Shown here: one piece after another, positions 1-64,000 of the stretch
Layout: each line of letters begins with the position of its first letter
Position numbering within the stretch: the stretch's first letter is position 1
Origin: an uncultured Acidobacteriota bacterium
GTDB taxonomy: Bacteria; Acidobacteriota; Vicinamibacteria; Vicinamibacterales; CAVVIG01
DNA length: 64,000 nt
NCBI GenBank assembly: GCA_963755195.1
Contig: CAVWIZ010000001.1
Span: forward strand, 969,352-1,033,351
Direction: 5' to 3'
Made by a program: the position numbers and the translations under genes
Notes under the pieces: model-generated
Databases searched by the model: none
What the model saw: the letters and a program-made list of their open reading frames with translations, nothing else
What the model was told of the DNA's origin: nothing

Positions 1-717
1 CGGAAAGTCGGCTTCGCCATGATAGGAAATCCTTACGCCGTCAACGTGCGGAGCGATCTTCTCACGATAGTAGGCGTTTTCGGCGGCGGCGATGACGAGA
101 CGCAGACCCGACCGCTTGGCGATTTCGATCGCCTGAAGCACCCCCTTACCCTCCGTGAAGCGGCCGAGAAACAGGAGATAGTCGTCTGGCGTCTCGCGAA
201 ACGCGAATTTGTCGGTGTCGATTCCGTGCAGCACCGTGGCCACGACGTTCGCGCCGGCGAGCAGATGCGCCTGTTCCTTCGAGATCGCCACAAACGGCGC
301 CTCGGGATAACGCGACCACAGGGCCGTTTCGGCGGTGCTCGGCGAGTGATGCAGCGTCTGGATGAGAGGCACGGCGCACAGGCGGGTGAAGGCCAGCGAC
401 ATGGGGTAGTACGCGGCCTCGTAGTGAATGATGTCGAATTCATGCGCGCGCTCAACAGCCGCGGCCAGATTCAACATCTCGTAGAGCTCCCACGGCCACA
501 TGTTGTCGTCGTGCCAGTAGCCGTGCGTGTAGATCGCCGACAGCCGCGCCGACGTCGTCGAATCGGCGGTCGCGAAGAGGGTGACATCGTGGCCGAGCGC
601 GACGAGCCCTTCGGTGAGGAGCGACGTCATGGCTTCGACCGAGCCGGACTTGGACGGCGGGATCGTCGTGGCGACCGGCGCGACGTGAGCGATGCGCAGA
701 GGGCGCGGGGCACTCAT
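1..717 (-). CDS. Glycosyltransferase family 4 (partial, runs off left edge)
   Basis: Not in the ORF track. Manual translation from ATG 717 gives MSAPRPLRIAHVAPVATTIPPSKSGSVEAMTSLLTEGLVARGHDVTLFAT...YLLFLGRFTEGKG, typical of GT4. ATGA overlap with the upstream gene. Confidence 0.85.
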   Translation of the reverse strand, partial: MSAPRPLRIAHVAPVATTIPPSKSGSVEAMTSLLTEGLVALGHDVTLFATADSTTSARLSAIYTHGYWHDDNMWPWELYEMLNLAAAVERAHEFDIIHYEAAYYPMSLAFTRLCAVPLIQTLHHSPSTAETALWSRYPEAPFVAISKEQAHLLAGANVVATVLHGIDTDKFAFRETPDDYLLFLGRFTEGKGVLQAIEIAKRSGLRLVIAAAENAYYREKIAPHVDGVRISYHGEADFP

Positions 718-1832
718 GCGCAGGCCTCCTCGACAAGCTTGGCGAGCACTCGCCGCGCGCCGAAGTGCTCGTGCGCGATCTCGGTGGCGCGCCTGGCGTG
801 CCGCTCGTAATCGGCATTGAGACGATCGATGCCGGCGAGCGCCTCCTCCGGGTTCGAGAAGGCCAGCAGGCCCTCGCCGTGCGGCAGGTGCGCGGTCCAT
901 CCCGTGTCCTGGACCAGGGCGGGCCGGCCCGAAGCGAGGTAGCACTCGGTTCGATCGCTGAACCAGCCGGAGTGCGTCGCGACGTACGTGTGCTTGGCGA
1001 CACCGAACTCCGCCTTCGACTCTTGAATGAACGACCGGTAGTCGAAGAGCGAGCGAGAGACGCCCATGGCGTCGACCGTGTGCCATCCGTGCTCGCGCAG
1101 CAGGCCCTGGGGCCCATTGATGGCCAACTCGAAGGGTTGTGACGTGCGCGAGGGCAGGTCGATGAACTTCAGGAATTCCTGATCCTTGTTGCCGCCGACG
1201 TCGGTGAAGCTCTCGATTTGCCACGTCATGACGGAAGTGAAGCGATCGCGCGGCGTGATCGCGGTGCTCCAGTCCTCGATGGTGACGGGCTGCCAGGTCT
1301 TGAGCCACGTGAATGCGCCGGTGGGAATCGGCGACGCCGGCGTGCCGACGTTGGCGCCGAAGGTAAACAGATGATCGAAGCGCTCGAAGAACTCGACGTA
1401 CCACGGCTCGGCCTTGACGATGGCGAGCTGAGTGAACGCGGGGTCGGAATCGATGAAGGCCTTGCGGGGAATCCGAGCGTACTCGTCGCGCCAGAACCAC
1501 GATCCGCCGGAGAGATTCAGAAACAGGTCGGCGTCCGCGCAAAACAGCCGCACGTCGTCTCTGCCGCGGCCGTGATAGGTGCCGTCGTAGTTGACGAACG
1601 CCCAGCGGTCGCCGAAACCAAACGGCTCGAGGGCCCGGTGAATATAGGACGTCCCGTAGGAGGGATCGAGCGCCCTGGTGTTCTGCACCGGGTCGTAGAC
1701 GCATTCGCCCGTGTCTTCGATGTAGAACACGTCGTGGCCGAGGGCGCGCAGCCCCAGCAGATACATCAGCGAGCACCACGTGACCCCGCCGAACGGGTAC
1801 CGCGCGATGATGCCGGCGACGAGGATCTTCAT
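714..1832 (-). CDS. Uncharacterised GT-B-fold glycosyltransferase-like protein
   Basis: N-terminal LGLRALGHDV and C-terminal SDRTECYLASGRPALVQDTG resemble GT-B nucleotide-sugar-binding motifs. Sits in an operon with other GTs. Confidence 0.65.
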   Translation of the reverse strand: MKILVAGIIARYPFGGVTWCSLMYLLGLRALGHDVFYIEDTGECVYDPVQNTRALDPSYGTSYIHRALEPFGFGDRWAFVNYDGTYHGRGRDDVRLFCADADLFLNLSGGSWFWRDEYARIPRKAFIDSDPAFTQLAIVKAEPWYVEFFERFDHLFTFGANVGTPASPIPTGAFTWLKTWQPVTIEDWSTAITPRDRFTSVMTWQIESFTDVGGNKDQEFLKFIDLPSRTSQPFELAINGPQGLLREHGWHTVDAMGVSRSLFDYRSFIQESKAEFGVAKHTYVATHSGWFSDRTECYLASGRPALVQDTGWTAHLPHGEGLLAFSNPEEALAGIDRLNADYERHARRATEIAHEHFGARRVLAKLVEEACA

Positions 1833-1875
1833 GGCAGGACGGGCAGGACAGGTCGGAGGGGTAGGGAGGGCAGGG
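1833..1875. repeat. Degenerate 9-mer tandem repeat (GGCAGGANN) filling the intergenic gap
   Basis: ggcaggacg ggcaggaca ggtcggagg ggtagggag ggcagg. Confidence 0.6.
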
Positions 1876-3714
1876 TCAGCTCCGTACTGCCTGAATCAGC
1901 TCGTCGACACTTTCCGGATCGTCGAGCGACTTGCCGACCGACAGCCGTGCGCACATCCGGCGATAGAGCTGGCTGCTCGCCAACAGATCCGCGTGGCGCC
2001 CCTTCGCGGCGATCTGTCCGCCGTCGAGCACGAGAATGCAGTCGGCATCGCGGACGGTCGACAGCCGGTGCGCGATGACGATCGTCGTGCGTCCGGCGCG
2101 TAGCCGCCGCAGCGCGGAGAACACGATCTCTTCGGAAATCGCGTCGAGCGACGAGGTCGGCTCATCGAGGATGAGAATGGGCGCGTTCTTGAGGATGGCG
2201 CGAGCGACGCTCAAGCGCTGACGTTCGCCGCCGGACAGCCCGCCGCCGGCCTCGGCGATTTCCGTGTCGTAGCCCTTCGCGAGGTGCGAGATGAACTCGT
2301 GCGCGTGCGCCGCACGCGCCGCGGCCTCGATCTGTTCCGGCGTCGCGTCGAGCTGGCCGTAGCGCAGGTTGTCGGCAATCGATCCCGCGAACAGCACCGG
2401 ATCCTGCAGCACGATGGCGATCCGCTCCCGCAGCGACCGGACGCGGTAACTCCGGACGTCGACGCCGTCGACGAGCACGCGGCCGGCCGTCGTATCGTAG
2501 AACCGCGGGATGAGGCTGACCAGCGTGGTCTTGCCGGCGCCCGTCAGGCCGACGAGCGCAACCAGTTCGCCAGGCTTCGCCGTGAAGTTGATGTCGTGGA
2601 GCACCTTCGTGCCGTCGGGGTAGCTGAAGCTCACGCCTTCGAAGCGGATCTCACCGCGCACGTTGTCGGCATCGACGGCGTCCGGCGCGTCGACCGTTTC
2701 CGGCACGAGGGCGAACATCGTCCGCACGCGCCGGGCGCCCGCGATCGCGCCCTGCAACTGTCCGGTGGTGTGGGCAATCGACGACAGTGGGCCGTACACC
2801 GCGCCCAGGTAGCTGATGACCACCGTCAGCGCCCCGACCGAGAGCTCGCCGCGCATCACGTGGATACCGCCCACCACGACGATGAGCCCCGTGCCGAGAA
2901 TGGTGATGGTGCTGACCATGACGGAGAACAGGGATTGCTGCCAGGTGATGCTGATTCGCGCCTGCATCGTCTTCTCGCCGGCGCGCGCGTACCGGTCGGC
3001 TTCGTACGGCTCTCGCGCGAAGCTCTTGACGAGCCGGATGGCCGAAAACGTCTCGTACAGGCGTTCGAGGAGCTTCGACTCGAGCTCCTTCACCCGCTCC
3101 TCGCGGTTCACCAGCGTTGACGTGTAGTACCGCAGACAGAAGTACATGAAGGGCACGACGGCGAGCGACAGCCACGCAATCGTGGAGTCCTTGTAGACGA
3201 GGATGGAAAACATCACGAACAGCGTCGCGAAAGACGTGGCCAGCGGGAAGATGCCGCTCATCACCAGGTTTTCGATCGAGTAGGCGTCCACGTCGACGCG
3301 ATACACGGCATCGCTCGTGCTGGTGGTGATGTGGTGGTGCAGGCCGAGCGCCTGGAGATGGTTGAACAACCGATAGCGCAGGTCGTACACCATCCGCTGC
3401 CCGGTGTCGACCTGAACCTGGGTGCCGTACGCGGACACAAACTGGTTGACGATCTGGAGAACGATGCCGGCGACGACGACGGCCACGAGGAAGACGATCC
3501 GGTTGCTGTAGGTGAGCGCGTTCACCAGCGACTGAACGCGTTCGGGAAATACCGCGCTCCCGAGCACATGGTCGATGGCAATGGCAAGCGGCCAGGGCTG
3601 CAGCGCGCCGAGGCCGATCTCGAGCAGCAACAGCACTGAGAGAAGGGAGACGCGCCGCCGGTGCGGCTTCAGAAACGACAGCATCCACGGCACGAGAGGC
3701 TGCTGGCCGTCCAT
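1876..3714 (-). CDS. ABC exporter, fused permease/ATP-binding (MsbA/NdvA-like)
   Basis: N-terminal transmembrane helices, Walker A GLTGAGKT, signature LSGGERQR, Walker B ILILDE, H-loop IAHRL. Confidence 0.95.
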   Translation of the reverse strand: MDGQQPLVPWMLSFLKPHRRRVSLLSVLLLLEIGLGALQPWPLAIAIDHVLGSAVFPERVQSLVNALTYSNRIVFLVAVVVAGIVLQIVNQFVSAYGTQVQVDTGQRMVYDLRYRLFNHLQALGLHHHITTSTSDAVYRVDVDAYSIENLVMSGIFPLATSFATLFVMFSILVYKDSTIAWLSLAVVPFMYFCLRYYTSTLVNREERVKELESKLLERLYETFSAIRLVKSFAREPYEADRYARAGEKTMQARISITWQQSLFSVMVSTITILGTGLIVVVGGIHVMRGELSVGALTVVISYLGAVYGPLSSIAHTTGQLQGAIAGARRVRTMFALVPETVDAPDAVDADNVRGEIRFEGVSFSYPDGTKVLHDINFTAKPGELVALVGLTGAGKTTLVSLIPRFYDTTAGRVLVDGVDVRSYRVRSLRERIAIVLQDPVLFAGSIADNLRYGQLDATPEQIEAAARAAHAHEFISHLAKGYDTEIAEAGGGLSGGERQRLSVARAILKNAPILILDEPTSSLDAISEEIVFSALRRLRAGRTTIVIAHRLSTVRDADCILVLDGGQIAAKGRHADLLASSQLYRRMCARLSVGKSLDDPESVDELIQAVRS

Positions 3715-6700
3715 CAGCTGGCCTTACGAATCGAACCCCGCGCAGCGGGAACCAGTCCGCGCCGCCCAACCGTCGCCGGGCCGACGCTCAAGAGCGATGT
3801 CGGGATGTTCAGCGCCACGACCTGATGGTTGCTCGAGTCGGCGACGTACAGCCACTGCGTGCCAGGCGCGAACGCCACGCGAGAGGGGGCGCCGAACTTG
3901 ACCCGTCCTTCGCCGCTGACGTTGCGCATGACGCCGCCGACGTCGACAGCGCGGACCGCGCCGTTGAAGGAGTCGGCGATGAAAATCGTCAGCCGTCCGG
4001 GCGCGCTCTCGACGAGCGCGAGCCCGGCCGGCCCCGCCAGGCTCGCCTGTGCGGCCGGGCCGTCGTCGCCAGCGGCGCCGAACATGCCCGTGCCGGCGAT
4101 CGTCGAGATGATGCGCGTCACGGCGTCCACCTTCCGTACGCGGTTGTGGTGCATGTCCGCGATGTAGATGTCGCCGTTCTTGGCTACCTGGACATCGCTC
4201 GGCATGAAGAGGTGCGCATCTACGGCCGGTCCGCCGTCGCCGACCGGGCCGTCGCCTCCGGTCTCGCCGTCGCCCGCCACCGGATGGATGTATCCGGTGG
4301 CGTGGTCAATCATCCGGATGCGGTTGTTCAGCGTGTCTGCGATGTAGATGTCGCCGTTGCGCGCGGTGGCGACGGCATTCGGCCAATTGAGCGCCGCCTC
4401 GACCGCGGGCTTCTCGTCGCCGTCGTAGCCGTTCTTGCCCGATCCGGCAATCGTGATGATCACGCGAGTGGGCTCATCCACCCGCCGGATGCGGTCGTTG
4501 TGCGAGTCGGCGACGATGAGGTCGCCGTCCGGGGCAATTGCCACGCCGTCCGGCGAGTCGAGTTGCGCACTGGTGGCCGGCCCGTGGTCGCCCGAGAAGC
4601 CGTTGGTGCGGTTGCCGACAAACGTGGTGACGTTCAGCCGGCGATCGACGCGGTCGATGACGTCGTTGTTCGAATCGGCGAAGTAGATGTCGCCGTTGGG
4701 CGCAATGGCAATGCCGCCCGGCGTGTTCAGCCAGGCGGAGATCGTCGGTCCGCTGAACGGGTGCTCCCCGCGGCCGCCGATGACGAGCATGACCGCGTTT
4801 GCCGCTTCGCGCAGCATGAACGTGCCGGTCCCGATGCCGACAATCGTCAGGACAAAGATCAGCGCGCTCCTCAGGCCGTAGGTGCGCAGCCGCGACGGCG
4901 AGATGATCGGCGCAAGCGTCGGGCCCGAGCGCATCCTCACCATCCGCTCGGCGAGCGTGACGCGGTCGACGGCGCGCCGTACGATCGCAGTCGCCTGAGC
5001 CGTGCGCCACGCCGTGATGCCGATGACGACGAGGGTGAGGAGGGCGGTTGCCGCGCCTGCCGGAGGCCAGCGCAGCAACACCGCGGTCCGGGCCGCGACG
5101 AGCATGGCGGCGCCCATGGCAACCGCGGTCACGACCCCGAAGGTGGTCGGGCGGAGGTTGGTGCTGACGCGCATCAACGTCTTGCCGCCGTGATCTTCGG
5201 CAAGGGCTCTCACGTCGAGCCAGGCCCAGCGCCCGACGAACACGCTCACGTCGCGATCGTCCGACCAGCCGTCGTCGATCTCGATGGAACGGACCGCGCG
5301 CGAGCGCCGCAGCCAGTCGGTGAGCTGCGACAGCAGCCGGTCCGCCGACGTCCAGGTTTCGCTCCAGAAGCGCTCTTCCGTGACCGTGCCCGACAGCAGC
5401 AGCACGGCGTCAGCGGCTTCGCGGAGCGACGGTCTCGGGCCGCGGCTCGTTTGCGGCTCGGAGAGCGGCAACGTCATTCCCGGGGGCGCCAACAGGCCGC
5501 GAACACGACCGCGGACGCGGGCGAGTGGCTGAATGAAATGCAGATAGGCCACAGTCGCGCGATACCAGAGCCGTCTGCCCGGGAGCGACGACACGTCCGA
5601 ACGTAGGGCGTAGGCCAGATTCTTCGCGACCGTCACGGCGAGGCCAATGAAGCCGGCGCCGAGCAGCAGCGCGGCGGCCCATTGATGTGTACCTATGGCC
5701 GCGACGCCAAGCCCGCCCAGGGTGAGCGCGAACGAGACGACCTGCCACCAGATCGAGTGGGGCATGAACGCGAAGGGATGGACGTCGGCGCGGTAGACGG
5801 ACGGAAAGGCAGCCGTTCCCCAGACGCCTGCGTTGACCCGCGTGCCCCACAGGGATCGCACGAACGGCAGCGGGCTGTAGATGCGGCCGCGCCACAACAA
5901 GTGCCCGTCGAGAAACTTCTCGGGGTGGTGCGCCATCAGCCACGTTTCGCCTTCGCCGTAGCCCACCTGTTGCCGCCAGTACGCCTTGACCGACGTTCGG
6001 TGGTGGTGCCAGACGAGCGCCGCCGACGCGAACCCTATCCGCCAGCCCCGCGCCTGCAGCCGCCAGCACACATCCACGTCGTCTCCGGCGCGGAGGTAGA
6101 TGGGGTTGAAGCCGCCGATCGCCAGCAGCGCGTCGCGGCGGAACGCCATGTTGCAGCCCGGCACATGTTCTGCGATGCGATCGTCGAGCAGCACGTGCGT
6201 CGGTCCGCCCGGTGCGCGCGCGATGCACTGAGCGATGGGTGAATCGTCCTGCGGCACGACGTTCGGTCCGCCCGATCCGACGACGTCCGAATTGAGAAAC
6301 GGCTGGATCAGAAACGTCAGCCAGTCGCGATCGACGCGAGCGTCGGCATCCGTGTACGCCACGATTTCGCCGGTGGCTTCGGCCAGCCCGACGTTGCGCG
6401 CCGCGCTCAAGCCGGCGTTGGGCACGTCGATGACGCGCACGTGCGGGTGAGCGCGGGCGATGTCGCGCGTGCCGTCGCTCGAGCCGTCGTTGACGAGAAT
6501 GACCTCGTAGTCGGGATAGGTGAGCCGATCGAGCGAGGCGAGGCAGTCCTCGAGCGTGTCGGCCGCGTTGTACGCACACACGACGACGGACACTCGGGGC
6601 CAGGCGGCGATGGCCTCGCCGGCAAACGGCGCCTGATCGAAGGCCTGAGCCACGGCCGCGGCGGCGGGTTTGAGCCGCCGCTGCTTGTCGACGAGACCGA

Positions 6701-7547
6701 ACGCCCAGTCTTCCACCGGATGACCGCCGCGCCACCACTCGTCGGTCCACGCGAAGGCAATGGCGCCGCACGCGCCTTCCTCGAACGCCGCGCGGACGTG
6801 CATGGCCGTGATGGAAGCCTGTCCGGCGTCGCCTTCCCGAAACGAGTCGGCGCCCGCTTCAGCCAGCAGCAGCGGCTTGGGACCGGCGATGTGCTGCAGC
6901 CTGGCCAGATACGCGCGCAGCTCGGGTTCGTGGTGCAGGTAGACGTTGAAGGCGGAGACGTCGAAGAACGAGAGGTCGAGAAACTCGGTCGGTGGAAAGT
7001 TGACGTAGGTGAAGAGTGAACCGGGCGACGCAGCCTTCGCGTCCAGGTAGAGCTCGCGCAGGAACCGCTCAACACGCAAGCTGCCGTGCCAGCGGACGAC
7101 GCCCGGCGGAATCTCGTTGCCGAGCGCGAGCATCAGCGTCGCCGGATGACCCGCCAGCTCCCGCACCTGGTAGTTGATCTCGCGGCGAATCAACCGCGTC
7201 AGCCGCCGGTCGTCGAGAAACGCGACGTGCTGCGACCAGGGCAGTCCGACCATGACGTAGAGCCCGTTGCGGGCGGCCTCGTCCAGCAGTTCGATCTTCG
7301 GCGGCGTGTAGGTGCGTACGGTATTGATGCCAAGACTTGCCATCATGCGGAAGTCTTCGGCGACGCGTGCGATCGGCGGAAACTGGTAACCCTGCGCGTC
7401 CGGTGCGAACGTGCCGTACGTGACGCCTTTGATGAGCAGGCGTGTGTCTCCGACGTGCAGGAATTTCCCGTCCGCGACCACGCGCTCGTTCGAGCGCGGG
7501 GTGTCGGGTTGACGCACGTCCGGGACGGCCTGGACTGCGGTGCTCAC
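3714..7547 (-). CDS. Fusion of clan-A glycoside hydrolase TIM barrel, GT2, membrane domain and NHL repeats
   Basis: GINTVRTY, LGNE and LLAEAG in the GH barrel. VSVVVCAYN, DGSSD, TDAD, GCNMAFRR and GDDVD in GT2. Several TM helices, then repeated P.G.A....GDIYIAD..N.RIR NHL units. Start uncertain (GTG 7547 or 7568). Confidence 0.85.
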   Translation of the reverse strand: MSTAVQAVPDVRQPDTPRSNERVVADGKFLHVGDTRLLIKGVTYGTFAPDAQGYQFPPIARVAEDFRMMASLGINTVRTYTPPKIELLDEAARNGLYVMVGLPWSQHVAFLDDRRLTRLIRREINYQVRELAGHPATLMLALGNEIPPGVVRWHGSLRVERFLRELYLDAKAASPGSLFTYVNFPPTEFLDLSFFDVSAFNVYLHHEPELRAYLARLQHIAGPKPLLLAEAGADSFREGDAGQASITAMHVRAAFEEGACGAIAFAWTDEWWRGGHPVEDWAFGLVDKQRRLKPAAAAVAQAFDQAPFAGEAIAAWPRVSVVVCAYNAADTLEDCLASLDRLTYPDYEVILVNDGSSDGTRDIARAHPHVRVIDVPNAGLSAARNVGLAEATGEIVAYTDADARVDRDWLTFLIQPFLNSDVVGSGGPNVVPQDDSPIAQCIARAPGGPTHVLLDDRIAEHVPGCNMAFRRDALLAIGGFNPIYLRAGDDVDVCWRLQARGWRIGFASAALVWHHHRTSVKAYWRQQVGYGEGETWLMAHHPEKFLDGHLLWRGRIYSPLPFVRSLWGTRVNAGVWGTAAFPSVYRADVHPFAFMPHSIWWQVVSFALTLGGLGVAAIGTHQWAAALLLGAGFIGLAVTVAKNLAYALRSDVSSLPGRRLWYRATVAYLHFIQPLARVRGRVRGLLAPPGMTLPLSEPQTSRGPRPSLREAADAVLLLSGTVTEERFWSETWTSADRLLSQLTDWLRRSRAVRSIEIDDGWSDDRDVSVFVGRWAWLDVRALAEDHGGKTLMRVSTNLRPTTFGVVTAVAMGAAMLVAARTAVLLRWPPAGAATALLTLVVIGITAWRTAQATAIVRRAVDRVTLAERMVRMRSGPTLAPIISPSRLRTYGLRSALIFVLTIVGIGTGTFMLREAANAVMLVIGGRGEHPFSGPTISAWLNTPGGIAIAPNGDIYFADSNNDVIDRVDRRLNVTTFVGNRTNGFSGDHGPATSAQLDSPDGVAIAPDGDLIVADSHNDRIRRVDEPTRVIITIAGSGKNGYDGDEKPAVEAALNWPNAVATARNGDIYIADTLNNRIRMIDHATGYIHPVAGDGETGGDGPVGDGGPAVDAHLFMPSDVQVAKNGDIYIADMHHNRVRKVDAVTRIISTIAGTGMFGAAGDDGPAAQASLAGPAGLALVESAPGRLTIFIADSFNGAVRAVDVGGVMRNVSGEGRVKFGAPSRVAFAPGTQWLYVADSSNHQVVALNIPTSLLSVGPATVGRRGLVPAARGSIRKAS

Positions 7548-7590
7548 GTGATGTGGGGTGCCCCCCAAAAAGTCAACAACTACTATTGTA

Positions 7591-8892
7591 TCAAGGATTT
7601 GAAAGGGGGTCTTTCGGGAGGCGGCGGTCGATCTGGCGGATCTTGAGGGCGAGCGCGACGACCACGAGAAGAATCGCGCCGAGCGACACCGCCAGACCCC
7701 GTCGCCGAAACCGAAGCTCGGCGTTGGCGCGATCGCCCGCCACGTCGACGGCCGCCACGCTCTCGAGGCCCTGCGCGACGATGGGCGTCACCCGGGCCGG
7801 GTCGAACGTGTGCATCTCGGTGCGTGCGAGCGTGAGGTGCGAGCGTGCCGTGCCGAGCGCCAGCTCCTGCGCCCCCATTTCCATGCCTGCGTTCTTCAGT
7901 CGCGTCACGACCGCAGTGGACCGCCCGATACCTGTCTTGAGCCGCTCGATCTCGGCGCGCATACGCGTCGCCGCGGCGGCGCCTTTGTCGTCAGTTCCTT
8001 CATGGCACGCTTTGCACAGGCTGCGAGCATCGGTTCCCAGCAGCTCGTCGGACGGCTGGAGCACCGCATGGTTGCCGTGACATTCCACGCAGGCCCGATC
8101 GAAGATCTGACTGTGCACGCTCGCGGCGAACTTCTCCGCAAACACTGCGTGGCAGGAACCGCAGACGTTGACCACCGACCCCACTCCAGGAGGCGTCGCG
8201 CCATGGTTCCCATGGCAGTCGTTACATGTGGGCGCCGACAGGTCGTTTCCTTTCGTCAGCGCGGCGTAATGGACGCTCCGCTGATACAAGGCGAGCTGAT
8301 TCGTGGGCAGCGGTTTCCCGTCGGGGAGCGCGTAGCCCTTCATGTGCGCCGGGTCGGCGTGACAGGCGGCGCACGTGGCGGCCACCCGGGACGGGAACAC
8401 CGGCGATTTGGCGTCGTTCACGACCCTGACACCATGGGCGCCGTGGCAGTTTGCGCAGGTCGCGACGCGCGTGTCGCCGGCCGCGAGCCGCTTGCCGTGC
8501 ACGCTCGTCACGTACTCGGCCGCCTGATCCACCCGCTGTTTTGGTGAGAAGCGTCGCATGAACGTGGCATCACTGTGACAGCGCGCGCATGTGCTGATTT
8601 GCGCCTGCCCGGAGGGCGCGCCTTTGAAGCCTCGCGCCATGTCGTGTGCACGAAGCTTGTCTGTGGCGGCCGGGTCGCCCCCGTGGCAATCGACGCACTG
8701 GAAGCCGCTGACGCGATGGACGTCCTGCTGCGAGAAGGCCGCCGCCGGCGCGGCAAGCCGGGCGTCCTGCAGGTTCGCGTGACACGACGCGCACGCGTTG
8801 GCGGCGGCGGACTGACCCGCGTGGGCTCGTCCGCAGACGAGCAGCAGCAGCGCCGCCGCGAGAACCCGGGATGCATGTGATGCAGTCAGCAC
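7591..8892 (-). CDS. Multiheme cytochrome c (9 CxxCH), signal peptide and C-terminal TM anchor
   Basis: CASCH, CVDCH, CARCH, CANCH, CAACH, CNDCH, CGSCH, CVECH, CKACH. GTG 8892 follows a GAGG RBS. Confidence 0.9.
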   Translation of the reverse strand: MLTASHASRVLAAALLLLVCGRAHAGQSAAANACASCHANLQDARLAAPAAAFSQQDVHRVSGFQCVDCHGGDPAATDKLRAHDMARGFKGAPSGQAQISTCARCHSDATFMRRFSPKQRVDQAAEYVTSVHGKRLAAGDTRVATCANCHGAHGVRVVNDAKSPVFPSRVAATCAACHADPAHMKGYALPDGKPLPTNQLALYQRSVHYAALTKGNDLSAPTCNDCHGNHGATPPGVGSVVNVCGSCHAVFAEKFAASVHSQIFDRACVECHGNHAVLQPSDELLGTDARSLCKACHEGTDDKGAAAATRMRAEIERLKTGIGRSTAVVTRLKNAGMEMGAQELALGTARSHLTLARTEMHTFDPARVTPIVAQGLESVAAVDVAGDRANAELRFRRRGLAVSLGAILLVVVALALKIRQIDRRLPKDPLSNP

Positions 8893-8899
8893 TGGTCCT

Positions 8900-9979
8900 C
8901 TACCTGGCGTATTGCCCGACAATCGTGAACACGACGAGATAGAGCAGGCCGAGAATCGCCAGGGCCGTGAATGCCGGGCTGTTCTTGCCCTCGCTCGCTC
9001 GTCGGTCGAGAAACGGCACACACGCCAGGAACACGGCGACAACGCCGAACGCGATGACGCCGAGGCGCTCGCCTTCGAATCCGAACACGTGGCTCGGGAG
9101 CAGCTTCAGCGTGTGAAACATCGCCAGGAAGTACCACTCCGGTCTGATGCCGGGCGGCACCGCCGCGAACGGCTCGGCCTTCTTGCCGAGCTCCCACGGG
9201 AAGAAAAGCGCGAGCGCCGCGAGCACGGCGAGCGCCACGTACCACGTCAGCACGTCGCGAAGAATGTAGTTGGGGAAGAACGGCATCTGCCGGACCCGTT
9301 CGCCGGGCTTCAGTTGCCGCTCGACGCGCAGCGGGACGCTCATGCCCTGGCGCTGCACGAGCAGCAGGTGCACGGCGACGAGCGCTGTCGTGATGGCCGG
9401 CAGAACGGCCACGTGCAGCCCGAAAAACCGCGACAGCGTCGCGCCCGTCACGTCGTCTCCACCGCGCAGGAGGCGGAGGAGAAACCCGCCGACGAGCGGC
9501 ACCGCCCCCGCGATCCCGGTGCCGACCTTCGTGGCGAAGAACGACAGCTCGTTCCAGGGCAGCAGGTAGCCGCTGAAGCCGAAGCCGATCATCAGAAACA
9601 GCAGCAGGACGCCCGACAGCCAGGTCAGCTCGCGCGGCTTCCGATACGACTTCAGGAAAAAGACACTGAAGAAGTGCGCGAAGGCGGCGCCGATGAGGAG
9701 GTTGGCCGACCAGCTGTGGAGGTTGCGGATGAGCCACCCGAAAGGCACTTGGGTCACGATGAATTGCACGCTTTCGTACGCCTCCGCCGCGGCCGGCCGG
9801 TAATACAGCAAGAGGAGGATGCCGGTGAAGACCTGGACGGCAAACAAAAAGAGCGTGAGGCCACCCAGGTAGTACCAGATCTCCTGAGCGTGGATCGGCA
9901 CACCTTTCTCCGCGACGAAGTGCTTCAGCGCGCTGAGGTCAATCCGCTCGTCGAGCCAGGCGACAACCTGCTGAACCAT
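8900..9979 (-). CDS. Cytochrome b subunit of a Rieske/cytochrome b complex (unsplit)
   Basis: YYLGG, heme ligands in RNLHSW...AHF and GLHV...VHL, GYLLPW, PEWY. Confidence 0.93.
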
Positions 9980-10000
9980 ACGTGTGCGCACCAACCGTGG

Positions 10001-10504
10001 TCACACGGCGCGCGAGACGACGATGTCCTCGTCGCCGGATTCGCCGCGGACGTTGACGACGTATTGCTCCAGATTGCGCGGCGGTGGCCCCGAGACCACC
10101 TGGCCGGCCAGATCGTACAGGCCGTTATGGCAGGCGCACCAGATCTGAGACGTGTCCGTCTTGAACTGCACCGTGCAGTCCAGATGGGTGCAGACTGCGC
10201 TGAACGCCCGCAGCTCGCCTTCGGCCGTCCGGACGACGATGGCGGGTTTGCTGCCGAATGGGAAGATGAGGCCGGTGTTGGACTTCAGCGCGGCCGCCTT
10301 CGCTGCCACGACCGTGCTCGTGGCCGCTTCGCCGCTCGGCGGAGGGACGAGGAACCGGGCGACGGGATATGCGATGGCGGCTGCCGTCGAGACGAACCCG
10401 ACGGTGAGCAGGGCATCGAGGAAGGTGCGTCGGTCGAAATCGACCGGCCTTCGTCCGACCGGAACGTCGGCAAGATGTGTCAGCAGGGAGATGCTAACAT
10501 GCAC
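10001..10504 (-). CDS. Rieske 2Fe-2S protein with Tat anchor (start uncertain)
   Basis: DRRTFL twin-arginine motif, CTHLDC and CACH boxes, GPPPRNL. Confidence 0.9.
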   Translation of the reverse strand: MHVSISLLTHLADVPVGRRPVDFDRRTFLDALLTVGFVSTAAAIAYPVARFLVPPPSGEAATSTVVAAKAAALKSNTGLIFPFGSKPAIVVRTAEGELRAFSAVCTHLDCTVQFKTDTSQIWCACHNGLYDLAGQVVSGPPPRNLEQYVVNVRGESGDEDIVVSRAV

Positions 10505-10520
10505 GGGCCGGGAGGCTTCC

Positions 10521-10853
10521 ATGTTTCGACGAACGGTTGTCGTCTGCGCGTTCGGCCTTCTGCTGGCGGCGCCCGCCGCTGCGCAGGACCTCAAGGCCAA
10601 GGGTATGCAGATCTTTACCAATCAGAAGTGTGCGCTCTGTCATTCAGTCGCGGGCAAGGGCAACGCGAAGGGACCCATGGACGATGTCGGAAGCCGCCTG
10701 TCACCGGCCGACATCCGGGCCTGGATTGTCGATGCCAACGCGATGACCGCCAAGTCGGGTGCGACGCGGAAGCCCCCGATGAAGCAATACACCCTGGCGG
10801 CCGACGACGTCGATGCGCTGGTGGCGTACATCTCGACGTTGAAGAAGAAGTAG
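10521..10853 (+). CDS. Monoheme class I cytochrome c
   Basis: GGAGG RBS, signal peptide MFRRTVVVCAFGLLLAAPAAA, CALCH, distal Met in KPPMK. Confidence 0.9.
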   Translation: MFRRTVVVCAFGLLLAAPAAAQDLKAKGMQIFTNQKCALCHSVAGKGNAKGPMDDVGSRLSPADIRAWIVDANAMTAKSGATRKPPMKQYTLAADDVDALVAYISTLKKK

Positions 10854-10855
10854 GT

Positions 10856-11539
10856 TCAGGCTTCGTCGAGTTTGAGCGCGCCGGTGTAGAGCGCCATTCC
10901 AACCACTGAGTCCACTCGCAGGGCGTCCAGATCGTCAATCTCCTCCTGCGTGGTGATGCCGCCGGCCGCGGTGACGCGGCGTGTCGTGGCGTTCCGGACG
11001 GCGAGGATCGCGTGGCGATCGGTTCCGCGCATCAGCCCCTCGGCATCCACGTGGGTGTAGAGAAACTCCCCGCAGTAGGGTTCGAGCGCGCGGACCGCAT
11101 CGACGGCGCTGAGGGGAAGTTGCGTCTTCCAGCCGTGAATCACGACCTGGCCGCCGCGGCTGTCGACGGCGGCAATCACGTGTTCCACGCCCACGGCATC
11201 GGCCAGTCGTTTCGCGAAGCCGACATCGGGCCGTCCGTCCTTGAAGAGCGACGACCCGGCAATGATTTGCCGAGCACCCGCGGCCAGCACGTCCTGTGCG
11301 CGCTCGACGGTGCGAATGCCGCCGCCGACGCGGCACGAAAGCGCTGCCGCGATTTGCCGGACGATGCCCAGGTTGTCGCCTTTGCCCATGGCGGCGTCCA
11401 GATCGATGACCTGCACTTTGGGAAAGCGTTCGAACCGCCGCACCCAGCGAAACACGTCCTCGTCTCTGACGGCGAGGCGCTCGCCCTGGACCAACTGGAC
11501 GACGGCGCCGTCCTGGAGATCGATTGAAGGAATCAACAC
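10856..11539 (-). CDS. hisA: ProFAR isomerase HisA
   Basis: IPSIDL..G..VQL, VGGGIR, AAGGI; last gene of the his operon. Confidence 0.88.
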   Translation of the reverse strand: MLIPSIDLQDGAVVQLVQGERLAVRDEDVFRWVRRFERFPKVQVIDLDAAMGKGDNLGIVRQIAAALSCRVGGGIRTVERAQDVLAAGARQIIAGSSLFKDGRPDVGFAKRLADAVGVEHVIAAVDSRGGQVVIHGWKTQLPLSAVDAVRALEPYCGEFLYTHVDAEGLMRGTDRHAILAVRNATTRRVTAAGGITTQEEIDDLDALRVDSVVGMALYTGALKLDEA

Positions 11540-11549
11540 GGGTTGTCCT

Positions 11550-12311
11550 TCACAGCCTCACAGGAATGCCGGCGGCGTGCAGGTGCATCTTGAGGTTCCG
11601 CACGCTGGTTTCGGCGTAGTGAAAAACCGACGCGGCCAGGGCGGCGTCGGCGCGGCCGCTGGTGAACACCTCGGTGAAGTGGTCGAGCGTGCCGGCGCCG
11701 CCCGAGGCAATGACCGGAATCGAGACGGCCTTCGAGACGGCCGCCGTCAGCTCGCAGTCGAAGCCGACCTTCGTGCCGTCGCGGTCGATCGACGTCAGCA
11801 GGATTTCGCCGGCGCCCCGGTCTTCGGCTTCGCGCGCCCACTCGACGGCCTCGCGGTCGGCCGCCGCCTGTCCGCTGCGCGCGTACACCGCAAACCGGCC
11901 GCTCGTGCCCACGCGCTTGGCGTCGATGGCGACGACGACGGCCTGGCTGCCGTAGCGCTCGGCCAGCGTCGTGATGAGCGACGGATTCGAGAGGGCCGCC
12001 GTGTTCAGGCTGACCTTGTCCGCGCCGGCGTCAACGGCGGCCGCGCCGTCGCTTTCGGTGCGGATGCCGCCGCCGACGGCCAGCGGGATGAACAGCTCGC
12101 GCGCGACGGCCCGGATGGTGTCGGCGAGCGCCCGTCGCCGCTCGATGGTCGCCGTGATATCGAGGATGACGAGCTCGTCGATGCCTTCCGCGTTGTAGCG
12201 CCGCGCGAGCTCGGCCGGATCGCCGGCCGTCCGCAGTCCTTCGAAGTTCACGCCCTTGACCACCTGGCCGTCGCGGACGTCGAGACAGGCGATGATGCGT
12301 TTGGACAGCAT
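11550..12311 (-). CDS. hisF: Imidazole glycerol phosphate synthase cyclase subunit
   Basis: [39 protein letters not shown]. Confidence 0.97.
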
Positions 12312-12317
12312 GGCCGG

Positions 12318-12980
12318 CTATCCCGCCAGGCTCAGGAAATTGCGCAGCACCTGCAGTCCGACGTCGCCAGACTTCTCCGGATGGAACTGGACGCCGGCCA
12401 CGTGGCCTCGCTGGACGATGGCGGCAAACGGCTCGCCGTGTTCGGTCACGGCCACGGTGTCGCCGGCCACCGGCGCGACGAAGCTGTGCGTGAAGTACAC
12501 CTGGGCGCCGGGCGCGATGCCATCCACGATCGACGCGTGGCCTCGCAGATCGAGCGAGTTCCAGCCCACGTGGGGAACTTTTACGACTCCGGGGGCCCCT
12601 GCCCCCCGGACAGGCTCCGCGGGGGCCCCACCCCGCTCCGCCGCTCGACTGAGTCCGCCGTTCAATCGATAGCATCGACCGCTGAAGAGACCGAGCCCTG
12701 GAAGATCGGGCGCTTCCTCGCTCCCCTCGAACAGCCACTGCATGCCCAGGCAGATGCCGAGCAGCGGCCGCCCTTCGCCGACGCGCGCGAGAATCGCGTC
12801 AATCCAATCCTGTCCGAGCGCGCGGGTGGCGCCGAAGTGTCCGACGCCCGGTACGACGACCGCCGCGGCATCGGCGATCTCATTCGCGCTGGCCGGCGTA
12901 AACAGGTCCGCGCCAAGGGAGGCAAACGCCTTGCGCACCGACGTGAGGTTGCCGGCGTGGTAGTCGATGAGGGCGATCAG
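12318..12980 (-). CDS. hisH: Imidazole glycerol phosphate synthase glutaminase subunit
   Basis: [14 protein letters not shown] extends upstream of the track ORF to CTG 12980. PGVGHF, GICLGMQ, VPHVGWN, QFHPEKS. Confidence 0.95.
12585..12655. repeat. GC-rich palindromic (REP-like) element inserted in frame in hisH
   Basis: GACTC...GAGTC closing stem with internal hairpins TCCGGGGG/CCCCCGGA and GCGGGG/CCCCGC. Encodes [23 protein letters not shown]. Confidence 0.6.
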
Positions 12981-13564
12981 AGGAGACCTTTCGTGCTCGG
13001 CAGCATCCGCGCGAGCCGCTTGTCTTTCGAGCAGGCGACGCGCAGCGCCCGGGCGAACGCCTTGAACACCGCTTCGACGTGGTGATGACTCGAGCGGCCG
13101 TAGAGCACTTTGACGTGCACGTTGGCCCGCGCGCCGATCGCGAAGCCCTCGAAAAAATCGTGCACGAGCTCGGTCTGCAGATCGCCCACGCGAGCGGCCT
13201 TCACCTTCAGATCGACGACGGCGTGCGGCCGCCCGCCGAGGTCGATCGCGGCCACGGCCAGCGTTTCGTCCATCGGCATGACGAAATAGCCGGCCCGGTT
13301 GATGCCGCGGCGCGCGCCGAGGGCGCTCGACACCGCCTCGCCGAGGGCGATGCCGAGATCCTCCACCGTGTGGTGCTGATCGACGTCGAGGTCGCCGGTG
13401 GCCTCAATCCGCAAGTCGAATGCGCCGTGCCGCGCCACGAGCTCCAGCATGTGATCGAGGAAGCGGATGCCGGTGCGCACGGCGTACCGTCCCTTGCCGT
13501 CGAGCGCGAGCGTCATCGCGATTGACGTCTCCGACGTCTTGCGATCGATCACCGCTCGGCGCAC
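12977..13564 (-). CDS. hisB: Imidazoleglycerol-phosphate dehydratase
   Basis: [37 protein letters not shown]. Confidence 0.97.
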
Positions 13565-14682
13565 AAGACCTCCTCGATGACGTCGATGGCGTGCTTCGTG
13601 TGCTCGACGAGCCCCGTCGCGATGCGCAGGCAGCCCTCGCAGCCAGGCTCGGTCGATCGATTGCTCAGGTAGACGCCGCGTGCGCGCGCGCCGTCAATCA
13701 CGTCGCCGACGCGGTCGCCGACGCGCACCAGTACGAAATTCGCGTCGCTCGGCCAAAACACCAGGCCGAGCCGTTCGCACGCCGAATAGAGCAAGGCCTT
13801 CGAGGCGGTGACCTGTCGCAAGTACTCGCGAAGGTAGTCGACGTCAGCGAGGGCCGCCCGGAGTGCGACGACGGCGGCGATGTTGACGCTGTACACGGGG
13901 ATGGCGTACCGCACCGGGTCGAGCGCAACGGGCGCTCCCACCATGGCGCCGACGCGGAGACCAGCCAGGCCGTAAGCCTTCGAAAAGGTGCGGCCGACGA
14001 TGACGTTCGGAAACGAGGACAATTCGGGAATGAAGCTGCGCCCAGCAAATTCTGCGTACGCCTCGTCGACGAACACCACCGCGTCTTTCGGCACGCGTCC
14101 GGCGATCGTGGCGATCGCGTCGAGCGGCATCGAGACGCCCGTGGGGTTGTTCGGATTCGTGAGGAAGACCACACGAGTCTGCGGCGTGATGGCCGCCAGC
14201 ATATCGTCGAGAGCAAAGCGGAAATCCGGCTTCGGCATCAGCTGCACGAGACGCCCGCCGGCCACCGCTGTATCGAAGCGAAAGATTTCGAACGCGGGCT
14301 CCGGCACGATTGCTTCCGGAACAAGAGGGCTCCCAGCCGAGGGCCGAAGGTAGGCGACGGCGAGCGCCATGATGCCCTCGTCGAGTCCGTTGACGAGGGT
14401 GAGGCGATCGGCGGTCACGCCGAGGTAGCGCGCGCAGGCGCCGGTGACTGCTTCGTACGGCGGATAGAACCCAATCTCTTCAGGCCGGAGTCTGGCGAGG
14501 GCCTCGAGGACGCGCGGCGAGCAGCCGCCCGTGTTTTCGTTCTGGTGCAGACGCAGACCGTCGTAGATCTCGGGCGGCTTCACGTATTGGGCTTTCACCG
14601 AGGGTGTAGGGGCCGCTGCGGAGGGCTGCGGGCCCCCTGCCGAGGGCTGAGGGCTAAGGGCCGAGGGCTGGTTGAATTTCAC
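13549..14682 (-). CDS. hisC: Histidinol-phosphate aminotransferase
   Basis: [40 protein letters not shown] 14682 overlaps the hisD stop. Confidence 0.93.
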
Positions 14683-15911
14683 AGGCGAACCTCGATCGAC
14701 TCGGCGTGAGCGGTCAGTCCCTCGGCGTTGGCGAGCGGCACGGCGATCGGCGCCAGGCGGGCGAGCCCCGCGCGCGTGACCCGTTGCACCGACATCACCC
14801 GCACGAAATCGGCCGCGCTCAAACCGCCGCGGAACCGCGATGCTCCGGCGGTTGGCAGCACGTGGTTCGAGCCGGTGGCGTAATCGCCGGCGGCTTGCGC
14901 GGAGTAGGGACCGATGAATACCGCGCCGGCGGTGAGCGGACGGCGGGCCAGCGATTCCCGATCGATCACGAGATGCTCTGGCGCCATTCGGTTGGCGAGG
15001 GCGACCGCCTCGTCGGCCGACCCCGTCACGACGATGGCGCCGTGCGCCTCGAGCGACCGTTGGACGATGTCGCGTCCGATGGCGGCGCGCGTGACGGCGC
15101 GCGCGACGCGCGCGGCCAGCGCCCGGCTCCACGTGATGAAGATCGATCGTGCGTCGGGGTCGTGCTCGGCCTGGGCCACGAGGTCCGCGGCCATCCAGTC
15201 CGGGCGTCCTGCCCCGGCGACGATCACGATTTCAGTCGGGCCCGCATAGAAGTCGATGGCGCAGGCGCCGGCGACGTAGGCCTTCGCCGCCGCGACGAAC
15301 CGGTTGCCCGGGCCGACGATCTTGTCCACACGCGGGACGGTCCTGGTGCCGTACGCAAGCGCGGCGATTGCGTGCGCGCCGCCGATGCGGAACAGCCGCG
15401 TCACGCCCGCTTCGAGTGCCGCCGCCATGACGGCCGGTTCGGGCCGCGGGCACATGACGATCACCTCGCGCACGCCGGCCACGCGCGCCGGCACCGTCGT
15501 CATGAGGAGCGATGAGGGCAGCGGAAATCGCCCGCCCGGCACGTAGCAGCCCACGCGTGCGAGAGGCTCGACCCGCTGTTCGACCGAAACCCCGGGCATC
15601 ACGGCGAGATCCCAGTGCTTCGGAATCTGCCGGAACGCGACGCGCGCGATGTTGCGCGCCGCCTGTCGAATGGCGCGGCGCACCTCGGGCGCCACTCGCG
15701 CGGCCTCGTCGCGCATCTGGTCGGCCGACACTTCGAGCGCCCCGTACGTGCCATCGAATCGTCGCGCGAACCCCTCCAGCGCGTAATCGCCGCCCTTGCG
15801 CACGCGATCCACGATGCCGTGCACGCGCCGCTCAAAGGCGCGGTCGCCCCGGCCGTCACGCGCCAGCAGCGCGTCCACCTGTTTCGTGTTGCGCCCGTCG
15901 ATAATCCTCAC
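14679..15911 (-). CDS. hisD: Histidinol dehydrogenase
   Basis: [51 protein letters not shown]. Confidence 0.97.
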
Positions 15912-15919
15912 GCGTTCGT

Positions 15920-15970
15920 CCTGTCCCTTCCGCCCTGCCTGCCTGCCCCCGCCCGACCTGCCCGACCTGC
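15920..15970. repeat. Degenerate CCTGCC-rich tandem repeat, complement of the 1833-1875 family
   Basis: cctgtcccttccgccctgcctgcctgccccgcccgacctgcccgacctgc between hisG and hisD. Confidence 0.5.
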
Positions 15971-16858
15971 CTAGAGAACGATCTTATTCAGCGGGTATTC
16001 GACGATTCCCTGCGCCCGCGCGGCCTTCAGTTTCGGAATGAGATCGCGCACGGTCTTTTCCTCGATGATCGTGTTCACCGCCACCCACTCGTTGTCGCTC
16101 AGCGCGGAAATCGTGGGGCGCTGCAGAGCCGGCAGAAGGGCGAGGACCGCCGTGAGATCGGCGGACCGCACGTTCAACATCAGCCCGACGCGTCCTTGCG
16201 CCTCGATGGCCGCCCTGAGCAGGAGGGCCAGATTCTCGATCTTCGTCCGCTTCGCCGCATCGGCCCACGTCTGCTTGTTGGCGATGAGCTGCGTGTTCGA
16301 CTCCATGACGGTGTCGATGATTCGCAGACGGTTCGCGCGCAGCGTCGATCCGGTTTCGGTGGCTTCGACAATCGCGTCCGCGAGCACGGGCGGCTTCACT
16401 TCGGTGGCGCCCCACGAGAACTCGACCTTGACCTTGACATTCTGGCGTTCGAAGTACGCCCGTGTGACCCGAACCAGTTCGGTCGCAATGGTCTTGCCCT
16501 CGAGATCCTTCGCGGAGTGCACGGCCGACTCCTCCGGCGCCGCCAGCACCCAGCGGACTTTGCCGAAGCTCTGCTTGGCGTAGATGAGATCGGCGACCGT
16601 TTCGAGGGCGCCCGTCTTGCCGTCACCCAGTTCGTGTTCGGCAATCCAGTCCTGGCCGGTGAGGCCCGCGTCGAGCACGCCGTCGGAGACGTATCGCGCC
16701 ATCTCCTGTGCGCGAATCAGCATGCACTCGATGTCGGGATCGTCGATCGACGGGAAGTACGATCGCGAGCTGACGTAGATATTGAAGCCCGCGCGCGCGA
16801 AGAGCTGGACGGTGGCGTCCTGGAGCGAACCCTTGGGTATGCCGAGCTTGAGTTTCAT
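15971..16858 (-). CDS. hisG: ATP phosphoribosyltransferase (long form)
   Basis: [31 protein letters not shown]-terminal regulatory domain. ATGA overlap with hisI. Confidence 0.96.
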
Positions 16859-17172
16859 GTCTCGTTCAGCTTCCGAAAAAAGCACGTGCGCTCGCCCGTG
16901 TGGCAGACGTTGCCGTCGCCCAGCCTCTTCACCTTCACGAGGACGGTGTCATCGTCGCAATCGACGAGGAGTTCGGTCACCTCGAGCCGGTTGCCCGACG
17001 TTTCACCCTTCGTCCACAGACTGTTGCGCGACCGGCTGAAGAACGTCGCGAACCCGGTGCGCCGGGTGTGCGCGAGCGCTTCGTCGTTCATGAAGCCGAC
17101 CATCAGGACCTCGGAGGTCTCCGCGTCCTGGATGACGGCTGGAATCAGGCCTTGCAGTTTTGAATAGTCCAT
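16855..17172 (-). CDS. hisI: Phosphoribosyl-AMP cyclohydrolase (monofunctional)
   Basis: [37 protein letters not shown]. Confidence 0.96.
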
Positions 17173-17176
17173 AAAC

Positions 17177-17206
17177 AAAAAACCCCGCCGGTTGGGGCGG
17201 GGTTGC
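17177..17206 (-). terminator. Attenuator terminator of the his operon
   Basis: Minus strand AACCCCGCC-ccaacc-GGCGGGGTT followed by TTTTGTTT directly before the hisI ATG. Confidence 0.85.
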
Positions 17207-17240
17207 TGTGCTGTTTTCGGGTGAGGATGCCGACCCTAGA

Positions 17241-17309
17241 TCACGCGCAACTCCGCCTGCTTACGCCTCGGTGGCTATGGGAATGCGCATGATGGCGGCG
17301 GTCAAACAC
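17241..17309 (-). CDS. hisL: His operon leader peptide (22 aa, 5 His)
   Basis: GTG TTT GAC CGC CGC CAT CAT GCG CAT TCC CAT AGC CAC...TGA = MFDRRHHAHSHSHRGVSRRSCA, upstream of a terminator/antiterminator pair. Confidence 0.85.
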   Translation of the reverse strand: MFDRRHHAHSHSHRGVSRRSCA

Positions 17310-17378
17310 GTCTGAAAGACTATCCGTTCGCAATTGGCGCTGTCAAATCCGTGCGTTTCGCGCGACGATGCCAGAGAA

Positions 17379-18599
17379 GTGCGGATCCTGTTCGCCCCTT
17401 ACGGCACCCGCGGCGACGTGCAGCCGCTGATACCGCTCGCGATGGCGCTTCGGGCCCGCGGGTACCAGATCCGTTTCGTCGTTCCCGCCAACTCCGTCGC
17501 ATGGGTGAGCGGTCTCGGGTTTTCCTGTGAGTCGAACGGCGTCGATGTCGAGGCGGAAGTGCGGGCCATCGAAAGCGACGTCTGGGCCATGCGCCGCCAC
17601 GTGCGCCGCATGGGTGATGAGATCATGCCCCGTTTGTTCGACTCCGTCTCGCGCGCGGCCGCGGACACCGAGCTGCTCGTCAGCAGCGGCGTGCCGCTCG
17701 TCGCTCCGTCGGTGGCCGAGTCTCGCGGCATCCCGAATGTGTATGCGATGTTTTGTCCGGCGGCGCTGCCCAATCGGGAAAGCCCTCCGCCGGTGTTCGA
17801 GCGCCAGACGCTCCCGCGATGGGTGAACCGAACGCTGTGGCGAATGTTGGGGCCCGTCGGCGACCTTGTTCTGCGCACCCCCATCAACAGAGGCCGTGCC
17901 CGGCTCGGCCTGCCTCCCACGCCGAGTCCGATGGCAGCCCTGATGGGTGTTCCGATACTGGTTGCGGCAGATCCGGATCTCGCGCCGCTCGCGGCCGGCG
18001 CGCCTGCAACGGCCCGGCAGACCGGCCCGTGGATTTTTCGCGACCCGAGCGTCCTCGAGCCGCGCGTCGAGGCGTTTCTTCGCGAAGGACCGCCTCCGGT
18101 CTACGTCGGCTTCGGCAGCATGGTCGCGCGCAAGTCGCTGGGACTCGCTCAACTTGTGATTCAGGCCGCGCGATCGGTGGGTTGCCGCCTGATCGTCGCC
18201 GGCGGCTGGGCGTCGCTCGACGTGGGACTGGCCGGTCTCGACGGCGTGCTTGCGATTCCGGAGGCGCCGCACGACCAGTTGTTCTCCCGGGTTGCGGCCG
18301 CCGTGCACCATGGCGGCGCCGGGACGACGACCGCTGCGGCGCGAGCGGGAATCCCGCAGGTCATCGTCCCGCACATACTCGATCAGTTCTACTGGGCGCG
18401 TCGCGTCGAGCTGCTCGAGCTTGGCCCCGAGGCCTTGCCTGTCGCTCGCGTCACCGCGGACGCGCTGGCGACGCGAATGGCCGCCGTGCTCAACGAGGCG
18501 CGGTTTCGCGATCACGCGCGCGCCCTGGGGCTGCGAGCTGCCGACCGCGACGGCGTGCCGGCGGCGGTTCAGTACCTCGAACGTGTGCTGAAGCACTGA
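17379..18599 (+). CDS. Glycosyltransferase family 1 (sterol/GtfA-like UDP-glycosyltransferase)
   Basis: GTRGDVQP, PVYVGFGSM, VHHGGAGTT, DQFYWA. Confidence 0.9.
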   Translation: MRILFAPYGTRGDVQPLIPLAMALRARGYQIRFVVPANSVAWVSGLGFSCESNGVDVEAEVRAIESDVWAMRRHVRRMGDEIMPRLFDSVSRAAADTELLVSSGVPLVAPSVAESRGIPNVYAMFCPAALPNRESPPPVFERQTLPRWVNRTLWRMLGPVGDLVLRTPINRGRARLGLPPTPSPMAALMGVPILVAADPDLAPLAAGAPATARQTGPWIFRDPSVLEPRVEAFLREGPPPVYVGFGSMVARKSLGLAQLVIQAARSVGCRLIVAGGWASLDVGLAGLDGVLAIPEAPHDQLFSRVAAAVHHGGAGTTTAAARAGIPQVIVPHILDQFYWARRVELLELGPEALPVARVTADALATRMAAVLNEARFRDHARALGLRAADRDGVPAAVQYLERVLKH

Positions 18600-18698
18600 C
18601 GCCGCCACCGACCGAGCGACCGATCGACCCCGCGTGATGCCAGCGAAAAGGTGTATCTTTTTGAAGGCGAGGGCGACGCGCTCTCGATTGGAGGGGAC

Positions 18699-19604
18699 GT
18701 GCGATTCGTGATTCTGCTGGCCACTGTCGCCGTTGCGGTTTTCAGTGCGCCGCGATCGCTGGCGCAATCGTTCAACGCGCCGGCGGGAACCGTTCCGGCC
18801 CCCGACCCGGACGTTCCGCTCTACTTCGAAGTCGCTTCCATCAAGCCGAGTAACGCAGCGAACCCGGGCATGGGCATCCGGCGTCAACCCGGCGGACGCT
18901 TCAATACGGTCAACACGCCGATCAACCGGCTGATCATCTTCGCCTATCAGATTCAGGACTTTCAGTTGGTCGGAGGGCCGGGCTGGATCTCCAGCGACCG
19001 ATTCGACATCGTCGCGAAAATGAATGGAGATCCGCCCCCGATCGTTCCCGGATCCGGCGCCGATCACATGATGCTCGCGATGCGAACGCTGCTGGCCGAT
19101 CGCTTCAAGCTCGTCGTGCACCGCGAAACGCGACAGCTCGACATCTATGCGCTCACCATGGCGAAGCCCGATGGGAAACCAGGCCCCGCGCTGAAGCCGG
19201 CCTCCGGGGATTGCTCCCCGGCGGCGTTTGCCGGCCGGCGGGGAGGTCCGCCTCCGGCCGGCGGCCCGCCTCCCGTCGTGTGCGGAATACAGGGGGGACC
19301 CGGCAGAATCCGTTTCGGAGGATTTCCACTCTCGTTGTTCGCGACCGGCATTTCGAATCGCGTCGGACGGTTCGTCGTCGATCGCACGGGCCTGACGGGC
19401 AACTGGGAATTCGAGTTGTCGTTTGCCGCGGACGTGCCGCCGCCTGGTGCGCTTCCCCCGGGCGTCACGCCACCGGCCGTTGATCCGGACGCGCCGGACC
19501 TGTTCACCGCCGTGCGGGAACAGCTCGGGCTCAAGCTCGAATCGACGAAAGGCCCAGTCGAAGTCCTCGTCGTTGACAGCGTCCAGCAACCGACGCTCGA
19601 CTGA
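18699..19604 (+). CDS. TIGR03435 (DUF3738)-family secreted protein
   Basis: FEVASIKP, GGPGWI..DRFDIVAK, LLADRFKL, VVDRTGLTG, FTAVREQLGLKLE. Confidence 0.9.
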   Translation: MRFVILLATVAVAVFSAPRSLAQSFNAPAGTVPAPDPDVPLYFEVASIKPSNAANPGMGIRRQPGGRFNTVNTPINRLIIFAYQIQDFQLVGGPGWISSDRFDIVAKMNGDPPPIVPGSGADHMMLAMRTLLADRFKLVVHRETRQLDIYALTMAKPDGKPGPALKPASGDCSPAAFAGRRGGPPPAGGPPPVVCGIQGGPGRIRFGGFPLSLFATGISNRVGRFVVDRTGLTGNWEFELSFAADVPPPGALPPGVTPPAVDPDAPDLFTAVREQLGLKLESTKGPVEVLVVDSVQQPTLD

Positions 19605-19673
19605 GGGCACGCCTCGCGGAGTCGGCCTCCGATGGCCGATAGCCAGTCCGGACCTTCGTCGCGGGTCATTCCC

Positions 19674-19704
19674 TTGACCAGTTGTACTAATACACTAGTA
19701 TAAT
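19674..19704 (+). promoter_or_regulatory. Promoter with overlapping GntR/YtrA-type operator
   Basis: TTGACC and TATAAT, with TATAAT 6 nt before ATG 19711. Palindrome TGTACTA-N6-TAGTATA overlaps the -10. Confidence 0.65.
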
Positions 19705-19710
19705 AGGGCA

Positions 19711-20154
19711 ATGGCGAAGGGACCGCAGGATTACCACTTCCGCCTATCGCCGGCTCGGGTACCGCCTCTGGTATCGCCTCTGGTAACGATCGACGCGAGC
19801 GATCCCACGCCGATCTACGCCCAGCTCGAGAGAGGCCTGCGGGCCGCCATCGCCGCCGGGCGCCTGCGAATCGGCGACCAGTTGCCGACCGTCCGTCAGC
19901 TCGCCGTCGAGTTACGGGTCAATGCCAATACCGTCGCGCGCGTCTACGCCGAGCTCGAGCGGAGCGGTGTTCTCGAGACGCGCCGTGGCGTGGGATCGTT
20001 TGTCCGCGCCAGTCGCGCCGAAGTGCGGCAGCCGGACGAGCACAACCGTCGGCTGCGCGCGTTCGCCACGCGAGTGCTGTCGGACGCCGCCGCTCAGGGG
20101 TTCACCGCCGCGGACGTCGCCGCGGCGCTCAGGGAGTATCGCTCAACGAAGTAG
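19711..20154 (+). CDS. GntR-family (YtrA-like) transcriptional regulator
   Basis: PIYAQL, GDQLPTVRQLA..L.VNANTVARVY, RRGVGSFV, short C-terminal domain. Confidence 0.92.
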   Translation: MAKGPQDYHFRLSPARVPPLVSPLVTIDASDPTPIYAQLERGLRAAIAAGRLRIGDQLPTVRQLAVELRVNANTVARVYAELERSGVLETRRGVGSFVRASRAEVRQPDEHNRRLRAFATRVLSDAAAQGFTAADVAAALREYRSTK

Positions 20155-20189
20155 CGCCGGCCGCAAGGCCTGCTGCAAAGGAGTCTGCC

Positions 20190-21077
20190 GTGCCGAACGC
20201 GAACATCATTGCCATCCTCGTGCTGCTGGGCACGACCGGTCTCGGTCTGTTGGTCACGTGGGCCACCGGCAGTCTGACTCCGGTCATCGTGAGTGTCGTC
20301 GTCGGCCTGATCGCGATGCGATCACCACGAGTTGCCCGTCAGTGGGACCGTGCAATCGTGTTGCGCCTCGGCCGGTATCACGCCATGCGGGGCCCTGGAC
20401 TCTTCTGGGTGGTGCCGTTTGTCGACATCGTCGCGTCGTGGATTGATCAGCGGACGATCACGACGAGCTTCGCCGCCGAGCAAACGCTCACCTCCGACAC
20501 GGTGCCCGTGAATGTCGATGCCGTGCTGTTCTGGATGGCGCACGACCCGCAGAAGGCGGCGCTCGAAGTTCAGGACTACAAGCAGGCCGTGAGTTGGGCC
20601 GCCCAGACGGCGCTGCGCGACATCATCGGCCGGACGCCGCTCATCGAGCTGCTGCGCGGCCGCGAGCGGATCGAAAACGAGCTGCAGCTGCTCATCGATC
20701 AGCGGTCGAATCCATGGGGCGTCACGGTCCAGTCCGTCGAAATGCGCGACATCGTCATTCCCGATGCGCTCCAGGATGCCATGTCGCGCGAAGCGCAGGC
20801 CGCCCGAGAAAAGCAGGCGCGCATCATTCTCGGACAGGCGGAGGTCGAAATCGCGCAGTCCTTCGAGCTGGCGTCGCGTTCGTACAAGGACAATCCCACC
20901 GCGCTCCATTTGCGCGCGATGAACATGCTCTACGAAGGGCTGAAGGAGAAGGGCGCGCTGATGCTCGTGCCGAGCAGCGCCGTCGAATCGATGGGGCTTG
21001 GCGGCTTCCTCGGCGCCGCGGCATACCGTCAAGGCCAGTTGGCCGGTGTGGGCGCGGAGCCGACGAAAACGCCGTAG
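20190..21077 (+). CDS. SPFH/band 7 (stomatin-like) membrane protein
   Basis: RLGR...GPGL, TLTSDTVPVNVDAV, AQTALRDIIG, WGV.V..VEMRD. Confidence 0.92.
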   Translation: MPNANIIAILVLLGTTGLGLLVTWATGSLTPVIVSVVVGLIAMRSPRVARQWDRAIVLRLGRYHAMRGPGLFWVVPFVDIVASWIDQRTITTSFAAEQTLTSDTVPVNVDAVLFWMAHDPQKAALEVQDYKQAVSWAAQTALRDIIGRTPLIELLRGRERIENELQLLIDQRSNPWGVTVQSVEMRDIVIPDALQDAMSREAQAAREKQARIILGQAEVEIAQSFELASRSYKDNPTALHLRAMNMLYEGLKEKGALMLVPSSAVESMGLGGFLGAAAYRQGQLAGVGAEPTKTP

Positions 21078-21155
21078 CGGCGCGGACGGTTCGGGTTTAC
21101 ATTAGGGCCCCCCTCGAGAAGGATGCGAGGACATAAGGATTTCAGGAGGACCCCA

Positions 21156-22334
21156 ATGAGTGCGCCGACGTCCGCGTCTGTGCTGACCGACACGCTGCTG
21201 ACGAAATGCCGGGAGCGCGCTCCCGTGTACGACCGCGAGAACCGCTTTTTCCAGGAAGACTACGACGAGTTGCGCGCGGCCGGCTACCTGCTGATGGCCG
21301 TACCGCGCGAGTTGGGCGGCCAGGGACTCAACCTGGCCCAGGTCGCGCGCGAAACGCGCCGGCTTGCGCAGTATGCGCCGGCGAGCGCGCTTGCCCTCAA
21401 CATGCACAACTACTGGATCGGCAACGCGGCCGACCACTGGCGGCGCGGCGACCTGTCGCTCGAATGGATCCTTCGCGAGGCGATGGCCGGCGAGGTATTC
21501 GCAGCTGGGCACGCCGAGAGCGGCAATGACATTCCCGGCCTGCTCTCGACCACGAAGGCCGAACGCGTGGACGGCGGGTATCGCTTCACCGGGCGCAAGT
21601 CGTTCGGCAGCCTGACGCCCGTGTGGACGAGGCTCGGTTTCCACGCCATGGACACGAGCGATCCGCAGGCGCCGAAGATCGTGCACGCGTTCATGCCGCG
21701 CGGCACGCAGGGCATCACGATCAAAGAGACCTGGGACGTGCTCGGGATGCGCGCGACGCGAAGCGACGACACGGAGCTCGAAGGCTGCTTCGTTCCGGAC
21801 AGGTACATCGCCCGTGTCGTGCCCGCGGGCGCCGCTGGCGCCGATTCGTTTGTCGTCGGCTTCTTCACCTGGGGTCTGACCGGTTTCGCGAACGTCTATT
21901 ACGGCCTGGCTCTTCGCGTCCGCGAGCTGATCGTGGAATACGTGAAAACGAAGACGTCGATCGCGCTGACGCGTTCGATGGCGTACCATCCCGAGATTCA
22001 GCACGGCGTGGCGGAGATTGCCCTCGAGCTCGAGTCGATCGAGCCGCACATCGAAGCCGCCGCCGAGGCCTGGTCGAGCGGCAATGTCGGCCCGGACTGG
22101 TTCCTCAAGCTCGTCGCCATGAAGTATCACGCCGTCGAAGGCGCATACCGCGTCGTCGATCGCGCGCTCGATCTGTCGGGCGGCTTCGGGATGTTCAAGA
22201 AGAGCGAGCTCGAGCGGCTGTTTCGCGACGCGAGGGCCGGCCGCTTTCACCCCGCCAACGCCGCACTGACGCACGAGATTATCGGGAAGATCTCCCTCGG
22301 CGTCGATCTCGACGCGCAACCGAGGTGGGGCTAG
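21156..22334 (+). CDS. Acyl-CoA dehydrogenase-family flavoprotein
   Basis: AGGAGG RBS, VPRELGG.G, GRKSFGS, WDVLGMRATRS, LERLFRDARAG. Confidence 0.88.
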   Translation: MSAPTSASVLTDTLLTKCRERAPVYDRENRFFQEDYDELRAAGYLLMAVPRELGGQGLNLAQVARETRRLAQYAPASALALNMHNYWIGNAADHWRRGDLSLEWILREAMAGEVFAAGHAESGNDIPGLLSTTKAERVDGGYRFTGRKSFGSLTPVWTRLGFHAMDTSDPQAPKIVHAFMPRGTQGITIKETWDVLGMRATRSDDTELEGCFVPDRYIARVVPAGAAGADSFVVGFFTWGLTGFANVYYGLALRVRELIVEYVKTKTSIALTRSMAYHPEIQHGVAEIALELESIEPHIEAAAEAWSSGNVGPDWFLKLVAMKYHAVEGAYRVVDRALDLSGGFGMFKKSELERLFRDARAGRFHPANAALTHEIIGKISLGVDLDAQPRWG

Positions 22335-22338
22335 GAAG

Positions 22339-22380
22339 AAAGTGCAAAGTGCAAAGCTCAAAGTTCAAAGCTCAAGGCTC
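22339..22380. repeat. Heptamer tandem repeat (AAAGYKC) x6
   Basis: aaagtgc aaagtgc aaagctc aaagttc aaagctc aaggctc. Confidence 0.8.
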
Positions 22381-22515
22381 AATGGGCAAAGGGCGATCCC
22401 GGAATGGATCGAGCTAGGCTTGCTTCGCGAACGTATCGTACGAGAAGAACCCGCGGTCAACGACACCGAGACGCCCGCTGATCCCGTCCGTCGTCCGCGT
22501 TCACGAGGACCGGAG

Positions 22516-23370
22516 TCAGTTTTCGGTTGGACGTTCCACCTGGTCTATCACGAGAAACTCGACGGCGGCTCTCTCGCCTTGCAGCTTGAGCCCCGCCTGT
22601 TCGACGAGCGCGGTGAAGATATTCGGACCGGAATCGGCTGCGGGATTGGCGACGGGTGGTCCGTTCGGCGAGTCGATGAACGCCGGGACGAACAGGACGC
22701 GGAGATCGTACCTGCCCTGCAGCGCGGTCCGATCGATCACGGGCCGGGCGATCATCGCGTAGCTCGCCAGGCTTCTGCCAATCTCTTGCAGCGTCTGGCC
22801 TATGTATCTCATGTCTCCGGGGCCGCCGCGCACGCCGCAGAACGTCGAGGGATCGAACGGCGTATTCGGCGGCGGTGGATTGTGCTCGCCGTAACATTTC
22901 CCGTCGGAAGGCTTCAACGACGTGCCGAGACTGCCGTCCTTATTGGCCAAGACGATCGCGTAGATCGGGACCTCTCTCTTTTCGGTGTGCGCCCTGATCT
23001 TGAAGCGATCCTCGAGCACCGAGCGCACCATCACCGGAAAAATGTCGGCGCGAGGTGAAGGCGGCACGGTCGTCTTCGCCACGATGTCGAAGCGCTCAGT
23101 ATCGATCCAGCCCGGTCCGCCTACGACTTGTCCCATCGTCTGGATCGCGTCCGTTCCATAGGCCATCCGGATCAAAGTCCGCAGGGGGATGTTGGTGATG
23201 TTGATCTGCCCGCCAGGCGTCACCTGGATGTTCTGACCGCCGCCGCCTTTGTTCTGCTTGACGGTCGCAACCTCGATCTCGACTCGATCGGGCGCGCCAC
23301 CGGTAGACGACGACTGCGCGGACACAAGGCCGGGTATCAACAAACCGGCCAGAAGAATCATCCTGTTCAT
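22516..23370 (-). CDS. TIGR03435 (DUF3738)-family secreted protein
   Basis: EVATVK, GGPGWIDTERFDIVAK, LEDRFK, PVIDRT, IFTALVEQAGLKL, ERPTEN. Confidence 0.9.
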   Translation of the reverse strand: MNRMILLAGLLIPGLVSAQSSSTGGAPDRVEIEVATVKQNKGGGGQNIQVTPGGQINITNIPLRTLIRMAYGTDAIQTMGQVVGGPGWIDTERFDIVAKTTVPPSPRADIFPVMVRSVLEDRFKIRAHTEKREVPIYAIVLANKDGSLGTSLKPSDGKCYGEHNPPPPNTPFDPSTFCGVRGGPGDMRYIGQTLQEIGRSLASYAMIARPVIDRTALQGRYDLRVLFVPAFIDSPNGPPVANPAADSGPNIFTALVEQAGLKLQGERAAVEFLVIDQVERPTEN

Positions 23371-23383
23371 GGCCGCCTCCCGT

Positions 23384-24400
23384 TCAGACCGTCAGGATAA
23401 CCTTGCCGATGTTCGCGCGCGACTGAATATAGCGGTGCGCGTCGGCGGCCTTTTCGAGCGGAAACGTCTTCGCGACCACGGGATGCAGCGCCCCGGCGGC
23501 GAAACCCGCCAGCAGCGCGTCTGCGGCGTTGCGGAGTCGCGCGGTTTCGCTCCACAGGTGACCCAGGTTCAGCCCGAAGACGCCGCGGTTGCGGTTCATC
23601 AGCGACAGCGGCTTGAACGCCGGCATCGTCATCAGCGTGCGGACGACGTGCAACAGGTTTCGCCGCTCCCCCGAGGCCAGACTCGAAGCGCCGTAGATCA
23701 CGAGACGCCCGAGCGGCGCGAGCAGCTCGTAGCTGATTCGCACGCTGCGGCCGCCAATCGGATCGAGCACGACGTCGACCCCGCGGCCCGATGTCAGTCT
23801 CCGGACTTCGGCGGGCACGTCAGCCTGACGATGGTCGATTGGATGATCGACGCCCAGCGATCGGATGGCGTGGAGCTTCATCGCCGACGCGGTGCCGATG
23901 ACGATCGCGCCGCGCTGTTTCGCGATCTGCGTGGCGGCGATGCCGACGCCGCCGCCCGCGCCGTGAATCAGAACGGTTTCGCCGGCGTTCACGTGGGCGA
24001 TCGTCTCGAGCGCGACAAACGCCGTGAGGTAGTTGACTGGAATCGCCGCGGCCTCGACGTCGCTGAGCATTGGCGGCGTCGGATACACGAACGTGGCGGG
24101 CACGACGACCGAGCTCGCGTACCCGCCGAAGCGCGTGAACGCGAACACGCGATCGCCCGGCCGGAACGGCACATCACTCGATCCCACGGCGTCGACAACG
24201 CCCGCGACTTCGTAGCCGACAACCGCCGGCAACGGCGGCGCGTCGGGATAAAGGCCCAGTCGCGCCATGACGTCCGCGAAGTTGATGCCCGAGGCCCGCA
24301 CAGCGATCCGCACCTCGCCGTTGCCGGGTACGGGCTCAGCCGTCTCGGTGACCTGCAGCACTTCGGGCGGGCCCCGTCTCGTAATCACGACCTGGCGCAT
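23384..24400 (-). CDS. MDR-family quinone oxidoreductase (VAT-1-like)
   Basis: GINFAD..AR.GLYP, VGYEVAG, LIHGAGGGVG, GKVIL. Confidence 0.9.
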   Translation of the reverse strand: MRQVVITRRGPPEVLQVTETAEPVPGNGEVRIAVRASGINFADVMARLGLYPDAPPLPAVVGYEVAGVVDAVGSSDVPFRPGDRVFAFTRFGGYASSVVVPATFVYPTPPMLSDVEAAAIPVNYLTAFVALETIAHVNAGETVLIHGAGGGVGIAATQIAKQRGAIVIGTASAMKLHAIRSLGVDHPIDHRQADVPAEVRRLTSGRGVDVVLDPIGGRSVRISYELLAPLGRLVIYGASSLASGERRNLLHVVRTLMTMPAFKPLSLMNRNRGVFGLNLGHLWSETARLRNAADALLAGFAAGALHPVVAKTFPLEKAADAHRYIQSRANIGKVILTV

Positions 24401-24600
24401 CGCGCGAGTATATGACGCTGGAAATGCTTGGAAACGCGAGACCGACCTTATTGTTACCCCGCGCCACTCCGCGGCCGAACCGTAGCGCGCCAGGTCCGTC
24501 GCGAGCGTCGCTGACGAGGCCTTAAGGTTATGAGCGATTGACGACGATAGCCATCACGGCGACCCAAGAGATCAGGACTGCGACAGATATGGGCTGTGTG

Positions 24601-25587
24601 ATGCGTCGAGGGGCCTTTCTTCTCCTGCCCGTTATCGCGGTTGCATACGGCTGCAGCGCTTCATCCGGCAACTCGGGAGCTCCGCCCGCACCGTCGAGCA
24701 ATCAGGCGGCCTCCGCGCCTTTCGCGATTTCGCTTCCCATGGCGCTCGGTGACAGCACGAGCATCGGCTACGGCATCTGGCCGTTCGGCGTCCATGGCAG
24801 CTCGCACGCCTTCGATGGACATCCCGGTTTCGATTTCGAATTCCGGGTCGGCGCGCCGGTCTTGGCCGTCGTCGACGCGACGGTCAACAACCGGCAGCCG
24901 GACAGCCACGCGCCAGCCGACCGGGAGACGCTGCAACTTCGCTATCCGGGCGCTCCGATGGACTACCTCATCGACTACACCAACCTCATGAACGTGCCGG
25001 CGTCGCTTCAGGCGGGTTCACGAGTCACGCGGGGCCAGGCGATCGGCACGGCCGGACCGATGGGGCTCGGTTCCGGTCCCTCTGTCTCGGGCATGATTCA
25101 TTTCGGGATCTGCGATCCGACGCATGTCGATGCGTCGGCGGTCAGCGCGCCGTGTTCGGTCAGTCCGGATTCCGTGATGACACCGGAAGCCAGAGCGCAG
25201 CTGGACGTCATCTGGCAGTCGTCGGCGTACATCGCCGAGTGGTGGGAGCCGTTCACGAACAACTCGCGCGCGCACGGCTTTCCGTTCAGCCGGACGTGGA
25301 CGCTGCAGTCCGGACAGACGCCCGAGCAGATCTCCGTCAGCTGTCCCTTCGACGGCTGCGCGCCGCAGTACTCGATGCTCGACGCGAACGGCTCGACCAT
25401 CGAAACGGGCACGATGACGCTTGGCTGGGCGGCGCGGCCCACGACGGTGGATTTCGTGCCGGCTTCCGGCGCAACGCGGCTGGGCCTGTACGACATCGTG
25501 GGCGGCACGATGCGGCTGGCGCTGGGAGCACCCGCCGCCGCACGGCCGGCATCGTTCGCGAACGCGGCGACGTACGGCACCAGGTAG
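24601..25587 (+). CDS. Lipoprotein with degenerate M23 peptidase-like domain
   Basis: Lipobox-like AYGC, HPGFDF, PVLAV.D, V.RGQAIG, MIHF. Confidence 0.6.
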   Translation: MRRGAFLLLPVIAVAYGCSASSGNSGAPPAPSSNQAASAPFAISLPMALGDSTSIGYGIWPFGVHGSSHAFDGHPGFDFEFRVGAPVLAVVDATVNNRQPDSHAPADRETLQLRYPGAPMDYLIDYTNLMNVPASLQAGSRVTRGQAIGTAGPMGLGSGPSVSGMIHFGICDPTHVDASAVSAPCSVSPDSVMTPEARAQLDVIWQSSAYIAEWWEPFTNNSRAHGFPFSRTWTLQSGQTPEQISVSCPFDGCAPQYSMLDANGSTIETGTMTLGWAARPTTVDFVPASGATRLGLYDIVGGTMRLALGAPAAARPASFANAATYGTR

Positions 25588-25697
25588 CGCAGTCCGCGCG
25601 TTCTACAAGGACGATAGGCAGCATGAGCGGGGTGTGCTGGGTTGGCGGAATGCCGCTTCCGGAGACCTGCCCCCCGGCAAACAGATAAGATGCCTCC

Positions 25698-26755
25698 ATG
25701 AAGCTGCGGGCACTCAGCCTCACCGTTCTCTTTTCGGTTGCCGTGGCGCTGCCGGCCGTGGCTCAACCCTATTCGGCTCGCCGCACCGGTGACGTGGTGA
25801 CGCTTCAAGACGGCAAGAGCCGCACGACCGTCTCCGTCGCGTTGACGGTCGGCAACATCGCGTTTGAGATGAAAGTCAACGGCGCGAACGTCCTGTGGTG
25901 GCCTTACGCATCCGTCGAGGAGTTCAAGGCAAAACCCGTCATGAGCGGAATTCCGTTCCTTGGACCGTGGGCCAACCGGCTTGACGAGCAGGCCTTCTAC
26001 GCGAACGGTACCGGTACGCCTTCGACATGGCGCTGGGGAACGTTCGCGGCGCCATCCCGATTCACGGCTTCCTGACCACGAATCCCAACTGGCAGGTCGT
26101 GGAAGCCAAGGCTGATGCCGACTCCGCATGGGTCACGAGCCGGCTCGAGTTCTACAAGCAGCCGGCGTGGATGAAGCAGTTTCCGTTCGCGCACACGATC
26201 GAGATCACCCACCGGCTGCAGAACGGCGTGCTCGAGGTGGCCACGGCGATACACAACATGTCCGCGGAGCCGATGCCGGTGGCCATCGGGTTTCATCCGT
26301 ACTTTCAACTGACGGATTCCCGGCGCGACGAGTGGACGATTTCGGTCGGCGCCCGCACCCGCTGGCTTCTCGCCCAAAACAAGGTTCCAACCGGCGCCAT
26401 CGAACCCATCACACAGTTGTTCCCCGACCCTCGAGCGATCGCGCTGAAAGATTTCGATCTGGACGACGTCTTCGGGGATCTGATTCGGGATGCGTCAGGC
26501 CGCGCGGCGATGACGGTGAGAGGCAAGACGCAGAAGCTTGACGTGTTGCTCGGCCCCCGATGGCGCTCGGCCGTTGTGTGGGCGCCGAAGCCGAACGCGC
26601 CAGGTCAGGATCGCAACTTTATCTGCTTCGAGCCGATGGCTGGCATCACGGACGCGATGAACCTGTCACAGAAAGGCTTGTACCAGGAACTTCAGAGCAT
26701 CGCGCCGGATGGGACCTGGCGCGAAAGCTTCTGGGTGCGTCCCAGCGGATTCTAG
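25698..26755 (+). CDS. Aldose 1-epimerase family protein, secreted; apparent frameshift near 26010
   Basis: GIPFLGPWANR in frame 1 continues as PIHG, QFPFAH, GFHPYF, FICFEP in frame 2. Confidence 0.8.
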
Positions 26756-26763
26756 AATCAACG

Positions 26764-26845
26764 TAGGGCTGAGAGCTGAGGGCCGAGGGCTCTTACAGCC
26801 CCTAGCCCCCAGCCCCCTAACCCCTACCCTAACCTCTAACCTCTA
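26764..26845. repeat. Opposed heptamer tandem repeats (GAGGGCT / YAGCCCC-TAACCTC) between convergent genes
   Basis: tagggct gagagct gagggcc gagggct, then cagcccc tagcccc cagcccc...taacctc taacctc. Confidence 0.7.
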
Positions 26846-26855
26846 CGCGTTCGCA

Positions 26856-28358
<1,503 letters not shown>

Positions 28359-28363
28359 AAGAC

Positions 28364-29311
28364 TTACTCTCCTTTTTCTCCAGTTGCGACAAACAGGCCG
28401 GGTCCTTTCGCGCGTGCGTCGGGCACCAGCGGAACGATGCGTGTTTTGGCGAACCCTGCCTCGGCCAGCATCCGCAGGATCTGATCCTCGGAGAACCCAA
28501 GCCAGACGTGGCCCATCTGCTGGCGGTAGCTGTCGCGATCGTGCGGCAGCATGTCCGCCAGGATGACGCGGCCGCCCGGCTTCAGCACGCGCGCCACTTC
28601 GGCCAGCGCGCGGTCCGGCTCCGGCACGTAGTGCAGCACCAGCATCAGCGTGGCGGCGTCCAGCCGGGCGTCGTCGATCGGCAGGGCTTCGAGGTCGCCC
28701 CTCCGCAGCTCGACGTTGTCGAAGCCGTGGAGCCGCTTGCGCGCGGCCTGCAGCATGGCCGCCGACGCATCGACGGCCACCACGCTCGCCACAAACGGCG
28801 CCAGCATGGCGGTCGTCTCGCCGGTGCCGCAGCCGAGGTCGCCAAGCACCCACTCGCTCTGCGCGAGCGCGGCGAGTGCACCCAGGTGAAACCGCTCGCC
28901 GTAGAGCTCGTCGCGCAGCCGATCCCATTGCCCGGCCGACGACGAGAAGAACTCCTGCGACTTGGTGCGCCGATCGGCCAGCGCCGCCTGCAGCCGCCGC
29001 TCGTCCTGCGCGGCTGCCGGCGTCGGGCCCACCTGGTCGCGCACGAGCGACCAGAGACGCCGGGCGGAGGCGTCGAGCTCGTCGCGCGTCATCGTGTACA
29101 GATGGCTCGTGCCGTCGGCGCGTGCCGAAACCCAGCCGCTGTCGGCCAGCGCCTTCAGGTGCCGGCTGACCGTCGATTGGGGAAGCTGCATGATGCCACA
29201 GAGTTCCGAGACCGTGAGCTGACGGCGGTCGAGGAGCAGCAGGAGGCGGCTTCGGGTCGTGTCGGCCAGCGACGCGAGATGATCGAGGATGGCGGGGGCG
29301 CGTGTGCTCAA
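28364..29311 (-). CDS. ArsR-HTH plus SAM-dependent methyltransferase fusion (SahR-like regulator)
   Basis: [40 protein letters not shown]; directly upstream of ahcY. Confidence 0.88.
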
Positions 29312-29333
29312 CTGAACAGCTTTGAAATAGTCT

Positions 29334-29349
29334 ATCCGTCAATCCGGAT
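29334..29349. promoter_or_regulatory. Palindromic operator candidate for the SahR-like regulator
   Basis: ATCCG-TCAATC-CGGAT about 22 bp upstream of the start. Minus-strand TTGACA at 29385-29380. Confidence 0.55.
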
Positions 29350-29405
29350 GTAAGGATTAAACGATAAGAGCGCCGGGCGTGTCAAGTGCGTCGGATCCCC
29401 GAGGC

Positions 29406-29993
29406 CTAGTCGAGGCGCGCGAAGTCGACCGCTGTTCGCGCCACCTCGCGGCCGTCCAGGATGACGCCGACGCCGGTGGGCCCGGCGGTCCGGCCGAGCA
29501 CGGCCGCCTTGACGTCAGCCAGCAGCACGGCGCCCGTCAGCGTGTTGACGGTCTTGCCGTTCGGGGCCTTGTAGGGGAGCCCGTACTGCCCGGTCACCTG
29601 CGTGTCGAGTGCCGAGAGCGGCGCGTCGGGCATCGGCTCGCCGATGCCCAGTTGGAAGTCTGGAATGTCGGCGTACGTATTGAGCGGGTGGAAGCGGAGT
29701 TGCGCTTTGAGTGTCAGGATGCCGCGCGTTGGGGCGAGGGCGGCCTCTGCGGCGCGTAAGCCCCGCGAGAACATCTGGTCTCCGTTCCGCAGATGCTCTT
29801 CGGTGATGAGCACGAGCCGCCGGAACTCGGTAATCACTTCGATTTGGATGACGGTGTCGCCCGGAAGGTCGAACAGATACTTGCGATGAAACTGTGCGCG
29901 CTCGGTCTCCCGTCCGCGCGCCGTTTGCTGGGCCCGTTCGATTTCCGTGCTGCCGAGGGCGGCGACGAGCGCGATGGCGACGGCCAGGCGCAT
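29406..29993 (-). CDS. Hypothetical exported protein
   Basis: MRLAVAIALVAALGS signal-like start, TGATG coupling to the upstream gene. Confidence 0.6.
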   Translation of the reverse strand: MRLAVAIALVAALGSTEIERAQQTARGRETERAQFHRKYLFDLPGDTVIQIEVITEFRRLVLITEEHLRNGDQMFSRGLRAAEAALAPTRGILTLKAQLRFHPLNTYADIPDFQLGIGEPMPDAPLSALDTQVTGQYGLPYKAPNGKTVNTLTGAVLLADVKAAVLGRTAGPTGVGVILDGREVARTAVDFARLD

Positions 29994-30581
29994 CACGGCG
30001 TCGGCGGGGCGGCAGGCTGCGACGCCCAGAACCCCGCGAGCGCGCGCGCAACCTCTTCGCGCGCTTCGCGCTCCGCTTGCGCGTGCAGCAGGTCGCCGAA
30101 TACGTGGCGCCATCTTCTGCTCGACGAATTTCGCGACAAGCGCCTCGACGGTGAGCGTCATGATTTCGCTTGTGCTGAACGCGGCGTACGGTTGAACGCG
30201 CGGGTTGTCGATTCTCGGGAAGAGGCGCTGCTGCTGATCGTAGGCGTCGCGGCCGCCGGCGACGATCGGTCCGCCCTTGTCGAACCTGATCTTTTCCATC
30301 AGCGCGTCGAATCTCTGGCGTTCCTCGATTTCGATGCGGAAGGTTGGCGTGTCGGTCAGTCCCTTGAGCGGCTCGGCGGGAGGCGGCTGGGCCAGCGCCT
30401 CACGAATCTTGTCGAGCGAGACGGGCACGGTCAGGGCCTTGGGTCCCTGGTCCCTGCTCCCCGTCGCCGTTTCGTCCTGCGCCGATGACGGATTTTCCGC
30501 AGGCGCTGACGGCCGAGCCTGCTGGGCAAAGCTCTGGCTGGTCCACAGAGTCGCCGTAACCAGCAGAGCGATCAGCCTCAT
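29993..30581 (-). CDS. Hypothetical exported protein; apparent frameshift near 30105
   Basis: Signal peptide MRLIALLVTATLWTSQSFA. The shifted frame reads HVFGDLLHAQAEREAREEVARAL...PTP* ending at TGATG. Confidence 0.55.
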
Positions 30582-30701
30582 ACCCCGTCCAGACGTCAAC
30601 GATACTCCTTCAGCTACCCGCGCTCAACTTCCTGCCTCGGAGAATCAGATGCATATCAGGTGCCCGTCTCCACCGCCAGCTGTACCGTTAGAATCAGCGG
30701 C

Positions 30702-31589
30702 GTGCCGGAACTTCCGGACGTCGTCGTGTACATCGAGGCGTTGGCGGCGACGCTCACTGGCGGCGTCGTCGAACGTGTCACGCTGCGCAGTCCTTTCGTG
30801 CTTCGTTCTGTCGCTCCGCCCATCGAGACGATCGTCGGTCAGACCGTGCGCGGCATCCGGCGTCTGGGCAAGCGTATCGTGCTGGTCTTCGATGCCGAGC
30901 AGTTTCTCGTCGTCCACCTGATGATCGCCGGCCGGCTCCGATGGCGCACGGCGGGGCAGAAGCTGGGACTCGGCCCAAAGATGGTCCTGGCGTCGCTGAC
31001 CTTCGCCGACGGTACCCTGTGGATGACGGAAGCCGGCTCGAAGAAGCGCGCGTCGATTCGGCTCGTGTCGGGCGAAGCGGCCCTGGCCGCGCTCGACCCC
31101 GGCGGCGTCGAGCCGCTCGACACGGACCGCGACGGTTTTCGCGAGGCGCTCATGCGCGAGAGCCACACGCTCAAGCGCGCCCTCACCGATCCGCACCTCT
31201 TCAGCGGCATCGGCAACGCGTACTCGGATGAGATTCTGCACGCGGCGGGGCTGTCGCCCCTTCGTCGATCGCGATCGCTCTCCGACGAAGAAGTGACGCG
31301 GCTGTACGACGCGACGCGCGCCACGCTGCACGTGTGGATCGATCATCTGCGGCGCGCCGCGAACGGCGCCTTTCCGGAGAAGGTGACGGCGTTTCGCGAT
31401 GGAATGGCCGTCCACGGCCGGTTCAAACAGCCGTGCCCTGTCTGCGGCGCGCCGGTCCAGCGGATTGTGTACGCCAGCAACGAGTGCAACTACTGCGCGA
31501 CCTGCCAGACGGACGGCCGGCGGCTGGCCGATCGCGCGCTTTCGCGCCTGTTGAAAGAGGATTGGCCCCGCGGCATCGACGAAATCTAG
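30702..31589 (+). CDS. Fpg/Nei-family DNA glycosylase
   Basis: N-terminal PELPDV, RLGKR, HLMIAG, GIGNAYSDEIL (H2TH), CPVC...CATCQ zinc finger. Confidence 0.93.
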   Translation: MPELPDVVVYIEALAATLTGGVVERVTLRSPFVLRSVAPPIETIVGQTVRGIRRLGKRIVLVFDAEQFLVVHLMIAGRLRWRTAGQKLGLGPKMVLASLTFADGTLWMTEAGSKKRASIRLVSGEAALAALDPGGVEPLDTDRDGFREALMRESHTLKRALTDPHLFSGIGNAYSDEILHAAGLSPLRRSRSLSDEEVTRLYDATRATLHVWIDHLRRAANGAFPEKVTAFRDGMAVHGRFKQPCPVCGAPVQRIVYASNECNYCATCQTDGRRLADRALSRLLKEDWPRGIDEI

Positions 31590-31674
31590 TGTCCCGAGTC
31601 AGAAATCCGTTGTGCACCGAGGGCGGCGATGCGCCCGGATGGCAAGGCGCGAAGAGTGACAACATGAACCCTCG

Positions 31675-32640
31675 ATGAAGCGGGCCTCGGCGCTCTACCG
31701 GCTGCTCGGCGACGAAGCGCGGTTGCGGCTGCTGCGTCTGCTCGCCCGCGAGCGTCTGAATGTCACCGAGCTGACGGGCATCATGGGTCTCGCGCAATCC
31801 GGTGTCTCCCGCCATCTCGGTCTCCTCAAAGATGCCGGGCTCGTCGTCGAAGAGAAGGATGCCGGGTTCACCTATTACCGCGCCGCGCCGCCGGACCCGT
31901 CCGACGCGGGCTTGTGGCCCATGCTCGACGCGCAGTTTCAAGCGGCCGATGCAGACACCACGGTGCGGGCTGACGCCGCGCGGCTGCAGGAAGTGTTGCG
32001 ACTTCGCCAGGAGAACTTCGAGACGCGCAGCAAAGCCAATCGGCAGGCGTGGCGGCAACTGGTGCCCGGCAGGAGCTGGGCCGCCTGGTCGCGCGCGCTC
32101 GGACTGTTGTTGCCGCCGCTCAAGGTCGCCGATCTTGGCTGCGGCGAAGGATATCTGACGATTGAAGCCGCGCGCTGGGCGTCACGCGTGATCGCCGTCG
32201 ATCGCTCCGAAGTCGTGCTCCAGCGGGCCCGCGTCGTGCGCAGCGCCGTCGTGTCTCGAACGTCATCTGGAAGAAGGGCGAGCTCGAAAAGCTGCCCATG
32301 CGCGATGCGACCGTCGACGTCGCACTCCTGTCGCAGGCGCTCCATCACGCCGGGCAGCCGGCCCTTGCGGTCGCGGAAGCCGCCCGCGTGACCGTGCCGG
32401 GCGGCCGCGTGCTGATCCTCAATCTCCGGACGCACGCCGAAGAGTGGGTGCGGGCCAAACTCGGCGACCGCGTGCTCGGATTTCGCGATCACGAATTGAA
32501 GCGCATGCTCGGCGCCGCCGGCCTGCGCGACATCAAGGTCGACGTCGGGGCTCGTAAAGACCGGCGACCCCTTCACGGTGCTGGTGGCCAGCGGGACCAA
32601 ACCCGGACCGCCGACCGCCGACAGAACATCGAGAAGATAG
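31675..32640 (+). CDS. Second ArsR-methyltransferase fusion; two apparent frameshifts (~32240, ~32557)
   Basis: QSGVSRHLGLL and DLGCGEG, then NVIWKKGELEKLP and LSQALHHA, then GDPFTVLVASG in successive frames. Confidence 0.7.
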
Positions 32641-32944
32641 CCTCCCGCCGAACCGCTCCACTGCACGGTTCTGCGCATCCTGATGCCAATGTCCATTGTG
32701 TAAGTTAAGACACTAGGGACATCTGATGTGTCTGTTGTCATGTATTTATATGACAGTAGAGAGCTCAGAATGCTATTGAGTGCTCTCTTTTGGGAACCGT
32801 GGTCCATATATGAACATATGGCCATTAAGTGTCTATTTAGCATGATATTATCGCCGTTATCGCGAGCAATTGTTGCTGTGACGTTCACAAACGGAGCATG
32901 GCCTGACGGTTGCGTGATCCAGTCGACTTCCTGGATGATATCTG

Positions 32945-33012
32945 TAAATAGCTGATTAAATAGAACGTTATCGAAAAGTAGCCGAGAACAGAGGGGTGGC
33001 CGTCATATTGCT
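32945..33012 (+). promoter_or_regulatory. Putative sigma54 promoter with IHF-like site
   Basis: TGGCCG-TCATA-TTGCT (GG-N10-GC) at 32997-33012. Minus-strand AATCAGCTATTTA at 32945-32957 fits WATCAR-N4-TTR. AT-rich upstream tract. Confidence 0.55.
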
Positions 33013-33027
33013 CCCATGTATCTCGAC

Positions 33028-35365
33028 ATGACTTTATACGCGTTAGCTATCGCCGCCAACTCCAGAAGCAAGGCTGTCTGGAGCTCCAAGCGGATTCTTT
33101 CCACGGTACTCATTCTGACGTTCGCGTTTGCGTCAAGCGCGATGGCGGCGGGGCCTCGCAGCCGCGGCGGGCGTGTGCATCGGGTCGCCCCGAACAAAGT
33201 GCGCCCGGGCCGGCCGAATGCCTTCGTCCAGCCCTACAAGATGGATTCGCAGGTGACGTACCTTCTCGAGGATCGGGATCAAGAAAGATAAGACCAGCGT
33301 GATTGTGGAGCTGAAGGCGGGGGCCGAGGTGCCGTCGGAGTTCAGGTCGTTCGTGCGGCGGAACGGCGCGCTCCGCCTGATCCACGGCGTGGTGCTCGAC
33401 CTGCCGAACGACAAGATCGACAACATGGCCAAGCACAAGGACGTCTTCCGCGTCCACTACAACCGGCCCTTCTCGACCGAAAACTATCGGACGGCGCTGA
33501 CGTCGGGCACGCGCGTCGTGCAGCAGACGCTGGGGCTGACGGGCGCGGGCATCGGCGTCGCGGTGCTCGACTCCGGCATCACGAACTGGCACAACGACCT
33601 GACCAATCACGGGACGGGCACGTATCCCTACGGCAATCAGCGCGTCAGCGCGTTTGTGGACTTCGTCAACGGGCAGCTGAGCCCCTACGACGACCTGGGC
33701 CACGGCTCGCACGTGGCGGGGATCATCGCCGGCAACGGCGCGGATTCGAACGGCCAGAAAGCCGGCAGCGCGCCGGACGCGTCCCTGGTGGTCTTGAAAG
33801 TGCTGGACGCGCAGGGCGGCGGCACCATCGCCACCCTCATTCAGGCGCTCGACTGGGTGCTCCTCCACCACACGGAATACAACATCCGCGTCGTGAACAT
33901 GTCGGTCGGCGCGCAGATTCATGAATCGTACTGGACCGACCCGCTGACGCTGGCCACCAAGCGCGTGGTCGATGCGGGCGTGGTCGTCGTGGCCGCGGCC
34001 GGCAACTGGGGCAAACACCAGGACGGGACGCCCGTCTGGGGCGGCATCGCCGCGCCGGGCAACGCCCCGTGGGTCCTCACGGTCGGCGCCTCGAGCACCA
34101 ACGGCACCCCGACCCGCAGCGACGACACGCACGCGAGCTTCAGCTCGCGCGGGCCGACCTACCTCGACTGGGCCGCCAAGCCCGACCTGCTGGCGCCGGG
34201 CGCCGGCTCGGTCTCGCTGTCGGTGCCGGGCAGCACCTTCTACACGACGCGCGCCTCGTCGCTTCTGCCGGGCGCGGACACGAGCACCGGCGCGCTGCCG
34301 TACCTCTCCTTGAGCGGCACGAGCATGGCGACGCCGGTCGTCGCGGGCGTGGTCGCGCAGATGCTGCAGGCGAATCCGTCGCTGACACCGAACGCGGTGA
34401 AAGCGCTGCTGCAGTACACGGCGCAGGTCTACCCGGGGATTCGGCCGCTCGAACAGGGCGCGGGCTTCCTCAACGCGGTGGGCGCGGTGCGCCTGGCGCG
34501 CTTCTTCGCGACGGCGCAGCCGGGGCAGACGGTGCCCACGCAGAAGATGTGGAGCAAGCACATCATCTGGGGGAACCACCAGCTGCACGGCGGCCTGATC
34601 AACCCGGCCGCGAACGCGTTCCAGGTCGGCACGACGTGGGGCGTCGCCAAAACGGACGCCAACGACAACATCGTCTGGGGCACGGACTGCGGCGTCGACG
34701 GCTGCGACAACATCGTCTGGGGCACCGACGATCCCAACGACAACATCGTCTGGGGCACCTCCGATGACAACGACAACATCGTGTGGGGCACCGACGATGG
34801 CAACGACAACATCGTGTGGGGCACGGACTGCGGCGGCGGCGACTGCGACAACATCGTGTGGGGCACCGACGATAGCGACAACATCGTCTGGGGCACGGCC
34901 GACGCCAACGACAACATCGTGTGGGGCACGGCGGGGCTCAACGTCGACGACATCGTGTGGGGCACCGACGACGCCAGCGACAACATCGTGTGGGGCACCG
35001 ACGATAACGACAACATCGTGTGGGGCACCGACGACAGCGACAACATCGTGTGGGGCACCGACGACAACGACAACATCGTCTGGGGCACCGCCGATGACAG
35101 CGACAACATCGTGTGGGGCACCGACGACAGCAACGACAACATCGTGTGGGGCACCGATGACAACGACAACATCGTGTGGGGCACCGACGACAACGACAAC
35201 ATCGTGTGGGGCACCGCCGGCTCGCTCGTGCACGTCTGGGAAGCGTCGCCCGACGGGACGATTACCCCGCTCAACGGACCGACCGTGTTCGACAAATTCA
35301 CGGACAAGAAGCTCCTGCGTCTGACCCAATCGGTCCACGTGACGCCGCCGCCGTCTGGTAACTAA
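33028..35365 (+). CDS. Secreted S8 (subtilisin-like) peptidase with C-terminal D(N/D)IVWGT repeats; apparent frameshift near 33262
   Basis: Signal peptide ...ILSTVLILTFAFASSAMA in the short ORF 33016-33291. Catalytic VLDSG, HGSHVAG, AAGN and SGTSMATP in 33299-35365. Confidence 0.88.
34664..35215 (+). repeat. 17 coding repeats GAC(A/G)ACATCGT(G/C)TGGGGCAC with 9-21 nt in-frame spacers
   Basis: Counted in the translation: 16 DNIVWGT plus 1 DDIVWGT. Confidence 0.97.
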
Positions 35366-35388
35366 CCCCGGGCTAACAAGGGTCCATC

Positions 35389-36054
35389 ATGGAAAAGATG
35401 CCTTACAGCCCGGAACTGGACACGCAAGTGCTTCCAGTGCCAGACGGGCCGGTGACTAGCAGCGACTGGAGAAACGGTCTTCCGGTGCTGACCAGTGGTT
35501 GGGTCACACTGCGGGAACTGCGCGCCTCCGACGCCGCTTCGCTCTTCGCGCTGTTGACGACCGAGGAAGTCGCCCGATTCATTTCGCCGCCACCGTCCAC
35601 CGTCGAGGGATTCGAGAAGTTCATCGCGTGGACGCACCGGCAGCGCACCGCCGGCAGCTACGCCTGCTTCGCGGTGACGCTCAAGGGGTTCGACACGGCG
35701 GTCGGGATCTTCCAGATCCGCGGAGGCCACGCCGGACTCGAAACGGCCGAATGGGGCTTCGCGATCGGCTCGGCGTTCTGGGGCACCGGGGTGTTTCAGG
35801 CAGGCGCCGAGATGCTAATCGAGTTCGCCTTCGACACGCTCCACGTTCGTCGCCTCGAGGCCCGCGCCGCCGTGCAGAACGGCCGGGGCAACGGCGCGCT
35901 GAAGAAGGTGGGCGCCGTGCAGGAAGCCATCCTCCGGAGGTCGTTCGTCAAGAACGGCCGGATCTTCGACCAGGTCCTCTTTGCGATTCTCGAGAATGAC
36001 TGGCGGGCTGGACGTGAAGCCACACCGCTGAGGCATCACGAGCTCGTGCACTAA
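35389..36054 (+). CDS. GNAT N-acetyltransferase (RimJ/RimL-like)
   Basis: VTLREL, AEWGFAIG..FWGTG, RLEARAAVQN, KVGAVQE..LR. Confidence 0.88.
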   Translation: MEKMPYSPELDTQVLPVPDGPVTSSDWRNGLPVLTSGWVTLRELRASDAASLFALLTTEEVARFISPPPSTVEGFEKFIAWTHRQRTAGSYACFAVTLKGFDTAVGIFQIRGGHAGLETAEWGFAIGSAFWGTGVFQAGAEMLIEFAFDTLHVRRLEARAAVQNGRGNGALKKVGAVQEAILRRSFVKNGRIFDQVLFAILENDWRAGREATPLRHHELVH

Positions 36055-36083
36055 ACAATCGTTCACACCAACGGCGCCCGTCC

Positions 36084-36117
36084 GGGCCGGCCACAATCAC
36101 ATGGCCGGCCCTTTTTT
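36084..36117 (+). terminator. Rho-independent terminator after the S8-GNAT unit
   Basis: GGGCCGGCCA-loop-TGGCCGGCCC followed by TTTTTT. Confidence 0.85.
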
Positions 36118-36974
36118 CATGCAGTGGGCGGCGTGACTTCAACCGGCCGCGATGGTTCGCTCGACCACTCGCTCCATGAGCCCGCGTAGAGTCTGGCGCC
36201 GCGGAGGCCTGCGTGCTCGAGCGCGAGCAGGTTGTGGCAGGCCGTGACGCCTGAGCCACAGTAGGCAACAACCTGGTCCGCCGGCGCACCGTCGAAGGTT
36301 GCGGCGAACTTCTCGCGTAGCTCGCCGGCCGAACGAAACCCGCCCCGATCGTCGAGATTCTGCATGAAGAAGTGGTTGACGGCGCCTGGAATGTGTCCGG
36401 CGACTTTGTCGATCGGTTCGACTGCGCCTGTATAACGTTCGGGCGCCCGCGCGTCGACAAGACGCGCGCTCTTGTCGGCAACGAGCCGTGCCATCTCCCC
36501 CACATCAACGGCCATGCCTCCCAGGGGCAATCCACTGAAGACCTGTGGCGCGCGTGCCTCTGCTCCGGCCGACGTTGGACGCTGCTCGGTCAGCCACCTC
36601 GCGAACCCGCCGTCGAGCACCGCGACGCTGTCATGTCCCATCCATCGAAGCAGCCACCACAGACGGCTCGCAAACATGCCGCCGTCCTGGTCGTAGGCGA
36701 CCACCTGCACACCCTTGGCGATGCCGAACCGTCCGAGCGTGTCCGCCAATGTCTCCGGGGTGGGCAACGGGTGGCGGCCGTTGCGACCGGACAGTTCGCC
36801 GGAGAGATCCTTTGCGAGGTGCGCGTACACGGCGCCAGGGATGTGTCGCGACAGATACTCGCGTTCTCCCCATGCCTCGTCGTTCAGCGCGAAGCGGCAG
36901 TCGACGACGGCCCAGGCCTGATCTGACAGGTGGTTCGCGAGCGAGCTGGTGTCGACGAGCGTGGTGAACGCCAT
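36117..36974 (-). CDS. sseA: Sulfurtransferase (3-mercaptopyruvate sulfurtransferase/rhodanese)
   Basis: HIPGA twice, GRHPLP, RLWW, YCGSGVTA, YAGSWSEW. Confidence 0.9.
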   Translation of the reverse strand: MAFTTLVDTSSLANHLSDQAWAVVDCRFALNDEAWGEREYLSRHIPGAVYAHLAKDLSGELSGRNGRHPLPTPETLADTLGRFGIAKGVQVVAYDQDGGMFASRLWWLLRWMGHDSVAVLDGGFARWLTEQRPTSAGAEARAPQVFSGLPLGGMAVDVGEMARLVADKSARLVDARAPERYTGAVEPIDKVAGHIPGAVNHFFMQNLDDRGGFRSAGELREKFAATFDGAPADQVVAYCGSGVTACHNLLALEHAGLRGARLYAGSWSEWSSEPSRPVEVTPPTA

Positions 36975-36987
36975 TGGGTTGGCCTTA

Positions 36988-37106
36988 GAGCGCGTTGCGA
37001 AATTGGCTCGTGTCAGGGCTGAGGGCTCAGTGCTGAGGGTTTTCCCGCCTACTCTGCCCTTAGCCCTGAGCCTTCAGCCCTACGCGCGTCATTTTGCAAT
37101 GCACTC
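36988..37106. mobile_element. 119-bp MITE-like element
   Basis: TIRs GAGCGCGTTGCGAAAT / ATTTTGCAATGCACTC (13/16), flanking TTA direct repeats, internal heptamer hairpin. Confidence 0.7.
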
Positions 37107-37181
37107 TTAGATTAGGATACTGCCGGATTAAGTAGCTGCCTACGAACCGGATACCCTGATCAGACGTCTAAATCCGGGACC

Positions 37182-39713
37182 ATGCGCCTGTCCGCCTTGC
37201 TCGTCGCTGCGCTCCTTTGTGCTCCCCCTGTGTGGGCGGCCGACGCCGCCAGGATCGACGCGACGCTCATCATCAGCTCCGACACCGGTCGGACCCCGAA
37301 CCAGGCCGTCTGGCGGACGATTCCAACCGTGGGCGGGTTCGTGCAGCGCGAGCCGCACGAAGGCGCCGAACCGAGTCAGGCGACGGAATTCAGCGTGGCG
37401 TTCGACGACACGATGCTGTACGTCAACGTGCATGCGTACGATCGCGAGCCCGACAAAATCGTCACCTATCTCACGCGTCGAGACGATGATTCACCCTGCG
37501 ACTGGATTCGCATATTCATCGATTCCTATCACGATCGCAAGACCGCGTACGAATTCGCGGTCAACCCGGACGGCGTCAAGCAGGATCGCTACTGGTTCAA
37601 CGACACGAACAACGACAAAAGCTGGGACGCCGTCTGGGATGTGACTGTCGCACGCGACCAGTCTGGCTGGTCCGCGCAGTTCCGCATTCCGTTTTCGCAG
37701 CTCCGATTCACAAAGGCGGCCGCGAACACGTTTGGCTTTGCCGTCGCGCGTGAAATCAGCCGGCTGAAGGAAACCACGACCTGGCCGCTGCTCGCTCGCA
37801 GCGCGCCTGGCTATGTCTCGTCGTTCGGTGAGGTCGCCGGACTGTCAACGACGGCCGCATCCAAACGGCTGGAAGTGACGCCGTATGCGGTCGCCAACCT
37901 CACCAGACAACCGACCGGCGGCAACCCGCTTCTGAGCGCCTCGGCGCCGGGCGGCGAACTCGGCGTGGACGTCAAGTATGCGCTGACGCCGGGGTTGACG
38001 CTGACCGCCACGGTGAATCCCGACTTCGGCCAGGTGGAGGCCGATCCGGCCGTTGTCAACCTCTCGGCCTTCGAAACCTTCTTTTCGGAGCAGCGGCCGT
38101 TTTTTGTCGAGGGCTCGGGCAACTTCCGCTTCGACGCCGACTGCTACGACGGCTGCAACAACCTGTTCTATTCGAGGCGGATCGGCCGTGCCCCGCAGGC
38201 GATCGTCAACCTGCCGTACGGCGACGCCATCTACACGGATTCGCCGGCCCAGACGGCCATCCTTGGGGCGGCCAAGGTGACGGGACGGGTGGGGCGCTAC
38301 GCCATCGGCGTGATGAACGCCGTCACGCGGGACGAGTTCGCCCGCGTGCTCATTGGATCGACCCCGTCGCGCCAGGCCGTTGAGCCCGCGTCGAACTACT
38401 TGGTGTCCCGCGTTCGGCGCGAGTTTGCGAACCAGTCGTACGTCGGCTTCATGGCGACGGCGGTCAACCGGGGGCAGAACGATGCGGCGAACATCCTGCC
38501 GGAAAGCGCTTATGTGGGTGGCATGGACTTCGACTGGCGTTTCCGAAAACGCTACAGCGTCAACGGTTTTTGGGAGGCCAGCCGTGTGAGCGGCCACGCA
38601 AGCGCGATCGAGAACGTTCAGAAGAGCAGCCGCCACAACTTTCAGCGACCCGATCTGACGAGCACGCAGCTGGATCCGACGCGCACGTCGCTCGCGGGCG
38701 GAGCCGGCGCCATCAGCGTCAGCAAGATCGGCGGCGAGTACGTCCGCTTCAACTCGAATTTCTACTTCCGGTCTCCGGGATTCGAAACCAACGACCTCGG
38801 ATTCCTGAGGCGCGCCGATCAGCGGCAGATGAGCAACTGGATTCAGTTTCGCAACGATCGGCCGTCGCGCTGGTTCCGCAACCGGGCCATCAACTTCAAT
38901 CAATGGGCGGGCTGGAATTTCGACGGCGACCGGCTCGGCAGCGGAGGCAACGTCAACGGCAACGTCACGTTCATCAACAACTGGCAGGCCGGCGGCGGCT
39001 TCGGCCCCCAGTTGGCGGGGCTCGACGATCGCGTGGCGCGAGGCGGTCCGGGCGTTCGCACCAACACCAACCGCGAGCAGTGGTTCTGGTTCTACTCCGA
39101 CAATCGCCGCCGGGTTTCGGCCGGCCTCGAAGGAGATGTCGGCGGTGACGGCCAGGGTTCATCGTGGCAGCAATTCGACCCCTCCGTCACGGTTCGTCCG
39201 ACGCCGGCGATCATGTTTTCGGTGGGTCCGCGCATCAACCGAAACGTCGCCGATGCACAGTGGGTCACCAACCTGACGGGAGAGCCGACACACTATGTGT
39301 TCGCGCACCTCGATCAGACGACTGTCTCGATGACGGCACGATTCAACTACACGATGACCCCCAACCTGTCGCTCCAGCTCTACGCGCAGCCGTTCGTTTC
39401 AGCCGGGGAGTACAACGCATTCAAGGAGATTGCCGACCCGCGCAACCCCGATTACAACCTGCGGTACGCACCGTTTGACTACGCGTACGACGCGTACGGC
39501 AACCCGGATTTCAACGTCAAGTCATTCAGGACGACCAACGTGCTGCGGTGGGAATACAAACCCGGATCGACGCTGTTCGTCGTCTGGCAGCAGGCGCGCT
39601 CGAATTACGCCGTGCCGGGCGGCTTCGAGATCGGCCGCGACGCTCGCGCGATTTTCGGCGTGCCCCCGCACAACGTCTTCCTCGTCAAAATCTCCTACTG
39701 GCTGAACTACTAG
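37182..39713 (+). CDS. CBM9-like/DUF5916-family outer-membrane protein
   Basis: Signal peptide, WDAVW, WSAQFRIPFSQLRF, TVNPDFGQVEAD, E.RPFF.EG, LFYSRRIG, C-terminal KISYW. Confidence 0.85.
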   Translation: MRLSALLVAALLCAPPVWAADAARIDATLIISSDTGRTPNQAVWRTIPTVGGFVQREPHEGAEPSQATEFSVAFDDTMLYVNVHAYDREPDKIVTYLTRRDDDSPCDWIRIFIDSYHDRKTAYEFAVNPDGVKQDRYWFNDTNNDKSWDAVWDVTVARDQSGWSAQFRIPFSQLRFTKAAANTFGFAVAREISRLKETTTWPLLARSAPGYVSSFGEVAGLSTTAASKRLEVTPYAVANLTRQPTGGNPLLSASAPGGELGVDVKYALTPGLTLTATVNPDFGQVEADPAVVNLSAFETFFSEQRPFFVEGSGNFRFDADCYDGCNNLFYSRRIGRAPQAIVNLPYGDAIYTDSPAQTAILGAAKVTGRVGRYAIGVMNAVTRDEFARVLIGSTPSRQAVEPASNYLVSRVRREFANQSYVGFMATAVNRGQNDAANILPESAYVGGMDFDWRFRKRYSVNGFWEASRVSGHASAIENVQKSSRHNFQRPDLTSTQLDPTRTSLAGGAGAISVSKIGGEYVRFNSNFYFRSPGFETNDLGFLRRADQRQMSNWIQFRNDRPSRWFRNRAINFNQWAGWNFDGDRLGSGGNVNGNVTFINNWQAGGGFGPQLAGLDDRVARGGPGVRTNTNREQWFWFYSDNRRRVSAGLEGDVGGDGQGSSWQQFDPSVTVRPTPAIMFSVGPRINRNVADAQWVTNLTGEPTHYVFAHLDQTTVSMTARFNYTMTPNLSLQLYAQPFVSAGEYNAFKEIADPRNPDYNLRYAPFDYAYDAYGNPDFNVKSFRTTNVLRWEYKPGSTLFVVWQQARSNYAVPGGFEIGRDARAIFGVPPHNVFLVKISYWLNY

Positions 39714-39869
39714 GGCGCCAACGGTCGTCGCGCCCGGTGCACGGAGGGGGTGACCACCGGCCGCGGGCCTCGGCATGAGCCCACCGCCCCGACAAGGGCG
39801 GCGCCACGCGCCCGGGGCCGCCGAATCGGTGTAATCAGGCTGGTTCTTATAGAATGTTGGCCTGCCCCG

Positions 39870-41593
<1,724 letters not shown>

Positions 41594-41594
<1 letters not shown>

Positions 41595-42190
41595 TGGAAT
41601 ATCACATCACGCAGTACGACCTCGAGCAGGGCGCGCTCGAAATCCAGTACATCGAAGAGTATTTCGGGGAGTTTCCCCGCAAGAAGACCGCCGCGGAAAT
41701 CGTCCGGAGGCTGACCGGCCGCCCTCATCTCATCCTGCTCGCGAATGCGCCGCTCGCCGACGACTCCGGCACCGTCGCGCCCGTCTCGTTCAAGGTGGCG
41801 CACGAGATCTGCTCGCCGGAGTCGGAGCCGAAATTGAACGATCTCGTCAATCGCCTGCGCGATCACGTGCGGTTCGAAGGGCGGAAAGTGCTCTACACGT
41901 GGATTGGCGGGACCCGTCGCGACTGGCGCGGCCAGGGCCATTTCCGCGCGCTCACCGAGCAGCAGGAAGTGTGGGCGGTCGAACAGGGCTTCGACGAGAT
42001 CGTCGTCAAGACGAAGAACAAGTTCTACGACATGCGGGGCACCCTCGATCACCTGCGATTCGAGGTGGTGAAATACGAGCGCCACTTCAGCGACAACGCT
42101 GAATCGAAGGTGTATCTCAGCAAGAAGCTGCACGCCGAGGTGCTCGACGCCCACCGCAGCGCCAAGACGGTCGTCCAGGCGACGATCTAA
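41594..42190 (+). CDS. GNAT-like hypothetical protein coupled to glnS
   Basis: TGATG overlap, YTWIGGTRRDWRGQG acetyl-CoA-binding-like motif. Confidence 0.7.
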
Positions 42191-42196
42191 CCGAGC

Positions 42197-42961
42197 ATGA
42201 TCGAGACGGACCGTGTCCTCGCGACGAATCGCGCTGGCTGGAATCATGTCGCGCCGATGTTCCACGGAGGTACGGCGCTGCCAGAGTATGGGCCGCTGGC
42301 GCCGACCGAGGACGAGCTCAGACTCCTCGATGCCAAGCCCGGCCTGCGCGCGCTGGAGTTGGGATGCGGGAGCGGGCACTCGCTTCGCTACCTCGCCGAG
42401 CGCGGCGCGAGTGAACTCTGGGGCATCGACCTGTCTCCGGTACAGATTGCTTTTGCGGAAGAGACGCTCCGCCCGTTTGCGCCGCGGGTTCGGCTCATCG
42501 AGTCTCCGATGGAGATCGATCCGGGAGTCCCGTCGGATCACTTTGATCTCGTGCTCTCCATCTATGGACTGGGATGGACGACAGACCTGCCCGGTACGCT
42601 GGCGCTCGTCGCCCGCTACCTGCGACCAGGCGGGTGTTTCCTCGTCAGCGGGGAGCACCCGGTGTACGGGTGCCTCGAGTGGAATGGAACACAGTACGCC
42701 TTCGCGGAGCCCTACTGCACGGAAGGTCCTCGCGAACACAAGTCGTGGAAGGGTGTGCCGATCGTCATCCAACGACAAACACTCGGCGCCTTCGTCGGAC
42801 AGGTCATTCAGGCGGGCCTGCAGATCGAGGCATTGGTGGAGACGCCCCTCAATGAGGCCGCGGTGAAGGAGGCACACGTCGATCCGGCGCGCTGGTATTC
42901 AGCGGCTCGGGCGAAGGTGATGCCGACCACGTTCATCATCAAGGCGCGGAAACCGGCTTAG
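42197..42961 (+). CDS. Class I SAM-dependent methyltransferase
   Basis: LELGCGSG, GIDLS, FDLV.S, LRPGG. Confidence 0.9.
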   Translation: MIETDRVLATNRAGWNHVAPMFHGGTALPEYGPLAPTEDELRLLDAKPGLRALELGCGSGHSLRYLAERGASELWGIDLSPVQIAFAEETLRPFAPRVRLIESPMEIDPGVPSDHFDLVLSIYGLGWTTDLPGTLALVARYLRPGGCFLVSGEHPVYGCLEWNGTQYAFAEPYCTEGPREHKSWKGVPIVIQRQTLGAFVGQVIQAGLQIEALVETPLNEAAVKEAHVDPARWYSAARAKVMPTTFIIKARKPA

Positions 42962-43042
42962 GCTCCCGCTCCGCAAGCGGCTTCATGACGCAGCGGACAG
43001 GACCCGGCTCTGTCATGAAACCACTCAGGAGATAATGAGGCC

Positions 43043-43801
43043 GTGCGTCGATGGTTGCACCTGACCGTCGCCCTTCTCTTCGTCGCCGCGGCGACGGTCG
43101 CCGCCCAGCAGTTTCGCGTACCGGACCGGCCTCGCGGGACCGATCTCACCTACGACGGCCGGTTCACGTTTGTGCGGCTGCGCTGGAAGTCCGACTTCGG
43201 CTTTGCGCGCCGTGGCTTCAGCACCGCGTGGGATCACGACTACCCGCGCGCTGAGCAACACCTGTCGCTCATTCTCGACGAGCTCACCGGACTCGATATC
43301 CGCCTCGACGGCAGCCTGATTCTCACGCTCGACGATCCCGAACTGTTCAAGTACCCGATCGCCTTCATGTGGGAGCCCGGCTTCTGGAATCTCACCGATG
43401 GCGAGGCGGAGTCGTTTCGCGCCTACCTGCTGAAGGGCGGCTTCGCGGTGTTCGAGGACTTCGACGGCGCGCAGCAATGGGATAACTTCGCATCCCAGAT
43501 GCGCCGGGTGCTGCCTGACGGCCGCTTCGTCAAGCTCGACAACACCCATCGCATCTTCGACACGTTCTTCAAGATCGATGACATCGACGCGATTGTGCAT
43601 CCGATGACACGCATTCGCCCGAGCTACCTCGGGATCTTCGAGGACAACGATCCGTCGAAGCGACTGATGGTCGTGGCGAATTTCGACAACGACGTCCCTG
43701 AGTATTGGGAGTGGTCGGGGCAGGGACTCTTCCCGTTCGACGCGTCGAATGAAGCGTATAAGTTGGGCGTCAACTACATGCTCTACGGGTTGACCCACTA
43801 G
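43043..43801 (+). CDS. DUF4159-like exported protein
   Basis: FTFVRLR, W.HDYP, DDPELFKYP, YLLKGGF..FEDF, LGVNY..Y.LTH. Confidence 0.8.
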   Translation: MRRWLHLTVALLFVAAATVAAQQFRVPDRPRGTDLTYDGRFTFVRLRWKSDFGFARRGFSTAWDHDYPRAEQHLSLILDELTGLDIRLDGSLILTLDDPELFKYPIAFMWEPGFWNLTDGEAESFRAYLLKGGFAVFEDFDGAQQWDNFASQMRRVLPDGRFVKLDNTHRIFDTFFKIDDIDAIVHPMTRIRPSYLGIFEDNDPSKRLMVVANFDNDVPEYWEWSGQGLFPFDASNEAYKLGVNYMLYGLTH

Positions 43802-43841
43802 ATTCGGGCCACGAGCCACGAGCTATACGTCCAGTTCGTAG

Positions 43842-43942
43842 GATTCGAGGGGGTGAAATACGAGCGCTTCCGCTGACAATGCTGAGTCGAAGGTACATCT
43901 CAGCAAGAAACTGCACGCCGAAGTACGCGACGCTCACCGCAG
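43842..43942 (+). pseudogene. Degenerate duplicate of the 3' end of the GNAT-like gene (42057-42159)
   Basis: gattcgagg.ggtgaaatacgagcg...tcgaaggt..atctcagcaagaa.ctgcacgccga...caccgcag in both places. Confidence 0.85.
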
Positions 43943-43962
43943 TTTCGGAATCAGCCTTTTTG

Positions 43963-45115
43963 CGGGTCCTGTCCGCGAGCAGCCCACTCAACCACCCCAC
44001 CGCGCAAAGTCCGCGCGGCGGGGACCCCGGGGGTGCTCACGCCGCAGAAACGTGCTCACGGCTGCCGGCCCTCCGCGCCCGAGCGCGGGGTCCCGCATCG
44101 CGGCAGCCGCGTTGGGGTGCCTCGGGCGCCGCGGCCACCCGCACGCGGGCTGGACTCCCACCGTTGAAACATTTCGACACGGCGCCGCCGGTGAGTTGAG
44201 GCCGTTACGGGCCAGCATGGCACATCATTCCGGACTCGCCTGCGCGTCCAGATTCCGCGCCTAATCGCCTGTGCTGCTTGCGGGCTAATAGTAGAATCGC
44301 CGGTGAGTCTGGCAGTTGGAGTCCTTTGTAATGAAATTGCGCGTTGTCGTGATGGCACTTGCGGCCACGGCGGCCGCGTGCTCGTCTCGGCGACCACCAG
44401 CGCTCAAGGATGTAGAGGCTCGGTTTTCCGCTCACCGAACGGAACTTGCCGATGTGACTCGAATGATCGAAGGAGATGCCCGGTCTCAAGACGCGTTCTC
44501 CGTAGGAAAAGACCACGTGGGCGAGTATTGGCAGGGATTCACTGGGTGGTCGAAGCTGAGTGGCCCCAACGTTCCGTTCGCGCGGGTTCTGGAGGAGAGC
44601 GGACTGACGCAGGATCGGTACAACCGCTACATGAGTGTGCTTTCGGCGTTTGGCGCCGAACGAGTCACCTTTGTGCGGCTCTCGGGCGCTCCGCCTAGGA
44701 CGGAATTGCTTCTCTACCGATCGGGGATGGTCTTTTCAGGGTGCGTGATGGATCTGACGAATGAACGCCTTGTTCCGGATGCCGGGCAAGGAGAGAACGG
44801 TCAAGTGACGGCCCTCGCCGACGGATGGTTTGTCCGGTACGCGTGCGTTTAGTATCCCTGTGGGCAACTTCTGCTGGGAGAGTGAACATCCTGGATGCAG
44901 CCCGTTCAGATGGTGCTCGGTGTTCCTCGAACGAGGAAGACGCTGCCCTCGCTCACCGTCCGGTTTCATGACCCAGCGGGTGGCCGCGAACGGGCGCCCG
45001 CCGGGCGCGGAGGCGTGAGCCGTGACCATGGTTTTTCGCCGAGCACCCCGGGGTCCCCGCCGCGCGGAGTTTGCGCGGTGGGGTGGCTCGGTGGGCTGTT
45101 CGCGGACAGGACCCG
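43963..45115. mobile_element. Cassette bounded by ~75-bp inverted repeats
   Basis: 43963-44038 is a near-perfect reverse complement of 45041-45115. Confidence 0.65.
44331..44852 (+). CDS. Hypothetical lipoprotein
   Basis: MKLRVVVMALAATAAAC lipobox; visibly lower GC than neighbours. Confidence 0.7.
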   Translation: MKLRVVVMALAATAAACSSRRPPALKDVEARFSAHRTELADVTRMIEGDARSQDAFSVGKDHVGEYWQGFTGWSKLSGPNVPFARVLEESGLTQDRYNRYMSVLSAFGAERVTFVRLSGAPPRTELLLYRSGMVFSGCVMDLTNERLVPDAGQGENGQVTALADGWFVRYACV

Positions 45116-45155
45116 GCTCGTCATGAAACCGCTCTCGAGCCTGCGAGCCCACGAG

Positions 45156-47075
45156 CTAGACGTCCAGTTCCTCGGCCTGGTCGGCGCGCTCCATGATGAA
45201 CCGGAAGCGGGCGGACGCGTCCTTGCCCATCAGCTCGTTCATGACGCGATCGGTGACGATCTGATCGGTCACTTCCACGCGCAGCAGGCGGCGGGTCTTC
45301 GGGTTGAGCGTCGTTTCCCACAGCACTTTCGGCATCATCTCGCCGAGACCCTTGAAGCGGGTGATTTCCGGCGTCCCCCGGCCGTGACCGTTCTTCGCGT
45401 GCTGCTTCAGAATCCCGTCCCGCTGCGCATCGTCGAGCGCCCAGTGCGTGTCCTTGCCGATGTCGATGCGATAGAGCGGCGGCTGGGCGAGGTACACGTG
45501 ACCGTTCGTGATGAGCTGGGGGAGATGCCGGTAGATGAACGTCAGGAGGAGCGTGGCGATGTGGTTGCCGTCGGAATCGGCGTCGGCCAGGATGATGATC
45601 TTCCCGTAGCGAAGCCGGGACAGCTCGAAGTTCTTGCCGAGGCCGCAGCCAAGCGCGATGACCAGATCGGTGAGCTCCTTGTTCTCGAGCACCTTGGCCA
45701 GCGACGCGCTCTCCGTGTTGAGCACCTTGCCGCGAAGGGGAAGAATCGCCTGCCGCGCGCGATCGCGCCCCTGTTTGGCCGACCCGCCGGCCGAGTCGCC
45801 TTCCACGATGAAGATCTCGCTGCCTTCGCTTGTCGAGTTCGTGCAGTCGCTCAGCTTTCCCGGCAGGTTCAGGCGCGTGGACGTCGCGCTCTTGCGCGAC
45901 ACCTCGGCCTGCGCGGCGCGGCTGGCCTCGCGCGCGCGCGCGGCGAGAATGATGCGCCCGACGATCGCTTCGGCGACGCTGATGTTGTGGTTCAGCCAGT
46001 GCTCGAGCGCGGGCCGCACGACGCCGTCGACGGCCGACACCAGCTCGGGGTTGTTCAGGCGATCCTTCGTCTGGCCCTGGAACTGCGGCTCCTGAACGAA
46101 CAGGCTCAGCACGCCGGTGAGACCTTCGCGAATGTCTTCGGCGATGAGCGTCACGCCTTTGGGCGAGAGATTGTGTGTCTCGATGAAATTGCGGACCGCC
46201 TTGCCGATGCCGGCCCGCAGCCCGCCTTCGTGCGTCCCGCCCGAGCCGGTGGGGATGCCGTTGACGTACGACCGGAGGTGCTCGTCGGTGGCTTCGGTCC
46301 ACTGCAGGACGAGATCCATTCGCAGCCCTTCGTCTTTGTTCAACGTGAAGGGGGCTTCGTGCACCGGCTTGGCGCCGCGCTCGGCGATGATCTTCTTCAG
46401 GTAGTCGACGAGGCCCTCGGCCTGCTCGAAGACGGCTTTCTGCTTCGTCGCCTCGTCGTCGAACACGACCTTCACGCCTTTGTGCAGGTAGCTGGCGACC
46501 TCGAGCCTCTCCCTGATGACGTCGGGCTCGAACTCGATCTTCGGGAAGATCGTGGCGTCGGGGCGGAAGTACACGGTGGTCCCGGTGCCCCTGGCCGCGC
46601 CAACCTTCCTGAGCGCTCCGACGGGCTTTCCCTGCTTGAAGCGCATTTCCCATTGCCCGCCGTCGCGCTTCACCGTGGCCACGAGTTCTTTCGACAGCGC
46701 GTTGACCACGCTGGCGCCGACGCCGTGGAGGCCTCCCGCGGTCTTGTAGCTGCCGTGCTCGAACTTGCCGCCGGCGTGCAGGACGGTAAAGATCACTTCA
46801 AGCGCGCTTTTCTTCGTTTTCGGATGCTTGTCCACGGGCACGCCGCGGCCATCGTCTTCGATCGTGATGGAGGAGCCGTCGGAGTGGAGCGTGACATGGA
46901 TATTGGACGCGAACCCGTTCATCGCCTCGTCGATCGCGTTGTCGAGAATCTCCCAGACGAGATGGTGCAGCCCGGACGAGCCGACGCCGCCGATGTACAT
47001 ACCGGGGCGTTTTCGAACCGGCTCGAGGCCCTCGAGCACGGTGATGTCTTTGGCGGTGTATTCCGCGGATGCCAT
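45156..47075 (-). CDS. Type IIA topoisomerase subunit B (ParE/GyrB-like)
   Basis: LEPVRKRPGMYIG, EILDNAIDE, GGLHGVG, EGDSAGG, PLRGK, DADSDG, RFKGLGEM. Confidence 0.95.
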   Translation of the reverse strand: MASAEYTAKDITVLEGLEPVRKRPGMYIGGVGSSGLHHLVWEILDNAIDEAMNGFASNIHVTLHSDGSSITIEDDGRGVPVDKHPKTKKSALEVIFTVLHAGGKFEHGSYKTAGGLHGVGASVVNALSKELVATVKRDGGQWEMRFKQGKPVGALRKVGAARGTGTTVYFRPDATIFPKIEFEPDVIRERLEVASYLHKGVKVVFDDEATKQKAVFEQAEGLVDYLKKIIAERGAKPVHEAPFTLNKDEGLRMDLVLQWTEATDEHLRSYVNGIPTGSGGTHEGGLRAGIGKAVRNFIETHNLSPKGVTLIAEDIREGLTGVLSLFVQEPQFQGQTKDRLNNPELVSAVDGVVRPALEHWLNHNISVAEAIVGRIILAARAREASRAAQAEVSRKSATSTRLNLPGKLSDCTNSTSEGSEIFIVEGDSAGGSAKQGRDRARQAILPLRGKVLNTESASLAKVLENKELTDLVIALGCGLGKNFELSRLRYGKIIILADADSDGNHIATLLLTFIYRHLPQLITNGHVYLAQPPLYRIDIGKDTHWALDDAQRDGILKQHAKNGHGRGTPEITRFKGLGEMMPKVLWETTLNPKTRRLLRVEVTDQIVTDRVMNELMGKDASARFRFIMERADQAEELDV

Positions 47076-47080
47076 CAGTT

Positions 47081-48568
47081 CTAGTCGTCGTTCGGTTCGG
47101 CCGCGGCCTTTTTCGATCGAGTGGTGCGCCTCGCCGCAGGCTTGCGCGATCCCGCTGGCCCCGCGGCGCGAGCCGTCTTCCGCGGTCCCGCCGATGCCGG
47201 CCCTCTCGCCCGCGGCCGCCTCGGCGTCGCGCGGCCGAGCAGTTCGGCCGTCGTGTCGATGACATTGCCGTCGTGATCGGCCGGTTCGGCGTCAATCGGG
47301 ATGAGCGGCTGGCCGGCGCCTTCGTCCACCGCCTCGTCGATAGCCGAGTCGTCGTGGGGAGACGAATCGAGCGGTTGCGCGACGTGAACATCGGTTGGCC
47401 GCTGCAACGCCGCGCCCGGAAACACGCGGAGGCCTCCGCGCCGGTCGCGCTCGAGGCGCATCACGCCGTCGCGTTGGCACGCGCGCAGCAGATCCATCAG
47501 CCCGCCAAAGCCATACCGCCGTTCGTCGAAGCTGCCGTCCGCCGCGCGGAGCAGCTGCTTCACGTTGCGGATGTACATCGGCCATCTGGCGGTCGTCGCC
47601 TTCTGAAGAACCTCGTTCACGAACCGGACGCCGTCCGCCGCCGACTCCGTGACGGCCGGCGCCGGCGAACTGTATTGGTCTCCGGACCTCTGGTCTCCGG
47701 ACCTCGACACGTCAGCGGCACCCGCGGCCTGGACGACATCCGGGGGCGGGGGCATCTCGTCGGTCGTCGTTCGGACTTTCTGATCCGCTCCCTCGCCCTC
47801 GTCGAACAACGGGTTCAACTCGACCATCACGCTGCGGCCGGTCTGCTTCAGGAGGACCAGGCCCGAATGCGCGAGCTTCTCGGTGAAATCCAGAAAGGAG
47901 GACGCGCCGTAGTTGCGCTCGGAGAACGTCGAGTCGAGCTGCAGCAGCGTGCTCTTGAGGAGGCCCGTCTGCGGCGACACCTCGCGGTCGGCCAGAATCT
48001 TGAGCGCCCGCCGGACAATCGGAAACGCCTGCGCCACGGGCGACGCCGCGGGCTGCGCGACGGGACGCCCGCCTTTGCTCGGCATCCGTCGCACGCCGGA
48101 GAGGTTTTCGTACGCGATGAACTCGTGGCAGTTCCGCTGCAGGATTCCGCTCGTAAACGCGCGTCCTCCGACGACGAACACCTTCTTGTCGTACTGCTTG
48201 AGCTTCTCGACGAGCGACAGAAAGTCGCTGTCGCCGCCGACGATCACGTAGGCGTTGATGTGCTGGTGCGTGAACGCCATCTCGAGCGCGTCGAGCGCGA
48301 GGTTGATGTCGGCGCCGTTCTTGTCGCCGCCCGGCGTCAGGTTGCGCTGGACGAGGCGGATGGCGTGCTGTGTGAGCGCGCGGCTGTACTCGCCGGCGCG
48401 CGTCCAGTCGGCGTAGGCGATTTTGGTGATGACCTCGCCGCGTTCCTTGATGGCCTCGAGGACGGCGCCGACGTCGAACTGCTGGCCGAGGGTGGTTCTG
48501 ACGCCGATTTCGATGTTGTCGAAGTCGATGAAAACGGCGATGTTCAGGCGTTCCTGCTGAGAGGGCAA
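47081..48568 (-). CDS. NYN (LabA/DUF88) domain protein with two OST-HTH/LOTUS-like domains
   Basis: FIDFDN, KNGADI.LALD, GDSDF, and F.ER.YG twice. TTG start after AAGGA. Confidence 0.88.
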   Translation of the reverse strand: MPSQQERLNIAVFIDFDNIEIGVRTTLGQQFDVGAVLEAIKERGEVITKIAYADWTRAGEYSRALTQHAIRLVQRNLTPGGDKNGADINLALDALEMAFTHQHINAYVIVGGDSDFLSLVEKLKQYDKKVFVVGGRAFTSGILQRNCHEFIAYENLSGVRRMPSKGGRPVAQPAASPVAQAFPIVRRALKILADREVSPQTGLLKSTLLQLDSTFSERNYGASSFLDFTEKLAHSGLVLLKQTGRSVMVELNPLFDEGEGADQKVRTTTDEMPPPPDVVQAAGAADVSRSGDQRSGDQYSSPAPAVTESAADGVRFVNEVLQKATTARWPMYIRNVKQLLRAADGSFDERRYGFGGLMDLLRACQRDGVMRLERDRRGGLRVFPGAALQRPTDVHVAQPLDSSPHDDSAIDEAVDEGAGQPLIPIDAEPADHDGNVIDTTAELLGRATPRRPRARGPASAGPRKTARAAGPAGSRKPAARRTTRSKKAAAEPNDD

Positions 48569-48599
48569 ATCGGGAGTCCTTTCATGACGTCGTTCTATT

Positions 48600-51026
<2,427 letters not shown>

Positions 51027-51079
51027 GACGATCGTATCTTACCGAAAAAACGAAGGGCGCGGCGATGTGCTGCCGCGCC

Positions 51080-51121
51080 CCCGAACCGTGAACCCCGAAC
51101 CCCGAACCGTGAACCGTGAAC
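51080..51121. repeat. Heptamer tandem repeat (C(C/G)(C/T)GAAC) x6
   Basis: cccgaac cgtgaac cccgaac cccgaac cgtgaac cgtgaac. Confidence 0.85.
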
Positions 51122-51124
51122 CGC

Positions 51125-53302
<2,178 letters not shown>

Positions 53303-53477
53303 GACCTCGCTCCCCTCTTAACGTTATGGATTGCGTTCGGAAAAATGCATTATTGGCTGACTCGTGCGGTCGTTGCAAGAAGATGAGAGGCCTGCGCTAC
53401 CGCTCGGCGCCGGACTTACAAAGTGTCAACGCTGAATTCGTTGGGCCCGTCCCCCGCATCAAAGATCAAAGGAAGAC

Positions 53478-54134
53478 CTAAAGACTGTCGCGGACGTGCC
53501 CGGTCCAGCCCAGCACGATCAGGAACTCGGCCAGCACCATGGCCGTCGCGCCCCAGATCTCGTCGTGCCCGATTCGAAATGCCGGCGCCACCACGCGACG
53601 GCCGTCGCGCTCGCGCTCGGTCGACACGACCGAGCCGGGCGCCATCAGGTCGTCCACGGGCACTTCGAGAATGCGCGCGACCTCCCCGTCGGTGGCGGCC
53701 AACGCCGGCCGGCGGCTGGTCGCGCCGACGATCGGGTGCAGGCGAAAGCCGCTGACCGGAATGTCGACCGGCGTCAACGCCCCCACGATGCGAACACCCT
53801 CGGTCGTCAGCGCGATTTCTTCGTGCGCTTCACGAAGGGCCGCCTGTTCGAAGCCTTCGCCCGGCTCGACGACGCCGCCGGGCAAGCTCACCTGTCCGCT
53901 GTGCCGCCCCAGCGTTGTCGCCCGCACGGTCAGCACGATATGCGCCCGGCCGGCGCGCGGGAAAACGAGCAACAGACCGGCCGCGTGCCGGATCCCAGCC
54001 GCGTCGAAACCTTCCGGCCAGACCCGTCGCGGCCGCGGTGCCATGTGCGCCTGCGCGGTCCTGCCGGGCAGGGGTTTTGCGAGTGCAGAACTCAGATCGG
54101 CGATCAGGGCGGAAAAAGAACGCGTCACCTGCAA
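53478..54134 (-). CDS. Nudix hydrolase, CoA pyrophosphatase-like
   Basis: HSGQVSLPGG, AALREAHEEI, IWGATA. Confidence 0.9.
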   Translation of the reverse strand: MQVTRSFSALIADLSSALAKPLPGRTAQAHMAPRPRRVWPEGFDAAGIRHAAGLLLVFPRAGRAHIVLTVRATTLGRHSGQVSLPGGVVEPGEGFEQAALREAHEEIALTTEGVRIVGALTPVDIPVSGFRLHPIVGATSRRPALAATDGEVARILEVPVDDLMAPGSVVSTERERDGRRVVAPAFRIGHDEIWGATAMVLAEFLIVLGWTGHVRDSL

Positions 54135-54219
54135 AACGCTGAACGGAAAGTGTAAACGTTAACGTGAAGCGTAAGAGCGAGTCGCGCTCATTTTACGTTA
54201 CGCGTCGTCTGGCGCCTCG

Positions 54220-55124
54220 TCAGGGAACGGCCGTCATCGCCGGACAGCTGCTCCTTGGCGCCGGGTAGGACGAGGACGTAATGGCGTTGACGATTTCCGA
54301 GCTGATAAAGGCATAACCCGCGTTGTTGGGGTGAAAGTCAGATGAGTAGTTCGACGGCAGATACGACCGCGCGTCACACATCAGATCGACGACGGTGATT
54401 CCTTGCGAGGTGAGCCCATTGACGCTGGCGGTCGTGAATCCTACGGACAGCCGTTGCTGAGCCTGCCGCTGGTCGAGTGGGGCGCCCGCGAAATATGGGA
54501 GCGCCGCGACATTCGGGACATTCAGGACGATGATGCGCGTCGAAGGCGCCCGGGTGCGGATCCCGGCGACAAGCGTCGCATAGTCGCCGGTGAACGCCCT
54601 GATTTGCGCGTCGATGAAGGCGGTCGCGTTGCCGCCACCCGCGCCGGCGCCAAGCGCGGACACGGTCGTGATCACGTCGTTGACGCCGGCAAAAACGGTG
54701 GTCACCGTCGAATCCGGCAGCACGAAGGGCATTTGTCCGTCGATGAAGTTGCCGAGAATCGTCCGGCCGTACTGCATGCCGAGCGCTTCGAAGTCTCGCC
54801 CGATGACCGCGGTCCCGACCCCGAGGTTCATCAGCTTCACGGTGAACTGCCGCGCCTTCAGGGCTCGCACCGTCACCGGCACGTACCCATGCCGTCCGGG
54901 CAATCGGTGTAGGGAAGGCACACGGCGCTCGATCCGACGCCCATCGCATCGCTCGCGCCGACGGCCGAATACACCACGGTCGAGCCAGCGACCGGCGGGC
55001 CGCTCGGGGCGGCCGGCTTGTCGTCGTCGGTGTTCAGGAACGGGAGCTTGCTGCAGGCCGAGGTCAGCACGCCAAGGCCCAGGACGGCCACTCCGATCCG
55101 CAAAATTGGAGAAGAGTGGCTCAC
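54220..55124 (-). CDS. SGNH/GDSL hydrolase lipoprotein; apparent frameshift near 54885
   Basis: Lipobox TSAC and GASDAMG in one frame; NLG, GVND and DFHPN in the other. Confidence 0.75.
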
Positions 55125-55217
55125 CAAGAAAAAAAGTTGCAGGGAGGATACCGTCTGGACCGGGTCACCGTTATTAGAATGGCACGAATTGAGGGTCACG
55201 CGCGCGAGTATTCGCCG

Positions 55218-55760
55218 ATGCGGCTGCGAATAATTGCCACCACTCTTCGCGCCGCCGCGACCGGTATGGTGAACGCCGCGCTCGGGCGCGTCGCGCCGAC
55301 GGACGTGGACCTTCGCGTTGGCGATCCTGCGCCGGATTTCACACTTCCCGGCTCGGACGGCCGCACGTATCAGCTCAGCCATTACCGCAGCCGGCAGGCG
55401 GTGGTCATCGCGTGGTTCCCCAGGGCCTTCACCGGCGGGTGCACGACCGAGTGCCGGTCGCTTGGCGTCAACGACAGCGCGTTGCGCGCGTTCAACGTCC
55501 AGTACTTCGCGGCGAGTGTCGATGCACCCGGCAGCAACGCCGAGTTCGCTCGCGCGCTCGGCCTGCGGTTTCCCATTTTGAGCGATGAGTCCAGGGACAC
55601 CGCCCGCGCCTACGGCGTGCTGACCAGGAGCGGCTTCGCGTCGCGTTGGACGTTTTACATCGGGCTCGACGGCCGCATACTCGACATCGACAAGCACGTC
55701 GAGGCGGCGTCGCACGGTCGTGACGTGGCCGCCCGTTTGTCGGAGCTTGGCATCTCATGA
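55218..55760 (+). CDS. Peroxiredoxin (BCP/AhpC-TSA family)
   Basis: [28 protein letters not shown]. Confidence 0.9.
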
Positions 55761-58309
55761 CGCTGCTCGACCGATTCCGCACGCAACCGCGCCAGAAGCA
55801 TCCCGATCCGACGGTTCGATTGGCCTATGTCGCCGAGCTTCCGCTCACCGAGCGCGATCTGATCATCGCGGCAGCGCTCGAAGACGAGGATGTGCGCGTG
55901 CGCCGTGCGGCGGTCGCCAAACTGATGGATCCGTCGGCGCTCGGTGCCATTGCGCGCGACGACGCCGACACCGGCGTGCGGGATCTCGCGCTGGCGATGC
56001 TGCGCGACATCGCGCTTGATGCCTTCGAGGGCGTGGACGAGAAGGACAGCCTGGGAGCCGTCGACGTGATCGGCGATGCCAGGACGCTGGCGCAGATTGC
56101 GAAAAACTCAGTGCGCGAGCCCGTGGGCCGCCAGGCGGTCGCGCGTCTCGAGCAGCTGGCCGACGCGCACATGCTGGCGTCGGTCGCCCGGCACGCCGTG
56201 CTCGAACCGATTCGCCAGGCGGCGTTCGGCCACTTGCACGATCGCGCCGACATCCTTGCGGTCGCCATGAACAGTGAATTCAAAGACACCGCGACAGCGG
56301 CAGTGAACTGCCTCTCCGAACGCGAGGATCTCGAACAGGTTGTCGCGCGCGCGAAAAACAAGCCGGCGGCCAAGCGGGCCGGCGCCGTGTTGCGTGAGCT
56401 AGACGAGCGCGCCGCGCGCGAAGCCGCCGCGCTCCTCGCGGCGTCCGCGCCGACCCTGCCGGTCGCGGCAGCCCCGGTGGCCGAGGTCGTGACGGTGGTG
56501 GCGCACGACACCGCGGCGGACGCTGCTGAAGAAGACGCACAGTCTGAAGCGGCGCGCGAGAGCGCCGAAGCGCGGCGGCGAGCCGAGGCCGACGCCGCCG
56601 AGCGCGCACGCCAGGAACGCGAGCAGGCGGCGGAACACGCCCTTCAGGAGGCCGAGGCTGAGCGGCGCCTGCGCGAAGCCGCCGCCGCCAGTGAAAAGGC
56701 TGAAGCCGAACGCGAGGAGGCCGCGCGCCGGCGAACGGCTGAGGAAGCCGAAGCCCGGGTACGCCGCGACGGGCTCAATCGCATCAACCAGTTGCTCGGG
56801 CGGGCGGACGCGCTCGTCGCCAGGCCCGATCTCTCGCTGAAGACCGCCAGCCGCGTGTTGCGCGATGTGCGCGCGGCGCTGGCCGATGTTCCGCCGCTGC
56901 CGTCGAGGCGTGAGTACGACGAGGTCGTGCTGCGACTCAAAGCCGCGCAGGCGGCGCTCCAGCCAAAGGTTCAGGATCTGCGCGAGGTCGCCGAGTGGCA
57001 GCAGTGGGCCAACATCGGGATTCAGGAGCAGCTCTGCGAGAAGATGGAGGCGCTTCGAGCGACCGACGACGCCGAGGCCGTGGCGCGACGCATTCACGAG
57101 CTCCAGCAGCAGTGGCGCGAGGCCGCCGACGTGCCCCGGGCGCAGGGCGAGGCGTTGTGGCGCCGGTTCAAGGCAGTCCACGACGAGCTCTGGGCACGGT
57201 GCGAAGCGCACTTTGCCGCGCAGGCGAGCGTCCGCTCCGAGAATCTCACGAAGAAAGCCGCGCTGTGCGAGCGTGCCGAAGCGCTCGCCGACTCCACCAG
57301 TTGGCTGCAGACGGCCGAGGCCATCAAAGAGCTGCAAGCCGCCTGGAAAACCATCGGGCCCGTGACGCGCGGCCAGGAAAAGGCGATCTGGGACCGGTTC
57401 CGCGCCGCCTGCGATCGCTTCTTCACCCGACGCCAGGACGATCTCATCAAACGCAAACTGATTTGGGCCGAGAACTTTGCCAAGAAAGAAGCGCTCTGTC
57501 TCGCCGTCGAGGCGCTGGCCGGCTCGAACGACTGGGAGGCGACCTCCGCCGAAATCCGCCGGCTCCAGAGTGAATGGAAGACGATCGGACCGGTGAAGAA
57601 GAGCCGCTCGGATGCCATCTGGCAGCGCTTCCGCGCCGCGTGCGACACGTTCTTCGCCCGCTATGCCCAGCGGCACGACATCGCGCGAGCCGAGCGCGTC
57701 GCGGCTCGCGAGGCGATCTGCGCCGCGCTCGAAGCGCTCGCGCCTTCGCCGGCCGTGAATGACTCGGCTTCGGCGCCGCAAGCGCTCGAAATCGAGTCAC
57801 CCGCGGGTGAGCCGCCGGCTGATCTTCTGCCCACGGTCCGCGCCCTTCGCACCCGCTGGCAACAGGAACTCGCCGCCCGCGGCGTCGATCGCGAGCAGGC
57901 GGCGACACTCGATCGGCGCTACGCGGACGCGTGCCAGCGCGTCATCTCGCGCTGGCCCGAGCCGTTCGCCGGCACGGATCTCGACCCCGACGCCAATCGC
58001 AAGCGGATGGAGTCGCTCGTGGTGCGAATAGAGGAACTGGCCGCCACGCTGTCGGGCTCGCCTGCGCCGAGTCAGGGCGAAGTGTCGCAGGCGGCCAAAC
58101 TGGCGGCGATGCTCAAGGAAGCGCTGGCCGCCAATACGATCGGCGGCAAGGTCGATATGGAAAGCCGCCGTCGCGCCGCGCAGGAGGACGTCAGGCAGGC
58201 CCAGGCCGCGTGGTCGCGCATTGCCGCGGCCCCCGTGGACGATGTCGCCAGGCGCGCGTTGTCGGAACGTTTTCAGCGCGCGGTCAGCCAGATCTCAGAG
58301 GCGCGATAG
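55757..58309 (+). CDS. DUF349-like repeat protein
   Basis: Repeated K.ALC..AE.L...LQ..WK.IGPV....IW.RFRAACD.FF units; N-terminal KHPDP.VR. Confidence 0.85.
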
Positions 58310-58408
58310 GTGGCGGCTTCACTGGAACTCGCGTCTGGACAGTTCCCAGCATCCGGCCGCGGCAACCGCCAGGCCAGAAGCGCCGCGAGAAGCTCTGCAT
58401 CGCCAGAA

Positions 58409-58600
58409 TGACCAACGCGACCGGCAACACCGCGCTCCACGCGTCGGTCAGCCGGGGCGATCGCGTGGTGAAGCTGCTGGCCGACCGCGGCGCCGATCGG
58501 CAGACGAAGAACTAGGCGGGCCTGACGGCGCTCGACCTCGCCCTCGGCGCGGGCGGCGGGCGCCGCGGCGGCGTCGTGCGCGAGAGTGCTGCCGCAGCTG
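58409..58600 (+). pseudogene. Ankyrin-repeat gene remnant
   Basis: NATGNTALHA...VVKLLADRGAD..TKN*AGLTALDLA with an in-frame stop. Confidence 0.7.
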
Positions 58601-58665
58601 ATGGGTGCGCCGGCAGTCGCGTTGAGGCCGGCGTCTTGCGCCGGCCTTGGTGTCCCTGCTCAGCT

Positions 58666-59151
58666 CTATTGGGTCACGATGAGGGAGCTGTTGTTGAGTT
58701 GGCCCGTGGGTGCAGAGCCCGCATCCATGTCGACTAGAACCGCGTCGATGGTGACCTTGTGGAGTGCATTCTTGAGGTACGGGCTCAAGACAGTAATCGA
58801 GTGGGTCGCCCACCCGTTCCCGAGTCCGTCGATACCTGTGCAGAACGCGTCGTGGGTGCCCGCCGTGGGAGGCAACGCGACGCCGTCCACCTTTATCTCA
58901 AGGCTGATCCCCTCGAGAGAGCCGCCACTAGTGTGACACTCGGCGGAGTAGGTGACCGCAAACCTGCCCGACCCATAAAACGCGAGGCTGGTCGCCAGAG
59001 CATTGGTCAACGGCACGTTCACGGTCGCGCCAGGCGTTAACAGATCGAAAACACCAGTTCTGGTCGCATTCCACTGCAACGTTGCGTATAGCGTAGACGT
59101 CGCGACGAGTAAACCCGAGGCGAGAGCGACAAGCATCCGCTTTGACATCAT
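58666..59151 (-). CDS. Hypothetical secreted beta-rich protein
   Basis: AAGGAG RBS, signal peptide, two Cys. Confidence 0.7.
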   Translation of the reverse strand: MMSKRMLVALASGLLVATSTLYATLQWNATRTGVFDLLTPGATVNVPLTNALATSLAFYGSGRFAVTYSAECHTSGGSLEGISLEIKVDGVALPPTAGTHDAFCTGIDGLGNGWATHSITVLSPYLKNALHKVTIDAVLVDMDAGSAPTGQLNNSSLIVTQ

Positions 59152-59213
59152 CGTCTCCTTTCGTGTTGCCAACAGAAGTCTCCGGCTCGTTCTTGGTTCT
59201 CGTCGGCGTCCTA

Positions 59214-60110
59214 TCAGGTCCCGCCGCTCTTCCTGCGGCCCTCATTCCGAATAGTCTGGGAAGCGTTGGACGGCGGCTTCGCGTTCAGCATGGCTTCGGC
59301 CAGCCCCCTGACATCGGGATCGGGATCACCGACCAGGGTACTGGCGACGTCCTTTGCGTTCGGACCCTGGTCAATGGCCTGCAACGCGAGCAGCCTCACG
59401 CCCGCGGCCGGGTCGCCCGATGCCAACGAAACGAGGCGATCCTGAGGAATCTCGATGCCAGCCTGGAGCGCTGCGGAGAACGCCATCATCCGCACTTCAT
59501 CTGCCGGGTCGAGCAATGCCGCCATCACGATGTCCACGGCCCCTTCATCACGCCTGCGATCGGCGAGCGCGGCAAGCGCCCTCGCGCGAACCGACGGCGT
59601 CGGATCGCTCAGTTGCGCCTCGAATTCACGTGTGCTGGCCCATGCTTCGAACCGCTCCGGCACGATGTCAAGCGACCCACCTGACGGATACACCCATACG
59701 GCACGTAATCTTGCCGCAGACTCACCGGCCGACACGTACTGGTAGAAGGCGTCGATTTTGGCAAGCAACTCTCTTAGCGCAGCGTCAAGTGGCGCGTGTT
59801 CGTACCGAACCGACAACAGCGAATCTCGGAACGCTTCGGCTCCAAATACCGAGAAGTCGGCCTTTACGGCGATCGCCTCGAGGATGTGTGCGAGGGAATG
59901 CTTTTCTGCGACCAACGTCAACCGTCCGTTGGCGTAACTGACGATGAACGGCGACAGGACCTGGGCTTCGTTGCTGGCGGCCTCAGAGGTCGCGTCTGTA
60001 CGGTGAGAATCTCGATCGGAGACCGTTTGCGCTGTCGTCGAGACGGACGTCAGGCTCAACGCGAGCGACAAGACGACCCGCAGCGCAAACACGCCTCCCA
60101 ATCGCGTCAT
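59214..60110 (-). CDS. Secreted HEAT-repeat protein with secretin-N/STN-like N-terminal region
   Basis: Signal peptide; SL..IL.AIA and PLDAALRELL; four L.DP...VR..A repeats. Confidence 0.7.
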   Translation of the reverse strand: MTRLGGVFALRVVLSLALSLTSVSTTAQTVSDRDSHRTDATSEAASNEAQVLSPFIVSYANGRLTLVAEKHSLAHILEAIAVKADFSVFGAEAFRDSLLSVRYEHAPLDAALRELLAKIDAFYQYVSAGESAARLRAVWVYPSGGSLDIVPERFEAWASTREFEAQLSDPTPSVRARALAALADRRRDEGAVDIVMAALLDPADEVRMMAFSAALQAGIEIPQDRLVSLASGDPAAGVRLLALQAIDQGPNAKDVASTLVGDPDPDVRGLAEAMLNAKPPSNASQTIRNEGRRKSGGT

Positions 60111-60396
60111 TCGATACTTCCTCACGCGATAGCGTCTTGACGACGTGCGACGGCGCACGGTTTGGTCACGCTGCGTCGCGTCGACCCCCACGCCATACTG
60201 TCCCCCAACACGTCGAAGTAGGTCAGCGTGGGTGCCGACCGCCAGAGCGTCACCACGCACAGACCCGGCGACGAGCGGTACGGGCGCAGTCTATTGATTT
60301 CCCGCAGGCAGAGAATGGCCTCCTGGTGGGGTGCCGATAGCACGAAGGTGCCATCAGACGCGCGCTCAGGGATGAACGATGACCGGCACGTTCCGA

Positions 60397-60537
60397 CAGG
60401 CCCAGGCCGCGTGGTCGCGCATTGCCGCGGCCTCCGTGGACGACGACGCCCGGCGCGCGCTCGCGGAGCGCTTCGAGCGCGCGGTCAGACAGATTTCTGG
60501 GGCGGCAGAGGCAGGAAAGTCGGGAAGGGCAGGATAG
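60397..60537 (+). pseudogene. Displaced 3' end of the DUF349-like gene
   Basis: 36 bp identical to 58196-58231, then a diverged homologous tail [34 protein letters not shown]...*. Confidence 0.9.
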
Positions 60538-60659
60538 CGGCGTCGACTCGCTCACCCAGACTCGAATGCACAGGTTTCCGGCCAGAGTCCAGAATCTGGA
60601 CATCTGAGAGCGATGGAAATCAACGTCACAGCCCTGACTCAAAGCTACAAATCATTATA

Positions 60660-60715
60660 AATAAATAACTTACAGACAATTGCGAACGCCGTCCATTATG
60701 GGCACTGCTGTTGCA
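60660..60715 (+). promoter_or_regulatory. Putative sigma54 promoter with IHF-like AT tract
   Basis: GGGCAC-TGCTG-TTGCA at 60700-60715; AATAAATAACTTA at 60660-60672. Confidence 0.6.
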
Positions 60716-60804
60716 CCTGCAAGGACACGCCATGTCTGACGAATCGCCATCAGCCGAGAATCATGTCCACGTGGATTCGCCGTGGGTAGGGGACCAGGGC
60801 CGAG

Positions 60805-62832
60805 ATGATGACTAACGCATCGCAGCAGACCGCCACGAGCACGCCTGAGCCCACGCCGCTATCGACCGATTCGGGTCGACCCGAGCTGCGGTCCGCTGAA
60901 CGTTATTACCAGTTGGCGGCCCCTCCCTTCGGCCCCGCGTGGGATCCGACGCTCTTTTATAGGAGCAGTTCGCACGACGCGGCGCTCAACGAGATGCTCG
61001 CGGCCGTTCGGCGGCGCGACGGTCTTATTGTGCTGACCGGCGACGCCGGGACTGGCAAGACGACGTTGTGCCACGCGCTCCGCAAGGCGCTCGGTCACGA
61101 CGCGCTCGCGATCGTGACGCCCGATCAATCGCTGCCGCGCGAAGACTTCCTGAAGACGCTGCTCGTGGACTTCGGTGTCGTGCCAGCCGACGATCTGGAG
61201 AACGGCTCCCTCCATGGCGCATCCGAGCTCGAGCTCAGCGCCCGGCTGTACGAGTTCGTCCATTTTCCGCGGACGCGACAGGCGTGTGTACTCGTCGTCG
61301 ATGACGTCCAGCAGGCGCAGCTCGCGTCGGTTTTCGAATCGATTTGTACGTTGTCGGATTTCGAAAGCGAAGAGATGCTCCTTCAAGTTGTGCTTGTCGG
61401 GCAGGCCTCGCTCCGGACGCAGTTGACCCCGGACCTCTTGACGCCGCTCGGTCAACGCGTCCCCGTGTGGTGCGGACTCAAGCCGTTGACTGCCGGGGAA
61501 GTAGGGGCATATGTGAGGCATCGGCTTGCCGCTGTCGGTGCCGTCTCAGAACGGATCCAGTTCTCGAGCGATGCGCTGGAATTCATCGCTCGGGAATCCG
61601 CCGGAATTCCGCGCGCCGTCAACGAGATGTGCAACCGGGCGATCGAACGGGGGCATCTGGCGCGCGCGGCGAGGATCGATCAGAAGATGATGGCGGGCGC
61701 GATCGTCAAGAGTGACGTTGACGAACCGCAAACACCGTCCACCGGCCGCGTCGCAGAAACGGTCGGTACAGCGAATCGGACGGCCGGGCGGGGAAACGTC
61801 GCCGCGGATGTGTCTGGTTTGGAACTTGACCTTGATCTGGATCAGCTTCCTGCGACCGGGCATGTCGGTTCCGGTGGAGCCGACTCGAGTGCCGCCGACG
61901 CCGCCGGTGACGAGTCGGAACCGGCCGGGCGCGTGACGCGGCCGTCGTCCACAGCGAATCGGACGGCCCTGTGGGGAAAAAGGGTCGCCGCGGATGTGTC
62001 TGGCTTGGAAGTTGACTTTGATGTGGATCAGCTTCCTGCGGCCGTCGTTTCCGGTGGAGCCGACTCGAGTGCCGCCGACGCCGCCGGTGAGGAGTCGGAA
62101 CCGGCCGGGCGTATGACGCGGCCGTCCTCCATGCTGCGCCGTGGGCGGTGGAAAGCTCTTTCGGTTGCTGCGATTGCGCTGGGCGCTGTTGTCGCCACGT
62201 TGGGCCTTCGGACCTGGGGCGGCGTGCAAACGCCGCAGACGCCGGATGCGGCGCGGCCACCGGCCGCACGGTCCACCGTGACCGCGCCGGCCGTGCCCGC
62301 AGCGGCGGCACCAGCCGCACAGTCGACCGTGACCGCGCCGGCCGTGCCCGCAGCGGCGGGACCAGCCGCGCAGCCACGCGCGTCAGCAGCAGCCTCACCG
62401 GCACCTTCCGCATTGCCGCTCGCGGCGACCGCCCCTCCCAAGGCGCCGGCCGCACCGGCACCTGCAACACCGCCGCTCGCGGCGACTGCGGCGCCCAAAG
62501 GGCCGGCCATCCCTAGTGCGCCTCCGGTCACCGCCGCCTCTCGTGCGCCTGACGCGTCTGCTCGTCGCAGTGAGCCCGGAGGCACGTATCTCATCGAGGT
62601 TGCCACCTTCCGGCGTCCGGAAGGGGCAGCGTCGCTGCTTCAGGAGCTCAAGGCCCTCGGTTTGACCGTGTACGATCGTGAAGTGGACTTGGGCGCCCGT
62701 GGGTTGATGCGACAAGTGATCGTCGGCCCGTATGACATGGCGACGGCGCAATCGGCCCTGGCTCGTGTCCAGAAGATGCCCGACTACGGCGACGCGAGGA
62801 TGCGACGCCTGCCACAGCGTAGCGCCCAATAA
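60805..62832 (+). CDS. ExeA/GspA-like AAA ATPase with TM helix, Pro/Ala linker and SPOR-like domain
   Basis: GDAGTGKTT, LQVVLVGQ, YVRHRL, S.GIPR.VN; C-terminal YLIEVATF...QVIVGPY. Confidence 0.85.
   Translation: MMTNASQQTATSTPEPTPLSTDSGRPELRSAERYYQLAAPPFGPAWDPTLFYRSSSHDAALNEMLAAVRRRDGLIVLTGDAGTGKTTLCHALRKALGHDALAIVTPDQSLPREDFLKTLLVDFGVVPADDLENGSLHGASELELSARLYEFVHFPRTRQACVLVVDDVQQAQLASVFESICTLSDFESEEMLLQVVLVGQASLRTQLTPDLLTPLGQRVPVWCGLKPLTAGEVGAYVRHRLAAVGAVSERIQFSSDALEFIARESAGIPRAVNEMCNRAIERGHLARAARIDQKMMAGAIVKSDVDEPQTPSTGRVAETVGTANRTAGRGNVAADVSGLELDLDLDQLPATGHVGSGGADSSAADAAGDESEPAGRVTRPSSTANRTALWGKRVAADVSGLEVDFDVDQLPAAVVSGGADSSAADAAGEESEPAGRMTRPSSMLRRGRWKALSVAAIALGAVVATLGLRTWGGVQTPQTPDAARPPAARSTVTAPAVPAAAAPAAQSTVTAPAVPAAAGPAAQPRASAAASPAPSALPLAATAPPKAPAAPAPATPPLAATAAPKGPAIPSAPPVTAASRAPDASARRSEPGGTYLIEVATFRRPEGAASLLQELKALGLTVYDREVDLGARGLMRQVIVGPYDMATAQSALARVQKMPDYGDARMRRLPQRSAQ
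61768..62130 (+). repeat. ~180-bp in-frame tandem duplication
   Basis: 61768-61950 and 61951-62130 both encode TANRTA..VAADVSGLE.D.D.DQLPA..SGGADSSAADAAG.ESEPAGR.TRPSS. Confidence 0.9.
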
Positions 62833-62926
62833 TCGTCGAGGTTTAGGGCGTATTGCCCTATAGCCGAGGATTTCTGATCCGATACTCTGATAAGCGGCTT
62901 CACACAGGCGGAGGACCGGCGCACCC

Positions 62927-63942
62927 GTGGGGCCACCCAAATCGACCGAACGCCTCAAGGCGCGACTACTGAGAGATGCTGTCGAGGACAACCTCGACGC
63001 GATTCACAACCGCGCGCCGCAGAGCCTGCGCCCATGGCGACGGCTTACGCGTCTGTGGTTGCAATCCGCCTGGCGCGTGGCGTTCCCGGTTTCAGTGATC
63101 GCGGCGCTGCTGGCCGTGGCGCGCTGGCCGGCCGCGGCGCCGTCGGAACCGCCAAGAAGCTCGGTGTCGGCCGCTCGCGTGGCTCCCGGCGCCCGCGTGG
63201 CGTCAATCGGGGCGCCGGTTGCGTTGCTGCCCTCGCAGCCGATCCACTCCGCCGTGCTGGACCTGACCGTACGGCGTGTGGTCATCGACGCGGGGCACGG
63301 AGGAGACAACCTGGGCGCGTCGAGTGTGGACGGCGGACTGCAGGAAAAGGCGCTGACGCTCGATATCGCCGAGCGCGTGCGCCAGCTGATCGTGCGGCGC
63401 GGGGCTTCGAGGCGGTCATGACCCGTACGGCCGACGAAACGCTGTCCCTCGAGCAGCGGGCCGTCGACCGCGAACGGGCACCGGGGTGACATCTTCGTGT
63501 CGATTCACCTGAATTCGCTCCGACCGTCCAGCGTGCGCGGGATCGAAACGTACTACCTGGGCCCGAGCAACAGTCCGGAATTGGACGCGATCGCGGCCGC
63601 GGAGAACCAGCATTCGGGGTACTCCCTATCGGACCTGCGGTCATTGCTCGAAAAGATCTACATGGACGCCAGACGGGACGAGTCGCGGCGGTTGGCCGAC
63701 TCGGTTCAGCGGGCGCTCGTGCGGACGATGCGGAAGGCCGAGCCGGCCCTCACGGACCGAGGCGTGAAGACGGCGCCCTTCGTCGTCCTGCTCGCCACCG
63801 AGATGCCCGCGATTCTGGCCGAGGTCTCGTGCCTGTCGAACGCCGGACGAGGCCGAGACGCCTGAAGACCGCCGAATACCGACAGACGATCGCCGAGGCG
63901 CTGGTGTCTGGCATCCAGAACTTTGCCGATGAGTCCGGGTGA
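62927..63942 (+). CDS. N-acetylmuramoyl-L-alanine amidase (Amidase_3); about three apparent frameshifts
   Basis: VVIDAGHGG, EK.LTLDIA, MTR..D, SIHLN, RGVKTAPF.VL, PAILAEV, YRQTIAEAL across frames. Confidence 0.8.
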
Positions 63943-64000
63943 ACGCAGCGGAAGGACAGGACCAGTGGCAGCTGAAAAACCGTCCGGCGCGAAGGAATGC

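Follow-up and report, generated by a model that had tools for sequence, protein, structure and literature searches.

One copy of a conserved Vicinamibacterales cassette of two genes lies in the window, a stretch of 64,000 nucleotides from an uncultured member of this order. The first gene encodes an AprX/Tk-SP-type S8 subtilase with a signal-peptide-like N-terminus, a propeptide, and an open-ended C-terminal array; the second, tightly coupled downstream, encodes a cytoplasmic RimJ/RimL-type GNAT. The features of the locus are as follows.

33016..33291 (+), start also read at 33028: 5' part of the S8 gene, frame 1 (ORF list and translations)
33257..35365 (+): S8 open frame, 702 aa, frame 2, with propeptide, S8 catalytic domain, hhWG-repeat tail, and C-terminal cap
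33261..33262 (+): one extra C, CC versus C in the paralogue L002 (DNA alignment and stop-to-stop frames)
33542..34465 (+): Peptidase_S8 catalytic domain, aa 96-403 (Pfam PF00082, 1.4e-53)
33569-33571 (+): Asp105, catalytic triad
33701-33703 (+): His149, catalytic triad
34004-34006 (+): Asn250, oxyanion Asn
34322-34324 (+): Ser356, catalytic triad
34562..34642 (+): degenerate pre-array units, KHIIWGN ... GTTWGV, with invariant W/G columns, kept across the whole clade
34664..35215 (+): array of 17 D(N/D)IVWGT units (pattern count in the translation)
34685-34705 and 34826-34846 (+): two C-x4-C spacers within the array
35201..35329 (+): C-terminal cap after the last unit, strands and two helices, VHVWEASPDG...FDKFTDKKLLRLTQSV
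35389..36054 (+): GNAT, 221 aa, Acetyltransf_3 (PF13302), RimJ/RimL-like, cytoplasmic
36084..36117 (+): intrinsic-terminator-like hairpin and T-run, between the GNAT gene and a convergent rhodanese gene

The protease, its reading frame, and the GNAT

The catalytic domain belongs to the S8 (subtilase) family, scoring 182.6 bits against PF00082 (cutoff 21.8). DSG, GHGSH, GTSMA, and AAGN motifs surround the triad and the oxyanion Asn, and D105, H149, S356, and N250 are invariant in an alignment of 52 homologues. AF2 pLDDT was mostly 75 to 96 for this domain, and AF2 was also confident about a propeptide-like alpha/beta unit at aa 12-73, on which a Pfam search of the S8 protein found no I9 match. 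The nearest solved catalytic domains are Tk-SP of Thermococcus kodakarensis (PDB 3afg) and also 9ues (4.3e-46 and 2.4e-46), and JGI names many of the relatives "serine protease AprX." The anti-phage S8 family IteS scored 54.3 against a cutoff of 900, and PADLOC returned only generic subtilase and IetS partial matches, with none for the GNAT; identity with a known defence system was rejected on these grounds.

The initial annotation described a secreted subtilase with an intact D/H/S triad starting at 33028, preceded by an AVWS motif and followed after 23 bp by a GNAT and a terminator. Most of this description stood. The triad is intact, the GNAT starts 23 bp past the S8 stop, and a GC-rich hairpin of 10 pairs at 36084-36111 is followed by a T-run. 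The ORF at 33016-33291 carries SKAVWSSKR in its n-region, ahead of the hydrophobic segment ILSTVLILTFAFASSAMA and, by inspection, an AMA/AG cleavage-type site; intact relatives (e.g., P0002 and the paralogue L002) have homologous N-termini. Read by eye, the N-terminus appears signal-peptide-like. What did not stand is the single ORF. At 33261/33262 the window reads GACGTACCTT and the intact paralogue, 94% identical and from the same genome, reads GACGTA-CTT. The extra C places the signal-peptide part and the protease in different frames, so that the gene as assembled is not a single ORF from 33028. Because of the frameshift, the frame 1 ORF of the signal-peptide part closes at a TAA at 33289-33291; the protease frame is open only from 33257, and the database gene call takes GTG 33299 as its start (688 aa; P0001). 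An uninterrupted secreted-subtilase gene is found in the paralogue and in relatives and not in the window copy.

The one-base insertion is probably an assembly error. A frame change also splits the adjacent ArsR-methyltransferase gene, pointing to indels in the assembly; database entries of the S8 family often carry frame-shifted artefacts; and the 702-codon frame continues downstream without further lesion, its triad intact. That the insertion is real, the window copy a true pseudogene, and only the paralogue on another contig functional would agree with the frames as split in the present assembly and with the existence of a 94%-identical intact paralogue, and we consider it somewhat unlikely; such a status would in any case have no bearing on cassette function elsewhere. 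The premise that the window copy is secreted holds only if the frameshift is an assembly error. A programmed frameshift was rejected by inspection, with no slippery site or stall codon at 33261 and no extra base in the paralogue. Among public sequencing runs, none matched more than 0.14 of the sampled words of the stretch, and in four of them (three RNA libraries and one DNA; all contigs) cover near 33261 was sparse and no indel was listed there. The RNA libraries held short contigs 85 to 99% alike over the S8 domain, the array, and the GNAT, an observation that does not show transcription.

The GNAT belongs to Acetyltransf_3 (PF13302, 77.9 bits versus a cutoff of 25.4, 1.6e-21), and its nearest solved chains are 1nsl (4.6e-10), 2z0z (1.1e-9), and MccE (1.2e-4). 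It shares its Pfam family with RimJ/RimL, the MccE C-terminal domain, PA3944, and YdaF, and we know of no tie of any of these to S8 genes. It differs from RimJ and RimL in falling below the NCBIfam equivalog cutoffs (RimJ, NF008072, 22.2 versus 190; RimL, NF007539, 17.2 versus 184) and in carrying clade marks of its own in a 28-sequence alignment, namely, a MEKMP[YF] N-terminus, DWRxxLPVL, RFISPPP, and a C-terminal His. GNATs of the RimJ/RimL/MccE/PA3944 type acetylate free amines of peptides or aminoacyl-nucleotides.

The hhWG repeat tail

Exactly 17 heptads, 16 DNIVWGT and one DDIVWGT, were counted in the translation of frame 33257-35365. They are separated by spacers of 3 to 7 residues, which read in order DCGVDGC, DDPN, SDDN, DDGN, DCGGGDC, DDS, ADAN, AGLNV, DDAS, DDN, DDS, DDN, ADDS, DDSN, DDN, and DDN. 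The period is a regular 10 to 11 residues (Tandem Repeats Finder, 30, 33, and 63 nt), and the array has a net charge of about -47 over 184 residues, with neither Lys nor Arg. Two degenerate units precede it, IIWG at nt 34562-34573 and TTWG at nt 34631-34642. The initial annotation had read the tail in just this way, as 17 near-invariant heptapeptides with short spacers, two C-x4-C loops, and degenerate copies ahead of the array; it had also known of no described function for it, and our searches agree, since the tail matched none of the characterised repeat domains in Pfam, NCBIfam, or the PDB. By sequence, the PDB gave chance matches only (E of 0.25 and 1). No RTX-type family was found on the tail in Pfam at E ≤ 0.1, and Hexapep matched neither the window tail nor two zero-spacer tails (L096/L097). 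Literature searches of main texts for the repeat motif and for S8 proteases of Vicinamibacter gave nothing relevant among the matches listed.

Among the 120 best homologues the tail has 7 to 19 units by pattern, and up to 21 are found among relatives overall. Spacers in these 120 are mostly of 3 (566) or 4 (652) residues; in paralogues and relatives they run from 0 to about 17, and some relatives carry zero-spacer NIVWG[TN] hexapeptide arrays with a period of 6. The acidic character of the spacers is not conserved, many relatives having SAG or AG spacers, while the core, a hexapeptide x-x-[IV]-[IV]-W-G, is invariant. Cys loops lie before unit index 2 in 74/120 homologues and before index 6 in 85/120. 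Across orthologues of 60 to 75% identity, these loops, an AGLN-type spacer, and the cap hold fixed positions, and between the 94%-identical paralogues both unit count and sequence are stable.

Neither of two predictors folded the array confidently. AF2 gave it a pLDDT of 25 to 35 within the whole S8 protein (52 sequences) and 38 to 58 for the tail alone (63 sequences), and ESMFold2 gave a confidence of 34 to 48. In the tail-only model, the first eight NIVWG units each form a strand, with a pLDDT of only 51 to 58. The cap reached 64 to 86 in the whole-protein model and 87 to 91 in the tail-only model. Foldseek found no match of the tail model in the PDB at E ≤ 0.001; beta-helix and RTX chains in rows at E > 1 were discarded as evidence. 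Sequence look-alikes in the ESM Atlas came from Acidobacteriota clusters only, with Pfam Hexapep in 16% and 28% of the members of look-alike clusters, which we take as a lead only. The Hexapep left-handed beta-helix (PF00132) may be compared with the uninterrupted NIVWG[TN] hexapeptides of the relatives. Its family consensus is [LIV]-[GAED]-x2-[STAV]-x; by inspection, this fits the repeat unit at i (Ile) and i+4 (Thr) only, and the unit differs in having Val instead of a small residue at i+1 and a Trp in every copy. The array also sits on a protease and not, as in Hexapep proteins, on an acyltransferase.

The regular period, the fixed Cys loops, and the confident C-terminal cap favour a folded domain; the invariant hexapeptide with spacers of 0 to 17 residues, the lack of Lys in the array, and the low fold confidence favour a linear motif or peptide.

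Pairing of protease and GNAT across genomes

A search for S8 homologues scored 8,000 candidates, 7,367 of which were relatives, and all 12 full-length relatives inspected carry DNI[VI]WGT arrays. With the tail alone as query, 755 representative clusters were matched. In the best 150 of these 755, all proteins in which the repeats are preceded by more than about 100 residues are S8 proteases, and the tail appears, from sequence comparison, to be confined to one S8 clade, mainly of Vicinamibacterales.

Presence of the GNAT follows array length. In 71 usable loci, the GNAT lies downstream in 32 of the 37 with at least 7 units, in none of the 8 with 1 to 6 units, and in none of the 26 with 0 units; none of the 34 with fewer than 7, sister subclade included, has it. 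The GNAT is in this respect a conserved neighbour of long arrays, and the same pairing supports the proposal of the initial annotation that the two genes may form one transcription unit. The GNAT is present in 59 of the 61 tail-positive genomes among 151 of Vicinamibacterales, many of which hold one to several cassette copies. The two genes lie no more than 23 bp apart or overlap. All three long-array S8 genes of the source genome keep a GNAT of their own, even in a divergent pair whose S8 proteins are only 42% and GNATs 54% identical, and in a quick IQ-TREE tree of the S8 proteins the pairing spans two clades. Tandem S8-GNAT-S8-GNAT blocks indicate that the cassette duplicates as a whole. Neither repeat units nor a GNAT occur in the Bacillota AprX-like loci that were examined. 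Apparent S8-GNAT fusion proteins (P0136, P0140, P0164, P0201, L015, and L045) proved to be frameshift or N-gap artefacts.

Other neighbours include a membrane sensor. Short-tailed sister S8 genes are immediately followed by genes of MASE9 membrane sensors, whose outputs are of the HD-GYP, GGDEF, or histidine-kinase type, and a fourth paralogue of the GNAT family adjoins a MASE9 sensor; the ligand of MASE9 is not known, according to a preprint. A small KAVWG-coding ORF at the start of MASE9 genes occurred in only two loci (L031 and L039) and was rejected as a shared feature. In "GNAT-only" genomes, three of five places hold GNAT-family genes away from S8. Clustering of the neighbours of 42 loci yielded no transporter or known RiPP enzyme as a conserved neighbour, and no curli- or Fap-type secretion genes were seen among them; an ORF of the ABC peptide-binding type, judged by eye from sequence, lies upstream in 9 of the 42.

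We also modelled the GNAT with CoA and tail residues 146-226. The complex scored 0.33 (runs of 0.40, 0.29, and 0.33) and the best of three controls 0.01; the runs shared at least 34% of contacts, with a partner pLDDT of 34 to 35. The pass mark is one reached by 58/80 solved complexes and 2/110 mismatched pairs, and only 7/80 solved complexes passed at scores ≤ 0.60, together with both passing mismatches. The predicted contact is a weak pass that, by this calibration, would be more often wrong than right unless already likely. K-A-V-W-G-P-K-like motifs occur in the S8 n-region of 79/120 homologues and at the GNAT C-terminus of 15/46 ORFs. A rule of one such Lys-flanked VWG motif per cassette was not supported: of 31 cassettes, 8 carry it on the S8 alone, 6 on the GNAT alone, and 3 on both partners, and 14 lack it altogether.

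Readings of the cassette

The initial annotation had offered two readings, a self-processing multi-core peptide precursor with the GNAT as modifier or sensor, or a Ca-binding beta-solenoid or amyloid-like anchor. Our favoured reading, held tentatively, is that the tail folds outside the cell into a beta-helix-like repeat domain and that the cytoplasmic GNAT handles the precursor of this domain or peptides derived from it. The tail would be a beta-rich, elongated domain of the beta-helix or beta-roll type in which every IVW makes up one short strand and the corners consist of G/T/D/N residues; the variable spacers would be corner loops (two of them stapled by disulfides), and the small alpha/beta cap would close the end. 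It would fold only after export, in the source lineage perhaps needing Ca2+ on its Asp-rich loops, and would stay on the protease, where exposed Ile/Trp ladders could serve to bind or anchor it on a surface or polymer or on itself. In the cytoplasm, the substrate of the GNAT would be the precursor before it folds, or peptides derived from that precursor. Counting against this reading, the Lys-free array offers no obvious acceptor on the intact tail for a canonical N-acetyltransferase. The low fold confidence, the missing database matches, the spacers of 0 to about 17 residues, the unconserved acidity of the spacers, the GNAT-family genes away from S8, and the weak complex score also count against it.

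The C-terminal extension of Tk-SP and AprX-type subtilases is a beta-jelly-roll or absent; these enzymes resemble the cassette protease in S8 domain, N-terminal propeptide, and possession of a C-terminal extension and differ in lacking the hhWG array. The logic of the favoured reading would be that of RTX toxin operons, in which a GNAT-fold acyltransferase gene lies beside the gene of an exported repeat protein. According to one report (PMC8339906), RtxC/ApxIC acyltransferases have a GNAT-like fold and act before export, and the gene of such a dedicated cytoplasmic enzyme (RtxC/HlyC type) neighbours that of an exported repeat protein, which is acidic, rich in Gly/Asp, and short in period. By inspection, the RTX make-up of turns and 3-residue strands is also alike. 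The differences are plain, however: RTX repeats are GGxGxDxUx nonapeptides of period 9, whereas the S8 tail has a period of 10 to 11 (6 in relatives), lacks GGxGxD, and has no Pfam RTX match; RTX proteins carry a C-terminal type I secretion signal and the S8 homologues an N-terminal signal-peptide-like segment; the partner is a canonical Acetyltransf_3 GNAT and not RtxC; and neither the array nor its surroundings hold a conserved acceptor Lys.

Alternatively, the array could be a multi-copy peptide precursor fused to its own protease, with the cytoplasmic GNAT N-acetylating the re-imported peptide, which we rate as unlikely. The S8 enzyme or a partner protease would cut the exported array, e.g., after each Trp, to release IVW peptides acting as signal or toxin, and acetylation of the free amino terminus would quench the signal, give immunity, or mark the peptide. 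An invariant core amid spacers of varied length and composition, a unit number of 7 to 21, low fold confidence in two predictors, and a GNAT that goes with long arrays only are all consistent with such a precursor, as are MASE9 sensors beside the short-tailed sister genes and the upstream peptide-binding-type ORF at some loci. The type of the nearest solved GNATs fits too, free amines arising in a Lys-free array only via proteolysis. The fixed Cys loops, AGLN-type spacer, and cap, on the other hand, are what a stable folded domain typically shows; no cleavage motif is conserved in the spacers, and unit count and sequence do not drift between close paralogues. Transporters and known RiPP enzymes are not among the conserved neighbours, and an import step has to be assumed, the GNAT being cytoplasmic and the peptides outside. 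Multi-core precursors such as cyanobactin PatE, yeast alpha-factor, and fungal Kex2-processed repeat precursors likewise have tandem identical short cores, variable linkers, and an S8-family processing protease; they differ in that here the array is fused to the protease and no recognition sequences flank the cores, and the cyanobactin PatA/G model scored 40.3 on the S8 protein against a cutoff of 421. Still more doubtful is a new peptide system in which the protease cuts its own multi-copy payload into identical Trp-containing hexa- to decapeptides that are sensed at or in the membrane or hit competitors, with the GNAT as quencher or immunity factor; membrane sensing is suggested because MASE9 sensors replace the GNAT in the sister clade.

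That the IVW units stack between molecules into a self-assembling or amyloid-like matrix anchor, immobilising the protease in biofilm or on the cell surface, seems improbable. The core is strongly beta-aggregating in make-up, with N/G/T turns, and the number of units has no fixed limit; before export, aggregation would then be prevented by the GNAT or by the Lys-flanked VWG motif at the S8 N-terminus or GNAT C-terminus, in line with the frequency of that motif and the weak modelled GNAT-tail contact. The conserved cap argues instead for a capped monomeric solenoid, nearly half of the cassettes surveyed (14/31) have the motif on neither partner, and curli- or Fap-type genes were not among the neighbours. 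We think it equally improbable that no direct biochemical connection exists between GNAT and protease and that the pair is kept only by co-regulation or inheritance as a duplicated block. Whole-block tandem duplication, GNAT relatives with no S8 nearby, and the lack of an identified acceptor residue speak for this. Against it, the pairing outlives deep divergence within one genome, spans two S8 clades and 32/37 long-array loci at spacings of 23 bp or less or with overlap, and occurs in none of the 34 loci with fewer units, sister subclade included.

Vicinamibacterales are abundant, poorly cultured soil bacteria. In the best 150 of 755 tail matches, the hhWG array forms a large lineage-restricted repeat family with no Pfam, NCBIfam, or PDB model, and in the literature searched no counterpart is described for so strict a coupling of a cytoplasmic acetyltransferase to an exported protease. 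If the tail is a new type of beta-helix with Trp ladders, it would add a fold and a binding principle; a self-released peptide array would amount to a new way of making signals or toxins. The S8 clade, the GNAT, and MASE9 sensors are linked three ways, which offers a first genomic handle on MASE9.

The S8 gene, its array and a frame break

The initial annotation described one secreted subtilase gene. Its subtilase part stands: a Pfam search of the S8 frame placed a Peptidase_S8 domain at aa 96-403 (182.6 bits), and the catalytic triad, claimed to be intact, is invariant (D105, H149, and S356, together with N250) in an alignment of 52 relatives. The single gene does not stand, in that the signal-peptide part lies in frame 1 and the protease in frame 2.

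Features of the S8 locus and its surroundings
31675-32391: ORF, first piece of the ArsR-methyltransferase gene, Methyltransf_11 profile positions 2-35
32298-32708: ORF, second piece of the same gene, Methyltransf_11 profile positions 57-95
33016/33028-33291, + strand: signal-peptide part, frame 1, ending at TAA
33257-35365, + strand: S8 open frame, 702 codons, frame 2
33261/33262, + strand: extra C (CC versus C in the paralogue), from DNA alignment with the paralogue
34664-35215, + strand: array of 17 heptads (16 DNIVWGT and 1 DDIVWGT), read from the translation
35389-36054, + strand: GNAT gene, 221 aa, PF13302, 77.9 bits
36084-36111: hairpin of 10 pairs with a T-run, downstream of the GNAT gene and common to the convergent rhodanese gene

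The window occupies 969352-1033351 of contig 1 (G000:C1) in a 6.66-Mb, 8-contig genome. The paralogue, an intact gene on contig 7, encodes 779 aa, is 94% identical, and reads ...DSQLTYFSRYGARNAKTSVIVELK...; alignment with it locates the extra C that parts the signal-peptide portion from the protease frame. Because of this single base, the public gene call (P0001) takes GTG 33299 as its start and has no signal peptide. A second break lies less than 1 kb away, where a gene for an ArsR-family HTH and SAM-methyltransferase protein (31675-32708) is likewise broken between two frames, and two breaks within 1 kb suggest assembly indels. Since this neighbor is split alike and frame-shifted entries are visibly many among database records of this S8 family, we think that an assembly indel is a likelier cause than a pseudogene. 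The best public run contains at most 0.14 of the sampled words of the S8 stretch, and the four sequencing runs compared near 33261 gave sparse cover and listed no indel. The intactness of this S8 copy hinges on one base.

Within the protease frame, the translation contains exactly the 17 near-invariant heptapeptides that had been described, with spacers of 3 to 7 residues, two of which are C-x4-C loops, and the degenerate copies said to precede them (IIWG and TTWG). Tandem Repeats Finder returned periods of 30, 33, and 63 nt, and DNA differences among the units are nearly confined to the third base of Val and Thr codons. Among the 184 residues of the array are 47 Asp, 0 Lys, and 0 Arg. The GNAT gene starts 23 bp beyond the S8 stop and is followed by the hairpin with its T-run, in agreement with the spacing and terminator first proposed. 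Three freshwater metatranscriptome libraries (runs X18-X20) hold many short contig pieces 85 to 99% alike to 33300-36100, matching the S8 gene, array, and GNAT gene, a likeness of sequence that is no proof of transcription.

Spread and variants of the array family

Among 8,000 candidates scored with the whole S8 protein, 7,367 were relatives; the best 120 of these are 650 to 1,022 aa long, are 61 to 100% identical, and are named in their sources only "S8 family peptidase" or "serine protease AprX." All 12 full-length relatives inspected have DNI[VI]WGT arrays, a DCGGADC loop in the same position, and a similar C-terminal end. In the best 120, units number 7 to 19 per protein (median, 15), the commonest spacers are 3 (566) or 4 (652) residues long, and two-Cys spacers stand ahead of unit index 2 in 74 and of index 6 in 85. 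The logo of their 1,826 units (D, 1,577; N, 1,676; I, 1,753; V, 1,608; W, 1,826; G, 1,809; T, 1,580) and the variants EHIVWG, DSVIWG, DRVIWG, and spacer-free NIVWGT runs have as their core element the hexapeptide x-x-[IV]-[IV]-W-G. Arrays without any spacers (NIVWGT x10, NIVWG[NSE], and DRVIWG) occur at loci L096:1635-3608 (-), L097:1310-3217 (+), L060, and L070; the L096 and L097 S8 genes both have a GNAT gene downstream, and their genomes escaped the phmmer tail query.

Past the C-terminal cap, many homologues (P0002-P0120) continue with a Pro/Thr-rich low-complexity stretch and a G-G-[LFI] terminus (GGL in 24, GGF in 17, and GGI in 5 of 120), possibly a signal for sorting or processing. The S8 protein of the window terminates early (...PPPSGN).

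A tail-only search of 1.84 billion representatives found 755 clusters at an E value of ≤1e-3 and 334 at ≤1e-10. Among the best 150 of the 755 matches, every protein with more than ∼100 residues ahead of the first unit is an S8 protease; six doubtful cases and four apparent S8-GNAT fusions in this set proved to be S8 ends or frame-shift artifacts. The tail was present in 17 of 401 genomes sampled across the phylum, 15 of them from the order of the window, and in 61 of 151 genomes sampled within that order. It had no match in Pfam or NCBIfam or among PDB sequences (best E value, 0.25) and no membership in a known defense system, and a full-text literature search turned up NIVWG in one unrelated paper only, which bears out the statement that no function had been described for such a tail. 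The cassette is real and conserved, and it is undescribed in the sources searchable here.

GNAT and MASE9-type neighbors

The window's genome has three long-array S8 genes, each with its own GNAT gene directly after it: in the contig 7 pair the gap is 30 bp, and in a divergent contig 1 pair (S8, 42%, and GNAT, 54% identical) the S8 stop overlaps the GNAT start. We surveyed 80 loci from one-genome-per-species contigs, counting, in all three frames, the hhWG units that come behind the S8 domain and seeking a GNAT gene downstream on the same strand; 71 loci had at least 1,000 nt past the last unit.

Genes downstream of S8 by number of hhWG units; the counts are descriptive, because relatives are not independent
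At least 7 units: 37 loci; GNAT, 32; MASE9-type sensor, 2; neither, 3
1-6 units: 8 loci; GNAT, 0; MASE9-type sensor, 6; neither, 2
0 units: 26 loci; GNAT, 0; MASE9-type sensor, 3; neither, 23

The proposed pairing thus recurs as a conserved neighborhood, with GNAT downstream in 32 of 37 loci with at least 7 units versus 0 of 34 with fewer. In the 151 genomes of the order, tail and GNAT occur together in 59, the tail only in 2, GNAT only in 32, and neither in 58. At least two of the "GNAT-only" genomes do possess an S8-GNAT pair with an unbroken NIVWGT or NIVWGN run, missed by the tail query; three other GNAT places from such genomes had no S8 gene within the stretch examined. In a quickly built tree of the catalytic domains (78 rows), a 37-row clade (SH-aLRT, 100) divides into two subclades: of the 28 rows in one, 26 have a GNAT gene in the locus and 2 break off where their contigs end; of the 9 rows in the other, 8 have a locus with a MASE9 sensor. 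The same tree has a second, more divergent clade, which bears arrays, and a group of array-free Bacillota AprX-like genes.

S8-GNAT-S8-GNAT tandem blocks are frequent (e.g., loci L011, L014, L018, L022, L036, L041, and L080 and contigs G411:C2, G421:C5, G451:C6, and G511:C7). Downstream in the window, a convergent tandem-rhodanese protein (36117-36974, -) and an 843-aa DUF5916/CBM9-like protein whose start resembles a signal peptide (37182-39713, +) are not conserved neighbors of the cassette.

In short-tailed S8 genes, (E/D)TVVWG units number 0 to 7 and the CGGADC loop recurs. Directly after these genes come membrane proteins that match Pfam MASE9 and have HD-GYP, either alone or joined by GAF-GGDEF; where the N-terminal membrane module is a related one, the output is a hybrid histidine kinase instead. 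The fourth S8 gene of the window's genome has DSVIWGE units and a MASE9-HD protein downstream. A fourth GNAT paralogue, 38% identical to that of the window, has a MASE9-HD-GYP gene directly downstream and no adjacent S8 gene (L091, G000:C8:349604-353215). From the short-tailed S8-MASE9 and GNAT-MASE9 neighbor pairs, therefore, the S8 clade, the GNAT clade, and the MASE9-type sensors are three families keeping company. In the preprint that defines MASE9, the proposed site of ligand binding is within the membrane, and no known ligand is reported.

S8 genes of this family that have a short tail or none, with a MASE9-type sensor directly downstream, occur at L028-L031, L034, L035, L039, L043, L051, L052, and L057; the sensor output varies among HD-GYP, HD-GYP-GAF-GGDEF, and hybrid histidine kinase, and an S8-sensor case from the window's genome is L003 (G000:C8:652820-656998). 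Upstream of S8 in L031 and L039 is a putative sigma-54-type activator, its type judged by eye from the translation. At L070:768-3490, a GNAT-sensor pair stands 2 kb upstream of an S8 gene with a DRVIWG array.

Proposed fold of the tail and action of the GNAT

The 10- to 11-residue period, very regular in the window's clade, counted for a folded, elongated, probably open-ended tail domain, as did the fixed positions of the Cys loops and odd spacers among 60 to 75%-identical orthologues and the well-predicted C-terminal cap (AF2 pLDDT, 87 to 91). Counted on the same side were the strands that a tail-only AF2 model gives NIVWG units 1 to 8, one per unit (pLDDT, 51 to 58), and the unbroken spread of unit counts, which speaks against a closed fold. 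Counted against a folded domain were the low array pLDDT values (AF2, 25 to 35 in the whole protein and 38 to 58 for the tail alone; ESMFold2, 34 to 48), the absence of any Foldseek match to the tail model in PDB at an E value of ≤0.001, and spacers of 0 to ∼17 residues, which equally suit a repeated linear motif. The spacer-free array agrees with the hexapeptide β-helix consensus in two of the three positions that define it; Pfam Hexapep is found in 16% and 28% of the members of Atlas look-alike clusters and had no match on the tails tested.

The GNAT is, by its sequence, cytoplasmic, because an alignment of 28 family members reveals no signal peptide. It scores under both the RimJ and RimL equivalog cutoffs, and its nearest solved relatives are 1nsl, 2z0z, PA3270, PA3944, and MccE. 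The clade is marked by an MEKMP[YF] start, DWRxxLPVL, RFISPPP, and a C-terminal His, which is present in nearly all 28 (window, 36049-36051); in S8-linked members of the window's subclade, the invariant MEKMP[YF] (window, 35389-35406) is followed by a variable linker of 15 to 30 residues. The window array has no Lys for the GNAT to use. A predicted complex of GNAT, CoA, and tail residues 146-226 scored 0.33 (runs, 0.40, 0.29, and 0.33; best control, 0.01), with contact agreement of at least 34% and partner pLDDT of 34 to 35. Of 80 solved complexes, 58 reach the mark for such scores, as do 2 of 110 mismatched pairs; with a score of 0.60 or under, it is reached by 7 of the 80 and both passing mismatches. 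The result lends weak support to a GNAT-tail contact, because a pass of this kind is in most cases an error if the contact was not likely beforehand.

Of 120 homologues, 79 carry a Lys-flanked VWG motif (KAVWGPK) in the signal-peptide n-region of S8; the AVWS noticed near the signal peptide of the window belongs to its version, SKAVWSSK (33070-33093). The motif also forms the extreme C terminus (...AKAVWGPKLH-stop) of 15 of 46 GNAT ORFs (e.g., L011:8780-8807, L013:8525-8552, and the GNAT end of L002, the contig 7 paralogue locus). It is conserved as protein, because codon third positions vary freely. Among 31 cassettes it is in S8 only in 8, in GNAT only in 6, in both in 3, and in neither in 14, and because of these 14 it is not obligatory.

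The main rival among readings of the cassette is that the array is, as first proposed, a self-processed, multicopy peptide; we consider this unlikely, and it nevertheless has real weight because of the sister clade's link to sensors and the Lys-free array. Two minor proposals seem improbable to us: that the tail is a self-assembling anchor, to which we give little credence, and, with equally slim prospects, that the GNAT is tied to S8 by coinheritance only. We tentatively favor a repeat domain kept on the protease: the tail would fold after export into a β-helix or β-roll-like structure and remain attached to the protease, and the GNAT would have the precursor, or peptides from it, as its cytoplasmic target, for which the action of RtxC on RTX proteins, as set out in PMC8339906, may serve as a model.
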